Shown here piece by piece: positions 1-64,000 of a DNA stretch of 64,000 nucleotides (positions within the stretch are counted from its first letter, which is position 1; each line of letters begins with the position of its first letter). A program made the translations under genes and the position numbers. The notes under the pieces were generated by a model that saw only the letters and a list, made by a program, of their open reading frames with translations, was not told the origin of the DNA and made no database searches. Origin of the DNA: a virus (taxonomy: Duplodnaviria > Caudoviricetes); IMG/VR virus record IMGVR_UViG_3300037067_022526, positions 73,763 to 137,762 of that record; one strand, given 5' to 3'.

Positions 1-62
1 GTCATAGAGACATCGACAGGGAATTACCGAGTGAGATTCAGTGAATTTGACCGATACTTTTT

Positions 63-293
63 ATGCGGAGACAAATAAACATGACCGAACAAGAGATGAA
101 AATTGCTTTAGAGTGGGTTAAAGAATCCGAAAATACTAATGAATATTGCGAGCGTAATCTTTTAATTGACGCCCTAAGACAATTAGAATTTGACCCGCCT
201 GATATAAATAAAGCACAGCAAAGACTTCGAGAATTAATTCCGTTAGGTGAACCTTATCATTTAGTTATTCCGCCTGATTTTGTGAAGGAATGA
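63..293 (+). CDS. hypothetical phage protein
   Basis: ORF in a co-directional run of small genes, overlapping the next start. Confidence 0.6.
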   Translation: MRRQINMTEQEMKIALEWVKESENTNEYCERNLLIDALRQLEFDPPDINKAQQRLRELIPLGEPYHLVIPPDFVKE

Positions 294-604
294 TTATGTC
301 TTATATTCACGAATTAAATTTCCGCAAAGTATTTGGTCTTTGCGAAGGATGGGTTATTTTACAAACAAAGAATGATTTTATGTCAATATCGGAATTATGT
401 AGAGAAGCTAATGTGCTAGATCCGCCTTTGCCTAAAGAATATCCTTGTTTGGCTCGGTTCTGGCGAGATGAGGTTGCAGAGGAACCCCATTTGAACGCAA
501 TTTATGTCGGTATTTATGATGCCAGTGAATTCCTTAAATCGGCTGGTTTTATTGTTGAAGTTGGCGAGGAACGCAGAAAACGAGTCGATACCGAAGGATG
601 GTAA
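290..604 (+). CDS. hypothetical phage protein
   Basis: ATGA overlap with previous ORF. Confidence 0.6.
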   Translation: MIMSYIHELNFRKVFGLCEGWVILQTKNDFMSISELCREANVLDPPLPKEYPCLARFWRDEVAEEPHLNAIYVGIYDASEFLKSAGFIVEVGEERRKRVDTEGW

Positions 605-624
605 AACAACAATAGGAGAAATAT

Positions 625-1677
625 GTGTTAATTGAAATTGATTCAAAACTAAGTGCCCCACATGATCATTTGCCCACTGTTAATGCCTTAGATGCAATTA
701 AAGCCAAAGTTACGGGGTATCATGTTGAATGCCATTCAGAGATGGGTAAACTTGTAGGCAAGAAATCTCGTGGTTCTACAAAATCCACTGTTCCATTCAA
801 TATGCACGGATTATTTGGTGCAATGTTGAGGGCATATTATGACCACCGTAAATTAATTATCTCTCCAGATATGATTTGGAATACTATTGTTCAGGGTTTA
901 TCTTTGCATGTGTTTATGAATCCAGAAGATATGCGTAGTAAATTTGTAAAACATCAAGATAAAATAACCCTTAAAGTGCGGCGAGATGATTTCGTCAAAG
1001 GTGGTGTTAATCCTTGGCCAGAAGTTTTTGAAACATTCAACTCGTTGATTGCAGAGCACATCGGAGATCGAGCGCAACAACTCGTGCCCAATTTTTCCAC
1101 AACTGGCCAATTAGAAAGAGCAATTCACCATGTTGCTTTAATGGACTCAGTTCAATCTTATTTTAAGTTTGAGGTCTATACACTCTGCGGTATACCATTT
1201 GTTGAACTTGAAGGCACGAGAGAAGACTGGAATAACTTGAATGAGCGAGCCAAATCTCTAAGCGACATAATTCCGGCGTGGTGGAAGGATCCGCTATTAG
1301 AAACATGTCAGACTTTTTATGATGCAGCATGCGGTAAAGTTGACATTAAACAGTGGAAATCTATATTTAAAGAAGAATCAATTGGAAGTGGCAGTCCAGA
1401 AATTACGGGATGGGCTTTAAATTTATGTCCATATTTATACGACAGATACGGTAAAACACATTATCCGAATCCCAATCTCGTCGGTGGTAGGTCATATATT
1501 ACTTCTGAGAATTTGCCAAGTGGTGTATCACAAGTGCCATTTGAGTGGTTTTATTATGAGCAAGTGTTTCACATGCAATTTGTTGGTGGATTTATGGGTA
1601 TAATTGAGAACGATGACTTTTCTGTTCGTCCACAATTTGGATGGGCCATTGTTGAATCGGAAGAAGGATTGCTTTAA
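625..1677 (+). CDS. DUF4419 domain protein
   Basis: AYYDHRKLIISPDMIWNTIVQG, FSTT and LCGIPFVELEGTREDW motifs; RBS aggag. Confidence 0.8.
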   Translation: MLIEIDSKLSAPHDHLPTVNALDAIKAKVTGYHVECHSEMGKLVGKKSRGSTKSTVPFNMHGLFGAMLRAYYDHRKLIISPDMIWNTIVQGLSLHVFMNPEDMRSKFVKHQDKITLKVRRDDFVKGGVNPWPEVFETFNSLIAEHIGDRAQQLVPNFSTTGQLERAIHHVALMDSVQSYFKFEVYTLCGIPFVELEGTREDWNNLNERAKSLSDIIPAWWKDPLLETCQTFYDAACGKVDIKQWKSIFKEESIGSGSPEITGWALNLCPYLYDRYGKTHYPNPNLVGGRSYITSENLPSGVSQVPFEWFYYEQVFHMQFVGGFMGIIENDDFSVRPQFGWAIVESEEGLL

Positions 1678-1679
1678 AT

Positions 1680-1865
1680 ATGATTGGGTTTGAGTGGAAT
1701 TATTGTGGAGTATGTGGATGTCGGTTAGCCCCTGACGATTTTGATGGTATTTGTTGGGATTGTGACCGCAAATGTCGTATTTGTGGTTGCGAGCTTTCGG
1801 ATGAAAATACTGGTACGATTTGCCCTGTCTGCGGAGAATTAGAATCTCGACTGGAGATCACATGA
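1680..1865 (+). CDS. small Cys-rich zinc-binding protein
   Basis: four CxxC pairs. Confidence 0.6.
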   Translation: MIGFEWNYCGVCGCRLAPDDFDGICWDCDRKCRICGCELSDENTGTICPVCGELESRLEIT

Positions 1866-2360
1866 ACGTAAAATGGCGTAATAGTGGTAAATTTGACAAA
1901 GAAGCAATAAATAGAGGCTCTCAGCCTATATTTCTTCCAACTATAATATTCAGCATCATAGCCTATTTGTATTTCGGTTGGATATCAGTGATACTTATAA
2001 TTCTCGCTGGTGTCATTGCTATATATTTTATAGGTAAACATACTAAATCAATGTATTGCTCAAAGCATGATTGCCCTATAGAGGAAAGACATTGGGATTT
2101 TTACGATGTAGAATATTATTGTCCGACATGTCATGAAAAAGAAGTGAAGGAATACAAACAACAAGTAAGAGAAGCACGTATATCTGAGTATGCAGAAGGT
2201 GCCCGCAGGGCGCTATTAGAGCAGGATCGAGATTATACCTAATTTAACCATCGAAGAATGTTTGAAATTATTAGAGAAAAATTAGAATCTCGACTGGAGA
2301 TCACATGAACGTGACATGGCGTAATAGTGGTAAATTTGACAAAGAAGCAATAAGCAGAGG
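1837..2360 (+). repeat. direct repeat from tandem gene duplication (1837-1917 vs 2280-2360)
   Basis: AATTAGAATCTCGACTGGAGATCACATGAACGT...TGGCGTAATAGTGGTAAATTTGACAAAGAAGCAATAA occurs twice, 443 bp apart. Confidence 0.9.
1862..2242 (+). CDS. membrane protein with C-terminal Cys motifs, paralog 1
   Basis: RBS ggag, hydrophobic segment, YCSKHDC and YYCPTC. Confidence 0.7.
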   Translation: MNVKWRNSGKFDKEAINRGSQPIFLPTIIFSIIAYLYFGWISVILIILAGVIAIYFIGKHTKSMYCSKHDCPIEERHWDFYDVEYYCPTCHEKEVKEYKQQVREARISEYAEGARRALLEQDRDYT

Positions 2361-2586
2361 ATGTAGATTTATGATGCTTCCAGTTGTAATGTCCAGTATT
2401 ATAACTTATATGTACTATGGTTGGATACCACCAGTAATAATAGTTTCTGTTGGTATAATATCTGTTTATTTTATGGGTAAACATACTAAATCAATGTATT
2501 GCCCAAAACATGATTGTCTCATAAAGGAAAGACGTTTTGATTTTTATGATGTAGAGTATTATTGCCCGAAATGCTCGAAGAGGTGA
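2305..2586 (+). CDS. membrane protein with C-terminal Cys motifs, paralog 2
   Basis: near-identical N- and C-terminal blocks to 1862..2242. Confidence 0.7.
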   Translation: MNVTWRNSGKFDKEAISRGCRFMMLPVVMSSIITYMYYGWIPPVIIVSVGIISVYFMGKHTKSMYCPKHDCLIKERRFDFYDVEYYCPKCSKR

Positions 2587-2653
2587 AAAATTATGTCTAA
2601 TTCTGAATTTTGTCGTAGAATGGGATTGTCGGGAGTAATTTAAAGGAGAAAAA

Positions 2654-3130
2654 ATGACATCTGAAGCAATTATAAATCGTAAGAAATATGCTCATCGCCT
2701 TGGATTTTGGTACATTAATGTATTAACAGCAGTTCAATCTATGGGATATTCAGAGGAAGAATCCAAGCAAATTTGCACTGAGGCTGGTATTGACTGGGAA
2801 AAAGATGTAGAACAAACAAAAAATGAATATATAGTACGATCGAACCAGTCCCGGCAAAAGCAACAAAAAAGGTATTCTAAATATCAGAGTGAATTAGAAA
2901 CTCAGTTGACTAAACAACAACTCGATATATTAGATCAACTTAGAACTTTTAAATCTATACTATGTAAAGAAAATGAAATAGCAGATTCTCTTGTGTCTTT
3001 AGGATTAGCCCGCAAACTAGATGATGGATATTATGATCGTGGTGAACAAGCATGGGAAAAATATAATGCAGAGTTAGCAGAGATGAAAAAACTAAGCCTA
3101 AAAGAATTAATAAAGAAAATGGATGAATAA
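2654..3130 (+). CDS. hypothetical protein
   Basis: strong RBS aaggag, 158 aa. Confidence 0.7.
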   Translation: MTSEAIINRKKYAHRLGFWYINVLTAVQSMGYSEEESKQICTEAGIDWEKDVEQTKNEYIVRSNQSRQKQQKRYSKYQSELETQLTKQQLDILDQLRTFKSILCKENEIADSLVSLGLARKLDDGYYDRGEQAWEKYNAELAEMKKLSLKELIKKMDE

Positions 3131-3275
3131 AATGGCAACCGAACCGTGTAATTTACCAATGATTAAGATGATGTGGCACTTGGGGTTTCTGCGGTTGTTG
3201 GTAGAAAAAGAGTTCGGCAGAAGTAGCAGTTTAACTATACGACAGTTGAGTGGCGGTGCCGCCTCGGAGTGAAAA

Positions 3276-3518
3276 ATGAACGCGTTGCTTGTCGGCAAGA
3301 GAGAAGAGGACGGTCAATTCCATGTTTACCACATGGCACTTTATCCCGAGACCCCAACTCAGGTTGACATAGACGATCTCCGTCGAGAATTATCTGAAAC
3401 CCCAGAATTTGGACTGATGGACAGAATAAGCGAAATGGAAATACGAGCCACAGTGCTGAGACCAGAGGCGGGACAGCCGCCACCGGAAAACAAGGAGAGT
3501 GAAAAATGTGGAACTTGA
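3276..3518 (+). CDS. hypothetical protein
   Basis: RBS ggag. Confidence 0.6.
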   Translation: MNALLVGKREEDGQFHVYHMALYPETPTQVDIDDLRRELSETPEFGLMDRISEMEIRATVLRPEAGQPPPENKESEKCGT

Positions 3519-3757
3519 CCAAGAATGCGAAGCCTGTCTCGGGTGAGGATTCTCTCGTAATTTATTTTCACCCGCAAATTGGTCATTATATTCACGATGG
3601 CTTCTGTCGATACTTTCCACCTTATGACAGTCGTGAAGGCAAATGGTTTTGTGGTGACGATGAAATGCCTGAGCCGATTGCGTGGATGCGTCCTGAGAAG
3701 CTGCTTGAGTTCTTTCTGGTAACTAGTGCAGGACAGCCGCCGCTGGAAAACACATAG
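3506..3757 (+). CDS. hypothetical protein
   Basis: RBS aaggag; ends with an IAWM motif. Confidence 0.6.
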   Translation: MWNLTKNAKPVSGEDSLVIYFHPQIGHYIHDGFCRYFPPYDSREGKWFCGDDEMPEPIAWMRPEKLLEFFLVTSAGQPPLENT

Positions 3758-3765
3758 GATATTGT

Positions 3766-4002
3766 ATGACTGAAATCATTGATTTTTGGCTCGCATCTCC
3801 ACGCCTGAATAAGACTAAATATCTTGAAAAACATTTTGGCGGTAAATGGAAATACGATGGCATGGCCTCGTGGTGGTGCGATGATGGCAAACGGCACGTA
3901 TCAAGAACGGCGTCATGCTATTGCGATGATAAGTGTAATCATCTGCCACATTATTATCTTTATGAGGACACAGAAGCAAGTATAATTACGTGGCAGGTGT
4001 AG
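3766..4002 (+). CDS. hypothetical protein
   Basis: co-directional ORF with RBS. Confidence 0.6.
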   Translation: MTEIIDFWLASPRLNKTKYLEKHFGGKWKYDGMASWWCDDGKRHVSRTASCYCDDKCNHLPHYYLYEDTEASIITWQV

Positions 4003-4005
4003 CGC

Positions 4006-4518
4006 ATGAGTGGTATGCTAATTGTTGATTTTTCTCGTCAGTCCGACATGGACGACCTGAAGATGCGTTTCAAAAAACTTGCCCCCGATGGTGGTAACTT
4101 AATCCCTCCTCACATTGAAGGCGAACCACCGGAATCTCGAAAGAGTGGTTTGCGTATAGAAATACCCGATAAAATCTGGGGTAAAAAAGTTGTTACTTTT
4201 GAATACGCCATTTGGGATCAGTGGTCGGCAGAATTTGCTTTCTTTTTTGGACTTGAGATTATCAAACGATATAAAATCAAGCGCATTGGGTGGGATTGTA
4301 TTGGATGGTGCAAGACAACCGATGATTATAAGAAAACACGCAACTTCGAATTGCGTAGATTCGCTACAAGATATATGTCTCCCGATAATCGCAAGATAGA
4401 GTTTTCTTTTTTGAACCGTGTTTGTCGCACATTTAAGAGGGCCGCCAAAAGATTTTTCGACGGGGATGGATCTGATTTGATTCTAAAGGAGCAAACTAAT
4501 GCAATGGTCAACACATGA
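4006..4518 (+). CDS. hypothetical protein
   Basis: 170 aa ORF in operon. Confidence 0.6.
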   Translation: MSGMLIVDFSRQSDMDDLKMRFKKLAPDGGNLIPPHIEGEPPESRKSGLRIEIPDKIWGKKVVTFEYAIWDQWSAEFAFFFGLEIIKRYKIKRIGWDCIGWCKTTDDYKKTRNFELRRFATRYMSPDNRKIEFSFLNRVCRTFKRAAKRFFDGDGSDLILKEQTNAMVNT

Positions 4519-4696
4519 CATTCAGACGGTTTTACTCATATTTCGAAGGATAGTCGAAGACTACAAAATAGAAAAAGAATGTCCATACTGTTATACTCAC
4601 AACAAAAATCTGATTGATGGACACGCTAGTGGTTGTCTTTTTAGAGACTGGCTTATAAATAACTCGATAGAATTGACAAACAATGCGAAGACCTGA
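4499..4696 (+). CDS. hypothetical protein with CPYC motif
   Basis: RBS aaggag; CPYC...H...C. Confidence 0.55.
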   Translation: MQWSTHDIQTVLLIFRRIVEDYKIEKECPYCYTHNKNLIDGHASGCLFRDWLINNSIELTNNAKT

Positions 4697-4994
4697 TAGA
4701 ATAGAACCATTTCTGGGCATCCTTGGTAATATCTGGAAAAACAATCCAGAATTAAGATTTGGACAATTAATCTCTCTTGCTTTTGGTTTGTTTTCCGGAC
4801 AAACATATGATGGTCGATTATGGCATGTAGAAGATGACGATTTTCTTGAGCGGCTGATGGAAAATATGTCTATATCTAGAGATAATCTTACTAAACCAGA
4901 AATAGAGCAACGATTAGCAGAATTAAAAGAACCAATTCGAGGAGAAATTATGGATTTGGCTATATTTGAAGGCGAAGACTGGAGATTAAAATGA
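4683..4994 (+). CDS. DUF1040/YihD-like phage protein
   Basis: MRxPxRI...WxxxPxLRFGQL motif. Confidence 0.6.
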   Translation: MRRPDRIEPFLGILGNIWKNNPELRFGQLISLAFGLFSGQTYDGRLWHVEDDDFLERLMENMSISRDNLTKPEIEQRLAELKEPIRGEIMDLAIFEGEDWRLK

Positions 4995-5281
4995 CAGATT
5001 ATTCAACTCATAAATGGACCGAAGCAGATCACGCTCGTTGGGACAGGGCATGTGGAGTGAGTGAAAAAGAAATTGCTCGACGCCAAGAGAAAAGGCGTAA
5101 ATTAAAAGAGAAGGCAGATGCCCTAGTTAATCCATACGAAAATGTTTGTGATCATTGTGGTAAAACTTTCATCTCGAAATTTTCCTATAAATATTGTGGT
5201 AATATTCGTGGTTGTCTTAATGATGAGTCGGGCGAAACCCGTAAAGAAATGGATGAACTTCTCAGCAATTGGAGTAAGTGA
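4991..5281 (+). CDS. hypothetical protein with zinc-finger-like motif
   Basis: CDHCGKTF...KYC. Confidence 0.6.
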   Translation: MTDYSTHKWTEADHARWDRACGVSEKEIARRQEKRRKLKEKADALVNPYENVCDHCGKTFISKFSYKYCGNIRGCLNDESGETRKEMDELLSNWSK

Positions 5282-5282
5282 A

Positions 5283-5525
5283 ATGGAAAAGATAGGTGTG
5301 ATGATTGTTAGTGAAAACGAGCATTTACTTTTGGATGCAGTGCAGTTTCTGAAAGAAGAGTTCCAGCAGCCAGAGTATCCAGAAGATGATAACTATGATA
5401 AAGGATGGAATGATGGACGGAAAACATTGGCAGCGGAAATCTTAGAGAAATTAGGTCTCTACGACATGGTGCCCAAGAATTGCGTAAGTGGCTGGAATCC
5501 GCCAGAAAGAAGAGACGAAGGATAA
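5283..5525 (+). CDS. hypothetical protein
   Basis: ATG at 5283 after RBS ggag; YDKGWNDG motif. Confidence 0.55.
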   Translation: MEKIGVMIVSENEHLLLDAVQFLKEEFQQPEYPEDDNYDKGWNDGRKTLAAEILEKLGLYDMVPKNCVSGWNPPERRDEG

Positions 5526-5552
5526 CCATCGCCTAAGGTCGTATATTAGTCC

Positions 5553-6404
5553 ATGAAACGTTTTAACTGGCTTCAAAAAATTGCAGCGAGTATTTGTAAA
5601 ACTGCCTCTATAACTTTCAGTATACAGGGTTCTGGACGTATATCTCAACCCAAAACACTTCAATCTATTTGCCATGATATTGATCAGCTTATTGGTGATA
5701 CCTATCCCCGGTCGTGGATTGTGGATGGTTTGTTGAACAATACTATAGTTCCAGATGCTCCTCAGTGGGATGATCTTATGGGTAATATTAATTGGTATGT
5801 CCCTGCTCAGGTTGATCCATCGGAAGTTGAGCCATATATTTCAATGGCTATTAAAGAACTTGCTCTTTTGGGTATCGATATTCAAGCCAGCCAAAAATCA
5901 CGATCAAGAATGATGCATCCACATGCCTACAAAATCGTACTTCAGGTCAGAAATAATGAAACTCAGAACATAGAAAAAATACCAAAATTAAATCTGGCAA
6001 ATGGTAATGCTGGTACAATTCTGGAATTGCTTGGGTTATCTAAACAGCAGACTCAAGACAGTCCTCTTGGTCCACTAAGCGGCCCCGAAGATCCCGAAGG
6101 ACAAGTAACTGCACAAGATTTACTTCGGCGTATTAAACAGGCTTACGGACGTATTCAGTCTGCCATTCGACCGCCTCAGGGAGGTTTTCTGAATCAAAAT
6201 CAGCCCGAAGAAAATCCTTACGCCATTGACTCTCCTTGGTCACAGCAGGAAGAACAAGAAAATGTGCCTGGTGCAAAATGGACAGATCAGGGTATGGACC
6301 AAGATAAAATCTGGGAAATATTAAATGCTCTGGAAGAAATGGCATTTACAGCTAGCCGATTGCAATTAGACAAAAATAAACCAGCGATCATTCAATGGGG
6401 ATAA
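5553..6404 (+). CDS. hypothetical protein with N-terminal WLxK motif (candidate virion-associated)
   Basis: MKRFNWLQKIA; preceded by AGGA-N18-GTATATT. Confidence 0.65.
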   Translation: MKRFNWLQKIAASICKTASITFSIQGSGRISQPKTLQSICHDIDQLIGDTYPRSWIVDGLLNNTIVPDAPQWDDLMGNINWYVPAQVDPSEVEPYISMAIKELALLGIDIQASQKSRSRMMHPHAYKIVLQVRNNETQNIEKIPKLNLANGNAGTILELLGLSKQQTQDSPLGPLSGPEDPEGQVTAQDLLRRIKQAYGRIQSAIRPPQGGFLNQNQPEENPYAIDSPWSQQEEQENVPGAKWTDQGMDQDKIWEILNALEEMAFTASRLQLDKNKPAIIQWG

Positions 6405-6411
6405 TTAATCC

Positions 6412-6440
6412 TTGACATATGCGTAATTTGGCGGTATAAT
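6412..6440 (+). promoter_or_regulatory. sigma70-type promoter
   Basis: TTGACA-N17-TATAAT, perfect consensus. Confidence 0.85.
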
Positions 6441-6444
6441 ACTA

Positions 6445-6581
6445 GTAGTGCGGCATGTCGTAAAGCCTGCACCAAAATCCATGCCAGGATGTTTGTTGCT
6501 CGCCACTGCACTAACCGTAATTCTGACGAGCCGTATTGCCTTAATTAAAGGCATCCAGGTAATTCGATCATGCCGCACTGC
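6445..6581 (+). ncRNA. putative structured RNA (rod with internal bubble)
   Basis: 6445-6457 pairs with 6569-6581 (13 bp); nested stems GGATGTTT/AGGCATCC and GCTCG/CGAGC. Confidence 0.45.
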
Positions 6582-6609
6582 CTTGGCCAAAAAATGGAGT
6601 AAAAACCAC

Positions 6610-6897
6610 ATGAGTAATCGAATCAATGTTGTTCTTGAAGATGACAATGCAACGTGTTTGAATCTTCTGAGAGAAACTAATCCCAAGTGGTCAACCGAGA
6701 CCATTGTACGGGAAGCCCTTGAGATGTATTGGACGTTGCAAAACCAATTCAACCAAGGATTTGTCACCGTTAAGGTGCATAGTCCCTACACAAATCAAGA
6801 ACATCAGATGCATATTGTCAACATGCAATGCGGCAGTCCATATCATGAACCGAGGAGTGGTTGCTGTGAAGATTTGCCCACAAAAGCGGGAGAGTGA
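6610..6897 (+). CDS. ribbon-helix-helix-like small protein
   Basis: RINVVL strand then helices ending TIVREALEMY; RBS ggag. Confidence 0.45.
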   Translation: MSNRINVVLEDDNATCLNLLRETNPKWSTETIVREALEMYWTLQNQFNQGFVTVKVHSPYTNQEHQMHIVNMQCGSPYHEPRSGCCEDLPTKAGE

Positions 6898-7148
6898 CAA
6901 TGTATTGTCCCCTTTGTGGATCTGAATTGGAAATTCATGATCTTCCGCCAAGACCAGAAATAGACTGGGAATTGGAAGGCGAAGAATTGGAAAAACAAAT
7001 TGAATTGAATGCCAATTATCCCGAAAGGAAAGAATGCACCTGTCCCAAGGGCTGTTTTGGTAAGGATTATCCATTGTATTTCCACCATCCGCTGGGTGGA
7101 ATTGATACTGCCCCCGGAGATAGTTGGTCATTGAGTTGGGTTAAGTAA
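6894..7148 (+). CDS. hypothetical zinc-ribbon protein
   Basis: YCPLCG ... CTCPKGC. Confidence 0.55.
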   Translation: MTMYCPLCGSELEIHDLPPRPEIDWELEGEELEKQIELNANYPERKECTCPKGCFGKDYPLYFHHPLGGIDTAPGDSWSLSWVK

Positions 7149-7161
7149 CTAACTGGGGTAA

Positions 7162-7869
7162 GTGAAAATGTATATTAAAGATGGATCAAATATTGATTAC
7201 GGCAGTAAGGAACCTATGAAAAATAGGTATTCATGGGGATGGCTAGGATCAAAAATCTCCTGGGAAAGTAGGGGATGGAAAGATATTGAACTCAAAAATA
7301 AAGTCATTAATCGGCTAAAAGAGATAGACGACGCATTCGAATGGGAAACCAGTTCATTTGATGGCAAACAATACAGAAAACCAACTTATCAAGTAATGCA
7401 CCATATGGGGTCTCATGAATGTGAAATATGTGGGGCTCGAACTCGCAAAGAAAAAACAAAAGCCGCTAAAAATTATCGAGAGTGGATGTCCATACAATCC
7501 CAGCAGGAGAATAAACCTGAGACTATTAAAAATTTCAATGGTAGCCATATCATATATTACAATGGGTTAGAATTTCGTTGTCCTGCTGGTGTTTATCACT
7601 ATATAGAAGAACATGATTATAATCCTGGTCCAAAAGTTATCGATGCTATTTTTAATGGTCGAGTAGCAACCTCTGATGAAATTGATGGTAAAATCAGAGA
7701 AGAAATGCACAAAATGGCAGAAGAAATTGGACGTAAAAACGCAGAGGAAGCAGCCGCCAGAGAAGCAGCCAAATCTCCGGAACAAAAACAATATGAGTCT
7801 TGGGTTAAAACCAAAATCGAACAATTGCGCAAATCAGGTGCTATCATTGGTAGTGTAGAGAAAGAATAG
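7162..7869 (+). CDS. hypothetical protein
   Basis: GSHECEIC and HYIEEHDYNP motifs. Confidence 0.65.
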   Translation: MKMYIKDGSNIDYGSKEPMKNRYSWGWLGSKISWESRGWKDIELKNKVINRLKEIDDAFEWETSSFDGKQYRKPTYQVMHHMGSHECEICGARTRKEKTKAAKNYREWMSIQSQQENKPETIKNFNGSHIIYYNGLEFRCPAGVYHYIEEHDYNPGPKVIDAIFNGRVATSDEIDGKIREEMHKMAEEIGRKNAEEAAAREAAKSPEQKQYESWVKTKIEQLRKSGAIIGSVEKE

Positions 7870-7879
7870 GAGAAATAAA

Positions 7880-8137
7880 ATGCAGAAGTGGTTGGAGACA
7901 AAACTGAAGTTCTTACCTCAAGATAAGATGTCCTCTCGGTATCACGATCATGGGACGCACAGTAGCTGTCAATCTGGTGGAGAACTGGTTTTTATTTGGG
8001 AGATGGAACGGGCAACAAAACTCGGAATTCAAGGTGATCCGTGGGTAGAGATTGGAGCCATTATTAAAGAAATTGCTTATGCTCGGAACGACGAAGGTTT
8101 GGTAGATATTGTTGGTTCTCGATATATATATATTTAA
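7880..8137 (+). CDS. hypothetical protein
   Basis: RBS aggag. Confidence 0.55.
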   Translation: MQKWLETKLKFLPQDKMSSRYHDHGTHSSCQSGGELVFIWEMERATKLGIQGDPWVEIGAIIKEIAYARNDEGLVDIVGSRYIYI

Positions 8138-8294
8138 GCCAAATCCTGAATATCCAGAGGGTATCAATGGCGGTCTAACTCCAAAAATGTTACGATCCAT
8201 CTCTAATAGAATTCGGAAGAGCGAAGTTCATCCACTGACCGAAAATGGTGTATAATATTGTACCAAATAGAAGAACAATTAAGGGAGAAAACCG

Positions 8295-8468
8295 ATGAAG
8301 TTTAGTATTAATACTGAGAAGATTAAAATTGAGATTGAAGTTCCGAACTGTTAGAATGTAGAAATGTTTCGGCACATCGACGATCTTATCAGGTACATTT
8401 TGTCAGAGCTTTAGGAGCAATCTGCCGCTTGTTGTGAAAAGTATGAAGAACAACTGGAGCCACAATAA
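8295..8468 (+). pseudogene. small ORF interrupted by two in-frame TAG codons
   Basis: RBS agggag, ATG 8295, TAG at 8352 and 8412, TAA 8466-8468 just before the next RBS. Confidence 0.5.
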
Positions 8469-8480
8469 AAGGAGCCCGAA

Positions 8481-8717
8481 ATGTATAAGATTCAAGAAAA
8501 ACCAGATCCAGATATAATCGTTGGGGATAATCCTGCACCGACCCATGATCCCATTGTCACCCTGAAAGATGAGTACGGCGGGGTAGCACATATCATAAAT
8601 GACGATCACTGCTACGTATTGGTTTTGGGAAGTGTAGATTCTTCTCATTTCAAGTCTGTGAAGCATTGGTTCCCCGAAGCTGTTGAGGCAATGAGGATGT
8701 TGCCTACACCAGAATAG
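8481..8717 (+). CDS. hypothetical protein
   Basis: RBS aggag. Confidence 0.6.
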   Translation: MYKIQEKPDPDIIVGDNPAPTHDPIVTLKDEYGGVAHIINDDHCYVLVLGSVDSSHFKSVKHWFPEAVEAMRMLPTPE

Positions 8718-8785
8718 AGTTTGCGGGCCGCCGACCGCAAAAACAGAGAAAGACGAAGCACAATATCCCAAGGAGAGTAAATATC

Positions 8786-8953
8786 ATGTCAATTCTACCT
8801 ACAACCCCAAAAGATATTAGAGAAGGACAATTGGTTTGTGTTGCACAGAATTTAAACCTAACATTTAGTGTCGAAATTGTCACTCCATCATACGCCCGAC
8901 TCTCGGATGGTAATTGGTATTCTAAAGACAATTTACACAAAGTTGTCGAGTAA
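8786..8953 (+). CDS. hypothetical 55-aa protein (not in ORF track)
   Basis: RBS aaggag; MSILPTTPKDIREGQLV...KVVE. Confidence 0.55.
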   Translation: MSILPTTPKDIREGQLVCVAQNLNLTFSVEIVTPSYARLSDGNWYSKDNLHKVVE

Positions 8954-9176
8954 GGAAGAAATTGTGTACTTTGATTTAAAAACAGATTATTATGGTTGGC
9001 CCATTGAACATATTATTGGTCATCCTGTTTCCAATTGGACACGACACATTATTCAACTGCTTCGGAAATGGCTCCATTTACACAAAGTTGAAAATAAGAA
9101 GATATAGTTGTCAAAAAAGGTATGAACAATAATTGTTCCGAATTATAACTTCGGTAATCTTTAACAGGAGAAATGT

Positions 9177-9545
9177 ATGTCATACGGACCAGTATCCCTC
9201 TCAGAATTAGCGACAACGGACATTGTTGCTCCAAGCGCTCCAACTTTTGTCACGATTGGACAAATAGACAATCTAACCATTCGGGCCTTAGTTGCGATTC
9301 CAACCACAGATGCAACTGGTGGTGCTTTAACTGGATTGGCCAAATTGACTGTTGTAACAGCAGTTATGTCGGGAGGCCAAAGCCCATTTGTTGGCCTTAG
9401 TATGGATGAAATCTTAGCATTGCCCGGTATAAATGCGGTTCATGTTGACCTGGTGGAAGCCGAAGCCGGCACACAGGTAGAAGTTGTTCTGCCGATAGTT
9501 AATCTAGGCGGGTTCCAGGCACTGGCTGCTGCTTGCAGTGATTAA
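9177..9545 (+). CDS. hypothetical protein, possibly virion structural
   Basis: RBS aggag; A/T/G/V-rich; followed by a hairpin. Confidence 0.65.
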   Translation: MSYGPVSLSELATTDIVAPSAPTFVTIGQIDNLTIRALVAIPTTDATGGALTGLAKLTVVTAVMSGGQSPFVGLSMDEILALPGINAVHVDLVEAEAGTQVEVVLPIVNLGGFQALAAACSD

Positions 9546-9555
9546 GATTTAATTT

Positions 9556-9594
9556 AATTGGGGGCAAGAGAATTTATTTCTCTTGCCCCCAATT
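9556..9594. terminator. strong hairpin, probable terminator
   Basis: AATTGGGGGCAAGAGAA-loop-TTCTCTTGCCCCCAATT. Confidence 0.65.
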
Positions 9595-9689
9595 GAGTGT
9601 AATAATGTTTGGACCTGTTAGTATATCTCAGCTCAAAACAAGAAAACGGCCCTGGCTTCGCTTTATTCTACATATATTATACCTGATAA

Positions 9690-10217
9690 TTGCCTGAATG
9701 CCTGAGCACAATGAGTAGAATCACAGCCAAATTTTTGCGGCAACAGTATCAGACCATTTCAAAACAATACAAAATATATATAAAAGAATTTCCATCGTAT
9801 ATAATAAAAAAATCAACCGAAGAAAATTCGTATGGTTTTATACTTCGATACAAAAACAATAAAATAGAAATGTTTATTGACAAATCTCATCCTAATTATA
9901 GAAAAATTGTTACTCTCTATCACGAAACTGGACATGTTCGGTGCATTAGAAACAATTGTTTTTGCATAAAATATATCATGAAAATGTATAATATACGAAA
10001 TAGAATTTATCAAGAAAAACATGCTATAGAGTTTTCTTTACGACAATTAATAGATAACGAAATGATCAAAAGTTTAAGAGACGAAATAATCGCCATCAAA
10101 GTTTTGTCTAAAGGTAATATAGACGACGGGATTTATGCTACTGCATCCAAAATGGTCATGCGAACCAAACTGTGGCGAGAGGCAATTGCACTTCTAAAAA
10201 AGGCATCTCGATTGTAG
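9690..10217 (+). CDS. zincin metallopeptidase-like protein (ImmA/IrrE-like)
   Basis: TLYHETGH (HExxH) with downstream QEKHA; start may be 9711. Confidence 0.55.
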   Translation: MPECLSTMSRITAKFLRQQYQTISKQYKIYIKEFPSYIIKKSTEENSYGFILRYKNNKIEMFIDKSHPNYRKIVTLYHETGHVRCIRNNCFCIKYIMKMYNIRNRIYQEKHAIEFSLRQLIDNEMIKSLRDEIIAIKVLSKGNIDDGIYATASKMVMRTKLWREAIALLKKASRL

Positions 10218-10274
10218 TTTTTCTTGCATTCTCCTCGAAAATGCAATACAATACCATTAGAGGAGATAGAACCG

Positions 10275-10328
10275 AGTGTCACGTTAGACGTGATTAAGCA
10301 GTATATTCTGGATCAAAGAGGAGTATAA
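10275..10328 (+). mobile_element. IS200/IS605 tnpA C-terminal remnant
   Basis: SVTLDVIKQYILDQRGV* resembles the Y1 transposase C-terminal helix (YIxxQ). Confidence 0.45.
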
Positions 10329-10329
10329 C

Positions 10330-10701
10330 GTGAAAGTAGAACTAAAAACTGGTTGTGACCGTTTCGACCCCAGATACGTAATCCAAGACGACGATGGCAA
10401 AGTAGTCGATGACGCTCAGGGATGGGGTTACAAGAGCAAACAAAAAGCCTACAAGGCAATGTGGTATAAGTTTAGTGGGGGCAAGCAAAAAGTATCTGAA
10501 AGCATCAATAAGAAGAATGAGTTCTTCAAGCAACACACTGGTCTCGAAAAGTTTCTCAACAGAATATATGAGAATAATTTCAAAGAAATTGCCAGAGGTG
10601 AAGTAACTGATGAGAACATTCTAGAAGAGATCAAAGAGAAATTCGGGATTGATATGCCCAAAGAATATTTGGGTGGTCCAGAGTACAAGAAGAGAAAATA
10701 A
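10330..10701 (+). CDS. hypothetical protein
   Basis: RBS gaggag, GTG start; DDAQGWGYKS. Confidence 0.65.
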   Translation: MKVELKTGCDRFDPRYVIQDDDGKVVDDAQGWGYKSKQKAYKAMWYKFSGGKQKVSESINKKNEFFKQHTGLEKFLNRIYENNFKEIARGEVTDENILEEIKEKFGIDMPKEYLGGPEYKKRK

Positions 10702-10749
10702 GTGCTTTTGACGTTTGAAGTTAAACACAACAGAGATGAAGAGAATAAA

Positions 10750-11004
10750 ATGACACCAATTAGAGAATGTTCAGCAGAGGAACGAATGTTGCGAGCATTG
10801 CTTGCAATCGAATATATATTAAGCGGAGACGCTTTGCCTGAAAGCGCGGAAGAAGTCCAAAAGAATGCCGAATTGATTCGAAAGATAATGTCTGACATAT
10901 ACTGCATTGCCCACGCTGGACACGGACAGTGCTGCGAAGGCGGTATAAGCAAATGGTTAGATTTAATCGAAAAATGCGAAAGTCATCTGGATGCGAAGAT
11001 ATAA
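10750..11004 (+). CDS. hypothetical protein
   Basis: operon ORF; DIYCIAH. Confidence 0.55.
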   Translation: MTPIRECSAEERMLRALLAIEYILSGDALPESAEEVQKNAELIRKIMSDIYCIAHAGHGQCCEGGISKWLDLIEKCESHLDAKI

Positions 11005-11258
11005 TGTGGAAACTACACTGTCCTAGTTGTGGGCAAAAAATAAATAAAGCCGAAGTAATTCCAATATATAAAACTGTTACAGTATCTAGTGACTATTTTG
11101 GCGACTGGATGGATAAAAATAGGACTACTGTTCCCAAAAACAAGAGTAAACCAATAAAAGAACAGCGGTTCGTGTATAATAAAGCAACGTGTTTTCCGTG
11201 TGAATGTGAAGTAGACGAACGTGAACTGATAGCAAAAAATGAGGGAGAAAATGTCTGA
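11004..11258 (+). CDS. hypothetical zinc-ribbon protein
   Basis: HCPSCG ... CFPCEC; TAATG overlap. Confidence 0.55.
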   Translation: MWKLHCPSCGQKINKAEVIPIYKTVTVSSDYFGDWMDKNRTTVPKNKSKPIKEQRFVYNKATCFPCECEVDERELIAKNEGENV

Positions 11259-11727
11259 AAATAAGATATCAGGAGAATTGTCACCTGTTATACTAATCAG
11301 GATAGGTAGTGATGATATAGCAACTGTCGCTGATCTTGACAACGTCATTAAGTATGTGCAAGAACATAATTCACCGCCTAAAGATGGTGAGATAATTGGA
11401 CAATCAGGATTTCCTATCCCAATCAATATTAGCAAAGTTAATCGATCCCCCACTCCCGGTATGTTACTTGTTAAAGTTGGCAACGAAACTCGGCCAGCAA
11501 GCGCAGATGACATTAAAAAAATACAACAAGAGTTATGTGATTTTCTGAAGGATAATAATGAAGCAACCATAGTCACATATCATAATATGGAAATGAAATG
11601 GCTACCTATCGATGGCACATCTTTTAAGGAATCGCTGCCGCAAACACTTTTTGTATCTGGACATTTAACCCCGGATGACAAAGAGTGGGCGAATAAAATG
11701 CTTGCAGATCCAGCTGTGGAATCGTAA
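11251..11727 (+). CDS. hypothetical protein with internal duplication
   Basis: LIRIGSDDIATVADL and LVKVGNETRPASADDI. Confidence 0.6.
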   Translation: MSENKISGELSPVILIRIGSDDIATVADLDNVIKYVQEHNSPPKDGEIIGQSGFPIPINISKVNRSPTPGMLLVKVGNETRPASADDIKKIQQELCDFLKDNNEATIVTYHNMEMKWLPIDGTSFKESLPQTLFVSGHLTPDDKEWANKMLADPAVES

Positions 11728-12050
11728 TGAGTTATTGGATATTTCCATTAATATTCCTCATTATATTTGAGTCTATCGCAGATATTTTTGCCAAAGAATA
11801 TGCTATTAGACGACAATTCCACTTAGCATCAATATCAATTCTGCTCTATATTATTTGTAGTAGTTTTTGGTTAATTGCGCTTCGCAATGGAGCAGAATTA
11901 TCTAGGGGTGCTGTGCTATTTTCAGTTGCAAGTGCCATTTTGGCCTGTTGTATAGGTGTCGGATATTATCGAGAGCAGTTGACAATCACCGAATGGATTG
12001 GTATACTATTAGGTCTGGCTTCAATTGGATTGTTAATCAAACATGCATAA
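11727..12050 (+). CDS. SMR/DMT-family small membrane protein
   Basis: four TM helices, Glu in TM1, YYREQLT...WIGILLG. Confidence 0.7.
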   Translation: MSYWIFPLIFLIIFESIADIFAKEYAIRRQFHLASISILLYIICSSFWLIALRNGAELSRGAVLFSVASAILACCIGVGYYREQLTITEWIGILLGLASIGLLIKHA

Positions 12051-12768
12051 GATAATCCATGGCGACTGTATAACCGAATTAAAAAATATACAATCGGATT
12101 GCATCGACTTAATTATTACAGATCCTCCCTTCAATATTAAGAAAAAATATAATTCTTATGCTGATAATAAAAGCAAAGATGAATACCTAAAATGGTGTGA
12201 AATTTGGTTATCTGAATGTATTAGAGTATTAAAAAATGGTGGATCACTTTATCTTATTAACTATCCAGAGAATAATGCATATCTTATGCCATTTCTAGAT
12301 AAGCACTTAACGTTCAAACGGTGGATGACTTGGCACTATCCTGTTAATACTGGCATGTCTCCAACTAACTATACCCGTAGCCAACACTCGATTTTATTCT
12401 ATATCAAAGGTAAAAAACCTAAAACATTTAATAAAGATGACATAGCAGAGCCCTATCGTAATCCCACTGACAAAAGAATAATTCAACGCGTAAAAGATGG
12501 CAGCAAAGGAAAGACCCCCTACGATGTCTTCCATCTCAATTTAGTTAAGAATGTCAGCAGAGACAAGACTGAACATCCGTGTCAAATCCCCGTTCCATTA
12601 TTGGAAATTTTTATAAAAGCCAGCTCTAATCCTGGAGATATTGTGTTAGATCCATTTGGGGGCAGTTTTTCAACTGCTCGTGCAGCAAAAAATTTAGGCA
12701 GAAATTCTATAAATATTGAGTTGGATAAAAAATATTGTGAAATAGGTGAACGACGACTCAAAACATAA
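12043..12768 (+). CDS. DNA N4-C/N6-A methyltransferase, beta class
   Basis: TDPPF precedes HPCQIP and VLDPFGGS. Confidence 0.9.
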   Translation: MHKIIHGDCITELKNIQSDCIDLIITDPPFNIKKKYNSYADNKSKDEYLKWCEIWLSECIRVLKNGGSLYLINYPENNAYLMPFLDKHLTFKRWMTWHYPVNTGMSPTNYTRSQHSILFYIKGKKPKTFNKDDIAEPYRNPTDKRIIQRVKDGSKGKTPYDVFHLNLVKNVSRDKTEHPCQIPVPLLEIFIKASSNPGDIVLDPFGGSFSTARAAKNLGRNSINIELDKKYCEIGERRLKT

Positions 12769-12812
12769 TAAAAGAGCAGACGCTGGCAAGTTTATTCAAG
12801 TAGGAGTAAAAA

Positions 12813-13142
12813 TTGGCTAAAAGAATTCCAACTGAAGAAGAAATCAAAAAATTTGGCATAATCGAAGGAGTAAATAATATTTATTATGTAATAACTTCAT
12901 TTGGTGTGCTATCTAGAGTATACTGGATAAATGGAGAACCAAAATACCACATAGGGGAGGAAATGCAAAACATACCTCGTATTTTAACTTGTAAATTACA
13001 AGGGCAGTACTTACGATATTTGGAGAAACAATTAGGGGTCGATTACATACAAAAGCTCGAAAAGGCGGGAATAAAAGTAGATATCCAATCGTCTAAAAGA
13101 GAACAAGGAGTTGTCGAAAAATTAGAGTATAATACCGAATGA
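12813..13142 (+). CDS. hypothetical protein
   Basis: RBS aggag, TTG start. Confidence 0.55.
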   Translation: MAKRIPTEEEIKKFGIIEGVNNIYYVITSFGVLSRVYWINGEPKYHIGEEMQNIPRILTCKLQGQYLRYLEKQLGVDYIQKLEKAGIKVDIQSSKREQGVVEKLEYNTE

Positions 13143-13169
13143 ATCGGATTAACAAACAAGGAGAAACAA

Positions 13170-13697
13170 ATGATTAAGGTTCGATGGGCAGTGCTGAGTG
13201 TTGCAGTATTGCTGGCAACTTCAACGGTTGCGATGGCAGACAGTTTTATGTTCAGCTTTAGCTTTGGAAGACCGATTTATACTTATGCAGAAGTAGCTTA
13301 TGTTACTCCAGTTGTATACGAGCCTCCGGTGGTTGTATACGAGGAACCAGTAGTTGTATACGAGCCTCCAGTCGTAGTAACATACCTTCCACCGCCAACT
13401 AGATATGTTTATCCTGTGACTTTATACCATCCATGTCCAACTTATGTATTTAACTGGACAGTGTATCATCACGATCGGCCGTTTAATCATGGCAGGTTTA
13501 GTTATGAACACCGGCGATTTGTCCCTCGAACTGAAATTAGTCATCGTCCTGTCCACCAGCCCAGGATTGATGTTCAACGCAGCCAACGTATTGGCTCTCA
13601 GCACAGAATTGGTAGTCGTCCTGTTAGCCGTCAATCCGGGTTGAGTCATCGCCCTGGTTTAAGTCGGCGGTCTAACTCTGGTCATCGCGGCCGGTAA
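13170..13697 (+). CDS. secreted Pro/Val/Tyr-rich protein with Arg/Ser/His tail
   Basis: signal peptide (AMA-D); PVVYEP repeated three times. Confidence 0.7.
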   Translation: MIKVRWAVLSVAVLLATSTVAMADSFMFSFSFGRPIYTYAEVAYVTPVVYEPPVVVYEEPVVVYEPPVVVTYLPPPTRYVYPVTLYHPCPTYVFNWTVYHHDRPFNHGRFSYEHRRFVPRTEISHRPVHQPRIDVQRSQRIGSQHRIGSRPVSRQSGLSHRPGLSRRSNSGHRGR

Positions 13698-13724
13698 ATT
13701 GAGAACGGATTAACGTAGTTAAAA

Positions 13725-14972
13725 ATGAAAAATGAATCAAGTGGCTCTAATTTAGAGCCTCCCGAATCGGGTTGTAATAAAGTAAAATCAGAGGATTCAA
13801 AACCAGTAGAAGAAGACAAACCTCCTTCCACTGGTTTTGTTATATCTCCAAAATCTAATGAATTTCGTTGTCGATTGTCTAATGCCAGTATATCCGAATG
13901 GAATGATTGGCATTGGCAACTTCGGTCTCGTATTCGCAACACAACGGGTCTATCAAATATTATTCAATTAACAGATGATGAGAAGAATGCCATTTCTCAG
14001 ATAGGAGATCATTTGCCTGTTGGCATTACTCCGTATTATGCATCTCTAATTGACCCAAACGATCCCGCTGATCCAATCAGAAAAATGATGGTTCCTGTTA
14101 GCACAGAACTTACTCGAACAGAGTTTGAGTCTGATGACCCATTATCAGAAGAAAAGCACATGCCGGTGCCGGGGCTCGTGCACCGCTACCCGGACCGCGT
14201 GCTGTTCCTGGTCACGAACTTCTGCGCCACGTATTGCCGCTACTGCACACGCGCTCGGATGGTGGGCCAGACCGGCGAGTACCACTTCAACACGGACCAG
14301 TACCAGCAGGCCCTCGACTACATCGCCGCACACCCGGAGATCCGGGACGTGCTCCTGTCCGGCGGCGATCCGCTGACGATGATGGACGAGCGGCTGGAGT
14401 GGCTCCTGGAACGCATAAAAGCAATTCCTCATATTGAAATGATTAGAATTGGTACCAAAGTGCCCTGTGTATTACCGCAAAGGATTACTTTAGAATTGTG
14501 CAATATGCTTCGTAAATACCATCCGTTATTTATCAGTATCCATTTTATGCATCCAGTTGAAATCACACCAGAAGTTTCAAGGGCATGTTGTATGCTAGCT
14601 GATGCTGGTATACCACTTGGTAGTCAAACAGTATTAGCGTCTAGAATCAATGATGATTCTAAGACAATGAAAAAACTTATGCATGAACTTCTTAAAATAC
14701 GCGTAAAACCATACTACATATACGCATGCGATCCGATTTCTGGTTCAGGACATTTTCGGACACCAGTTCAAAAGGGATTGGAAATCATATCTGGGATCCG
14801 TGGACATACCACCGGATATGGAGTGCCAACCTTCGTGATTGATGCACCTGGTGGAGGCGGTAAAATACCAATAACTCCTGATTCTGTCATAGGTCATGAT
14901 CCTAACTTTGTATTTCTGCGAAACTATGAAGGCAAGGAATTTAAATATCCAGATCGACCCGTCGCTGTATAA
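13725..14972 (+). CDS. kamA: lysine 2,3-aminomutase family radical SAM enzyme
   Basis: HRYPDRVL, CATYCRYCTR, LSGGDPL, DAPGGGGKIP. Confidence 0.9.
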   Translation: MKNESSGSNLEPPESGCNKVKSEDSKPVEEDKPPSTGFVISPKSNEFRCRLSNASISEWNDWHWQLRSRIRNTTGLSNIIQLTDDEKNAISQIGDHLPVGITPYYASLIDPNDPADPIRKMMVPVSTELTRTEFESDDPLSEEKHMPVPGLVHRYPDRVLFLVTNFCATYCRYCTRARMVGQTGEYHFNTDQYQQALDYIAAHPEIRDVLLSGGDPLTMMDERLEWLLERIKAIPHIEMIRIGTKVPCVLPQRITLELCNMLRKYHPLFISIHFMHPVEITPEVSRACCMLADAGIPLGSQTVLASRINDDSKTMKKLMHELLKIRVKPYYIYACDPISGSGHFRTPVQKGLEIISGIRGHTTGYGVPTFVIDAPGGGGKIPITPDSVIGHDPNFVFLRNYEGKEFKYPDRPVAV

Positions 14973-15004
14973 TGATATAGTGTCATTAGAGAACCAAATT
15001 AATA

Positions 15005-15985
15005 ATGCTATTTCTAAAAAAACTGAAACTTGTCAATTTTTGTAATTTTGAAAATTACGAAATCTCTTTTATTAAACCAAACGGAGAACCATATAAATAC
15101 GTATGTTTCTTTGGGCCAAACGGCGTGGGCAAGTCTACGCTGCTAGAATCTGTCTCCATGCTACCCGGTGACATATTCGGCAGGACAAGCCAATTTGTTT
15201 CTCAGGGATTACAAAAATATGTTCGGCACCCTGACTATGATCCTACCTGGCAAAAAGTAACCGATGAAACCGAAAGAGAAATGTTTATTGAGGGAATTTA
15301 TGATATTGATGGCAAAGAATATATAGTACAGATTAACCAGAATGGGTGGGTTCGCAATGATCTGTGTCCAATAGCAATAATTAATGAGAATGATGACGAT
15401 GATGCTGAACAAAAATCAATGAGAAGTGGTCCTTGGAAGTCGGATCACCTGCTATACAGAAAGAGGATTTCATATTTCATAAAATCTGATTCTGACTTAT
15501 CGATGAGTAAGTTTCAGTTACACTGGTCACAAAAAGACGATTTTGAAAAAATTGTATCTCAAATCACTCGATTTCCATGCGAATGTTTGCCACCAAAAGG
15601 GCTAACTCCACAAGAGAGAGAGTTTTCTACTGACTTTGTTATTATTAAGAAAAATTATAGAATTCATTTTAAGCGCATGTCTGCCGGTGAACGTAAGATA
15701 TGCAAATCATTTAGTGATATTTTTAACCTGATGCATTCATTAAAATATCCCAAAGTCGGTGACCCGGTCATGGACAAATGGCCCAGATTATTGTTAATTG
15801 ATAATGTGGAGATGCATGTATATTACGATCGGCATGTTCAAATGGTTGAATGTCTAAAAGAGATTTTTCAACATCAGCAGATTTTTGCCACAACTCATAG
15901 CGGTATCCTTATCAATCGATTTCTTCGTGGTGAAAATGACAGGGAAAATGAATTAATGATTAACCTCGAAGAAGTCAACAACTAA
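15005..15985 (+). CDS. ABC/SMC-type ATPase
   Basis: Walker A GPNGVGKS, signature MSAGE, Walker B LLIDNVE, TTHS. Confidence 0.8.
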   Translation: MLFLKKLKLVNFCNFENYEISFIKPNGEPYKYVCFFGPNGVGKSTLLESVSMLPGDIFGRTSQFVSQGLQKYVRHPDYDPTWQKVTDETEREMFIEGIYDIDGKEYIVQINQNGWVRNDLCPIAIINENDDDDAEQKSMRSGPWKSDHLLYRKRISYFIKSDSDLSMSKFQLHWSQKDDFEKIVSQITRFPCECLPPKGLTPQEREFSTDFVIIKKNYRIHFKRMSAGERKICKSFSDIFNLMHSLKYPKVGDPVMDKWPRLLLIDNVEMHVYYDRHVQMVECLKEIFQHQQIFATTHSGILINRFLRGENDRENELMINLEEVNN

Positions 15986-16370
15986 TATTCTAAATTATTT
16001 GAGCAATTCATCCTCTACGATAAAGACATAGAGGGATTTCTTGTTACTAAAAGGAAAGAACCGAATACCGGAGCAATTATAAGCACCAGGAGACATGCAT
16101 TAGAGAGGTCAAGATATGTCCGTTATGAATGCTACTCAGACCGGAAATACGAACACGTCTACTTCTCGAATCCCTTCACTTCAAATTAATAATCTCTCAG
16201 AAGGACAAAATGTGATCGATTAGGTAAATTAGTTTTAAAAAGGAGGCACCAATGTTGCATAAAATTAAGAGACTATTTTGTGCTATGTTTCAGTTTGTGT
16301 TTCCCACCAAGAAAACTGAGCCTTCAAAACCTAATTTCCAGTTCATTTGTCCGATTTGCGGAAAAGAACA

Positions 16371-16748
16371 TTAGACCTCTTCATATCCATCAAATCCAGT
16401 ATCGGCCAAATCATCTGGCTTTTTAAGGTTTGATATTATAATATTTCTTGCAATTTTCCATTGTTTTACAGAATGTAATCGAAGTGTTTCGCCATCGGGT
16501 TCACTGTGATATTTAGCATCTCGACCAGCCGGAGTATTCTCCATGAATTCATTTCGAACATTGACTTCCTGATTAATGCCGTTTTTGATAACCTTGTCCC
16601 ATAAATTAACTGTTCCATTGATAGCATCTTCGGGTAGAAAATTAACTGCCAATGTGTATAACAATATGCGGTCAAACATCTTCATGTATTTGCCGACAAA
16701 TTGAATATCTGAGTCCTTTAATATTTCTTGAAGTTCTTTTCCGTCCAT
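16371..16748 (-). CDS. hypothetical protein
   Basis: minus-strand operon ORF. Confidence 0.6.
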   Translation of the reverse strand: MDGKELQEILKDSDIQFVGKYMKMFDRILLYTLAVNFLPEDAINGTVNLWDKVIKNGINQEVNVRNEFMENTPAGRDAKYHSEPDGETLRLHSVKQWKIARNIIISNLKKPDDLADTGFDGYEEV

Positions 16749-16753
16749 TTTTG

Positions 16754-16966
16754 TTATCCCAGTGCTGTTTGATATCCGGTCCAGAAAATTTCTGCCATCT
16801 CTTTACTGATTGGTTGGTCACAAATTAGAAGTACTACTTGATCATCCGTGTGATCCACCAAGTGCATACCCTTAATAATACTTCCTTTATCGAGGAAATC
16901 CTGTATTTTATTTATTATTGTGCTTACGTCATTTTTGCAAACTACTGGTACAAGTTTCATAGCCAC
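16754..16966 (-). CDS. hypothetical protein
   Basis: minus-strand operon ORF. Confidence 0.55.
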   Translation of the reverse strand: MAMKLVPVVCKNDVSTIINKIQDFLDKGSIIKGMHLVDHTDDQVVLLICDQPISKEMAEIFWTGYQTALG

Positions 16967-16971
16967 TTCCT

Positions 16972-17316
16972 TTATATTTTAGCGAATTCTGCTCTGAAAA
17001 GCAACTTCATTTCGCTTAATAGGACAATTTTATACAAATGTTTAACTTTATAAATATACCAGTGTAAATCTGGAAATTTGTAAACTGCTCCTACGTTTAG
17101 TTCTTCGGGCTCAATTACGCCAGAAGTGATTATCTGCCAGTCTCTCCATTTGAGATCAAATTTTGACTCATGTTTTCGCATTTTTTCGGCTGCCCAATCC
17201 ATCATTCTTTGCTCGGCGGTTTTTTCCTGCCTAACTTCTTTGGGGTCTAGAATATATATTGGCTCTCGCCTTTTTTGTAGTTCCTTCTCATTGGGTATAT
17301 TATTTTTTTTTGACAT
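16972..17316 (-). CDS. hypothetical protein
   Basis: RBS aagga and upstream TATAAT. Confidence 0.6.
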   Translation of the reverse strand: MSKKNNIPNEKELQKRREPIYILDPKEVRQEKTAEQRMMDWAAEKMRKHESKFDLKWRDWQIITSGVIEPEELNVGAVYKFPDLHWYIYKVKHLYKIVLLSEMKLLFRAEFAKI

Positions 17317-17386
17317 AGAAGTTCCTTTTGTCTATATTATACAATGCATTAGGTATAATATACTTATCAAAATAAGGAGATACAAT

Positions 17387-17809
17387 ATTCCCACATATGA
17401 GTATATATGCGATAAGTGCGGCCATTCCGAGGATATAATTCATGCCATGTCGGACGTATCATTGCGAGATTGTCCGGAATGTGCCCACAACATGTCAAAA
17501 CAGATAGGGATTGGGTATATAGCATCAAAGGGATTCAAGCCAACCCTCGCGGATATCAGAGAGGACAATCATTCTAAGAAAGTTAGTGATAAGGATCGAG
17601 CAATTAAAATGAGAAAGCGAGCATTTGGCCACGAGGCAGTGGGGGATCCTGTTTATACTCCCGACCCAAAACACATTGTCAAAAAGGGCAGAGTTCTTGG
17701 TGGACAGGATAAAGAAGTGGATAAACAGGAATTTATAAAATCAGCCGCCAAAGACCCTCTAATGGTTAAATTGGCAGAGGATGCCCTGAAACGAAGTTCT
17801 CAAAAATAG
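17387..17809 (+). CDS. FmdB-family zinc-ribbon protein (probable ATT start)
   Basis: PTYEYICDKCGH...CPEC; RBS aaggaga 6 nt before ATT. Confidence 0.7.
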   Translation: MPTYEYICDKCGHSEDIIHAMSDVSLRDCPECAHNMSKQIGIGYIASKGFKPTLADIREDNHSKKVSDKDRAIKMRKRAFGHEAVGDPVYTPDPKHIVKKGRVLGGQDKEVDKQEFIKSAAKDPLMVKLAEDALKRSSQK

Positions 17810-17820
17810 TAGGAAGTTTT

Positions 17821-19626
17821 ATGCATAACCGAACATTTTACGGCAAAAAGGTATGTATTATCATACCGTGTATGAACAGAATAGAAATCCTAATGCATAC
17901 CCTTCCAAGGTGGCTAGAACAAATTTACGGGTCATACCAACTTATTATAGTAGATTATAGCTCACACCAAGAAATATATGGAGATATCCGCAAAATATGT
18001 TCTAGATACCAATGTGAGATAGATTATAATAATCCCAAATCAGATAAAAAGGTAAATGTTATACGAATTAATAGAATGTCAAATTTTAATATGAGTCATG
18101 CTATTAATATCGGAATTAGAAATTCATCATCTGAAATAATAAGCATAGCCGGATGTGAGACATCTCCTGCTCCTTTCTACCTTGAGTCTGTCATGATGAC
18201 AGTAGACCATAATATATTTACAAGATGTCAGTTCGGACGTTTATCTTTTCCTCGAAATGCGATTGAAGAAATTAATGGGTATCCCGAATTATTCGAATAC
18301 TGGGGAGCAGAAGATGACATTGTGTCTAAATGCCTTGTCGTTAAAGGTATGTTTCTTCATGATTTAGACCCAATTTTGGCAGACAATATTTCACACCATG
18401 ATTTTTCGTCTATTATCGGGGATCAATATAATAAATTCTCCCGCAATTATAATAGAGGCAGAATAGAAACAAAAACGGGATCTATCATCAATTTACAGAG
18501 ATATTATTCATACCGACGACGCCATGGAATAATTAATAACTATGGAAAAGCATATGGGGCAGACAAACCCATACTTGCAGATCCGTCTGAACAGGATGAT
18601 ACACCAATTGAATCAACTGTTGTTCCATCTAGAAAATCATACATTGGGGCGCGGTTGGCTGTTGTTATTCCATGCATGAACAGGTTGGACAACTTATCTG
18701 TCACACTGCCCATGTGGTTTGAACAAGTCTATCATAACAAGCAGATTGTCATTATTGACTATAACTCTGATATTCCAATATATAAAACAATCGAATCTAT
18801 ATGTGATTTGCATAAAAAAAGATTGTCATATAACAAATTTGATTATGATGCTGATTGTGTTTTGTTTAGAATTAATGGTACTAAGTACTTCAATATTAGC
18901 CACGCATACAATTATTGCATATCTAAAATCTCATGTGACATTATATCTACAACATGTGCCGATTCGTGCCCAAGGGACTATTATCTAGATTGTTGCGCCA
19001 ACTTGATTGATGACCACCATTACACGCAATGTTACTGGGGATTACATACAATCACATATGAAAATTGGAAAAAGATTAATGGGCATCAAGAGATTATTGT
19101 TGGGTATGGAGTCGAAGATGAGGACTTTTCAACCAGAGCATCACTTATGGGTCTCTACCAAATAATATTGCCAGAACATTTGATTTTTAATATTCCCAAC
19201 AATCCTGATACGCAGGGTGAAAACTACGAATTGAAAAACATAAAGAATAGTGAAATAGTGAATCGAGCAAGATTGTATGAGTATATAGGAAAATTCGGAT
19301 ATACCGCCAATTATGGTTTGCCCATAGGAAATGATCATCCAATTGATTTTGTTCCATTTGATCCGATTTCAGAGAAAAACCTAATTAAATTATCCGTGTG
19401 TTCTACTGATTCACTAGACAAATCCAACCCTCCTGACGGTATTTCATATAGTGAAATATATGATGTTTTTTACACATTCACAAAAGATTGGTTTGATTGG
19501 ACATTGATTTGTGAAGTCAAAAAATCACAGATTTTTGTCCTGCCAAATAAGGACGAGAATATAGATAAATACCTGTTTATTTTATCTCAGAAAATAGCAA
19601 GAACTCAACAGGAGTTAATTCCTTGA
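17821..19626 (+). CDS. tandem two-domain GT-A glycosyltransferase (GT2/GT7-like)
   Basis: two IPCMNR motifs; YWGAEDD and GYGVEDEDF. Confidence 0.8.
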   Translation: MHNRTFYGKKVCIIIPCMNRIEILMHTLPRWLEQIYGSYQLIIVDYSSHQEIYGDIRKICSRYQCEIDYNNPKSDKKVNVIRINRMSNFNMSHAINIGIRNSSSEIISIAGCETSPAPFYLESVMMTVDHNIFTRCQFGRLSFPRNAIEEINGYPELFEYWGAEDDIVSKCLVVKGMFLHDLDPILADNISHHDFSSIIGDQYNKFSRNYNRGRIETKTGSIINLQRYYSYRRRHGIINNYGKAYGADKPILADPSEQDDTPIESTVVPSRKSYIGARLAVVIPCMNRLDNLSVTLPMWFEQVYHNKQIVIIDYNSDIPIYKTIESICDLHKKRLSYNKFDYDADCVLFRINGTKYFNISHAYNYCISKISCDIISTTCADSCPRDYYLDCCANLIDDHHYTQCYWGLHTITYENWKKINGHQEIIVGYGVEDEDFSTRASLMGLYQIILPEHLIFNIPNNPDTQGENYELKNIKNSEIVNRARLYEYIGKFGYTANYGLPIGNDHPIDFVPFDPISEKNLIKLSVCSTDSLDKSNPPDGISYSEIYDVFYTFTKDWFDWTLICEVKKSQIFVLPNKDENIDKYLFILSQKIARTQQELIP

Positions 19627-20351
19627 AAAAGTCTAACGTTTTAGTAGTGACGATGACTCATTCGAAACGACTGGAACATCTTCCTACAATTTTGCGGGAA
19701 CTTAAAGAACAAACTTATTGTTGCGATTATTGCGTCTGGAACAACAGTGAACACAATATATTCTTCGACAATATAAGGGTTTTTCGTGGATTCAACGATC
19801 TCAACCCGATGCAGCGATTTGTGCCTGCCGTTATATCAGACTATGAGTATATTTTTTATTGTGATGATGATATTCGAGTGGGAAAACAATTTGTTGAATT
19901 TGCAATTTCATATTTATCCAATAGAAACTCGACAATTTTAGTAGCGGGTGGCAGCTTGATACTCAGGCCAACCGATGATGGCGGGTTTCAAAGAGATGAA
20001 CATTGGGGAGTTTCAGAACTAAACAATAAAGAAATTCTAGTTGATATTGGTGCATCAGGATCGGTATTTTGCAAATCTAATTTGTTAAGGCCGGTTTTTA
20101 TGGTACATATTCCATATGAAATTATGAGCACTGATATTGCAATGTCTGTTGCACATCATTTATATAACCATGGCGATCTAATAATACCTCCCCATGATGG
20201 TGATTCGACTCGTATGATAGAAAATTTTCATCCGTGGCATTCAACCGGCAAGAACTCATCTCCTAATTTCACCAGTACTAAAAACGGTTTATTGCGGTAT
20301 ATTATTCAGACCACAAAATGGATTCCCCCATCATGGCAACGAAAGCAGTAA
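19623..20351 (+). CDS. GT-A glycosyltransferase
   Basis: YIFYCDDD (DxD). Confidence 0.65.
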   Translation: MKKSNVLVVTMTHSKRLEHLPTILRELKEQTYCCDYCVWNNSEHNIFFDNIRVFRGFNDLNPMQRFVPAVISDYEYIFYCDDDIRVGKQFVEFAISYLSNRNSTILVAGGSLILRPTDDGGFQRDEHWGVSELNNKEILVDIGASGSVFCKSNLLRPVFMVHIPYEIMSTDIAMSVAHHLYNHGDLIIPPHDGDSTRMIENFHPWHSTGKNSSPNFTSTKNGLLRYIIQTTKWIPPSWQRKQ

Positions 20352-21286
20352 TTCTTCATTATGGTAGCAATGATTTTTCCGATGTATATCAGAATGCGTC
20401 TAGAATTTTAGATGAAGAATACAACATTCGATCTGTCTGTGCGCTAGATAATAAATCATTGGTTTCTCAGGTTAAGAATTTTCAAAAGAAATATCAGAAA
20501 GTATTGCTGGTTAGCCATGATTTGCTACCGTTTGACACACTGAAAGAATGTTTATTCGAGAATGTATATTATTTTGGTGGCCAAACTCTTTCAAAGCGAC
20601 ATCAGATCCAAACGCTTCGATCGTATAAAATAAATGTTCCAGAAGATATAGCATTTCCATCTGATATTAAAGATGTTTTTAGTAAACTCGGTAATCATGT
20701 AATTGCCGGTCCAGACACTTACGCGGCGTCATCTAACCAACTAATCAATTTTTTAGTGTATGACCCAGTAAAAAATAAGATAAAATACAAAAGGGCAGGG
20801 GATGATGACAACTCTGTTATGTTCGGAAAGTTTCATGAAATGTATTCATATGAATTCACTAATTGGAATAGATATTATTACACTAAATATGTTGGATCAT
20901 CTGGTCCAATATATTGGCGGGCTAAAATTGAATCAATATTCGGCGAATATATTATGGGGTATGTCATGGAATCGCATGAGAATGCTCCGTCGGCACCTTT
21001 TATTAGGCTCAACGAATCAATTATTACAGAGCCAACAGAAACAATGATCTCTCTGGGAAAGAAAATATCTTCTATAATGGCAACCGAACATCAATGTGGA
21101 TTTATCAGTGTTGACATGGTATTGGATTGCCCGCCAACATTGGCCACCGAATCCAATATATTCGTTGTTGAGACTAATTTAATGTTGGTCGGACTTTACT
21201 ACAATCCGTTTAAAGTCAATCGCAGCAATGGAATTGCACTGGGATGCTACAACTTTTTAGAAAACCATATGAATTGCCCTGTATGA
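20333..21286 (+). CDS. ATP-grasp-like protein
   Basis: LSKRHQIQTL...INVP, FISVDMV, FVVETN. Confidence 0.45.
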   Translation: MATKAVILHYGSNDFSDVYQNASRILDEEYNIRSVCALDNKSLVSQVKNFQKKYQKVLLVSHDLLPFDTLKECLFENVYYFGGQTLSKRHQIQTLRSYKINVPEDIAFPSDIKDVFSKLGNHVIAGPDTYAASSNQLINFLVYDPVKNKIKYKRAGDDDNSVMFGKFHEMYSYEFTNWNRYYYTKYVGSSGPIYWRAKIESIFGEYIMGYVMESHENAPSAPFIRLNESIITEPTETMISLGKKISSIMATEHQCGFISVDMVLDCPPTLATESNIFVVETNLMLVGLYYNPFKVNRSNGIALGCYNFLENHMNCPV

Positions 21287-22302
21287 TTTATTATGCAAAT
21301 AGAGATCCAGTCCAATATTTACAAAATAAGCCCGATTTGATTGACCACTCTATAATTTCGGTTGCTGGTGGGATGGGATATATTCACTTTTTGAATGAAC
21401 ATACTCAAAACCTGTTAGTGGTAGACAGAGACCAGCAAAACCTTGATTATAATCAACATATATGTGAATTAATACAGAATTCTAGTTCTCTTCAGGAATT
21501 TTGTACAACTATACGAGCACAGCAGCAAAATAGTGGTATTAAAATATATTATGACTGCAACACAGACGTAACGCAACAACTAATGAGTTATCATTGGTAT
21601 TTTGGGACCAATCATCCGTATTCTGCTTTTTATGATGAGAATTCTTTTGTTAAAATGAAAAGAAAAATTACATTGGCCAGATTCATATTAGCAGATTTGT
21701 CAAAGATTAATTATTCTCACTGGCAAAGGAATGCAACATATGTATATGTTTCTAATGCAGATTGGAATATCTACAATAAATCTGATGGTATTTTACATCA
21801 AATTATTTCAAGCATGAAAATGAATTCTATTATATATTATCGATCTTGGTATCGGTCTCTTACTCTCAGGCCCGGAATGCACCACATAGATGCTGCCGCA
21901 AAGTTAATACCGTATACGACCAATAGATCTATTACAGAAATCAAAACACATAACGGATATACATTTAAGACTGGCGAGTTACACGAAAAATCCAAGCGCA
22001 TTTTGTGTTTCAACGAGCAGCCTACCCAGTCTGGAATATGTGATTGTTTATTATATCACATTTCATTGGATAAATCTGACGATTATGAATTGGTTATTAA
22101 GAGCTATTTCAATGATATATTGGGATCCTATAAAAGAATTATCATATTAGATCACAGCAGCAATGCCAGTGAAATTCAGTGGATAAAATATCTCAAAGAT
22201 ATTAATTTCCACTACTCATATCAATTATGTGGAATTGAATGGTCTGGCGGAAAGACGAGTCTAGATCGTAATTTTATTATGATATGGGATTTGCGGCGTT
22301 GA
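21283..22302 (+). CDS. hypothetical protein in glycosylation cluster (possible SAM-binding fold)
   Basis: ISVAGG ... LLVVD. Confidence 0.45.
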   Translation: MIYYANRDPVQYLQNKPDLIDHSIISVAGGMGYIHFLNEHTQNLLVVDRDQQNLDYNQHICELIQNSSSLQEFCTTIRAQQQNSGIKIYYDCNTDVTQQLMSYHWYFGTNHPYSAFYDENSFVKMKRKITLARFILADLSKINYSHWQRNATYVYVSNADWNIYNKSDGILHQIISSMKMNSIIYYRSWYRSLTLRPGMHHIDAAAKLIPYTTNRSITEIKTHNGYTFKTGELHEKSKRILCFNEQPTQSGICDCLLYHISLDKSDDYELVIKSYFNDILGSYKRIIILDHSSNASEIQWIKYLKDINFHYSYQLCGIEWSGGKTSLDRNFIMIWDLRR

Positions 22303-23266
22303 TATACTTATCCACATTGCCCAGTATACTATCAACTGTATCGTCCGTCCTGATTGTTGAAATTGCTGATTGTTTTACTATTTCATCAACGAATAAATTT
22401 TCCTCAACCATTGTTGGGACAACAGAGAAAAATGTATGAGCATCTCGTCGTCCGGCATAACAACACCGTTTTGTGAGCAATTCAATTTTGGGTAGAATTG
22501 GAAATGATCTGGCGACAAAAACTGAATTTTGTTTACCGGACAATTCAGCGATAGGGATATTTCCTCCGGGAGATAAAGTATAATTGGCGATAATTCCGTA
22601 CATATCGATATAATTGTCATATAACTGTAATGAGCCGATGCTGACATCTGCTACTGCGATGGATGCGCTGTCATTGTTGATATATTTAGCAAAAGCGTCG
22701 CTAATTTTTACCTCTTTATACCCGCTTCTCTGTATTCGAGTATTGAAATCATTGTTTTTATAACCAACGGGCACAACAAATTCTTGATATCCGTTAACTT
22801 TATACCACGCAGTCCTTTCAAAACTAGAACTATTTCTAAACCGAGCAAAAGTATTATCTGAAACTAGATGCATTATGATTTCAAGATAATGAGCGTCAGG
22901 TAATATATATGGGTCGGCCACCACCACAACATCGGATGTTGATCTGGTGACAGCATAATTTATTGCGTGCGGAATATTGAATGTTGCTGTATTTTCCAAT
23001 CTTAAAATAGTAATCTTGTCAAAAACATCGTAACCGTTTTTGCTCTTTTCCTCTGACGTATTTATTTTGATATTATACTTTTGGGCTACTGGCATAATGT
23101 TATTATATACAGGTTCATCGGAACTATAATCAACCAATACTATATCAAAGGTTTTGTAAGTCTGGGATATCCAGAATGGCACCGAAAATCTCAATACCTC
23201 TGAGCAGTTGAAGCAGGGTATAATTACTGAAGCTTTTTTTGAATAATAGTTCATTATATTTCCCAT
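22277..23266 (-). CDS. GT2 glycosyltransferase
   Basis: SVIIPCFN, LVDYSS, VNGYQE. Confidence 0.75.
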   Translation of the reverse strand: MGNIMNYYSKKASVIIPCFNCSEVLRFSVPFWISQTYKTFDIVLVDYSSDEPVYNNIMPVAQKYNIKINTSEEKSKNGYDVFDKITILRLENTATFNIPHAINYAVTRSTSDVVVVADPYILPDAHYLEIIMHLVSDNTFARFRNSSSFERTAWYKVNGYQEFVVPVGYKNNDFNTRIQRSGYKEVKISDAFAKYINNDSASIAVADVSIGSLQLYDNYIDMYGIIANYTLSPGGNIPIAELSGKQNSVFVARSFPILPKIELLTKRCCYAGRRDAHTFFSVVPTMVEENLFVDEIVKQSAISTIRTDDTVDSILGNVDKYINAANPIS

Positions 23267-23940
23267 TTTTTATCTAACGTAGAATATTTATATTTTCTAA
23301 GGAAATGATCGTAACCCTTTTTTTGATATATACTATGCGGATCATGTAATTTGTAGAATTCATACCTTTCCATTATACGGGATGAAGAACAAAGGCTGAA
23401 ATGGTAAATTTTTGATGATAGATGATAGGTATCATACCCGGTTTTTGTTGGAAATCTAGATGTATGTAATCTATCAATATCTGATAGATTATAATGCCCA
23501 TCTGTCATTCTGGAAATAATTGTAGTTTTGTGATTCACATAAATTCCTTGAGTAATATAATGATGTTCATCCGGATACAACGTTATCATATCAGCGGTAT
23601 AATAATCATTCTCTGGAATAGACCCCAATTCATCTATAAATGATTCATCTAAAATTTCATCAAGATCAAGATATAAAGAAAATTGTTTTCGGGTTGTTAG
23701 TGCCATAGAATGCAAAGATTCTCTATCACATACTTCACTAAAATTACACTTAGATGTTTTTTGTGCAATATAGGCACATTTGGGATGACCCTTTAATTTA
23801 TCATAGCAATGAGTGTCTGTTGATCTGTCATCTATAGCAACAAAACAATCACAATATTGCATATTATAATGCATAAACCTGTCAATCAGGTCGTTTGAAT
23901 TTCTAAATCTAAAAATAAGTACAATATCTGATATATTCAC
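23254..23940 (-). CDS. GT2-like glycosyltransferase
   Basis: IDDRSTD and LDLDE. Confidence 0.75.
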   Translation of the reverse strand: MNISDIVLIFRFRNSNDLIDRFMHYNMQYCDCFVAIDDRSTDTHCYDKLKGHPKCAYIAQKTSKCNFSEVCDRESLHSMALTTRKQFSLYLDLDEILDESFIDELGSIPENDYYTADMITLYPDEHHYITQGIYVNHKTTIISRMTDGHYNLSDIDRLHTSRFPTKTGYDTYHLSSKIYHFSLCSSSRIMERYEFYKLHDPHSIYQKKGYDHFLRKYKYSTLDKKWEI

Positions 23941-23942
23941 GG

Positions 23943-24533
23943 TTATTTATGCATGTAAATTGTGGCATCGTTGTTTAGATATTCTTGTTTTATGACTACA
24001 TTATTGGAAATCGATTTGCAATAACTCAATATTTCATCTGGATCTCTATATATATAATCATCTAGTTTGTGTTTTGCGTGAATGCTTATAAAATTAAATG
24101 CTACGCCTATTTTACATAACTTAAACATTTTGTCGATGGTCGCCCACATCCATTCTGTGTGATGTGCTGTTGGACTACTGAAAATTCCTGATGCTACTAC
24201 ATAGTCAAATTGCGAATCAATGGTTTCATCGAGAATATCCAACACAAAAACATTTGCATCGGGATATCTCTGTTTTGCTATTTGTATTCTTGCCGGATCG
24301 ATATCAACTCCGGTATAATTTGTATCCCTCTGTATGTGCTTGAACAAATCTGCGTATCCGCATCCTACATCTAAAACGGTTTTATGCGACCAGTCACCGA
24401 TCCCCTTAAGTATATCAAACCGAGTTTCTTGAGTGCAACAGCTATACCATCCGAGTATTTTGGGATGTTCGGAGAACATATCAGACAGTATCGCATTAAA
24501 ATTTATGATTTCAAGTTTATCTTCTTCAAACAT
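23943..24533 (-). CDS. class I SAM-dependent methyltransferase
   Basis: VLDVGCG, YTGVDI, FDYVVASGIF. Confidence 0.85.
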   Translation of the reverse strand: MFEEDKLEIINFNAILSDMFSEHPKILGWYSCCTQETRFDILKGIGDWSHKTVLDVGCGYADLFKHIQRDTNYTGVDIDPARIQIAKQRYPDANVFVLDILDETIDSQFDYVVASGIFSSPTAHHTEWMWATIDKMFKLCKIGVAFNFISIHAKHKLDDYIYRDPDEILSYCKSISNNVVIKQEYLNNDATIYMHK

Positions 24534-24573
24534 GATATATTATACACTTTTGAAAAATTTTAGAGGAATCTGC

Positions 24574-24601
24574 TTGACTTCCGGTGAATAGTGGGTATAA
24601 T
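24574..24601 (+). promoter_or_regulatory. sigma70-type promoter of the tRNA operon
   Basis: TTGACT-N16-TATAAT. Confidence 0.75.
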
Positions 24602-24647
24602 TAGGCAGTCGCGCCTTGATAGGCGTGTGGATTGTAAGGAGATTATC

Positions 24648-24716
24648 GTGAAACGAGAGCTAGACAGATTATATTGTTTGCTGGATTGGTACCTCCGAAA
24701 GGAGGTGGCTGCCTAA
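24648..24716 (+). CDS. putative attenuator leader peptide MKRELDRLYCLLDWYLRKEVAA
   Basis: RBS AAGGAG, GTG start; central codons match the downstream tRNAs. Confidence 0.75.
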   Translation: MKRELDRLYCLLDWYLRKEVAA

Positions 24717-24752
24717 GACTCGTTTCGCTTTTTCTATGAGTCCCCGGTAGCC
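24707..24752 (+). promoter_or_regulatory. antiterminator hairpin overlapping the leader stop codon
   Basis: GGCTGCC/GGTAGCC and GACTC/GAGTC pairings sequester the terminator 5' strand. Confidence 0.65.
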
Positions 24753-24778
24753 CAAGAGCTTCCGGGGACTTTTCTTTT
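24739..24778 (+). terminator. intrinsic terminator (attenuator) just before the first tRNA
   Basis: AGTCCCCGG...CCGGGGACT 9-bp stem then TTTCTTTT. Confidence 0.85.
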
Positions 24779-24779
24779 G

Positions 24780-24854
24780 GGCAGAGTAGACCAATTGGCA
24801 GGAGTCGCAAAGCTCAAACCTTTGAATGTGCGGGTCCGAGTCCCGCCTCTGCTA
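24780..24854 (+). tRNA. tRNA-Leu(CAA), short variable loop
   Basis: GGCAGAG/CTCTGCT acceptor; CAAAG-CTCAAAC-CTTTG; A73. Confidence 0.8.
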
Positions 24855-24861
24855 TTTTTTT

Positions 24862-24936
24862 GGCCGGGTAGACCAACGGCAGGAGTCGTCGAGCTTAGAA
24901 CTCGAACAGTGTTGGGTTCAAATCCCACCCCGGCTA
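24862..24936 (+). tRNA. tRNA-Leu(TAG), short variable loop
   Basis: GGCCGGG/CCCGGCT; TCGAG-CTTAGAA-CTCGA; TTCAAAT T-loop. Confidence 0.8.
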
Positions 24937-24939
24937 TTC

Positions 24940-25032
24940 GCAGGAGAGGCCACTGTTGGATATGAGTGGCGCGAGACTGTAAATCTCGTCCCTTTGTGGT
25001 AAACATCGGCGGTTCGATTCCGTCCTCCTGCA
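24940..25032 (+). tRNA. tRNA-Tyr(GTA)
   Basis: GCAGGAG/CTCCTGC; CGAGA-CTGTAAA-TCTCG; long variable arm. Confidence 0.85.
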
Positions 25033-25046
25033 TTTTCAAAATATTT

Positions 25047-25121
25047 GGGCTATTGGAGGAGTCTGGAGTCCTCATCTCCCTGTCACGGAGAAAATCATGG
25101 GTTCAAATCCCATATAGCCCG
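25047..25121 (+). tRNA. tRNA-Asp(GTC)
   Basis: GGGCTAT/ATAGCCC; TCTCC-CTGTCAC-GGAGA; G73. Confidence 0.9.
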
Positions 25122-25126
25122 TAAAT

Positions 25127-25200
25127 GGCGACGTAGACCAACGGCAGGAGTCATCAAGCTTAAGCCTTGAACAGTGTGAGTTCGAATCTCACCGTCGCTA
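25127..25200 (+). tRNA. tRNA-Leu(TAA), short variable loop
   Basis: GGCGACG/CGTCGCT; TCAAG-CTTAAGC-CTTGA; TTCGAAT. Confidence 0.85.
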
Positions 25201-25204
25201 TTTT

Positions 25205-25273
25205 AGGACAGCCAGCAGCCTGGACCTGAGACTCCAAATCTCAGAGGAAGGGGGCAGCACCCTTCTGGTCCTG
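25205..25273 (+). tRNA. non-canonical tRNA-Trp(CCA)
   Basis: AGGAC/GTCCT acceptor with G73; CTGAGA-CTCCAAA-TCTCAG; 4-nt D-loop; T-loop GGCAGCA. Confidence 0.6.
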
Positions 25274-25334
25274 TTGTCTCAATCAACACAAGGAGAACAA
25301 AGATGAGAGACTAGATGAAAATCACTGTGATAGG

Positions 25335-25688
25335 ATGTATTATTGTGACACAAAAACATGGGAAACGGTTGGACCCACGACCATCCAAAAAATTTGGTGG
25401 GGACTAGAGATATGCACTTTTGGATGGCATATAGACAATTGGTGGGAGCATTGGGGAATCAGTATTTGCTGGTCGTCTCATTGGGTAGGACAGTCAAAGT
25501 GGTGGGATTTTGTGGTTACATGGGGCAGGCAATACCGTGGCCGAGTTAAGTATTATTTCAAGAGATTTGAAAAATCGCAGTTTCCTAAGTGGCTTGGCAA
25601 TCAATGTCGGCTGCCCTTTGGACTACGTTCTTTTCATCTTTATCTTAATAAACAGAATGTCCCATTCTATCTTCGGTTGTCGTGGTAA
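25335..25688 (+). CDS. Trp-rich hypothetical protein inside the tRNA array
   Basis: 117 aa, 14 Trp. Confidence 0.55.
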   Translation: MYYCDTKTWETVGPTTIQKIWWGLEICTFGWHIDNWWEHWGISICWSSHWVGQSKWWDFVVTWGRQYRGRVKYYFKRFEKSQFPKWLGNQCRLPFGLRSFHLYLNKQNVPFYLRLSW

Positions 25689-25694
25689 ACAAAA

Positions 25695-25765
25695 GACTCA
25701 GTGGATGAGCGGATAGTCTCAAGTCTGCAAAACTTGCTACGCGGGTTCGAATCCCGCCTGAGTCT
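25695..25765 (+). tRNA. tRNA-Cys(GCA)
   Basis: GACTCAG/CTGAGTC; CAAGT-CTGCAAA-ACTTG; U73. Confidence 0.85.
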
Positions 25766-25819
25766 TATATATCACATTATTCCGCTTGACTTTTTTTGAA
25801 TCTGTGTTATCATATCTGC

Positions 25820-26425
25820 ATGAAACAATATCCGACCATTTCGAAAGTGATTCGCCGAGATATTGATATCTATGCGTTTGATAAGTTCGACGGGTCTAAT
25901 ATTCGAGCAGAATGGACAAGAAAGAATGGGTTTTTTAAGTTTGGTAGCAGAAACGTGTTAATCGATGATAAGCACAAAGATCTTGGCAAATCGATTTCTT
26001 TGATGCAGTCCAAATACGAAGACGATTTAAGTAATATATTCCGCAAAGAGCGATTTGACAAAGTTACCTGCTTTTTTGAATTCTTTGGACCGAATTCATT
26101 TGGCGGACAGCATAACCCAAACGATGACCATTCAATTATTTTGCTTGATATCAATCCGCACAAAAGGGGCATATTAGACCCCCGACAATTCTTGAAAATG
26201 GTTGGACATTTGGACGTTCCACGACTATTATATCAAGGTAAGGCAAATGCCGAATTCGAGAATTCAGTTCGGGATAGTTCTATAAATATTACTTTTGAAG
26301 GTGTTGTTTGTAAAGGCATGTATCGTAATACCTTAGTAATGTTCAAAATTAAAAGTAATGCATGGATCGAAAAGCTAAAACAATTTTGTGGCGGTGATCT
26401 AAAATTGTTTGAGGAATTGTATTGA
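25820..26425 (+). CDS. ATP-dependent RNA ligase-like nucleotidyltransferase
   Basis: motif I DKFDGSN, FFEFFG, FEGVVCK, MFKIK; ATG 6 nt after a -10 box. Confidence 0.7.
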   Translation: MKQYPTISKVIRRDIDIYAFDKFDGSNIRAEWTRKNGFFKFGSRNVLIDDKHKDLGKSISLMQSKYEDDLSNIFRKERFDKVTCFFEFFGPNSFGGQHNPNDDHSIILLDINPHKRGILDPRQFLKMVGHLDVPRLLYQGKANAEFENSVRDSSINITFEGVVCKGMYRNTLVMFKIKSNAWIEKLKQFCGGDLKLFEELY

Positions 26426-26769
26426 CGATTTTGATAAAATTTATTATTCAGATTATTGTCTCAGCGCCCGTTTTAGTATGCCATGTCGAAAATACGTGGG
26501 ATGGTGCAAACACCGTAAAAGAACAAATAAACGAAATCGCTCAAAATTATCACACAGTATGTTTCGTCTCAGACAGGGATTCTGTGCCTCTGACCCGTTG
26601 TGATGAAATTTATACCGCTCCAGCAGGTATGACAAGCTACAATATTAACTATCCGTTTGCTTTTATTTGTGGCGGATATCGCAAAGCTTGTTTTAAAAAT
26701 TTTGTAGAATCGTTGCAAGAGGATAATCCGTCGGTTTTTTTAATTCCGATCAATGGTTGCATCTATTAG
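26422..26769 (+). CDS. hypothetical protein
   Basis: TTGA overlap. Confidence 0.45.
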   Translation: MTILIKFIIQIIVSAPVLVCHVENTWDGANTVKEQINEIAQNYHTVCFVSDRDSVPLTRCDEIYTAPAGMTSYNINYPFAFICGGYRKACFKNFVESLQEDNPSVFLIPINGCIY

Positions 26770-26777
26770 GAGAAAAC

Positions 26778-27119
26778 ATGAGAGAATTAAGTCCCGATTT
26801 TGATGATGACGATTATGATGTGATACTCGAATGGGGTGAGGCCAAGGTTACTTGTGATTGGCTAAAGGATGATTTTCCGCTATGGACATTGTCGTGGAAG
26901 CCTGGTTTTATTAGCTTTTGGGGTATTGAACCCGAGGACGAGAAATCTGCCCGTAAAGCAGCAGCACTTTTTATTTATCTGTGGACCAGAGGAGTAGATG
27001 CTGGTTTAGCTGAGAAATGTGGCAATGCATATGCTTTGCATTATGAAGAAGGCAGCATCAGGAAACTTCAATATAAAGAAGACATCGAAAACCTACCGAT
27101 TAATGACAAAAAAGATTAA
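26778..27119 (+). CDS. hypothetical protein
   Basis: RBS aggag. Confidence 0.6.
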   Translation: MRELSPDFDDDDYDVILEWGEAKVTCDWLKDDFPLWTLSWKPGFISFWGIEPEDEKSARKAAALFIYLWTRGVDAGLAEKCGNAYALHYEEGSIRKLQYKEDIENLPINDKKD

Positions 27120-28050
27120 AATTTACGACTGTTCCAATTCGTCCGACAGACCACCGCATCGTGGTTATGGTGGTGCTGTTGAAAATGCCTGTGTTAGTAT
27201 GTTAAAGCAGAATGCTTATAAATTTGGATTTGAATTTGTTTCCGATCCAAATAAAGCAGACGTTTTGTTCACCAACGACGTATATCCTCAAAGTTTGTTG
27301 TATCTCAACAAACCTAGAGTGAAAAGAATGGACGGTATATATTGGCAATCTGATCTAAAAGAAAGAAATGGCAAATTAAGCGCTGCTGCCCTCCTGTCAG
27401 ATATGGTTATTTTCATCTCTGGCTTTAGTCAAAAATCCTATTTCAATATGTGTGGCCCCTTACAGTGCAGTAAAGTCGTATTAAACGCTGTCGATAATAA
27501 TGTATTTTATAGAATTACACCAAAAATTATCAAACAAAAACCTGAGGTCTGGGCAGCTGCTGCGACTCATTGGGAAAGACCAGAAAAAAGGCTGAAAAAT
27601 ATCTGTCAATTTGCCGAAATTATTCAAAAAGATAGAGCAATGCTTTATTTGGTGGGCGCTGTTCCTTCGGATATTGAACTGCCCTTTAACGTTATACCTC
27701 TAGGATATTTGTCTCCTATGGATTGGAATTTTGTTTTGAATTTGTCGGATGCTTTTATAAATTTATCTTATCGGGATGCCGCACCCAAAGTAGTATTGGA
27801 AGCTTGTCGTTGTGAATTACCAATTCTACTCGCAAACAGCGGCGGCGTTCCAGAATTGTGTGATGGAATAGAAATTGACGATCCAGCATCTGACTGGTAT
27901 GAGGACTCAGTGCCTCAACTGGATAAATCGAAAATTTCCGATGGATATCGTCTTATGTTGGAAAATTTTACAAACACGGCTAAAGTAGATCAAAATACTG
28001 ATCAAAAAATGCTTACTGGATATTTTGACACTTTCAGAGAACTGGTATGA
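27103..28050 (+). CDS. GT4 (GT-B) glycosyltransferase
   Basis: NAVD, EKR, DAAPKVVLEA, SGGVPEL. Confidence 0.8.
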   Translation: MTKKIKIYDCSNSSDRPPHRGYGGAVENACVSMLKQNAYKFGFEFVSDPNKADVLFTNDVYPQSLLYLNKPRVKRMDGIYWQSDLKERNGKLSAAALLSDMVIFISGFSQKSYFNMCGPLQCSKVVLNAVDNNVFYRITPKIIKQKPEVWAAAATHWERPEKRLKNICQFAEIIQKDRAMLYLVGAVPSDIELPFNVIPLGYLSPMDWNFVLNLSDAFINLSYRDAAPKVVLEACRCELPILLANSGGVPELCDGIEIDDPASDWYEDSVPQLDKSKISDGYRLMLENFTNTAKVDQNTDQKMLTGYFDTFRELV

Positions 28051-28478
28051 TCAAATTTTGGAGAACAACAGACAAATATGGTCCGCTGTCAAATTTCGCA
28101 CAATTTGGTTTTGTGTTAGACGGAAAATATTATCAAACAAGTGAGCATTACTATCAATCTCAAAAATCGTTAGACCCAGCAATTCAAGAAAAAATACGCA
28201 CTCAAAAAACTCCCAAATTATCCAAGCAATTAGCCTCGACAATTCAATTAAGGCCCGATTGGGAAGATATCAAATATCAAATTATGTTCAAAGCATTGAA
28301 AGCAAAATTCACCCAGACTGCTTCGCTCAAAGGTCTTCTGCTCGAAACAGGAGATGAGATTCTGGTTGAAGATAGTCCTTATGATTGTATATGGGGGTGT
28401 GGGCGCGATGGAACGGGCCAGAATCTCCTGGGAAAGTGCCTCACGGAAGTCAGAAACTGGCTTAGAGAATCATCTTGA
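28047..28478 (+). CDS. NADAR (YbiA-like) protein
   Basis: LSNF, TSEHYYQ, LLETGD, EDSPYDCIWG, NLLGK. Confidence 0.9.
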   Translation: MIKFWRTTDKYGPLSNFAQFGFVLDGKYYQTSEHYYQSQKSLDPAIQEKIRTQKTPKLSKQLASTIQLRPDWEDIKYQIMFKALKAKFTQTASLKGLLLETGDEILVEDSPYDCIWGCGRDGTGQNLLGKCLTEVRNWLRESS

Positions 28479-28502
28479 CAAATAATACATTTGAGGTATA
28501 AT
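28475..28502 (+). promoter_or_regulatory. sigma70-type promoter
   Basis: TTGACA-N16-TATAAT. Confidence 0.7.
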
Positions 28503-28520
28503 AGAAGAAGAGGACGAAGA

Positions 28521-28979
28521 ATGTATGCGCTTTATGCAGATGGGTCGTGTCAGCCCAATCCCGGTACTGGTGGCTGGGCCTATATATTAAAGTGCCCCGA
28601 TGGCACAGAACTGGTAGGTTCGGGATTTGAAAACGAATCTACCAACAACCGGATGGAGTTACGATCCGTCATTGAGGGATTGTATGTTTTTAAACAAACA
28701 GCGCCTGTCAACGAGCAATTGACCCTTATCTTGGATAGTAAATACGTTCTGGATGGTATTTCGATCTGGAGTAAAAAATGGGTAAAACAGGGTTGGATTA
28801 AGAAAAATGGAAAGCCAGTTTTAAATGAAAATTTATGGAAAGAACTAATCTTTCTCGCTTCGAATATCAAAATGAAGTTTGAGCACGTAAAAGGGCATAC
28901 CGGACATCCTGAAAACGAAAGATGCGACAAATTGGCGGTTCAGGCAGCAAAAAGAAGCATTGCAAAGGAGCAGAGATGA
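28521..28979 (+). CDS. rnhA: ribonuclease HI
   Basis: YADGSC, TNNRMEL, DSKYV, HVKGHTGHPENERCD. Confidence 0.93.
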   Translation: MYALYADGSCQPNPGTGGWAYILKCPDGTELVGSGFENESTNNRMELRSVIEGLYVFKQTAPVNEQLTLILDSKYVLDGISIWSKKWVKQGWIKKNGKPVLNENLWKELIFLASNIKMKFEHVKGHTGHPENERCDKLAVQAAKRSIAKEQR

Positions 28980-29323
28980 AATTCATTCGAAAATCTTCGG
29001 CCACCAGAAATAAATCGCTTTTTCCTAGATACTATTGTTCCGGGAACGGATACGATACATGGGAGATTGATATTTTGCAGGGACATCGAAGAACAGAAAG
29101 TCTTGCTAAGTTTCGGGTAGTCAAATCGGGTGATAATTTGTCCATTGAACGCAATGTAATTAATAAACCCAATAAAACATTTCCAGTTACATCCCTAAAA
29201 AATACAGATAAAATGTCTGTATCAGAAGAGGTAATGTTTCGAACAGCATATTGTGAGGCACAAGTTCTTGCGATAGAATATACCAGAAAAATACAAGAGA
29301 AATATACAAGTGAGACACGATGA
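28976..29323 (+). CDS. hypothetical protein
   Basis: RBS aaggag, ATGA overlaps. Confidence 0.55.
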   Translation: MKFIRKSSATRNKSLFPRYYCSGNGYDTWEIDILQGHRRTESLAKFRVVKSGDNLSIERNVINKPNKTFPVTSLKNTDKMSVSEEVMFRTAYCEAQVLAIEYTRKIQEKYTSETR

Positions 29324-30327
29324 GCAGAGATTTTTATGAGATATTAGGTGTTTCAAAATCTGCTTCTCAAGATGAAATTAAAAGTGCTTATCGAAAACTC
29401 GCCAAAGAATGGCATCCCGATAAGCACTCCGAGGATAAGAAAAAAGAAGCAGAAATTAAATTTAAAGAAATTGCTGCAGCTTATGAAACGCTAATTGATT
29501 CTGATAAAAGGCAGAAATACGACCAATTTGGGGAAGATGGAAATAAGTTTACATCTGGATGGAGTTCTCATGTTGATATAGACGATATGGGATTTGGATT
29601 CTTTGGAAGGCGAAAACCCCAGAGGGGAGAAGATATAAAAATACTTGTTCCCCTAACCCTGGAAGAGTCTGCCACTGGCATTACTAAAACCATAGATGTT
29701 CCCCGAAATGATATATGCGACAAATGCAAGGGTGCCGGTGGCACAGGATCTGCCTGTTCCGCGTGTGGAGGACAGGGTCGGGTTCAACAGAAACATCCTA
29801 TGGGAATATCTATATCAACCTGTCCAGCTTGTTGGGGCGAAGGAGTCAGAATCACAACGCAATGTCCTAATTGCTCTGGTGCAGGATATACTACATCATC
29901 TAAGCAAATCGAAATTAAAATACCACCCGGAGTTGATACGGGCGAAGCAATTTTAATTCAACACGAGGGACACAGAAGTATTTATGATACTCCAAGAGGC
30001 CACGTTTATTTTGTGATGAAAATAAGTTCACATCCCAATTTTACTAGGGATAATATCACAATACGATCCCGTGCTAAAATTCCCATAACTACGGCAATAC
30101 TTGGGGGGAAGATACCAGTAAATACCATCTATGGAACTCAAATGGAATTAAAAATACCGCCAGGAACTCAGCCATCGGCAACTTTCCGAATGAAGGGTAA
30201 AGGGATAAAGAAGAACAATCTCATAGGTGATCATCTTATAGAAGTGCAGGTTGAAATACCTCAGAAAATGTCCGATGAAGCTAAAGACGCATTCCAAAAG
30301 TTTGCCAATATCTATAAGAAACGGTAG
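29320..30327 (+). CDS. dnaJ: DnaJ chaperone
   Basis: J domain with HPD, four CxxCxGxG repeats, C-terminal domain. Confidence 0.93.
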   Translation: MSRDFYEILGVSKSASQDEIKSAYRKLAKEWHPDKHSEDKKKEAEIKFKEIAAAYETLIDSDKRQKYDQFGEDGNKFTSGWSSHVDIDDMGFGFFGRRKPQRGEDIKILVPLTLEESATGITKTIDVPRNDICDKCKGAGGTGSACSACGGQGRVQQKHPMGISISTCPACWGEGVRITTQCPNCSGAGYTTSSKQIEIKIPPGVDTGEAILIQHEGHRSIYDTPRGHVYFVMKISSHPNFTRDNITIRSRAKIPITTAILGGKIPVNTIYGTQMELKIPPGTQPSATFRMKGKGIKKNNLIGDHLIEVQVEIPQKMSDEAKDAFQKFANIYKKR

Positions 30328-30342
30328 AAGGTGATTTAAAAT

Positions 30343-30382
30343 AACCGCGAGTGGAATTCTAGCAATTTTCCGCCCGCGGTTT
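30343..30382. terminator. hairpin between convergent dnaJ and sigma genes
   Basis: AACCGCGAGTGGAA...TTCCGCCCGCGGTT. Confidence 0.55.
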
Positions 30383-30422
30383 CTTTAGATGTGCATCTTT
30401 TTTGAGTCTGCTAGTTTGGTGC

Positions 30423-31175
30423 TCATTCCAGAGTTGGATCTGCCTTCATATATTGGCGTAATTTATTAACCCCGTCCGCTTGTATTTGTCGTATTCGTTC
30501 CTTAGATAAGTTATAAATTTGGCTAACTATTTCTAGAGTATTTTTCGTATCAGTGAACCTGAGACCAATTATTGCCCGCTCTCTACTGGTTAAATTGGCA
30601 GAGATAAGAGCAGATTCTAATCTATCTTTATATAGTTCTAAATTCTCATCTTCTTGTTTCTCAATAGGATCAAATTCGGATATATCGAGAGCATTGTGTT
30701 TGTTGTGTTGTCTCGCGGCGGCATTAAAACGGTATAGGATTGATCGGCATGCGTAAGTACTGAATTTAAATCCTCGCCACGGATCAAACGATTCTGCTGC
30801 AGATATCAGCGCCAAAGAACCATCGCTAACAAGCGTATCTCTATCAACTCCATTCACTGATGTTTTCTGGATACAGTCATAAACTAACGACATGTTGGCT
30901 GTTATTATACGATTGCGAATTATATCTGTAACTTTTTTCCAGAAGAATGTATCTCTATTTTCCTGCATTTCACAATATAGCCTCCATTTAGCGTAGTGAA
31001 ATGCCTTAAAGTAAATTATTTCATCTTTTACTACTTCGTCTGGATATGATAATGAAATTGAATTTTCGCTGATACCAATTGGCGATAAAAAAATCGATGA
31101 AGCATTGGGGTTCTGGAATTCTGCCACCGCACTTTTGTTGAACTTAATTGTGTTCGACTCATTTGTTTTACTCAT
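30423..31175 (-). CDS. sigma-70 family sigma factor
   Basis: region 2 ANMSLV and FDPWRGFKFSTYA; region 4 TLEIVS...LSKERIRQIQ. Confidence 0.88.
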   Translation of the reverse strand: MSKTNESNTIKFNKSAVAEFQNPNASSIFLSPIGISENSISLSYPDEVVKDEIIYFKAFHYAKWRLYCEMQENRDTFFWKKVTDIIRNRIITANMSLVYDCIQKTSVNGVDRDTLVSDGSLALISAAESFDPWRGFKFSTYACRSILYRFNAAARQHNKHNALDISEFDPIEKQEDENLELYKDRLESALISANLTSRERAIIGLRFTDTKNTLEIVSQIYNLSKERIRQIQADGVNKLRQYMKADPTLE

Positions 31176-31182
31176 AGTGGGC

Positions 31183-31266
31183 ATTATACCACATTGGCAC
31201 CGGATGTCAAGACATTTTAGGATTCATGGGTTTTTTGATTGACAAATGCCTATTTAGTGGTATACT
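31183..31266. promoter_or_regulatory. divergent sigma70-type promoters for sigma factor and rtcB
   Basis: minus TTGACA-N16-TATAAT (31210-31183); plus TTGACA-N16-TATACT (31239-31266). Confidence 0.75.
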
Positions 31267-31273
31267 GTGCTAT

Positions 31274-32638
31274 ATGAAAGCAAAAGAATTGTTAAACATC
31301 GGGTACAAAGAAGGTCCGGTAATTGGAATCGCCCTAAAGGCGACTCAAAATGCCAAGGCACACGGTATGCACGCTCAAGAAATTAGAGATATTGTGCGCT
31401 ACATTCTGTCTGACCCATCGACCTATTTGAATCACCCCCAATTGGGGATTATTGCACAATATTTAGAATCACAAAAGCGACCTGCATACGATTTTTCTGA
31501 TAAAGAATTTTCAATATTCGGGAAAGAACTAGTTGATGAAAATACGCTAGAGCAAATGAAAAATTGCATGAGATTGCCAATCTCAGTCGCAGGGGCAACG
31601 ATGCCTGACGCACATGTCGGGTATGGTTTGCCGATCGGTGGAGTTTTAGCAACTGATAATTCGATAATACCTTTTGCCGTCGGGGTCGATATAGCCTGTC
31701 GTATGATGCTTACAGTGTTGCCAATGCCAGCGTCAGATATTGGTAAATATCGAGATGATTTTCATAAATTAATTGGGAAGCACACTCGATTCGGATTGGG
31801 AGCATCATATGAAAATAAATTAGAGCACGAAGTAATGGATGATGACTGGAGTTTTTCTCCCATAGTTAAACAGGTAAAAGATTTGGCCTGGGAACAGCTT
31901 GGAACTCAGGGCGGAGGCAACCATTTCTGTGATGTTGGAGAAATAGATCTGGCCGGAAATAAATATATTGCAATAATTACTCATTCTGGTTCTCGCGGTC
32001 CCGGAAATAAAATTGCAACTTACTATTCTGATTTGGCTAAATCTTTACGTCCATTTTTGCCAAATGAATATAAACACTTGGCCTGGTTGGATATGGATAG
32101 CGATGAAGGAGTTGAGTATTGGCGCGCAATGCACCTAATGGGTAGATATGCATCTGCGAGCCATCACTTAACACATGAGGGTTTTCTGAGTGGACTAAAA
32201 GTAGAGCCACTTCTACAAGTTGAGAATCACCACAATTTCTGCTGGAAAGAAATTGTAAATGGACGCGAACTTTATGTTCATCGAAAGGGTGCTACTCCTG
32301 CCCAATCAGGAGTACTGGGGATAATACCCGGAAGCATGGCTACGCCGGGGTTTTTAGTAAAAGGTAAAGGCAATTTATTGTCTCTTAATTCCGCTTCTCA
32401 CGGAGCAGGGAGAGCCAAAAGTCGTAAAGCCACCAAAGAATCTACTCGATGGAGCCACGTCAGAGCAATGCTCAAAGAGCGTGGCGTGGAATTGCTTGGA
32501 GCAGGATTGGATGAGGCACCAACTGGCTACAAGCCAATTCGGGATGTCATGAATGCTCAGAAAGATTTGGTTGAAATCATAGCTGAGTTCACGCCTCGTA
32601 TCGTAATGATGGCAGAAGACGGGTCTTCTGAAGATTAA
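31274..32638 (+). CDS. rtcB: RtcB RNA ligase
   Basis: MPDAHVGYG, VGVDIAC, GGGNHF, HHN, HRKGAT, SHGAGR. Confidence 0.93.
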   Translation: MKAKELLNIGYKEGPVIGIALKATQNAKAHGMHAQEIRDIVRYILSDPSTYLNHPQLGIIAQYLESQKRPAYDFSDKEFSIFGKELVDENTLEQMKNCMRLPISVAGATMPDAHVGYGLPIGGVLATDNSIIPFAVGVDIACRMMLTVLPMPASDIGKYRDDFHKLIGKHTRFGLGASYENKLEHEVMDDDWSFSPIVKQVKDLAWEQLGTQGGGNHFCDVGEIDLAGNKYIAIITHSGSRGPGNKIATYYSDLAKSLRPFLPNEYKHLAWLDMDSDEGVEYWRAMHLMGRYASASHHLTHEGFLSGLKVEPLLQVENHHNFCWKEIVNGRELYVHRKGATPAQSGVLGIIPGSMATPGFLVKGKGNLLSLNSASHGAGRAKSRKATKESTRWSHVRAMLKERGVELLGAGLDEAPTGYKPIRDVMNAQKDLVEIIAEFTPRIVMMAEDGSSED

Positions 32639-33594
32639 TATACAGCGTAAGGCAAATTAAATGCAGCACCGTATTGCAATAGCATGTTTTCTAGATACAC
32701 ATTGAGAGGCCCATTAGATTGCATTGTATCGACTGAATTCCCACATTGATTTTTTGGTTCCGGGCTCAGTATTGGACTAGGTATACTGACTTTTGCCTTA
32801 TTCCAGTTGTTCGCTCCAATATCTTCTATTAGAATTTTTCTAATCTCCTCATCTGATGGAACAGCAACATTCGGATCTATAACAAAATTAAGTCCCATTC
32901 TATTTGTCCACTCTCTAATTCGGCGTATGGGTATTATCAAGTTAAAAGTTTCACCGCCACCACGAACAAGCATTCCGACGTATTCTCCATTTTCTTCGAG
33001 GAAAATGCCACCGCCAGATGACCCCGGCAAAGCAGTGCAGCTTGTCTGGTCATAGATTTTTCCATCATATATTCTACCAATAGAATTAATAATACCATTA
33101 GTCAGAGAATTGCTTCCGAATTCACCCCGTAGCGATCCAACATGATATAGCCTTGTTCCTATCTTGGGTATATCATTGCTCAAATAAAATGTGGCGCTCT
33201 CTGTTGCGAAATTTTTCTTTATGATTTGCAACAACGCCAAATCTTCTCCGCTGTCAGCATTTGAGTATGAGATTACTTTTGCAGTCATCTCCACTTGTCC
33301 CACTTTTCTGCCGTCTTCGTATACATTTTGAATTATACTTGCATCATTAAATTCAACAACAGTCCGATCCATCCCTGAATCTATCACGGATCTGGTTTTT
33401 CGCAGAGATGAAACCACATGCCCCGCTGTTAGAACGAAATTATATTCACCTCGTTTAACAATAACACCCGAGCCCTCACTTCCTCCGGCTTTGATTGTCA
33501 CAGAGACAGATTGTAATTTTTCTGCCACTGTATCCGCAATTGTAACCAAAGGAAAAACTAACAGTAAAAATATCCCAATTAGAGTTTTAGACAT
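32635..33594 (-). CDS. secreted trypsin-like (S1) serine protease
   Basis: signal peptide; TAGH, DLALL, GSSGGG. Confidence 0.85.
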   Translation of the reverse strand: MSKTLIGIFLLLVFPLVTIADTVAEKLQSVSVTIKAGGSEGSGVIVKRGEYNFVLTAGHVVSSLRKTRSVIDSGMDRTVVEFNDASIIQNVYEDGRKVGQVEMTAKVISYSNADSGEDLALLQIIKKNFATESATFYLSNDIPKIGTRLYHVGSLRGEFGSNSLTNGIINSIGRIYDGKIYDQTSCTALPGSSGGGIFLEENGEYVGMLVRGGGETFNLIIPIRRIREWTNRMGLNFVIDPNVAVPSDEEIRKILIEDIGANNWNKAKVSIPSPILSPEPKNQCGNSVDTMQSNGPLNVYLENMLLQYGAAFNLPYAVY

Positions 33595-33626
33595 GACTGG
33601 TCTCCTTTGTATGGGCCTTCTATGAA

Positions 33627-35528
33627 TTATACCTGACGATACACGTCAAGTTCTCCGGAGTCTATCATATTCTTGACAATTTGTTCAGCCTGCTCTTCTG
33701 TTAATAATGGATTTTTTATCTGTTCATCTCTAATTTTGTTTCTAACGAATTGTATGTAGCCAATCCTTCCTTCTGGTGGTCGCCCTGGTTCAATACCAAC
33801 AATAGACTGGACCCGTTCTCTGGATAGTATCTGAGGTAAAAACGATTTGGCAATTTCTACAGCCTTTGTTTTTTGCTCATCGACCGATAAAACCTGGGCA
33901 ATTCCAAAGTTTCTATACTGTGCCTGCCGTATGGCATTCATTATCTCGCCTATTATTTTGCCCGGCTTAATACCGAGCAATCGTTGAATTTCATTCCCGT
34001 TCAACAATATTGGTAAATTTATCTTTTCAATTCTCTGAATTGTTTTATCGTATTCGCGGGCTTCGCCCATATCTGGCTGTTCGTGCTTAGACATCGCATC
34101 AGCCATGGCGTGAATATATATTATTTTCCAAAGCGGGTTTTTGTCCTTAAACTCCGCTATTTGGGCTGCATTATCTCGATTTCTAATATGGTCATGAGGC
34201 TGCATATGAGATGAAATAATACCACTAACGGATGATTTTTCTTGGTTTGACATCCTCATTGCATCAGAAAATCTGCTCCAGATTTCGTTACTAGATTCCT
34301 CGTGAGACATTTTCTGCCCTTTCGGCAGATTGGGATTCCCGGAGTATCCGATTTCTCCAGTTGGCTTTACCTTCTGTGTCCGTGGATCAAGTTTCCCAAA
34401 ATCGTGAAATAATGAAGCCATATTAAGCAGCATTCTTTCCATTGGAGAAAGATTATATTGTTTAGCTAATTTATTGGCGTTCTTAAGCACTCTAAGGGTA
34501 TGATTGATTAAATTCATGCTGTGATGCACATTTCTCTGATCCATGTGTAATGGATTAAATGATTGCGGCAAACGAAGCATATTAGATAAAAGCCCGCATT
34601 GGTACATAATTCTCATGGCATCTGCAGGACGATCCCCAGACATGATTTTCCTAAATTCGTCTGCTATCTTTTCTACGACTATGCCCTTCGACGCAGGATC
34701 GAACATTTTATTGGTCAGTAATTTTTGTGCGTTTTCATCAAACATGGATTCTTTTGTTGGTTCGTCTAATATCGCTTGAGAATATTTACTAAAGAATCGA
34801 AGAACCCTCAACAGCCTCGTTGGATCATCTATGAATATACGCCGAGCCTCTATTTGTTGCCAATCATCATCACTAATATTATCGGGTTTTCCACCGTCAT
34901 ACCCAGCAGGGATTGAGGGTGTTCTTAGCTTCATTTGGGCCAAATCAGGAAATCCACCGGTATAATCTTCTATTGTATTTTCATTTAAATTATAGAACAT
35001 GGCGTTAATAGTCAGATCTCTCCTGAACGCATCATCCCAGGGTTTGCCCGGGACAACGATCGGATTTCTCACTAGTTTTTCTCCGGTATTTGGATCTGTC
35101 CAAATTTCTTTTCTTAAACTTACTACGTCAATCGGCAATCCAAATATAGAGATTTGTCCGGCTGCAATTCGTTTGACTTGTTCATCTTTGGTCCGGAACT
35201 CTGCATTTAATATTCTAACATAATTTTGTGCTGTCCCAAATTTTCGATCCGCAAAACTTTTTAGTCCGTTAACAAAATCTATACCGGAAACTGAATCCAC
35301 GGTTATGTCAATATCTTTAGGATTTGTGGTCGATTTAATATCTGGCCTGGCTATGGGCAATAGTTTATCCCTCGTCCATCCTCCGGCCACTCTTACAATC
35401 GGATGAGATGGCATGGTTTGCACTGCTTCAAGAATGAAATTAAAAACTTTTTGTTCCTCGGGAGTCCGCGAAATCTGTATTCCTTCCAAGATGGGTCCGT
35501 TGATTTTGTTACTTAAAATCTTTAACAT
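33627..35528 (-). CDS. cca: CCA-adding tRNA nucleotidyltransferase with HD domain
   Basis: AGGWTRD, DID, RRDLTINAM, DDPTRLLR, LFHDFGK. Confidence 0.85.
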   Translation of the reverse strand: MLKILSNKINGPILEGIQISRTPEEQKVFNFILEAVQTMPSHPIVRVAGGWTRDKLLPIARPDIKSTTNPKDIDITVDSVSGIDFVNGLKSFADRKFGTAQNYVRILNAEFRTKDEQVKRIAAGQISIFGLPIDVVSLRKEIWTDPNTGEKLVRNPIVVPGKPWDDAFRRDLTINAMFYNLNENTIEDYTGGFPDLAQMKLRTPSIPAGYDGGKPDNISDDDWQQIEARRIFIDDPTRLLRVLRFFSKYSQAILDEPTKESMFDENAQKLLTNKMFDPASKGIVVEKIADEFRKIMSGDRPADAMRIMYQCGLLSNMLRLPQSFNPLHMDQRNVHHSMNLINHTLRVLKNANKLAKQYNLSPMERMLLNMASLFHDFGKLDPRTQKVKPTGEIGYSGNPNLPKGQKMSHEESSNEIWSRFSDAMRMSNQEKSSVSGIISSHMQPHDHIRNRDNAAQIAEFKDKNPLWKIIYIHAMADAMSKHEQPDMGEAREYDKTIQRIEKINLPILLNGNEIQRLLGIKPGKIIGEIMNAIRQAQYRNFGIAQVLSVDEQKTKAVEIAKSFLPQILSRERVQSIVGIEPGRPPEGRIGYIQFVRNKIRDEQIKNPLLTEEQAEQIVKNMIDSGELDVYRQV

Positions 35529-35627
35529 TTGTTCTTACTCTTAATAATTAAAACTATTGAAGGGAATAACCTTTTCAGAATGGTAATATTAATACAGGAA
35601 ACCACTATAGTAAAATTAGGAGTTTAT

Positions 35628-36020
35628 ATGCCACCAAAAGAAGAAACTAACGCTCTTCATTTAATATCAGATATTTTAGATAAACTTATTGAAGCCCAGC
35701 AAAAGAATGCAGATACTAACGCATCTGTGTCTGTTTTGCTTGATGAAACAGTAGAATCTGTCAGGCATATCAAATCGTTGTTTACTAATGGTTTTCGGTC
35801 TGAAATCAAGGGACATATTACACAAGAGTCTGAAAAGGTTATTCAAAATCAATCCAAAATTCTAGATAGTATTGAAACGTCCAATAACAATATCATGAAA
35901 GTGTACGATGCCCTTTCCAAGCCATGGTATTGGATTAAATTATTTGGAACAATGTTAGGTGCCATTGCTATCATAATTACAGCCGTGTGGAAATCTCTAG
36001 ATTTTTTGGGAATTAAATAA
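35628..36020 (+). CDS. coiled-coil protein with C-terminal TM helix
   Basis: RBS aggag; hydrophobic C-terminus. Confidence 0.55.
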   Translation: MPPKEETNALHLISDILDKLIEAQQKNADTNASVSVLLDETVESVRHIKSLFTNGFRSEIKGHITQESEKVIQNQSKILDSIETSNNNIMKVYDALSKPWYWIKLFGTMLGAIAIIITAVWKSLDFLGIK

Positions 36021-36427
36021 TGTTACATATTTTTAAAAAAGTTGCAGATATCAGTATTAACACAATTATAATAACAGACTACGATGGCAATATAACCTAC
36101 GTGAATGACGCATTTACGGAAACCACCGGATATACGTTCGAGGAAGTTCAGGGTAAAAATCCAAGAATAATCAAAGGCGGACACCTTACAGAAGATTATT
36201 ATAAAGAAATGTGGGATGCCCTAAAAAGCGGAGAAGAGTGGTCCGGAGAATTCTTAAACAAAGACAAATTCGGTGATGAGTATTGGACATTTTCTCGGAT
36301 TGCACCTGTTCTAGATGTTGATGGATCAATTTATTTTATAGCAGTTCAACAAGACATAACTAAAATTAGAGATCTAGAAGATAAACTGGTTATGCTTTCT
36401 AGCAAAGCAGAACAAATTTGCCAATAG
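36020..36427 (+). CDS. stand-alone PAS domain protein
   Basis: ITDYDGNITYVNDAF, TGY...GKNPRI, WSGEF, QDIT. Confidence 0.85.
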   Translation: MLHIFKKVADISINTIIITDYDGNITYVNDAFTETTGYTFEEVQGKNPRIIKGGHLTEDYYKEMWDALKSGEEWSGEFLNKDKFGDEYWTFSRIAPVLDVDGSIYFIAVQQDITKIRDLEDKLVMLSSKAEQICQ

Positions 36428-36433
36428 GAATTC

Positions 36434-37453
36434 TCAAGAAACCATAATCAGTGGTATTTGCGCTCCATTTAACTCTCCAGAATGAACATATTTATCCTTA
36501 CGGTTGGCGTCCTGTCTTCGTCCCTTCGACATAATTTGTTTAAACAATTCGGGCAGTGCCAGATAGACTGTTAATGTAGCATCTGGTTTTTCGTTATAAA
36601 ATTCCGGAGTATTAGGATCAACTATTATATCTTGTTCTATGCGGCCACCAGCGCCGATAGACGCTTTATCACAAGCATCATAATCAAGTGAATGATTTGT
36701 TATGACAGTAGTATCGGGCGAATTAACAAAACATTCGATTTGTTCTTCGACTTCTGCAATATCTGCATTATTGCATTTAGGTAAAGTGAACTCTGGAACT
36801 GTAATTGTTGATGATGTATGAACATAACCACCAGTGGTAGCAATCGACCGCGTTTGCGCGCGGTTCGAATTTATTTGCCAGTTCTGCGGCGTGTGCAATG
36901 GCGAGAACCACATAGGATTTCCTAAAGAATAACTCGTTCTGTCAATACGCCCATCAACAATTTCTGGTTCCCATGCTGCTCGTTTAGGTAGAAAGAACGC
37001 AAATCCCAAAGCATGTGAATCTTGCAATTCAACGGGCAATAGATATTCGTTAACCGCTAATCCGATACCAGCTTTAGTTACTATGAATTGATATACTTTG
37101 CCTTCTTTCACATATCCATCTATCCATTTTTGTCGAGGTAAAACAAGATAATTCTGCTTGGGATCTTTCTTGACTCCATCTTTAATGTTGCAAGATTCTC
37201 CGGTTATAGGATTAACTCTCTGAACAGATGGAATGACAGCGCTTGACCAGTTACCTCGAAAATCAATCCAAAATGGGTCTCCCTCTTTAACTGGAATGAA
37301 TATACCGTTATTGGTCCATTCCTCTGGGCAAAAATAATCTGCTACTCTAAATTCGTTAAATGGACCATAATCTGGCGGAAGGACATTCGCTTCAGGACTT
37401 ATCTCTACGACTTTTGTTTGCCGTATGCTCACATAAAAATTATTTGCTTTCAC
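36434..37453 (-). CDS. conserved hypothetical protein
   Basis: LPPDYGPF, QNYLVLPRQKWIDG, GAGGRIEQDI. Confidence 0.65.
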   Translation of the reverse strand: MKANNFYVSIRQTKVVEISPEANVLPPDYGPFNEFRVADYFCPEEWTNNGIFIPVKEGDPFWIDFRGNWSSAVIPSVQRVNPITGESCNIKDGVKKDPKQNYLVLPRQKWIDGYVKEGKVYQFIVTKAGIGLAVNEYLLPVELQDSHALGFAFFLPKRAAWEPEIVDGRIDRTSYSLGNPMWFSPLHTPQNWQINSNRAQTRSIATTGGYVHTSSTITVPEFTLPKCNNADIAEVEEQIECFVNSPDTTVITNHSLDYDACDKASIGAGGRIEQDIIVDPNTPEFYNEKPDATLTVYLALPELFKQIMSKGRRQDANRKDKYVHSGELNGAQIPLIMVS

Positions 37454-37514
37454 GTTTTAATCTCCAAAATAGCACCAGAGGAGATTGCTCTCCCCTGGTG
37501 CTTGTTATTCACAT

Positions 37515-38468
37515 TTAGCCTACGAATCCGGTATCACAACCTTTTACTGTATCACCCACAATCTGAAGAGTTGGAAGCTTGTTCAGTTTTTCCATCTCAT
37601 CATATTTAAGTGCTGCTTTGGGAAACTTTTCTCTCATAGAAATATATGATTTGTCGGTCATAAATATATACATGCTAGATTTAGCTACATCATAAATTTC
37701 TTTTAAATCCCGCATATTGGTCGTTTTTTCAATATATCGAGCTTGTATATGGGCCAAAATACGTAATACTTTGTGCACTCCGGTCCAATTGGTGTCACTC
37801 TGAGGGCAATATCCATCGACTAATGGAATTTGCGGGAAGAACGGAGAAGCGTCGATTGTATCATTCGGGAATTTGTCAGCTTCATAAACCTTAAAAGCCT
37901 TATCTCCGATAACAATAACATCGAGTGTAGATTGTCGCTTTGCGATTCTGACGAGCTTTTCTGATTCTACGATATTAAGCGTATTGTCATCATTGAAGAT
38001 TAAACATGGACGAGAACGGGTTCTTTTAGAAAGAATTTCTATTATCTCAGTAGCATCTCGATCATAATGCTCTAATAGTTCACGATCTGACCAATCCTCT
38101 TTTGGTCGATTAGATGATATTACATCTCGAATTACTGCTGCCACATCAGATGTTTCAGTTGCAGCATAGGTTACGCCGGGGGTTTTACCCCGCAATTCTG
38201 CAATTCCCATTCGTAATACGCTTTTAGGTAGCATTCCTGAATCGCAAAAACATTCAAATAAATCTTGCATAGTTAACCATTGCTCATTATCAAGCAATTT
38301 TAAGCTACGCTCAGTTTGACCATCAACTCCAATTTTAGCAAGAGCAATTAAGACATCGGATTCTAATAATCCTACGTCTTTTGCAAATAGTTGAATTCGC
38401 TTATTGAATTCGATTTTCCAAAGGGGGGTTGACTCTGAAACAGATGTGGTGGAATTAGTGTCACTCAT
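37515..38468 (-). CDS. hypothetical protein
   Basis: RBS aaggag; downstream hairpin at about 37470-37502. Confidence 0.65.
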   Translation of the reverse strand: MSDTNSTTSVSESTPLWKIEFNKRIQLFAKDVGLLESDVLIALAKIGVDGQTERSLKLLDNEQWLTMQDLFECFCDSGMLPKSVLRMGIAELRGKTPGVTYAATETSDVAAVIRDVISSNRPKEDWSDRELLEHYDRDATEIIEILSKRTRSRPCLIFNDDNTLNIVESEKLVRIAKRQSTLDVIVIGDKAFKVYEADKFPNDTIDASPFFPQIPLVDGYCPQSDTNWTGVHKVLRILAHIQARYIEKTTNMRDLKEIYDVAKSSMYIFMTDKSYISMREKFPKAALKYDEMEKLNKLPTLQIVGDTVKGCDTGFVG

Positions 38469-38556
38469 TTTTCTCTCCTTTACACACTAGGCCACTCTAC
38501 ATTTTCTTATACGCCGTAGGAAGCGTAACTCTGGCAACTCTGCCACTCTATTATAC

Positions 38557-38925
38557 TCATTCAGTCCGAGAATTCAACTTTTCTTCAAAATATTTTCCAG
38601 CGGTGAATAATAAATTTTCAATACAGTGCCAAATCCAGTTCATTCCGAAGACGGCTATTACACTACCAATATATCCCCAAATATCTGGCATCGGCGGAAA
38701 AACCCAGCAAACAATCAAAGAAATCCAGAGGCCGACGCACATTGGACAATGAAACATTTTATACCACCAAGTATGGAAAAATGATGGGCGACTAAAAACC
38801 CGAGATGCGAGATATCGTTCTTTAACAAACTCCCGTGTTTTGTGCATTATAGATGATTTATTGATGGTCAGGGTGATTCCAAATACCACTAAGGAACAAA
38901 ATATAAGTATACTTATCAAAATCAT
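38557..38925 (-). CDS. DUF1360-like membrane protein
   Basis: CPMCVGLW between TM helices. Confidence 0.6.
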   Translation of the reverse strand: MILISILIFCSLVVFGITLTINKSSIMHKTREFVKERYLASRVFSRPSFFHTWWYKMFHCPMCVGLWISLIVCWVFPPMPDIWGYIGSVIAVFGMNWIWHCIENLLFTAGKYFEEKLNSRTE

Positions 38926-39015
38926 CTCCTACAACAATTATCAGTTTCTTCGGGATCAAAGTGCCACCAGTCGTGTATATAATTTATGAGAATTTCAATT
39001 CCAAAAAGAATTCTA

Positions 39016-40080
39016 TCAATTATTTTCAACTTCTTCTCCTGAAAATAGCATGTCAGTTTGTTGTCCATATCGATGAATTAATATATGATCGGATGTTGTT
39101 CGAATTTTATAAGCATCCAAAGTCGGGAAAGACCTAATTATCCTGCCTCTCAAAAAATTGATTAGCATTATGGAATCCGATGACTGGATAACACCAACAT
39201 CAAATGTTTTATTACCGGATCCGATTCCTTTAATAGCTAAACTGTCATAGATTACTTTGTCGCTTTTAATTTCCCAGATTATGCTGTCTAGTTTTTCATC
39301 GAAGGCCGATATATTTGTTTTGTCGGTAACCAAGTAGTAGTATGTCTGAGATATTCCCAACAGTCTAGACGTGCTTGAAATAGGAGTGCGAATGCTCTCT
39401 GTTTGTTTCCCATTCCATTTTCTTATTGAGTTTTGACTGAGGTATATTATCCCATTATTTGTGCAAAATATTTTAGGGCTCACCAAAGACGATTCAAACC
39501 GGACATTTTTAACCTCGCAAGTTGAATTATTAAATGCAATTAAAAATGTCGAATCTAATACTGCATATATTGTGTCATTAAATTGAACGACATCGGTGAC
39601 CGATTTAAAATTCCAAGTTGATGTTTGTGACACTCTTTTTTGATTAATAAAATTATAGTTCATAAATTGTATGCCGGTATGAGATTTCGTTCCAAACACT
39701 ATACAATTATTGTCAGAAGACAAAAATATAGGAGTGATAATTTTTCCTAGTTTTGTGTCGAATTTATGATGATATGGCAAATTCCCAGATTTATCAATGA
39801 AAATAAACTCATTTCCACTAAATACAAATAAAATTGAGTCGCCTAAATCCACGTATTCGTAAATGCGGGCGTCTACCGGACAGATAACTCGGGTAATTTC
39901 ATTCCCGCTGCAATCATCTACCTGAATTGACTGTCCATTCTTATATATTATTAAATCACCGGATGCATAGAAAACAGGTCGATGTCTAGACTCAACTGAA
40001 ACCGTATATGGATTTATAATACATTCACTTATCAAATTTGCACCTGGTATAAATGGCTGGCTGAGGCTATATAAACCCAA
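39016..40080 (-). CDS. beta-propeller-like protein
   Basis: repeated beta-blade patterns; start uncertain. Confidence 0.5.
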   Translation of the reverse strand: MGLYSLSQPFIPGANLISECIINPYTVSVESRHRPVFYASGDLIIYKNGQSIQVDDCSGNEITRVICPVDARIYEYVDLGDSILFVFSGNEFIFIDKSGNLPYHHKFDTKLGKIITPIFLSSDNNCIVFGTKSHTGIQFMNYNFINQKRVSQTSTWNFKSVTDVVQFNDTIYAVLDSTFLIAFNNSTCEVKNVRFESSLVSPKIFCTNNGIIYLSQNSIRKWNGKQTESIRTPISSTSRLLGISQTYYYLVTDKTNISAFDEKLDSIIWEIKSDKVIYDSLAIKGIGSGNKTFDVGVIQSSDSIMLINFLRGRIIRSFPTLDAYKIRTTSDHILIHRYGQQTDMLFSGEEVENN

Positions 40081-41057
40081 TTATCTCTTACAATTGGTTT
40101 CCATAACTGGTTTTTCGATAGATTCAAAATTGACAATCCCTGTTTGTTGAAATCGTATTGGATCAGGTTTCCAGAATCATCCGAAACATATACACTGTCT
40201 CCGGATTTTGTGACAGAAGATGCTCCCGGATTTGGTATACTTTTTCGGTCATCTATGCTTCCGGAGTCGATATCAACCACATATATCGATTTACCAGCGA
40301 ACCAAATTATTTTATCATCATATAATTGTACTGGTGGAGAACTATTTTTTTCTACTAATATTTTACGGAACATAATTGCGGATTCCTTGTTAATAACTTC
40401 CATCGTTCCCATGTTTGATGCATAAGATATATATTTATTAGAAATCACAGGGGAATAATTGGACGTTACTTTTAATTCTAGTATGCCATCGATTTCGCAC
40501 TGGGTATTAATTTTATATACTTTCCTGCCGATGTTTATCCAAATGTCGTCTACAAGAACCATTTGATTTACTGTTTCTCCACGAACACTGGGACTTTGTT
40601 TCGTTTTTTTGCCGTCTCGCTTGTCGTTATAACAGACACAAAACAAGTCGGTGGTAGGTTTTCCACCATTATTAATTGGAATACCACATAAAGAGTATAT
40701 GCCATCAACGGTTTGGCAAAAATCAATAACGTTCATCACTCCGACATCAAAATGTACCAATTCAATGCCTGAGAATTTGTCGATGGCTATAAGTTGGCCA
40801 GTATTTGTAACGACGTAAAAACAATTTTCATCAATACAAGATGGAGTTTGTAATTGATGATTAATCCAAAAAGACCCTAATTTTACAAAGGTATTCGGGT
40901 CGAAAGTGACTAATTGACTTGATGACTTGGACAGTACTAAAGCATTAAAACCTGACTCGTCTAAAAAGTAGTCTAGCAATGTTCCGTTTATTGGAATAGC
41001 TTTTTTAAGTTGCATTTGATTTCCAGTATAATATAAATGGACATTAGAATTATACAA
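40032..41057 (-). CDS. PQQ/BamB-like beta-propeller protein
   Basis: GQLIAIDKFSG, IYVVDIDSG, VYVSDDSGNL. Confidence 0.6.
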   Translation of the reverse strand: MYNSNVHLYYTGNQMQLKKAIPINGTLLDYFLDESGFNALVLSKSSSQLVTFDPNTFVKLGSFWINHQLQTPSCIDENCFYVVTNTGQLIAIDKFSGIELVHFDVGVMNVIDFCQTVDGIYSLCGIPINNGGKPTTDLFCVCYNDKRDGKKTKQSPSVRGETVNQMVLVDDIWINIGRKVYKINTQCEIDGILELKVTSNYSPVISNKYISYASNMGTMEVINKESAIMFRKILVEKNSSPPVQLYDDKIIWFAGKSIYVVDIDSGSIDDRKSIPNPGASSVTKSGDSVYVSDDSGNLIQYDFNKQGLSILNLSKNQLWKPIVRDNWVYIASASHLYQVQI

Positions 41058-41061
41058 TCTT

Positions 41062-41727
41062 ATGAGCTGGCTAAAAAGACATGACGCGATTATTCTTTCT
41101 CAATCCTCTGAGATACCATACGTTATCTTGGAAAATGGAGTGTTCTTATGTTTCGATAATTTGTATGGCACTGATGCTTACGATTCGGAACATTCAATTA
41201 AGTTTATAGCCTATCCAAATGACATAAGTAGACAAAGCACTAATTATTTTAAGCTCAAACAATTTCCAAAAATTATACCGTTCGAAGAAATATTAAGTCT
41301 CGATAATATTATCACAAATGGAAAATTGTTAAAAATTGCACAGGATTTACCAGATGATTCTAAGTCGGTTTTGGTGGCCAAATCCAAATACACTAGGCGG
41401 CTGAACGAAAATAAGCTCCAGGATTTTATTGACATGTTGGATGAATATGACAAAACGTTTTTACTCGTTGGAGATGAAATAGATGAACAATCAAGAATTC
41501 TGGAAGATGATATGACTTTGATTCATCATCGAGGATGGTATCCAACATCTGTGTCTATCGCTCATCATGTCTGCGGCTTGTCTAGTAGGAAGTGGTGCTG
41601 GACAAAATCATTGCCAGAATTAGATATAGTTACCTTGGGACTAAAAGATTCCCAAGAAATGAGAAGAGCGGATGAGTGCTTAAGCAATATAGGAGTTACG
41701 AATAAAGAAATAATTTGGCGTGGTTAA
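41062..41727 (+). CDS. hypothetical protein
   Basis: 221 aa ORF. Confidence 0.6.
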   Translation: MSWLKRHDAIILSQSSEIPYVILENGVFLCFDNLYGTDAYDSEHSIKFIAYPNDISRQSTNYFKLKQFPKIIPFEEILSLDNIITNGKLLKIAQDLPDDSKSVLVAKSKYTRRLNENKLQDFIDMLDEYDKTFLLVGDEIDEQSRILEDDMTLIHHRGWYPTSVSIAHHVCGLSSRKWCWTKSLPELDIVTLGLKDSQEMRRADECLSNIGVTNKEIIWRG

Positions 41728-41765
41728 CTGGTATAATATAAAGAATTGAATTTGGATTTGTTCTG

Positions 41766-43196
41766 ATGAAGTTAATAAACACAACTAATAACACAATTTA
41801 CTTAGACGATTTAGATGAGTATCTGCCATTTGATGATGGCAAACCATTCGACGTTTCATTTGATAAACTGAAAAAATCCAGATGTCTTCGTAATACAATT
41901 CTGTCTGGTGCTCTAAAAATACACGATTATGACCCCAATGAACAAATCGAAGCATCTTTGTCTTATATGGTTAATAAGATTAATCAGGAAAGAAAAGTAG
42001 AACCTATCCCGAAGGAAGAAGTAGACGATATTTTACCAATACCACCATCGTTAATTAAATCAAACTCTGATATAGAAATAAAAGTTCGTGGATTATTTTA
42101 TGATACCAGTGGCTATGCTAAAGTAAATAGAAACTTGGTATCTAAATTGGTTCAGATGGGATATAAGGTTAAAGTTGACCCCAAAAAAGGGCAAAATCAA
42201 CTTGGCGAGCAAGAGCTAAAAAACCTTGTTCCACTTGAAAAAACCAAAATATCCAGGAATCACATTTTGATTGACAGCATCATACCATCATTTTCAGAAG
42301 TTGGCACTGGTAAATATAAGATATTGTATACTACTATTGAATCATATACTATCCCAAAACAATTTGAAGAGTGCTGCAAATTATATGATGAAATTTGGTT
42401 GACTTCGGACTGGAGCGCATCAATTCTGCGAAAGAGCATTAAGGATAAACCGATTTATTCGGTTATTACAGGGGTAGATACAGATCTCTACACAGAAAAT
42501 GGGGCTCAATATGATTTCGGGTCCAGCGTTAAAAAATTTATTTTCATATCAGTATTTAACTGGGGATATCGTAAGGGACCTGACGTTTTACTAAAGGCTT
42601 ATTTCGACGAATTTTCATCGAACGATGATGTGACTCTCTTGATTATGAGCCGATATCAAGGAGGAAGGACTAAGTTCCATAAGGATAAAATCAAATTTGA
42701 CATAGATGAAATAATGACAAAGTTTCCCAACAAAGATATGCCGCATGTTGTTAGGTTTAGTCAGCAACTATCTGAAAAAGATATGCCAAAGTTATATCGA
42801 TCAGCACATGCTTTTATTTTGACTTCGCGGGGAGAAGGCGGTTGCTTAACTCCATTAGAGGCAAGTATGTGCGGAATGCCTGTTATTATGACCAATTGCA
42901 GCGGACAACAAGGGTATCTTCGTCCAGATAATTCATATATGATAGAAATTGATAGATTGAAAGAGATTCAACCCGGGCAGATGGGTCTCCATTACTGGGA
43001 TGGACAGCAGTTCCCAGATTTGACATCGAACAAAGTGCATGACCAAGTTAAACGGGCAATGCGATCTGTTTATGAAAATTATGCAGAAGCAAAGAATAGA
43101 AATCGCAATATGCAAAAATTTATTCTAGAGAATTTTACTTGGAATCACACTGCAAATGCTGCTGCGGAAAGGATCAATGACATTGCAAGGAGGTAA
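41766..43196 (+). CDS. GT4 glycosyltransferase with N-terminal extension
   Basis: SGYAK, YRKGPDVL, SRGEGGCLTPLEA. Confidence 0.85.
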   Translation: MKLINTTNNTIYLDDLDEYLPFDDGKPFDVSFDKLKKSRCLRNTILSGALKIHDYDPNEQIEASLSYMVNKINQERKVEPIPKEEVDDILPIPPSLIKSNSDIEIKVRGLFYDTSGYAKVNRNLVSKLVQMGYKVKVDPKKGQNQLGEQELKNLVPLEKTKISRNHILIDSIIPSFSEVGTGKYKILYTTIESYTIPKQFEECCKLYDEIWLTSDWSASILRKSIKDKPIYSVITGVDTDLYTENGAQYDFGSSVKKFIFISVFNWGYRKGPDVLLKAYFDEFSSNDDVTLLIMSRYQGGRTKFHKDKIKFDIDEIMTKFPNKDMPHVVRFSQQLSEKDMPKLYRSAHAFILTSRGEGGCLTPLEASMCGMPVIMTNCSGQQGYLRPDNSYMIEIDRLKEIQPGQMGLHYWDGQQFPDLTSNKVHDQVKRAMRSVYENYAEAKNRNRNMQKFILENFTWNHTANAAAERINDIARR

Positions 43197-43199
43197 AAT

Positions 43200-43829
43200 A
43201 TGATAATTGTATTTTATAATGCTAATCAAGAAAAAGTGTATATCTGTGACACAAACAATAAAACTACAGTTGTTGATGCTAACGACACAAGAGTGTTTGA
43301 TAATATACCCAACGATGACATTCTCTATGTAACAAATGGACATTATTTTACTAAACAGCAGTTTCTTGATTGGATGGCAGGAGAATATAAAATTAATGAT
43401 GCCACTAATACGAGCAAATATGCTGGAATAATGAATGATAGTCCGGTCAACGCAAATACTGGTGTGCCTCAAAAGCCTCGGAAATATATTCATGCCACGG
43501 CTAATGGTGTTGTGCTGATTGAAGACCTAAATCCACCTGTAATGCTCGAAGGAAAATGGGATTTTATAGCAGTAGATACCATTGGAGAAGAAAACCTAGA
43601 AAACAGTGCATTCTTCAGAACTCTGCTAAAGCGAGGCAAAATCGCTTATGTTGACGAGAAATATGTTGTAGAAAACCAGCATAAGAAGAAGACCAAAAAA
43701 TCTCCAACCGAAGCAGCGTTAGATAAGATACTGATAAAAGACTCTACTCCTGGAGCGGCAGATAAAGTAGCCTCCTCTGGAGGAATGTCAAATGGCGACG
43801 ACGTTGCAATACCGATAATAATTGAGTAA
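43200..43829 (+). CDS. hypothetical protein
   Basis: RBS aggagg. Confidence 0.65.
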   Translation: MIIVFYNANQEKVYICDTNNKTTVVDANDTRVFDNIPNDDILYVTNGHYFTKQQFLDWMAGEYKINDATNTSKYAGIMNDSPVNANTGVPQKPRKYIHATANGVVLIEDLNPPVMLEGKWDFIAVDTIGEENLENSAFFRTLLKRGKIAYVDEKYVVENQHKKKTKKSPTEAALDKILIKDSTPGAADKVASSGGMSNGDDVAIPIIIE

Positions 43830-43857
43830 TAAGTAAACAATTAAACAGGAGCAGTGA

Positions 43858-44205
43858 ATGAGAGAAGTTAGTAGGGAACATCAATTAGGCAGAATTTTAG
43901 CATCCAAATGGATGACTGTATTGAAATTTACACTTGACTTAGAAGAGTTCTCTTACAAAGAAAATGGACGAGATGATCCAAAATACAAGTTTTTTAAGAA
44001 ACAATTAATGTCGCATTCATATGATGTATTCAGGCGTCTAATGGAGGAACTAGAAGATATTGGAATACTCCAAGAAACCGAATACGATGAAGACATCAAG
44101 CAGGGATACCAGGATAACGACAGTGGCGGATCGGGATATTTGAATACCGACAGTTTTAATGGCTGGATAAAAAGAGAGGTCGCTAAACTCAAAGAATCAG
44201 ATTGA
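43858..44205 (+). CDS. hypothetical protein
   Basis: RBS aggag. Confidence 0.6.
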   Translation: MREVSREHQLGRILASKWMTVLKFTLDLEEFSYKENGRDDPKYKFFKKQLMSHSYDVFRRLMEELEDIGILQETEYDEDIKQGYQDNDSGGSGYLNTDSFNGWIKREVAKLKESD

Positions 44206-44220
44206 ATTGATTGCGATTAT

Positions 44221-46461
44221 TTAATAGTCACTTCTTGACTGCTCTCTATTGTAAGTGTTATTATGTATTGTCGCGCCTCTAGATGTTTTAGTTTCAGTCC
44301 ATTGAGGATTTGAGGTTCGCACAGTGGCTCCTTTGCTTGTTTTGGTGACAGTCGTGTTATCTCTGTGCTTTCCGCCTACCACTCTGATTTCACCAGTTAA
44401 GTCCAAATAGTTCCAATCGCTCCAACCAGCATTGTCTACATTTGTTCTGATGTAATAATTTTTTGTTCTATCTATCCAAAGATTAATGTAATTGGTCCCA
44501 TAGGATAATAAATTCCCATTAATAACATTGGGTATTGAAATTGTTTGAGCCTCTTTTGATGTTTGGTCTTCACTTCTGATCTGCCATATCATAGAATCAG
44601 TATAATCTGTGTCAGAAACCAGTTTTACTTCATTATTTTTGAAGGTTTGATTGGAAACGGCCGCAAATTCTTCGTACTGCACTTGTCCTATTATGTCAAA
44701 AGAGTTTGAAGTAGCGGAAGTAGAACCTACTGTAGCTATTAGATGATGTGTCCCAAAACCATCAATTTTTAAATCATCAAAAGTGGCAATTCCATCAACT
44801 ATTTCCTTAATCAGTGTTCCTGTTAAAGTTCCGATGCCAGACATCGACATTGTTACGGCAGTGGTAGAACCTATAGAATCCGATATATTGCCGTATTCAT
44901 CATAAACTGTAACAGTTACGGTTGGCAAGGTTCTATTTTTTAATGTGTCTTGTGGTTGTACTGAAAAGGATAAAAATGCGGTTGATAGGCTTTTTATCTC
45001 GAAACTTCCACCCAATTCCCATGCCACTCCAACTCCCACAGGAGCAAAATCACTTCCGTTCAATCTCATATATATTTTATCTGCGTCTGATTGAGTATAA
45101 AATTCAGTATTATCATGATCTGATTTTAAATTAACCACATATGGGCAATCATCTGGATAAAAATAGGCAGATTTTGAAGTAACTGCCTTAGTTTCCTCAC
45201 CTATTGTATAATGCGTTGTATCACCTGATAATTTAACATACCCGGTTAATGCTAGTAATAAATCAGCAGAGCCAGATGTCCCCAATGACCACGAAGGTAA
45301 ATAAATAGTGTAAGCAGGAGATGCCGATTGCCATGTTATTGTCGATGTCGTGGCAACACCAGAGCTTGTATATGTGTACGTATAAGACACTTCTGTCACT
45401 CCAGCGCCTGCCGGTCCACATGTTCCTGAATATGTTACAACAATTTCATCTGCTTCAATAATAGAATCATAAGCAGGACCACCGCTACCCGGGTCTGTCA
45501 ATGGGTCTGGATATGCCGCTCCGTCTGTAGTAATAACTGGTGTTATTGAAAGGGTTAATTCATTATTATCTGCGACAACGAAATGGAATCCATCTCCTGT
45601 CCATCGGGCAACGCCAGACCCATTATTTTGGTTCGCGGTAGTGTGTATCACGTTGGGTTTTACTAATCTATAACAACCACGAGAATATGTCGTTGGAATG
45701 TGTGAGTGAGTGTTAGTCCCTGATCCCGCGACAGAGTACTGGATTGAAGTTCCATCATGATATAAGGCAAAGTGCCTATTGCCTTCAATATAACCATCGA
45801 TATTTACTTCTGTCGGGTCTGCCTCTCTATCGGTATCAAAAGTCAGAACGGCAATTAAGAAAAACGATTTTGCTCCATCACTACCTAATGAAATTTTAAT
45901 TGATCTATCTGCGTCGGTTGGATCTACCGTAACAACATAGTCCCCAATCCTGCCAGCAGTGGCATACGTTGGCGGAGTGAATGTGCCTATAGCGTTATAT
46001 ACTCCTGGTGAAGCAGGTGTGCCAACGGATAATAGCACAGTAACATCTTTACCCGGAGTTGGGCGAGGATTATGTCTGATAGCAATAGTATCGTAACCTG
46101 CTGGTAAAGTGCACAGTGCATAATCAACATCTGCTGCCGCGTGTCCTGTCCATCGTTCTACGTGCCCACTTGCTGGGCCAGATGCGGTAACTGCCGCCAG
46201 AGACCAGGCTGCCGCAGCATTATTTATATATTCAGTTATACGGCCATTGTTCACCGTTTGAAACCTACATGCTCTTACTACTCCAGCGGTTACTGAATGT
46301 ATCGGAAGAACTTTCCATGCAGCATCAGCGGTAGGATTAGTATTAAGCAGTTCTGGAGGCATTAAACCATAACAGACCCATTCATTGGTGCCCACCAATG
46401 GAGCATAAATGTCGTATCCGCGCCAATGGTCTGACCTTCTAATTATAGATATTTTGGACAT
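44221..46461 (-). CDS. large Thr/Gly/Ser-rich beta protein with Ig-like module (probable virion protein)
   Basis: LSFSVQP...DEYGN...GIATFDDLKID Ig-like pattern; RBS ggag. Confidence 0.6.
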   Translation of the reverse strand: MSKISIIRRSDHWRGYDIYAPLVGTNEWVCYGLMPPELLNTNPTADAAWKVLPIHSVTAGVVRACRFQTVNNGRITEYINNAAAAWSLAAVTASGPASGHVERWTGHAAADVDYALCTLPAGYDTIAIRHNPRPTPGKDVTVLLSVGTPASPGVYNAIGTFTPPTYATAGRIGDYVVTVDPTDADRSIKISLGSDGAKSFFLIAVLTFDTDREADPTEVNIDGYIEGNRHFALYHDGTSIQYSVAGSGTNTHSHIPTTYSRGCYRLVKPNVIHTTANQNNGSGVARWTGDGFHFVVADNNELTLSITPVITTDGAAYPDPLTDPGSGGPAYDSIIEADEIVVTYSGTCGPAGAGVTEVSYTYTYTSSGVATTSTITWQSASPAYTIYLPSWSLGTSGSADLLLALTGYVKLSGDTTHYTIGEETKAVTSKSAYFYPDDCPYVVNLKSDHDNTEFYTQSDADKIYMRLNGSDFAPVGVGVAWELGGSFEIKSLSTAFLSFSVQPQDTLKNRTLPTVTVTVYDEYGNISDSIGSTTAVTMSMSGIGTLTGTLIKEIVDGIATFDDLKIDGFGTHHLIATVGSTSATSNSFDIIGQVQYEEFAAVSNQTFKNNEVKLVSDTDYTDSMIWQIRSEDQTSKEAQTISIPNVINGNLLSYGTNYINLWIDRTKNYYIRTNVDNAGWSDWNYLDLTGEIRVVGGKHRDNTTVTKTSKGATVRTSNPQWTETKTSRGATIHNNTYNREQSRSDY

Positions 46462-46599
46462 AATCTCTCTCCAAATTTTAAGCAAACCCGCCAATCTGAT
46501 GCGGCTATTAATAAACCCATACGTTAGTTGCACAAATTATTAAACAAATCCTTTGCAAATTTTAGAGGAGCGCTATTACATTTTGCACAAATTTATTAT

Positions 46600-47511
46600 A
46601 TGACAAGTCGATTACAAATCATATTGCCTCCAATGAATCCCGAGATCGTCGTGGAATTATTTGGCGAAGTCTATGATTGGGGATTAAGAGATCTGCATAT
46701 ACCTGAAATACATAAACAGACAATGGGGGAAGGTGTTACCATTGCTGTCATTGACAGTGGAAAAAGTGAACATTTTGAAATGAAAAACAATATTATAGGA
46801 GAGAAGAATTTTTCAAAATCTCCGGTTGTCGAAGACAGAGTAGGACATGGCACTGCTACATCTGGAATTATAGCAGCCGGGATCAATGGTGAGGGTATTA
46901 TTGGAGTTGCACCAAAAGGTAAAATTTACTTTATTAAGGCAATTGATGACAGTGGTTGTGGATCCCCATCAGCGCTTACTAATGGAATACGATGGGCTAC
47001 TGATCAGAAAGTAGATATTATTTCTATTTCAGCCGGAATGTTCAGTGATTTCGCCCCGATGAGAGATGCCGTCATAAGGGCTTATGATAATAATATTATT
47101 ATAGTAGCTGCGGTTGGGAACACGGGAAATCGGTATTATGACGTAGCATTCCCAGCCAGATACCCACAAGTTATAGGAATAGCAGCATATGATCCAAATC
47201 ATAAAGTTGCTACGTTTTCATCAAGAGGCGCTAATATATCTTTTGCCGCTCCGGGAGTGGATATTTATTCTACGTGGCTTAACAACCAATATTGCAAGCA
47301 AAGCGGAAGCAGTTTTGCGGCTCCAATTATGTCGGGCATCTGTGCCCTGATTCTGTCCAAACATAAGTATTCTGGCGTTAAATCAGCTACGCCATGTGAA
47401 ACTCCAAAACAAATGATGGAGCATCTACAGAAATATGCAATAAACATAGGGGAGAGAAATGCAGTGGGATTTGGAATGCTAGATACCAGATCTATGTTCC
47501 AGGAAGATTAA
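46600..47511 (+). CDS. subtilisin-like (S8) serine protease
   Basis: IDSG, GHGT, AAVGN, SGSSFAAP. Confidence 0.9.
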   Translation: MTSRLQIILPPMNPEIVVELFGEVYDWGLRDLHIPEIHKQTMGEGVTIAVIDSGKSEHFEMKNNIIGEKNFSKSPVVEDRVGHGTATSGIIAAGINGEGIIGVAPKGKIYFIKAIDDSGCGSPSALTNGIRWATDQKVDIISISAGMFSDFAPMRDAVIRAYDNNIIIVAAVGNTGNRYYDVAFPARYPQVIGIAAYDPNHKVATFSSRGANISFAAPGVDIYSTWLNNQYCKQSGSSFAAPIMSGICALILSKHKYSGVKSATPCETPKQMMEHLQKYAINIGERNAVGFGMLDTRSMFQED

Positions 47512-47518
47512 GATTAGA

Positions 47519-47552
47519 GAATCTGTGGGACTTTAGTCCCTGCGGAGTGTCA
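47519..47552 (+). mobile_element. IS200/IS605 right-end-like hairpin, copy 1
   Basis: GAATCTGTGGGAC-TTTA-GTCCCTGCGGAGTGTCA. Confidence 0.65.
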
Positions 47553-47557
47553 AAAAC

Positions 47558-48973
47558 ATGGATATATCAAATGTTAAATTCAGAGGAGACTGCACGATAT
47601 GGGGTATGGGCGTTTCGTCTGTGAGATGCACAAGGGATAACGGCTTTAAAGTCTCAACGACCGGTAGCCATTTTAGATACAATACAGGCAAATTGCGCAT
47701 ATACCAAGGTTTGTCTCTTACCCGCAGATTAATTGCAACTATATTTTTTGATAATGGAACTGTTTTTACGATGGAAGAATCCACGCCAGATCATGTACTT
47801 TATTCATCAGAAAAAGTTAATATAGGCATTTATGGCGACTCAACCCTTATAATATCCCCCAAAGAGGACGTGCATTTAGCCATTAAGGGTAATTTTGTTC
47901 CAGACTATGAAGGAACATACAGTGGTGAATTATTACTAATTGACAGTCTTGGTGGCATTTCAATAGCTCCTCAACGATACGAAAGTGGATATTCAACTGA
48001 CAGAGTACTCTTGCAGAGAAAATATTGGCTAGTTGAATATAATTTATTAGCAAATAATAGGATGATGATTGCTGCATTTCCTGGTAAATCATTTGATTTT
48101 GACAGATCATTCCATTCCGAATCAATTTTTGTATATGGTGCTCGTGACCCACAATATGCTAACCCATTCGGAGAAATGCCGCCAGATGATATCATTGTTC
48201 AAATGAGTAATAAATTTAATTTTATAATCTCACATCATTTAGGATTGTATGTGAATTCTAAACCAGCCCCATTTAACGTTGTTAATAAACCCGAATTCGC
48301 AAGGTTTGTCAATACCGCACAATCCAATGGAATAAAAGTTGCGGCATATTCATCACTGTTTTATGATTATAAGCTTAACGCACCGACGGAAGGACACGAT
48401 ACATCTGTAAACATGTATATTCAGCATGTTCAGAACTTAGTCAATCAATTTGGCATTCAGGCTATTTATGTTGATGGTCTTCTGCCTGATGCAGATGGCC
48501 GGTTATATGATAATAAAATAACCAGTTGGGAAGTTATTCGAATTCTGAGAGAGATGTTTGGCCCAGAAGGCGGTATTATATTCCACGGCACTCACAGAGG
48601 GCTTCCCAACGCAACTATGCCGAATGTTGATGTATATTGTTCTGTTGTAATATATGGGGAGAGCGTCCCTGTATATACCCTGAACGACCCATATGTGTTA
48701 TATCAAATCAGAAAGTATGGAATCTCAAATGCAGTTGGATATTGGTATTGTATGACAACAAGAGAGCGAAAGAATAATTTAACTATTAATCAATGTATGG
48801 ACAAATCTCTTGAGATGAATTGTAGGGGATATAGTTTCAGCTCTATGATTCCAAATCCAAATACTAATTTAATTGAATGGGGCAATGGGTTCGATGGAGT
48901 TGGATTTTATCAGCATTATGATTCACAGCTAGCGATAAAAAAAGAGGAGTATTTGAATGCTACGGTCGAATAG
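47558..48973 (+). CDS. hypothetical protein, possible glycoside-hydrolase-like TIM barrel
   Basis: GIKVAAY, AIYVDG and IIFH patterns. Confidence 0.45.
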   Translation: MDISNVKFRGDCTIWGMGVSSVRCTRDNGFKVSTTGSHFRYNTGKLRIYQGLSLTRRLIATIFFDNGTVFTMEESTPDHVLYSSEKVNIGIYGDSTLIISPKEDVHLAIKGNFVPDYEGTYSGELLLIDSLGGISIAPQRYESGYSTDRVLLQRKYWLVEYNLLANNRMMIAAFPGKSFDFDRSFHSESIFVYGARDPQYANPFGEMPPDDIIVQMSNKFNFIISHHLGLYVNSKPAPFNVVNKPEFARFVNTAQSNGIKVAAYSSLFYDYKLNAPTEGHDTSVNMYIQHVQNLVNQFGIQAIYVDGLLPDADGRLYDNKITSWEVIRILREMFGPEGGIIFHGTHRGLPNATMPNVDVYCSVVIYGESVPVYTLNDPYVLYQIRKYGISNAVGYWYCMTTRERKNNLTINQCMDKSLEMNCRGYSFSSMIPNPNTNLIEWGNGFDGVGFYQHYDSQLAIKKEEYLNATVE

Positions 48974-48987
48974 TAAATTACCCAAAA

Positions 48988-49098
48988 ACTGTGGGAATGC
49001 TACAGGGTTTCATAAGTCTGCTAGAAATATCTTAGCTAAGGGATTAGCAATTTTGGATGAAGGAAGAATCCGTGGGGTTTAGCCCCTGCGGAGTGTCA
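48988..49098 (+). mobile_element. IS200/IS605 right end with omega-RNA-like scaffold, no tnpB
   Basis: CTGTGG/CTACAG stem ... GATGAAGGAAGAATCCGTGGGGTTTAGCCCCTGCGGAGTGTCA. Confidence 0.65.
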
Positions 49099-49117
49099 AT
49101 TTCCTAGAGGATTATAA

Positions 49118-49324
49118 ATGTTAAAAATAGAGACACAATCGTCATTAGGAGTGGAATTAGTCGATTCGGCAAATAGAGCTAAATTACAATACTCTTTTAA
49201 TAGTGGAAAAGTGGTTTTGAGTTCACATTCAATATCAGATGATTTAAAAATTTTTGATACTATACAAGATGCAATTAAATACTTGAGATCTCTTGATAAA
49301 TTCAGTGCCCCGGAGAAATTATAA
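49118..49324 (+). CDS. hypothetical protein
   Basis: RBS gagga; TAATG coupling to the next gene. Confidence 0.5.
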   Translation: MLKIETQSSLGVELVDSANRAKLQYSFNSGKVVLSSHSISDDLKIFDTIQDAIKYLRSLDKFSAPEKL

Positions 49325-50787
49325 TGTCTGATAATACACCTATCATTGTGGCACCCGGACAAATACAGTTTGAAGGCGGGGGATCTTTTGTCACGGGAAC
49401 CAAAGCAGTTTTCTTTTTCACTTTTACAGACATAACAGGCCAACTATATGATCCCTATGATTTTAGTATTGAGATACTAGATCCATCAAGTACTTCTGTC
49501 GAAACGGGCACAAATCTAGATAAAGTTGAGCTGGGAATTTTTGCTTACTCGTGGAATATACCCAATGACGAGACCGCAGGAAGCCATATCCTAAATCTAA
49601 GTTATACTTATGAGACGATTGATGGACCCACTACAGATACACATACTGAAGAATTTATAGTCATTGAATCTGGGCAAACAAGTGGAGATGCCTATACTTA
49701 CCGACAGGTAGCAAGCAGAGCTTTCCTCGAATCACTAATTGGGTATATACAGCGTATACCCATATTCCACGAACCTGCCAGATTTAATAAAGCAAGAACT
49801 ACTTGTGAATTATCCTTCCCAAGATGGAATCAGTCTGCGGGTGTTAAAGTTTATCTGAACGGCGACATACAAGAAAGTGGTTATTCCGTAGACTATCTTA
49901 AAGGGCGAGTCATTTTCAGCAAGTCTAGATCGTCTTACGATGAGACTCATGTGAGCTATAATTTCAGATGGTTTACCGATAGTGAATTGGATAGTTTTAT
50001 AGAACAAGGTGTTAATGTTGTCAATATATGGCCACCTCAAAGTGTTTATAATATTAATACCATAGAAGATAGGTGGATTATAGCTGCTGAATATGCTGCT
50101 GCTATTAACGTTTATCGTCGTTGGATGAGCGATGTTCAATTTCAGGAGCCAATCAAAATATTTGGAAGCTTACAAAGAGCCCAAGAAGTTTTCGGCAACT
50201 TTGACTCGATCAAAAAGAACTACGAAGATCAACTCAATAAAATGCTAGAAGTAAAGAAATATGGACCATACACTGGCTTGACAAAGACTGTTACGGTGCC
50301 GGAGTTTACGCTCCCTGGAGGTAGGTGTTTATCTTATAATTCTATGCTTGTTTTTAAGGTAAATAATGAGGATATTCAATCTGACACGATAGAAAATGTA
50401 TATACATTATTGGAAAATGGAAATGAAATTCGAGTGCGGTCAGACAACAATGGTGAGTTAAAATTTGAACCGGTTTCTCGTATTTGGGAAACTGGGGCAA
50501 AACCATTATTACGAATCGAGGATGAATTTGGTAATTTTGTGGAAGCATCTGATGAGCATATAATGTTTATTGACAACAAGCCAGTTGCGGCATCCGATGT
50601 AAAAGTTGGAGATTTATTAACTATAACATCATTTGAAAATATAAGAAACAGTAAAGTGGCATCAATAACACCAGTTGGTGAAACTCTAACTTTCGATATT
50701 GAAGTTCCATCAACCGAGAATTTGTTTGTAAATAACATTAAATGCCATAACTCAAGGTGGTTCAGATACTTGTTTAGCACTAATTAA
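49324..50787 (+). CDS. probable virion head-completion/neck-like protein containing an intein
   Basis: Ig-like N-terminus, YSVDYLKGRVIF, FTDSELDSFI; intein near C-terminus. Confidence 0.6.
   Translation: MSDNTPIIVAPGQIQFEGGGSFVTGTKAVFFFTFTDITGQLYDPYDFSIEILDPSSTSVETGTNLDKVELGIFAYSWNIPNDETAGSHILNLSYTYETIDGPTTDTHTEEFIVIESGQTSGDAYTYRQVASRAFLESLIGYIQRIPIFHEPARFNKARTTCELSFPRWNQSAGVKVYLNGDIQESGYSVDYLKGRVIFSKSRSSYDETHVSYNFRWFTDSELDSFIEQGVNVVNIWPPQSVYNINTIEDRWIIAAEYAAAINVYRRWMSDVQFQEPIKIFGSLQRAQEVFGNFDSIKKNYEDQLNKMLEVKKYGPYTGLTKTVTVPEFTLPGGRCLSYNSMLVFKVNNEDIQSDTIENVYTLLENGNEIRVRSDNNGELKFEPVSRIWETGAKPLLRIEDEFGNFVEASDEHIMFIDNKPVAASDVKVGDLLTITSFENIRNSKVASITPVGETLTFDIEVPSTENLFVNNIKCHNSRWFRYLFSTN
50326..50751 (+). 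mobile_element. mini-intein (142 aa, no endonuclease domain)
   Basis: N-terminal CLSY, block B ASDEH, block F TFDIEV, C-terminal KCHN followed by Ser. Confidence 0.9.
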
Positions 50788-50872
50788 GTTATTGTGAATA
50801 ATGAATTTATAAATATTTTGAAAAAATACCATATTCCGGTATCTTTTTCAAGTTGATGTTGTATAATGTATT

Positions 50873-51787
50873 ATGATAAACGATAATGATTCGGTGACAT
50901 GTCAAGTATGTGGGAGAGCATTTGATTTAATTCATCCAAAACATCTGAAACTTCATGGTTTAACTTTCGATCAATACAAAACACAATTCCCAGATGCTCC
51001 AACTTGTAGCAAAGCATCTCTTGAGCGTAGAAAAAATTCTCTAATTGGGCGAGAAATAACCTGGGCTGATAAAATAGCTACTGGTGTAAAAAAGAGCTGG
51101 TCGGAAAATAAATTTCAAGGAAGAACTGGAATTCCACTGTGCGAAGAAAGTCGGAAAAAATTATCTAAAAAATTAATGGGTCATTTGGTTAGCGATGAAA
51201 CTCGTGTTAAAATTGGCATTGCCGGATTAGGACGAACTCCCTGGAATAGTGGAATCACCAAAGAAGACGACGAAAGGCTTCGATCTGTTTCTGATAAAAT
51301 CAGGATATGGAATAAAGAGCATATGACTCCTGAAATAAGATATCAGATCAGTCAGACATTAAAACAGAAATATGCAGATGGCATGCAAATACCCCAGAGC
51401 AAGGGCAATAAAAGAGCTGACTTAGGAATGTATTTCAGGAGTACATGGGAAGCCAATTATGCTCGTATATTAAATTATGAAAACACAGAATGGGAATATG
51501 AAACTGGAAGATTCTCTTTAATGGGAATTGATGGTGATATAATAGCAGTTTATACTCCGGATTTTTTAGTAAATAATAAGTGGATAGAAATTAAAGGACA
51601 CGCTGATGCTGCCAGTGATTGGGAGTGTGATTGTAAAAGATGCGATCGAGATAGATTAAAAATGCTTTTATTTGCAGAACAATATCCCGAAGAAGAAATT
51701 GAAATTATTGGGAAAACGGAATATAGGAAAATTTCTAAAAAATATGCATCAATTATTGAAAACTGGGAAAAATCAGCATATGATTAG
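50873..51787 (+). CDS. free-standing homing-endonuclease-like protein
   Basis: CQVC...HLKLH zinc finger, NUMOD3-like repeats, FRSTWE...YTPDF...IEIKG PD-(D/E)xK domain. Confidence 0.75.
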   Translation: MINDNDSVTCQVCGRAFDLIHPKHLKLHGLTFDQYKTQFPDAPTCSKASLERRKNSLIGREITWADKIATGVKKSWSENKFQGRTGIPLCEESRKKLSKKLMGHLVSDETRVKIGIAGLGRTPWNSGITKEDDERLRSVSDKIRIWNKEHMTPEIRYQISQTLKQKYADGMQIPQSKGNKRADLGMYFRSTWEANYARILNYENTEWEYETGRFSLMGIDGDIIAVYTPDFLVNNKWIEIKGHADAASDWECDCKRCDRDRLKMLLFAEQYPEEEIEIIGKTEYRKISKKYASIIENWEKSAYD

Positions 51788-51813
51788 AAAAAGTAAAATC
51801 AAAGGAGAGTATT

Positions 51814-52218
51814 ATGAATCGCCGTAATTTTTTTAAAACCGCTGGAGCTGCCGCTGGAACAGTATTACTTAGTACGCCCAGTAATGCTCTTTCACAGTCT
51901 ATTGAAACCGATAGTGGTATATGCATAGGCACTGAGCATTTCACTAAGGAAGATATTGAAAATATGTGGAACAATCATAACACTCTGAATGTTTGTCTTG
52001 ATATACTTTTGTCTGATTATCAATCCCTCAGAGATAACGGCAAGTTAGATGACTTGCAGCATTTTCATAAGCGTATGAAATCAACTATTGAAAATATAGT
52101 AGTTCATCTTTTGCAAAAGCATCCAATGCGAGCTGTGGGTAAATGGGATAATGGTGAGGATTATATTCCATTGCAATTCTCTAGATCGTTTATCGATAGC
52201 ATCAAGAATAAATCATGA
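51814..52218 (+). CDS. protein with twin-arginine (Tat) signal peptide
   Basis: MNRRNFFKTAGAAAG. Confidence 0.65.
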   Translation: MNRRNFFKTAGAAAGTVLLSTPSNALSQSIETDSGICIGTEHFTKEDIENMWNNHNTLNVCLDILLSDYQSLRDNGKLDDLQHFHKRMKSTIENIVVHLLQKHPMRAVGKWDNGEDYIPLQFSRSFIDSIKNKS

Positions 52219-52327
52219 CAGAAATGTTTAATGTATTGTATAAAAATCACTTTTTCGAAAATAGATGAGAGAGTATCACCTGGAATATGAACATTGATTT
52301 TTGTGAGTTACCACTGTATAATACACC

Positions 52328-52810
52328 ATGCTAAATCACGGTTTAGATAACGACACGCAAGTCTTCTTTTATGAACAAGAATTCTATGTCTTGTCCAATT
52401 TCTCGTCTTTCAGGTTATTCTGGAAAGGACACGATTTTCCCACATCTGAGCATGCTTATCACTGGGAGAAGTTTTCTAACAATCCAAATTGTCAATCATA
52501 TATTCTCGAATCGAGATCTGCCCACGATGCTCTCAAGTGGGCACAATATTGGTCTAATTTAGTGCGACCAGATTGGAATGACATTAAAGTAGATGTCATG
52601 CGAGACATTCTTCGTGCCAAAGTCCAACAACATGAATATGTCCGTAAAAAACTACTGGAGACAGGTGACCGTGAGATCATAGAGAACTCATGGCGAGACA
52701 ATTTTTGGGGGTGGGGTCCGGGTAGAGACGGATTAAATATGTTGGGTAAATTGTGGATGGAAGTGCGTAGTGAGATAAAGCACGATGAACATTCATCAAT
52801 GCAGGAGTAG
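52328..52810 (+). CDS. NADAR (YbiA-like) protein, second copy
   Basis: LSNFS, TSEHAY, LLETGD, ENSWRDNFWG, NMLGKLWM. Confidence 0.9.
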   Translation: MLNHGLDNDTQVFFYEQEFYVLSNFSSFRLFWKGHDFPTSEHAYHWEKFSNNPNCQSYILESRSAHDALKWAQYWSNLVRPDWNDIKVDVMRDILRAKVQQHEYVRKKLLETGDREIIENSWRDNFWGWGPGRDGLNMLGKLWMEVRSEIKHDEHSSMQE

Positions 52811-52911
52811 ATTATGTTGAATAGATCAGTAGGTGGTCCGTGGCCAGACAGTTGGTTTGTATGGTTGTTCGGGGGGTAACTTTCGCCTAAATACTTGCCG
52901 GTGCGGACAGT

Positions 52912-53346
52912 GTGGCGGTGGATATGGATGGGCTCCCAATCTGTACTGCAGATTTAGGAATTGGTACCTTTATTGGTGTTATAAGACATTGCTGCAATTT
53001 TTGTCACTTGGCGGCGGTTCTGTTGTTGACCACAATTGTCAAGATGGATCTCATTATGACTAATAAATATGAATATTATGATTTAACTTGTCGTCTTTCC
53101 AAAGAAAACCTATATAACCTCCTCTACGCTTTGGTTATGCATAGTGGGGCTATAACTGATACTTCTGTAATCGGTCTAAACACCATTAAATCACTAACTC
53201 GACATCAGAATTCATACAGCATGGCTGATTTTCGTATTCAACTACCTTCTAACCAGAGAAAATCTTTCGAAGATATGTCGAGTCTTGAACTTGTAGATAT
53301 ACCTAAAGTATCGATCAATTCTGAATTTTCGCAAATTTTGGAGTAA
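52912..53346 (+). CDS. hypothetical protein (start uncertain)
   Basis: ORF in co-directional run. Confidence 0.4.
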   Translation: MAVDMDGLPICTADLGIGTFIGVIRHCCNFCHLAAVLLLTTIVKMDLIMTNKYEYYDLTCRLSKENLYNLLYALVMHSGAITDTSVIGLNTIKSLTRHQNSYSMADFRIQLPSNQRKSFEDMSSLELVDIPKVSINSEFSQILE

Positions 53347-53349
53347 ACA

Positions 53350-53604
53350 ATGATTGATAAATTTGGACACAACTGGGAAGGTAATAGAAATTGTGTTTGC
53401 CATCACCAATGTATATATTGTGGCGCATTGAGTGGTACGTCTGAAGCTTTTGCTAATTGCGTGTCTAATATTGGACCCGCAGGATATGATGTAGAAATAA
53501 TAGTTCATACTCCAAATGGTGATATTCAACATAACATGAAATTAGTGAATCTAGATATTTCTAGCAAATCTGGTGTATTTTCACTCCGTGGGGAAATATT
53601 GTAA
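53350..53604 (+). CDS. hypothetical protein
   Basis: RBS ggag; CIYCG. Confidence 0.5.
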   Translation: MIDKFGHNWEGNRNCVCHHQCIYCGALSGTSEAFANCVSNIGPAGYDVEIIVHTPNGDIQHNMKLVNLDISSKSGVFSLRGEIL

Positions 53605-53839
53605 AGGTATCCTTTCCCATTCTGTTGTATAAATCCTTATGCTCCAGGTTCTGGATACGTGGGTAATTTCAAGTCATGGTCAGATGTAATGTCTTTCATC
53701 GGGATGTTACGTGCAGAAAATATAGAAATACAGAACTTGAGTTAACGTCCTACCTAAAAATTTCTAAAATTCTGGTTAAATCTCCCGATGTAATGTATAA
53801 TACACAGTATACATGAAATTTTGTAATGGAGATTGCCAC

Positions 53840-54919
53840 ATGCCATCCAAAGAACTGACTCCTTTAAGTATCCGATTAAATGATGATGTTATTAGCTGTT
53901 TGAAACAAGAAGCTCGTCGTGTTTCTTATGGGGGCAACAAGGACGTAAGCTATGTAGACTTAATCCGAGATGCTGTTGCAAATTATGTTGCAGGCATTGA
54001 ACCGACACACAATCAAGAAACAGTGCGTAGTATTTCGGTCGAAACGACCGATGATATGCCATTTTCATCGGATAGAATTTCTGATCTCGAATGGCTCAAA
54101 AACTTGGATGTGAATGAATGGCTTGAATTATTTGGGCTAAATTTTAACTCGCGACTATCTTGCTCAATGCAACGTATTATTATGCCAATACTTGAGAAAA
54201 TGTCAATTCCCAGATCGGTACTAGTTAGAAACGAAGGCGAGGTTAAAGTTCATGATCGAGAACTCTCTAGTATATTGTTCGTGATATCTCGTCGCGGAGG
54301 AGTGCCTGACGAAATTCAAGAAGGACACCAATTTGTTCCACCTACATTCCAGATTGCGTGCTGTCCTCAAATTAAGATCGAGGAGATATTATCCCGAAAT
54401 ATAACCGCATTGGCAAAATCCACAAACACAGCAGCATCTTTGATTGCTAAAGAGGAAACTGCTAATTTTTATTGGCTAATATATCATGCATCAAAAAATA
54501 ATACCATAAAAGTGCCTTCAATTACTCTGGATACTCTTTTCTCGGGGTATGATGCTCTCATAAATATTGGCAAGAAACCTGATCACCTTTTACTTTCTCC
54601 TGCTCTCTTCATATCTCTTAGCAGAGAGGCAAACCAAAAAAATGGCAATTGGAATTTTGGAAGTCTTACGCAAGATAATAGTGTAATTGGACATTTCTGT
54701 GGTGCAGACATTAGAACAATTCCGAATATGGAATCAACTGAAGCTTATTTTCTGGCGGTGTCCGATGGTGCTAATTTCATTCAAAGAATTCAGCCAACTC
54801 TACTTATATCACCTGAACCTAAAACCTTACGAAGTGGACTCGCAATCTGGGAGGATGTTGGTATGTTTATCCATGATAATATGGTGAGTTGCGTTTCTTC
54901 ATCTAATGAGACAAGGTAA
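53840..54919 (+). CDS. ribbon-helix-helix domain fused to a major-capsid-like (HK97-fold) domain
   Basis: LSIRLNDD...YVDLIRDAV; VISRRGGVPDEIQEG...PTFQIACCPQIKIEEI...IAKEE. Confidence 0.55.
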   Translation: MPSKELTPLSIRLNDDVISCLKQEARRVSYGGNKDVSYVDLIRDAVANYVAGIEPTHNQETVRSISVETTDDMPFSSDRISDLEWLKNLDVNEWLELFGLNFNSRLSCSMQRIIMPILEKMSIPRSVLVRNEGEVKVHDRELSSILFVISRRGGVPDEIQEGHQFVPPTFQIACCPQIKIEEILSRNITALAKSTNTAASLIAKEETANFYWLIYHASKNNTIKVPSITLDTLFSGYDALINIGKKPDHLLLSPALFISLSREANQKNGNWNFGSLTQDNSVIGHFCGADIRTIPNMESTEAYFLAVSDGANFIQRIQPTLLISPEPKTLRSGLAIWEDVGMFIHDNMVSCVSSSNETR

Positions 54920-55041
54920 TGTATAATTCGATAGCGGGCTGTATCCGTTTGCCTACGTGGTGGGGCTGCGTGTATAAGGCATGAATCCCCAATTCTTTGC
55001 CTGAGCAGGACAATTAATCCCAAATCTCGTATATTCAATAC

Positions 55042-56631
55042 ATGTCCTGGCTATCTAAAATATCCTCTAATTGGTATCATGGTACCGATTCTATTTTTGA
55101 TCCTTCTGATTTTCGTAACCAGTCTGAATCTATCAATTCAACTATTCTTGGGCCTATTTCAGTAACTCGTAATGGTATTTTTCTCACCGACAATCCAGAA
55201 CTTGCCAAAGACTATGGCTCGAATGTTATGAATTTGAAAGCTGATGTTAAAAATACTGCCAACCTAACAAGGAATCTAAGGCTGGATTTTGTGGATTCTC
55301 TTGATCCCTGGACAGAGCGAGATTTATGGTTGCTGGCCAAGAACACTTTGCATGATTGGCAACTATTCGACAATGAAGTTGGCGCTCGGTTCGTTCAATG
55401 GCTTAAAAACCAAGGATATGATAGTGCTATTCTTACAGAAGAAAACGACAGCGGTGTGTCGGGTAAAGTTTTAGTAGTTTTTGATGCTAATAATATCAAA
55501 AAAGCTTCTTCATTTTTACATAAAAAAATAGCTCGTCCACAATATGGTTTTCTTGGAAGGGAATTTTCGGCATTTCGTGCAGTAGATTTGAAACGAGCAT
55601 TAGATGTTTTGAATAATGGATTTGCTGCGAATGAATTTTTTGCGACGGATATAAATCGAGCTGTATTTTACGGTCACTTTACCCAAGAAAAATATCCTAA
55701 TATTATTTTTCAATGCCTATTAGATTCGAGTCGATCGGCAATTGACACTAATGATGCTGATAGTTCAGAAGGTACGGGGACATCATATGACAACATTCAG
55801 CAGGCGACATTCGAGATATATCGACTAGTAAAAAACTATAATATTCAGGAGTCGGATATTGAAAGATTTATAGGAAGCCAAATGGGTATGGGTTACGATA
55901 ATGTAGATGCACCTTCTTTGTGGATTTACTTAAATCAATTAACCAATGTTCCTATAAACGAAATAAAACAGTCAATACCTGCTGGATATTATGGATCATT
56001 AATTTTAGATAATCGAGGAGTGTTTGGCGTCACTGATGAAATCCCAGAAATGCAACTGCAATATTCGGCTCCAGTTCCGATTGAAAACATAGAAAAGGTT
56101 TATATCCATAGTAGTATACTAGATGCTTTCCGTTATAATTATCCAAGATATCCTAATGGTAATCCAATAGGATTGCCAGATGAAGTAAGCGTAATACCCG
56201 CACAGGTTCGTGAATTTGCTCAACAAATTGAAGAACAAATGAGACAGACGAGCGATGAAGATTTGATTGAAGAATTAGAATCCCTTTTATCGAGATTGGG
56301 CGAATCAATGGGACGATATGAAGATGAAACAAACTCAGCTTCGATGGATGGAACAATTTATCGTAAGTTATATCAAGGACTTCCCCTTCGCCTGGATGAT
56401 TTTCAGACTACGGGAGGATTTGTTGAATTTATGATGCCTCAACAGCGTATGCAAATAATATTAATTATTAAGAAAGCTATTTCGCGCCCCGATCCTCGAC
56501 AAATGTATCTATTTCCAATGTCCAAATATCGTGGATGGTTATACAAATTAGCATCCGATTATCTTTATTCCGATCCTGGACATGTCATATTCACCCAATA
56601 TAGGATAAATAATTATGTCGTGGTTAAATAA
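55042..56631 (+). CDS. multidomain protein with ADP-ribosyltransferase-like domain(s)
   Basis: WYHGT...GIFLTDNPELAKDYG...GYDSAI; second FRAV...FFATD; starts MSWLSK. Confidence 0.6.
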   Translation: MSWLSKISSNWYHGTDSIFDPSDFRNQSESINSTILGPISVTRNGIFLTDNPELAKDYGSNVMNLKADVKNTANLTRNLRLDFVDSLDPWTERDLWLLAKNTLHDWQLFDNEVGARFVQWLKNQGYDSAILTEENDSGVSGKVLVVFDANNIKKASSFLHKKIARPQYGFLGREFSAFRAVDLKRALDVLNNGFAANEFFATDINRAVFYGHFTQEKYPNIIFQCLLDSSRSAIDTNDADSSEGTGTSYDNIQQATFEIYRLVKNYNIQESDIERFIGSQMGMGYDNVDAPSLWIYLNQLTNVPINEIKQSIPAGYYGSLILDNRGVFGVTDEIPEMQLQYSAPVPIENIEKVYIHSSILDAFRYNYPRYPNGNPIGLPDEVSVIPAQVREFAQQIEEQMRQTSDEDLIEELESLLSRLGESMGRYEDETNSASMDGTIYRKLYQGLPLRLDDFQTTGGFVEFMMPQQRMQIILIIKKAISRPDPRQMYLFPMSKYRGWLYKLASDYLYSDPGHVIFTQYRINNYVVVK

Positions 56632-58549
56632 ACTAAGTCAATTAGCTAGTGTTCAACTCAAAAAGAGCATTCATACTCAGTCTAATCGCACTATTTATTA
56701 TTTAGTTGGTGATACATATAATTTGCATAAAACCACACCATTGGGACATGCTGGACTAGGATTTCAGTATTGGAAAGAAAAACGTATGTGGTGGATGTAT
56801 GCAGAGCGCATGAATTTGAATATCGCGACACAATTAGCCAATAAAGGAGTTGATGTATCAGATTATTCAGAACAAATAGAGTCAACCGCGCCTGCGCCTG
56901 CGCCTGCGGCAACCAGTTCTGCGGATACACCAACTGTTCCGTCTATGCCATCTTCTGCACCACCCACAACCCCAGATAATCTTACTGATAAATCTTGGGA
57001 TTTTGAGAATAAATGGGATGAAAAGAAAAGGTTATCAGAGAAAGCTGGGTTTCCTGTTAAGAAGATTTACGAGCAAGATATAACAATAGAATTTGAGGGT
57101 AAGCCTATCACTACGCATGCCGTTTTAAGCCGCAGTCCGAAACCGGGTAAAAGTCAATATGGTGGCTCGGTTGCTATGGGGTGGAAGGGCTTTCCTCGTT
57201 ATTATGTGGATGTCTCTATTAAAGAAACAGGGGTATCTCTTGGCAAATTTACAATTCCCATCAATAAGGAAACTCAGGAAAGAAAATGGAGTGCCATTAA
57301 CGAATCTGCAGAAGTAATACCTTGGATTGAGACTAAAATTAAAGAGATATATACTAATCCACAAACAAAAGGATATTCTCATCTGCGTGTCGCCCTGCAA
57401 AGACAGGGTCGAGACCCAGAATTTACTCAATTTCTACAGGATCATCAGGCATATGGAAAAAAGCAATCTAAGATAATGAAGTCCGTTCAGCTAGATGATC
57501 CCACATATGGTGGAACATTCCCTGTTTCTTTTCATGCTTCTCATGATGGTGAAACCTGGTATGGTGAAACGGCATTATCCCATCCGATGGCTCCTCGTCC
57601 AGAGACATTGTTTTATTTAGATATGCCTTTTGAGGTTCAAAATATAGAACAATTTAATCAGTGGCTAGATCAAGCAATTGCACAGCCAGAAAACCAAAAG
57701 AGAGCTAATGAAACCCTGCTAAAATATTTAAAGAGTTTTCCATACCTCGAAGAGGAGCAGAATGTAGCACAAGAATCCATGAAAGAAATACTTCCAATAA
57801 TTAGATCAAAAAGTATGGATGTGATGTTCTTCCGAAATAAACTGCTACAAAACGGTTATATAAGACCTTCAAAGAGACAGGCCCAAGCTGGTCCTGGTAT
57901 GGTCCCTCAAGAATCAATTAAAATGGTAATTGATGCAAAGAAAATAGTTGACGATATTTATAGATATGGCAAACATGCAAATAATCCTAATTTCTTTTAT
58001 GCAGTGGTAGCATATTATATGCATCGTTTAAAATCTGGCAATATAGGATTTATGCCCATTATGTTAATGGACGCAGTCAGACATTTAAAAGATGTGCTCA
58101 AAAGGTTCGGAGAGGATATAGATTTTAAAGATTTAGATGATTATCTTGAATCCGTTGGCAGACATCTTTTACAATCCTTATTCGATGTCAGAAACGCTCG
58201 GACAGCATGGGATCAATGGGATCAGTTTTATTCTGGTAATTGGGGACAAGGTTCAGGAGGATCGCCCGCCAAAAATGAGTATGCAAGAACCGCAGATTTG
58301 AATGAATTTATCACATTTGCGACAATATATGGAATTAGTCCGGAACAAGCTAAAGCCAGTCCTAAAAGCACATTTCGTCAACTTGCTCTAAAACTACATC
58401 CAGACACAAGCTCAAATCCAGACAAGGAACAGGCTGCGGCTGATTTTATATCCCTTAAAGAGATTTGGGATCGGATACCGGACAGTCTAAAACAGGCATA
58501 TACGAATTGGTGGTGCCGAGTTGTATATGGATCATCAAAATTATCTTGA
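56615..58549 (+). CDS. large protein with C-terminal J-domain
   Basis: FRQLALKLHPD...DFISLKEIW; Pro/Ala linker; starts MSWLNK. Confidence 0.65.
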   Translation: MSWLNKLSQLASVQLKKSIHTQSNRTIYYLVGDTYNLHKTTPLGHAGLGFQYWKEKRMWWMYAERMNLNIATQLANKGVDVSDYSEQIESTAPAPAPAATSSADTPTVPSMPSSAPPTTPDNLTDKSWDFENKWDEKKRLSEKAGFPVKKIYEQDITIEFEGKPITTHAVLSRSPKPGKSQYGGSVAMGWKGFPRYYVDVSIKETGVSLGKFTIPINKETQERKWSAINESAEVIPWIETKIKEIYTNPQTKGYSHLRVALQRQGRDPEFTQFLQDHQAYGKKQSKIMKSVQLDDPTYGGTFPVSFHASHDGETWYGETALSHPMAPRPETLFYLDMPFEVQNIEQFNQWLDQAIAQPENQKRANETLLKYLKSFPYLEEEQNVAQESMKEILPIIRSKSMDVMFFRNKLLQNGYIRPSKRQAQAGPGMVPQESIKMVIDAKKIVDDIYRYGKHANNPNFFYAVVAYYMHRLKSGNIGFMPIMLMDAVRHLKDVLKRFGEDIDFKDLDDYLESVGRHLLQSLFDVRNARTAWDQWDQFYSGNWGQGSGGSPAKNEYARTADLNEFITFATIYGISPEQAKASPKSTFRQLALKLHPDTSSNPDKEQAAADFISLKEIWDRIPDSLKQAYTNWWCRVVYGSSKLS

Positions 58550-58574
58550 CAATCTCGTCGTTTCGAAGTATAAT
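58546..58574 (+). promoter_or_regulatory. sigma70-type promoter
   Basis: TTGACA-N17-TATAAT. Confidence 0.8.
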
Positions 58575-58580
58575 TCTTGA

Positions 58581-58838
58581 GTGAGAACTCTCAACAAACT
58601 CTATGGTATGTGGATTCGGGGTGAGATGCCAAGGCCCGGTAAATGTTCGGGGTGTGTAGCTCGTAAATCTTTATGGCCCTGGCACATACTGTATTATTGC
58701 CCTTCAATGACCATGTATTACCACGAACCTGGCACTCCTGACCCAAATTATGTTGGGTTTTTGTGCAAAAGATGTATCGACGAATACACGGCATATTGGC
58801 AAGAGATGTGGAACGAATATAATTCAGGATTAATGTAA
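58581..58838 (+). CDS. hypothetical Cys-containing protein
   Basis: GTG 6 nt after the -10 box; LCKRC...YWQEMWNEY. Confidence 0.6.
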   Translation: MRTLNKLYGMWIRGEMPRPGKCSGCVARKSLWPWHILYYCPSMTMYYHEPGTPDPNYVGFLCKRCIDEYTAYWQEMWNEYNSGLM

Positions 58839-58979
58839 TGTGGATATTAAAATATAGCTCTAAAACAATTACTGTTCCTAATTTTGTATGGATATTTCTC
58901 TGTGTTACAATATCGTGCGAAATTGTAAATGGATTGTGGCAACTTTTACAAGATATGTTAAAATTGTGGTTGTATTTGT

Positions 58980-59345
58980 TTGGGAACTAAACTATTCCGT
59001 GGATTATTGGCCGGTGTTTGGTATATCGTTCCAGAAATTTTTTGGAGATCAAAATTGAACAATAAAAACACACAAACTGTTCCAGCAAAGAATATTGGTC
59101 AAGGAGAATTTTTCCGTAAACGAACGGGGGAGTATGTTCATCTTAAGCTGTCTGATTCTTCGACCAAATTTTTGGGACTTGATACGAATTACGTTTATGG
59201 TGTAACTCATAATGGAAATATGAGTAAACTAAATCCGGAAACTCAGGTAGTTAAAACTGATTTATGGCAATTTCTTCGTAATATTGAAACCGAGCGCGAA
59301 TGGAATAACCAATTTGCCCGGAGTGAAGTAATTAGTAGTGATTGA
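58980..59345 (+). CDS. hypothetical protein (start uncertain)
   Basis: ORF in co-directional run. Confidence 0.45.
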   Translation: MGTKLFRGLLAGVWYIVPEIFWRSKLNNKNTQTVPAKNIGQGEFFRKRTGEYVHLKLSDSSTKFLGLDTNYVYGVTHNGNMSKLNPETQVVKTDLWQFLRNIETEREWNNQFARSEVISSD

Positions 59346-59396
59346 AGTGTATCACATAACCCCGACTAATGAGCAAAGAAAAAATCTGAGTACACA

Positions 59397-59849
59397 ATGC
59401 CAGACCCTTTAGGGCAGAACATAGGAAGAGAAATGACCAAAACTGAACGTATTCAACAATTAGTTCGAAATTTTATTCAGGATAATTCGGGCGGTGCAAA
59501 ATATACCGAAGTGTTAACTCACATATTTTATGCCATGCATGCATCGGCAGTAGAGGAAAAGGACACAAGTCTAAATAAAGATACATCGCTTGATGACATA
59601 GAATCTGTTATACGATCCATGCCCGACATAAAAGTTCTTGATTATGGCTGGCAAATGGACAAGGATCTTTGGAGAGAGAAAATGTTTGTCTATACTCCGC
59701 TGCCGCAATCCAATGGCGCTAACATTCGACCTGATCCACCAGTCTGGAAAGGTAAGTGGTATTCTATTTGTTCTATCCACAAAGAATATAGGTCAAACTG
59801 TGATATATGTAATGTTGGACGATGGATTAGTGATGACGAAACAATTTAG
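59397..59849 (+). CDS. hypothetical protein
   Basis: WYSICSIH...CDICNVG. Confidence 0.55.
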   Translation: MPDPLGQNIGREMTKTERIQQLVRNFIQDNSGGAKYTEVLTHIFYAMHASAVEEKDTSLNKDTSLDDIESVIRSMPDIKVLDYGWQMDKDLWREKMFVYTPLPQSNGANIRPDPPVWKGKWYSICSIHKEYRSNCDICNVGRWISDDETI

Positions 59850-60035
59850 CCATTGGCTTTATTTGAAAGACCCCCAAATGTGGCAGGAGTGGGCCAATCG
59901 TCCTGACTCTGCATCTCGTGAATTCGTAGAAAAGTCTTGATTCCTGTTTTGTCCGATGGTATAATAATGTAGAAAATCGAATCAAAGGGGTGAAATCATG
60001 TCAAAACTAGTTAATTCCTCTCAAGGAGAAATGGA

Positions 60036-63000
60036 ATGAATTCAATCAAAAGTTTGGTACTAGTAGCATTTTGTGTGTTAATGAGTAAGTTTGTTTTTGC
60101 TGGTCCGCCAATAATATGTGAGGGATACAGCCCCAATTATCAATATACAACGCCCGTTGAATTAGCCAAAGGAATCAACAGCATCTTTGTTGGACAACAC
60201 CTGCCTATAAGTCTTGATAATTTTCACGATATTGATTATTTAAGTGGGAATGGGTGGAACAATGAATATCGGGAAGATGCGTTAGAAATAACAAAAATTT
60301 GGATATGTAAACCATGCGGAACCTATGTTACTGGTGGCGTTGAGTTGCTTTCTAGCTTTGTCGCTAATGAACCGGGTCTTCACACGATGGAAGTGACTTT
60401 AGATGACGGAGTTGGAGAATATTCATGTCCAGATGATGAGGCCACTATCAGTCTATCGTTTTTTGTGCAGCCAATGCAGGATAAATGTCCATACTGTGAT
60501 AAACATACGGTTAAAAATTTATTAGGTCTAAATGACCTATCTATACAATTTGGTCTCGGTAACCATGCCGAGGGCGATTCGGCGGGTGCATTGACCATAG
60601 AAACTTCAGTTCCAACTATTCAAATGACCATGCCCGATGGTCTTTCTTATATTTTTGACACTAATGACGTTTCCGATATCGATGTTATACACGAAGATCC
60701 CAACGATGTCAATACTCCACTCTACCAAATTTGCACACCACAAATATTAGCAGAAATTAATGAAATTGACGATTATAGTTATTCTATCTCATTATTTGAT
60801 AAAAATAATATTGGTGTTAAAAGCGGCGGTTTTTATAATCAATCTGGGAAAAATACGTTTAGAGAATGGATTATTGAAAATCCAGATCCAAACACAGTAA
60901 GTAAAATATTGGTATCTGAATATTATGAAGGGAGCCAAACTCCCCGAGTTAAGTATGAGTATATTGGGGATGATAAAAACTGGACTGTTCATTATATAGA
61001 TCCAGAAGCTCAAAGTGGATATTTGAAAACAGAATCAATAGTTTGGTCGGTAGACCCAAATGATTCTAATATTCCGGTTTGTACTTATACAGTGAATCAT
61101 TCTGACAATACTGAAATTTACAAAGAAGTCACTAAGTGTAATAAAAAAGTCTGGAAACATTGGGTAAGTGGACAGAGCACCGAGGAAGAATTTTTATATC
61201 CATCCCAAACATCTATTGATCCGAATGGGTTAAATTTAACATCGTCTTGGACTTACGATTTATCCGGCGGCGGTATTACACTCACTAGTGAAAAAAATCC
61301 AGATGGCTCATGGATGTGGTATCAACAAACCAAAGACCAGTCTTATTTCTATATCAGAGAAATTTCTGGGTGGGGAGATGCCTCATACCCTGAATCTTGT
61401 CCTCAAATTGATGACCCAAACGTCCAATCAACTGAGCTGCGATTTGAATTAGACAATTATCAACTTGCGGCGACTATTCGCCGATTGGGTGGGAATATAG
61501 TCGAGTACTTGGATTATGATTACAATGATCCAAATAGTATTGATTCAACAGAGATGAGTCGTATTGCTCCGAGTAGTGGATATGGAATTGAAACAATTCG
61601 AAAATTTGATGATAATAATTTTGATAGATTATCTTCAATTCAATATGCAACTGGTAAAATGGACTCATTTACATATGACGACTCAATGACGTTTACTCCG
61701 TCGGCCAACCCAGCAACAACTTTGCCAACATGGAGCTTAAATTCAAATGATGGACAGGGGTATCGATATAAATACACTATTCATGGATACACAAACGGAT
61801 CGACCCTAGCGGTAATGCCGTATAAATCAACGGCGGACATTGCCATAATGGACTCAATCGGTAATATAGTCTGCGAAGTCACATCGGCATATGTGACCAC
61901 TGATCCCAATATGCCAGCTACATCTTGTGTGATAGATTGGACTAACTATGTTTATAACGAAGAGGGCAAATTAACTGATACCTACAAAAATAACGGTGAG
62001 CATACTAGTGTGGAATATTTAAGCTGTTGTAGCTCTCGTCTAACAGACTCATCCGGCATTCAAACTACAACCGAAACAGACTTGTTGGGCCGCCCATCAA
62101 ATATTGTTCGACATGTTCCAACAAGTGGATCCTATACTCAAAACGATGTGACAACCAACTATAATTACGATACAGCACTACAGACGACCATTACCGTTTA
62201 TTCAGGTAGTTTGGAAGCGGAAACTCTGCAAAAATTCGACAAAAATAACAGAATGATTTCAATAACCAACAACGTTGGTAATGATAATTCCATGAAAACT
62301 ATCTACGATTACAGTATGGTTTCTGGAAGTGGGCAAAAGGTAATAACTTATTCTGATTATGACGCCGATGCAACATCTGGCACGAGTGGAGTCAGGGATA
62401 ATATCGTTGAATATTACCGAGATGGCAATGTTAAATCAATTAGCGGTGCCGTTCCTGTGGATTCTGGTTATTTTTACTCTTCAGACGCCAACGGTCATGT
62501 TGTTGCCAAAAAGACCATAGGGAGCATCAATTCCAACGCATCCCGCTATGTTGAAACAACTTATAATATGCAAGGATTAATTTCTAATATACAAAAACCA
62601 GGTTGGGCGAGCAGTGGAACAGTATCTGTCAATTCTGCGTATAACTATAACTCGGCAGGACAACTAAATACAGTGGATTCAGACGGTTACCCAATAATCA
62701 AGTATGAATATGATGAATTGGGCAATTTGGATCGACGTGGGTTTCCCGTCGATCCAAATAATGCTCTTAATTTATCTGGATTAGATCGAATAACTGACCG
62801 AAAAATTGAATTTTATAAAGACGGATCGAATAATTGGTGGAAATCTAAAGAAATTATCACTTATCCAATAGATAATAATGATACTGGAATTACATCATCC
62901 AAATCTTACATTCGCCTTACTGGATTCCCTAGTGGGGCGTTTTATGAGGAACGATATGCTGGTAGCGATGGCGCGGAAACAATATCAATTGTATCGGTTA

Positions 63001-64000
63001 ACTCTTCTCAGGCATTAACCACGAGAACAACCAATTATCCAGACAGCTCTATCAGTGATGTATCAGTTTTTCACGGGAATTTGTTAATGTCAGAAACAGA
63101 TAAAACAGGTGAAAACGTATCTTACACGTATGACAGTTTTGGTCGTATTTTCACAAAAACAACGGAACGAGGCATAACAACTACTATAGTTCGTGATGAT
63201 TTGGGTCGTACTATTTGCATTGATGATGACAGTAATATGCCTACCAGTTACACATATTATGATCCCGGAGAGACTGAGGGAGGGGCTTATTCCGGTCTAA
63301 TAGAATCTGTTGAAAACCAATCTGGTAAAAAAACTTATTTTAGCTATGATGCTGCTGGAAGAAAATCTCAGGTCTGGGGAGATGTGCCTTACGAAACTAC
63401 AACTGAATTCAATGAATTTGGACAAGAGATATCGATAATTACCACCAGAGATGGCGAAATAGAAGATACTACGACATGGGATTATCACGATGCAACTGGC
63501 TTGTTAAACAGAAAAATTTATAGCGATAGTTCTGAGGTAACTTATACATATACTGCCGATGGTCGTAAAAACACTCGAACTTGGAACCGGGGAGTTGTAA
63601 AAACTTATGAATATGACCCAAATATTCCTAATAATTTAATTGGCGTAGACTACGACGACAATACTCCTAGTGTTGAATTCTCATATGGCAGAGCCGGACA
63701 AATCCAGCAAATTTCCGATGCTACTGGTATCAGATCAATTAGTTTTAGTGTTATTGAAACAGGAGCATATAAACTAACTTCTCAGTCTTTTAATTCCTCA
63801 TCTATGTTCCCAAATTTTACAATTACTAGTATTTATGAGGATTCTGCTCCTTCTCGTTTTACTGGAATACAGATCAGTGATCCGAATAATACTTATTACA
63901 CTACCAGTTATGGCTATGACACGTATGGTCGTCCTAATCATATTCTAGGTCCTGGACTTCCCACTGGAAGTACCAGTGGTGCTTATTATTATTCACGAGC
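60036..64000 (+). CDS. secreted RHS/YD-repeat protein, truncated by window end (absent from ORF track)
   Basis: promoter TTGATT-N17-TATAAT (59937-59965), RBS aaggag, signal peptide MNSIKSLVLVAF; YEYDELGN, YTYDSFGR, YTYTADGR; frame spot-checked only. Confidence 0.85.
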   Translation, partial: MNSIKSLVLVAFCVLMSKFVFAGPPIICEGYSPNYQYTTPVELAKGINSIFVGQHLPISLDNFHDIDYLSGNGWNNEYREDALEITKIWICKPCGTYVTGGVELLSSFVANEPGLHTMEVTLDDGVGEYSCPDDEATISLSFFVQPMQDKCPYCDKHTVKNLLGLNDLSIQFGLGNHAEGDSAGALTIETSVPTIQMTMPDGLSYIFDTNDVSDIDVIHEDPNDVNTPLYQICTPQILAEINEIDDYSYSISLFDKNNIGVKSGGFYNQSGKNTFREWIIENPDPNTVSKILVSEYYEGSQTPRVKYEYIGDDKNWTVHYIDPEAQSGYLKTESIVWSVDPNDSNIPVCTYTVNHSDNTEIYKEVTKCNKKVWKHWVSGQSTEEEFLYPSQTSIDPNGLNLTSSWTYDLSGGGITLTSEKNPDGSWMWYQQTKDQSYFYIREISGWGDASYPESCPQIDDPNVQSTELRFELDNYQLAATIRRLGGNIVEYLDYDYNDPNSIDSTEMSRIAPSSGYGIETIRKFDDNNFDRLSSIQYATGKMDSFTYDDSMTFTPSANPATTLPTWSLNSNDGQGYRYKYTIHGYTNGSTLAVMPYKSTADIAIMDSIGNIVCEVTSAYVTTDPNMPATSCVIDWTNYVYNEEGKLTDTYKNNGEHTSVEYLSCCSSRLTDSSGIQTTTETDLLGRPSNIVRHVPTSGSYTQNDVTTNYNYDTALQTTITVYSGSLEAETLQKFDKNNRMISITNNVGNDNSMKTIYDYSMVSGSGQKVITYSDYDADATSGTSGVRDNIVEYYRDGNVKSISGAVPVDSGYFYSSDANGHVVAKKTIGSINSNASRYVETTYNMQGLISNIQKPGWASSGTVSVNSAYNYNSAGQLNTVDSDGYPIIKYEYDELGNLDRRGFPVDPNNALNLSGLDRITDRKIEFYKDGSNNWWKSKEIITYPIDNNDTGITSSKSYIRLTGFPSGAFYEERYAGSDGAETISIVSVNSSQALTTRTTNYPDSSISDVSVFHGNLLMSETDKTGENVSYTYDSFGRIFTKTTERGITTTIVRDDLGRTICIDDDSNMPTSYTYYDPGETEGGAYSGLIESVENQSGKKTYFSYDAAGRKSQVWGDVPYETTTEFNEFGQEISIITTRDGEIEDTTTWDYHDATGLLNRKIYSDSSEVTYTYTADGRKNTRTWNRGVVKTYEYDPNIPNNLIGVDYDDNTPSVEFSYGRAGQIQQISDATGIRSISFSVIETGAYKLTSQSFNSSSMFPNFTITSIYEDSAPSRFTGIQISDPNNTYYTTSYGYDTYGRPNHILGPGLPTGSTSGAYYYSR

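Follow-up and report, generated by a model that had tools for sequence, protein, structure and literature searches.

The tRNA array of an uncultured 138-kb phage (137.8-kb genome) is preceded, directly on its 5' side, by a short leader ORF and a switchable terminator. The best reading of this arrangement, to which we give a probability of roughly three in four, is a multivalent leader-peptide attenuator that acts as a sensor of tRNA supply. Such a ribosome-dependent attenuator, whose control codons are the codons of the tRNAs that it gates, had been proposed in a first-pass annotation of this DNA. The proposal is supported by the anatomy of the element, by the match between leader codons and array, by a family of nine covarying homologous leaders in which the geometry and composition of the ORF are conserved, by a masking model of ribosome position, by an independent analogue in another phage (L004) and by a test over 129 tRNA arrays. 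No published case of leader-peptide attenuation for tRNA genes was found in the literature. The window analysed is a stretch of 64,000 nucleotides of this genome; coordinates below are positions in it, and all the promoter, leader, tRNA and RNA-ligase features lie on its + strand.

A sigma-70-type promoter, TTGACT-16-TATAAT, is found at 24574..24601 and matches the consensus at 11 of 12 positions; homologous promoters of the form TTGAC(A/T)-17-TATAAT are present in the relatives described below. The gene upstream, which encodes a methyltransferase (23943-24533), is divergent from the array, so that this is the sole strong promoter feeding it. Consensus scoring revealed no promoter above 9/12 between the terminator and the ligase gene and, given the divergent gene upstream, the array should be expressible only by read-through of the terminator. 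The leader transcript carries a 5'-proximal stem-loop of 7 bp with a tetraloop (24610..24627), which is part of the minimum free energy (MFE) structure. In single-sequence folds, most relatives also have a 5' hairpin, of a sequence unrelated to that of the window, L014 being the clear exception. A Shine-Dalgarno (SD) sequence, AAGGAG (24636..24641), lies 6 nt 5' of a GTG start codon at 24648. This codon, 47 nt after the -10 box, opens a leader ORF of 22 codons plus TAA (24648..24716), encoding MKRELDRLYCLLDWYLRKEVAA. The promoter, the ribosome-binding site and the ORF had all been called at first pass, and each was confirmed. Folding also gave a hairpin in the 3' part of the ORF (UACCUCC-GAAA-GGAGGUG, 24690..24707), which abuts the antiterminator arm on its 5' side. 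A hairpin is found at the same place in single-sequence folds of most relatives; alignment A3 gave no clear register for it.

The array itself starts with tRNA-Leu(CAA) (24780..24854, 75 nt) and tRNA-Leu(UAG) (24861..24937), followed by tRNA-Tyr(GUA) (24943..25032), tRNA-Asp(GUC) (25046..25122), tRNA-Leu(UAA) (25126..25201) and, further downstream, tRNA-Cys(GCA) (25694..25766). The three leucine tRNAs have a short variable arm, and all the genes in this list apart from tRNA-Tyr were detected by both ARAGORN and Rfam. The tRNA-Tyr gene has an unusual long D stem and was found by ARAGORN at a relaxed threshold only. In Rfam, it gave only a 31-bit match to the tRNA-Sec model, under the gathering score of that family (47). 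It is homologous to the tRNA-Tyr of the relatives, and can be aligned with its counterparts in L014 and L099. The list drawn up at first pass is therefore correct for these genes; its remaining member, a tRNA-Trp, is unconfirmed as a tRNA. At the corresponding place, 25204..25272, there is a putative tRNA-like cloverleaf (-28 kcal/mol) with a CCA anticodon in a CUCCAAA anticodon loop. Its D loop and T loop are non-canonical, it was missed by ARAGORN in bacterial mode and by Rfam, and it is unlike the tRNA-Trp of the relatives.

An RNA ligase gene (25820..26425) lies 3' of the array, with a promoter-like site at 25786-25813. Its product has a KxDG motif and belongs to phrog_548; homologs carry PF09414. 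RtcB and a CCA-adding enzyme are further products of this genome. A tryptophan-rich ORF at 25335-25688 has no match in Pfam or PHROG and no homolog in the relatives. An alternative genetic code, with TAG read through, was considered for 25304-25716 and set aside, as translation by table 11 fills the window with normal ORFs. The second tRNA array of the genome (Ile, Phe, Lys, Lys) is without a leader and directly follows an XRE-like gene.

The putative sensing core of the leader, codons 5-15 (24660..24692), reads CTA GAC AGA TTA TAT TGT TTG CTG GAT TGG TAC. Ten of these 11 codons are cognate to the array, all ten are different, and they cover all seven anticodons. When compared with every stop-free 11-codon window in the six frames of the 137.8-kb genome (160,524 in total), it was the single most extreme. 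A second locus reached 10/11 (30860-30931, 8 distinct codons); as it lies within a sigma-factor gene on the antisense strand, it was put down to chance. The first-pass reading of codons 5-16, with 10 of 12 readable by the array and AGA and CTC not, agrees exactly with ours. Non-cognate codons, for K, R and E, are present within the codon 2-14 zone of this leader.

The leader fold has an energy of -69.8 kcal/mol (z = -5.0), and none of 200 shuffled sequences was equally stable. Three alternative pairings had been claimed, and folding recovered all of them. In the MFE structure, region 1 (24648..24657), the 5' arm of an anti-antiterminator, pairs over 10 bp with region 2 (24719..24728), its 3' arm, which overlaps the lower helix of the antiterminator. 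The antiterminator (24705..24753, -20.9 kcal/mol) pairs 24707-13 with 24746-52 and 24717-23 with 24736-42, and the stop codon (24714-16) sits in its internal loop. The intrinsic terminator (24738..24778, -23.5 kcal/mol) has a stem formed by 24738-47 and 24762-71, with 3 inner bp, and is followed by UUUUCUUUU, ending at 24778. Its U tract (24770-24778) ends 1-2 nt before the first tRNA, which starts at 24780. About 63 nt separate the stop codon from the last position of the U tract, similar to the spacing of about 70 nt in trp. Antiterminator and terminator have 24738-24752 in common, and are thus mutually exclusive. In the thermodynamic MFE of the full leader it is always the terminator that prevails, so that the switch would have to rely on co-transcriptional kinetics. 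Both these structures are conserved in the relatives. The third pairing, the 1:2 helix 24648-57/24719-28, is specific to the window. The MFE structures of the relatives contain no counterpart of it, and in these folds the relatives look like two-state switches.

The relatives are nine homologous leaders from metagenomes, reached via homologs of the RNA ligase (53-62% identical); a dedicated covariance model, R1, defines the leader family. In each of the nine, a promoter, an SD sequence and an ORF of 18-22 codons are followed by a terminator with its U tract, and the stop codon of the ORF lies in or beside the antiterminator arm. The first gene behind the leader is the RNA ligase, and after it come arrays with four to five Leu tRNAs and Tyr, Asp, Cys and Trp tRNAs. 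Terminators range from -20 to -27 kcal/mol and end about 15-20 nt before the start of the ligase gene, with no strong promoter between. Despite 58% identity per column, all ten leaders keep the SD spacing, the start codon and the open frame. Both helices are supported by covariation in the 10-sequence alignment. For the antiterminator, 92.7% of the cells are paired and 7 of 11 pairs are compensatory (0/500 shuffles; slid controls at most 49%), and for the terminator 92.3% are paired and 9 of 13 pairs are compensatory (0/500 shuffles). Alignment columns 74-86 are used by both.

The composition of the leader peptides was biased. L, D, Y, C and W make up 116 of the 194 codons of the ten leaders, versus a background of 21%, and 77% of the core codons versus 22% of the last six (Fisher 4e-13), the ten homologous leaders being non-independent samples in both counts. 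No Ile, Asn or Gln codon occurs in any of the ten. The order of the residues is scrambled whereas their composition is conserved, and the set of enriched residues is identical to the set of five specificities that the arrays provide. Codons for Ser (AGC/AGT/TCA) and for Phe also recur in the leaders of the relatives, without a cognate tRNA in the arrays; a tRNA-Ser(GCU) or tRNA-Phe that could explain them was sought in these arrays and not found.

Other sources yielded no further leaders. When close relatives of the phage were sought by DNA among GenBank phages, only matches at the level of tRNAs were obtained. A search of IMG/VR for the exact terminator sequence gave none, scans of the same database that used the methyltransferase or the ligase as a single protein query added no members, and 80 loci retrieved there with a ligase profile were all without the leader. 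A search of IMG/VR with the leader DNA pattern returned 13 loci, with model scores at chance level only. Four more ligase homologs were looked up by identity, and the leader was absent wherever DNA was retrieved. GTDB genomes contained 18 ligase loci, none with the leader, and they therefore give no clue to the host.

An analogous arrangement was found in L004, an unrelated 424-kb phage which has two leaders, and each of these matches the array that it precedes. Of the core codons, 15/21 and 19/23 are cognate to the leader's own array, versus 2/21 and 1/23 cognate to the other one. The match extends to the Ser codons: AGY is used five times before Ser(GCU), and UCN seven times before Ser(GGA/UGA/CGA) (P = 0.0013). 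A terminator, and an antiterminator that spans the stop codon, are present in both leaders. Across 129 arrays, seven upstream short ORFs had at least 6/9 cognate codons, versus 2.2 expected from shuffled arrays (P about 0.003). Co-variation of leader codons with anticodon sets, which the first pass had suggested as a check, is thus seen strictly in L004 and weakly in the global survey; within the leader family, tRNA set and leader composition alike are conserved.

To describe how a ribosome on the leader might act on the switch, the ten leaders were folded by a partition-function model with the ribosome footprint masked. When the A site was placed anywhere from codon 2 to about codon 14, the terminator 5' arm remained paired upstream and the antiterminator stayed intact, in 10/10 leaders; for the leader of the window, this held for codons 2-15. 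From about codon 15 to the stop, the antiterminator was disrupted and upstream pairing dropped, again in 10/10. This measure never reaches zero, since local pairing is open to the terminator arm. In the model, untranslated relatives default to read-through.

From sequence and modelling together, we infer that the leader ORF is translated and that stalling drives read-through. The transcript would start at the consensus promoter, and a ribosome would load on the 22-codon ORF. If decoding is fast, the ribosome would reach codons 16-22 or the stop and cover the 5' arm of the antiterminator (24707-24723). The terminator (24738-24771) and its U tract would then form, and the polymerase would stop 1-2 nt before tRNA-Leu(CAA). 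If decoding of any Leu, Asp, Tyr, Cys or Trp codon of the core (codons 5-15) is slow, the ribosome would stall upstream, the antiterminator would form first and sequester the terminator 5' arm, and the polymerase would read into the tRNA genes. Since the control codons are decoded by the same tRNAs that the gated genes yield, the circuit would be a negative-feedback homeostat of tRNA supply, with OR logic over seven anticodons. In the window, the extra helix 24648-57/24719-28 would impose termination also when the leader is untranslated. In the relatives, the homologous element would gate an operon of RNA ligase and tRNA genes.

A switch of this kind could also be real, with its leader translated, and report general translation capacity or transcription-translation coupling instead of sensing particular tRNAs, the codon bias being secondary. 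bmrCD, a drug-responsive ribosome-mediated attenuator, is triggered by slowed ribosomes. Here too, the structural logic needs only a slow ribosome anywhere in codons 2-14, a zone that includes non-cognate codons (K, R and E in the window, S and F in the relatives), and the relatives, without the 1:2 helix, would read through by default if untranslated. We nevertheless consider this explanation unlikely, given a core with 77% L/D/Y/C/W versus 21%, devoid of I, N and Q, and enriched in precisely the residues that the arrays serve. Moreover, the two leaders of L004, which share one genome, differ in composition as their respective arrays do, even in the choice of Ser codon family.

It is less probable still, by about half, that translation plays no part in the control of the switch, which would respond to a protein, to a small ligand or to T-box-like direct binding of tRNA, and that the ORF is incidental. 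Covariation backs the two helices, and not translation as such. However, SD spacing, start codon, a frame of 18-22 codons and a stop codon within or next to the 5' arm of the antiterminator are kept in ten leaders out of ten, and the composition bias is restricted to the core of the ORF. Neither a T-box nor another Rfam family was matched, no specifier-loop or T-box-like motif was seen, and in 24400-26000 there was no T-box match in Rfam up to E = 1. Marginally the least probable is that the 172-nt leader is a separate sRNA or micropeptide gene whose terminator is constitutive and which senses nothing, the tRNAs arising from leak or from unrecognised internal promoters: its promoter-to-terminator unit is complete by itself and terminated leader RNAs can act in trans, as rnTrpL does in Sinorhizobium (PMC6614838), but a conserved, covarying antiterminator overlapping the terminator would be pointless in a constitutive unit, the unconserved peptide order argues against a functional micropeptide, and the terminator ends 1-2 nt from the first tRNA, or about 15-20 nt from the ligase gene in the nine relatives, with no strong promoter between.

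Read as an attenuator that senses tRNA supply, the element resembles trpL, hisL, leuL, pheL, thrL and ilvL in its promoter-proximal ORF of control codons, with a stop beside the antiterminator 5' arm, and shares with the enterobacterial amino-acid attenuators a mutually exclusive antiterminator and intrinsic terminator. The classical 1:2/2:3/3:4 arrangement is predicted for the window, whereas the MFE folds of the relatives lack the 1:2 helix. Being multivalent is a trait in common with ilvL (Ile/Leu/Val) and thrL (Thr/Ile). Unlike the amino-acid attenuators, it is borne by a phage, and it would control tRNA genes, with an RNA ligase in the relatives, rather than biosynthetic enzymes. Its output would be the sensed molecule itself, a direct feedback on tRNA supply, and it addresses five amino acids and seven anticodons by mostly single, different codons instead of runs. 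The pheMST attenuator and the T-box likewise tune a component of translation to the supply of charged tRNA through a choice between terminator and antiterminator. However, pheM responds to a single amino acid and regulates a synthetase, the T-box binds uncharged tRNA directly without a ribosome, and the regulated product is not a tRNA in either.

The role of phage-borne tRNAs has been a matter of debate for decades, and codon compensation, replacement of host tRNA that has been degraded and evasion of tRNA-cleaving defences have been proposed (PMC10264068). Phage tRNAs and RNA repair are known to oppose host tRNA nucleases, T4 Rnl1/Pnk acting against PrrC, and tRNAs against PtuAB of Retron-Ec78 and AriB of PARIS (PMC10264068, PMC12409363, PMC13056530). 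Our phage is similar in having replacement tRNAs beside an RNA ligase, in a genome with RtcB and a CCA-adding enzyme. The known systems are, however, described as expressed by the phage programme, and no sensing of damage or demand is described for their tRNA genes (PMC10264068, PMC12409363, PMC13056530). Possible causes of a shortage of the five tRNA species are host anticodon nucleases, phage-induced loss of host tRNAs, or codon demand. With an RNA ligase, RtcB and a CCA-adding enzyme as genomic context, the array may be linked to host tRNA cleavage of the PrrC or PARIS type; no nuclease was identified whose target set matches Leu/Tyr/Asp/Cys/Trp. We offer only tentatively, and with more doubt than belief, the broader idea that several unrelated phage lineages carry sensors of tRNA demand, in the form of leader peptides composed of the codons of a tRNA block downstream. 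Loss of the matching host tRNAs, including by anticodon-nuclease cleavage, would there cause ribosome stalling and only then release nuclease-resistant tRNAs and a repair ligase, as an inducible counter-defence that feeds back directly on the tRNA pool.

The element is compact (about 170 nt) and has consensus bacterial signals, which makes it testable in E. coli, and it may serve as a codon-specific reporter of decoding speed. The identity of the control codons with the codons of the gated tRNAs implies that the phage would gauge decoding speed at these codons and supply tRNAs on demand. Leader-peptide attenuation would thereby be extended from amino-acid biosynthesis to the tRNA pool itself, and the coupling to RNA ligase in the nine relatives suggests that one possible input is tRNA damage. 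For the biology of these phages, the attenuator would provide a testable handle on which tRNAs become limiting in infection.

The 246-nt intergenic region between the tRNA array and a divergent methyltransferase gene (23943-24533, minus strand) lies in the right-hand 64 kb, here the window, of a 137,762 bp IMG/VR record having inverted terminal repeats. It contains a near-consensus promoter, TTGACT-16-TATAAT (24574-24601, 11/12 consensus matches), a 5' stem-loop (24610-24627), an AAGGAG Shine-Dalgarno (SD) sequence (24636-41), a 22-codon leader ORF with a GTG start, MKRELDRLYCLLDWYLRKEVAA (24648-24716), and a GC-rich terminator hairpin of −23.5 kcal/mol (24738-24771), then UUUUCUUUU. The first-pass annotation, made from sequence alone, had read this succession of promoter, ribosome binding site, 22-codon ORF and terminator with U tract as a leader-peptide attenuator sensing the tRNAs it controls, and all these elements were found where it had placed them. 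The complete leader folds at −69.8 kcal/mol (z = −5.0), and none of 200 shuffles was equally stable. According to ARAGORN, tRNA-Leu(CAA) starts at 24780, 1-2 nt past the U tract. Because a promoter scan found none scoring above 9/12 between the terminator and the ligase gene, the array should be expressible only via terminator read-through.

Codons 5-15 of the leader are CTA GAC AGA TTA TAT TGT TTG CTG GAT TGG TAC. Of these 11 core codons, ten have a cognate anticodon in the array; none of the ten is repeated, and jointly they cover all seven anticodons. When all stop-free 11-codon stretches of the whole genome were scanned in six frames (n = 160,524), no other was as extreme as this core, whose 10 cognate codons are all distinct. 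The proposed codon match was thus borne out, AGA and CTC being non-cognate; CTC is codon 16, and a modelled stall there no longer favours the antiterminator. One other locus reached 10/11 (8 distinct), a 23-codon ORF, MFSGYSHKLTTCWLLLYDCELYL, at 30860-30931 (plus strand), antisense within a sigma-factor gene. We rejected it as a second sensing leader; the match is taken as chance and serves as an empirical false-positive rate.

Folded from the RNA preceding the terminator 3' arm, the antiterminator has an energy of −20.9 kcal/mol and pairs 24707-13 with 24746-52 and 24717-23 with 24736-42, the internal loop containing the stop codon. In the full untranslated leader, the start-codon region (24648-57) pairs with 24719-28, freeing the terminator. 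Ribosome position was modelled by masking a 30-nt footprint and measuring upstream pairing of the terminator 5' arm. This pairing was ~0.78 for an A site at codons 2-14 and ~0.4-0.5 from codon 16 to the stop, compared with 0.43 without ribosome. Folding and ribosome masking in the window therefore match the logic initially proposed, that of the 1:2 (anti-antiterminator), 2:3 (antiterminator) and 3:4 (terminator) helices.

DNA searches for relatives of the window returned nothing close. The adjacent RNA ligase gene (25820-26425) belongs to phrog_548, and its homologs number in the hundreds. Through the contexts of these homologs, nine distinct metagenome loci with a homologous leader were found (L014, L016, L098, L099, L106, L107, L116, L121 and L136), with ligase identities of 53-62%. 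Each has a TTGAC(A/T)-17-TATAAT promoter, an SD sequence and an 18-22 codon ORF, whose stop codon falls within or next to a conserved segment, G(C/A)CU(G/A)CCUAGAC, and a 5' hairpin of unrelated sequence is usually present. Their terminators (−20 to −27 kcal/mol) are followed by a U tract, and the ligase starts ~15-20 nt further. On the longer contigs, the tRNA arrays comprise 4-5 Leu isoacceptors with Tyr, Asp and Cys and, in most cases, Trp. The order is leader, ligase, tRNAs in the relatives and leader, tRNAs, ligase in the window, which makes the window a rearranged member of the leader family. A covariance model, R1, recovered just the ten known leaders in the ~1.35 Mb of loci searched. 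Nascent RNA of the relatives folds by default into the antiterminator, which is lost only with a modelled ribosome at about codon 15 to the stop. The relatives therefore appear to be two-state switches; in these models, only the window has the 1:2 helix.

Covariation was tested on the alignment of the ten leaders, with 500 shuffles and slid controls. In the antiterminator helix (columns 30-36/80-86 and 39-42/74-77), 92.7% of cells were paired and 7/11 pairs were compensatory (0/500 shuffles, slid controls at most 49%). For the terminator helix (columns 74-86/94-106), the values were 92.3% and 9/13 (0/500 shuffles, slid controls at most 50%). Competition of two conserved, covarying helices for one strand is the hallmark of a transcriptional switch.

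The ten leader peptides have a common composition in differing order; the position of the single Trp, for example, varies between codons 9 and 17. The enriched residues are exactly the five for which the arrays carry tRNAs: L, D, Y, C and W account for 116 of the 194 leader codons versus 21% in the long ORFs of the phage, figures that describe one homologous family and not ten independent events. Their share drops from 77% in the core to 22% over the final six codons, which take part in the RNA helices (Fisher 4e-13). No Ile, Asn or Gln occurs. The relatives' leaders repeatedly contain Ser and Phe codons for which no cognate tRNA lies nearby.

Independent matching was sought upstream of 129 tRNA arrays from all collected loci. 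Short ORFs with at least 6/9 cognate codons numbered 7, versus 2.2 under shuffled array assignments (P ~0.003). The two best matches are on the same contig, L004 (IMGVR_UViG_3300037455_000543), which represents an unrelated phage and is 424 kb long. Its leader 1 (2800-2886, MKMLSLTILLLSSLLLSWLLRRSIVGTK) precedes Trp, six Leu and Ser(GCU) tRNAs, with 15/21 core codons cognate to its own array and 2/21 to the other; leader 2 (4787-4879, MNLQSYTSSCISICGQQSSIYCMYSIKTGG) precedes Tyr (two), Cys, Met, Ile, Ser(GGA/UGA/CGA) and Gln(CUG), with 19/23 and 1/23. These leaders are non-homologous, one per tRNA block, and both have a terminator and an antiterminator across the last codons and stop (elements 2800-2946 and 4787-4945). 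The first has five AGY Ser codons and the second seven UCN (P = 0.0013), the families matching the Ser anticodons behind each. Since the match reaches synonymous codon families, it argues that tRNAs, and not amino acids, would be sensed. The L004 leaders and, more weakly, the excess of codon-matched ORFs supply the leader/anticodon correlation across other arrays that the first-pass annotation had looked to. Other candidate codon-matched leaders are LVKVPKNLNKKKLHLNSLKVLNM (L060, ~9000-9083), ahead of Thr/Asn/Asn/Val/Lys, and an F/S/N-rich ORF (L073, ~3380-3475), ahead of Phe/Ser(GCU).

Seven tRNAs had been proposed in the window. Leu(CAA), Leu(UAG), Asp(GUC), Leu(UAA) and Cys(GCA) were called by ARAGORN and Rfam alike, and Tyr(GUA) (24943-25032), detected only at a relaxed threshold, is accepted because it aligns with tRNA-Tyr of two relatives. 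The seventh, Trp, is doubtful. This element (25204-25272) has a cloverleaf fold and a CUCCAAA anticodon loop with a CCA anticodon, but its 4-nt D loop and GGCAGCA T loop are non-canonical, it does not resemble the canonical tRNA-Trp of the relatives, and neither ARAGORN in bacterial mode nor Rfam detected it. It could represent a degenerate tRNA, a specialised one or else a decoy. In the array of L014, an ARAGORN-called tRNA (7404-7479) with an irregular anticodon loop containing CUAAA is possibly suppressor-like. The interval from the Trp-like element to tRNA-Cys holds a 117-codon ORF (25335-25688) with 14 Trp codons (12%). It matched nothing in Pfam or PHROG and has no homolog within the relatives' arrays, which likewise hold small ORFs among their tRNAs. 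A second array of the same genome, outside the window (G000:C1:10326-10634; Ile-UAU, Phe, Lys-CUU, Lys-UUU), is directly behind an XRE-like gene and has neither leader ORF nor terminator.

A long variable arm is the norm for bacterial tRNA-Leu. The three tRNA-Leu genes (24780-24854, 24861-24937, 25126-25201) are 75-77 nt long and of class I shape, their variable arm being short. They have a D-arm motif in common, GTAGACCAA(C/TT)GGCAGGAGTC, which 12 further IMG/VR contigs, most of them very large phages, also carry in their tRNA-Leu genes. The short-armed form might bear on LeuRS recognition, or on escape from class II-recognising nucleases.

What would make five tRNA species scarce? Genomic context suggests tRNA damage: the ligase is under the same leader element in the nine relatives, the window genome encodes RtcB (PF01139, 6e-73) and a CCA-adding enzyme with HD domain, and the tRNA-Leu genes lack the long variable arm. 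However, no nuclease with the target set Leu/Tyr/Asp/Cys/Trp was identified, and codon demand or phage-induced loss of host tRNAs is equally possible. Genes for RNA maintenance and host takeover cluster at 28491-35528: RNase H (28491-28979), DnaJ (29320-30327), a sigma-70-family factor (30423-31184, minus strand), RtcB RNA ligase (31226-32638), a trypsin-like peptidase (32635-33594, minus strand) and the CCA-adding enzyme (33627-35528, minus strand).

Whatever the cause of shortage, classical ribosome-mediated attenuation applied to tRNA genes is the best-supported model. Fast decoding of the leader would lead to termination, while slow decoding of any control codon would allow read-through and yield new tRNA, closing a negative feedback loop. 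In a full-text literature search, leader-peptide attenuators were found only for biosynthetic, resistance and ribosomal genes and none for phage or bacterial tRNA genes, in keeping with the initial remark that such control is not known to have been described for phage tRNA arrays. The attenuation mechanism is thus familiar; the novelty lies in the tRNA genes as its target, in the direct feedback that would result and in its occurrence in phages.
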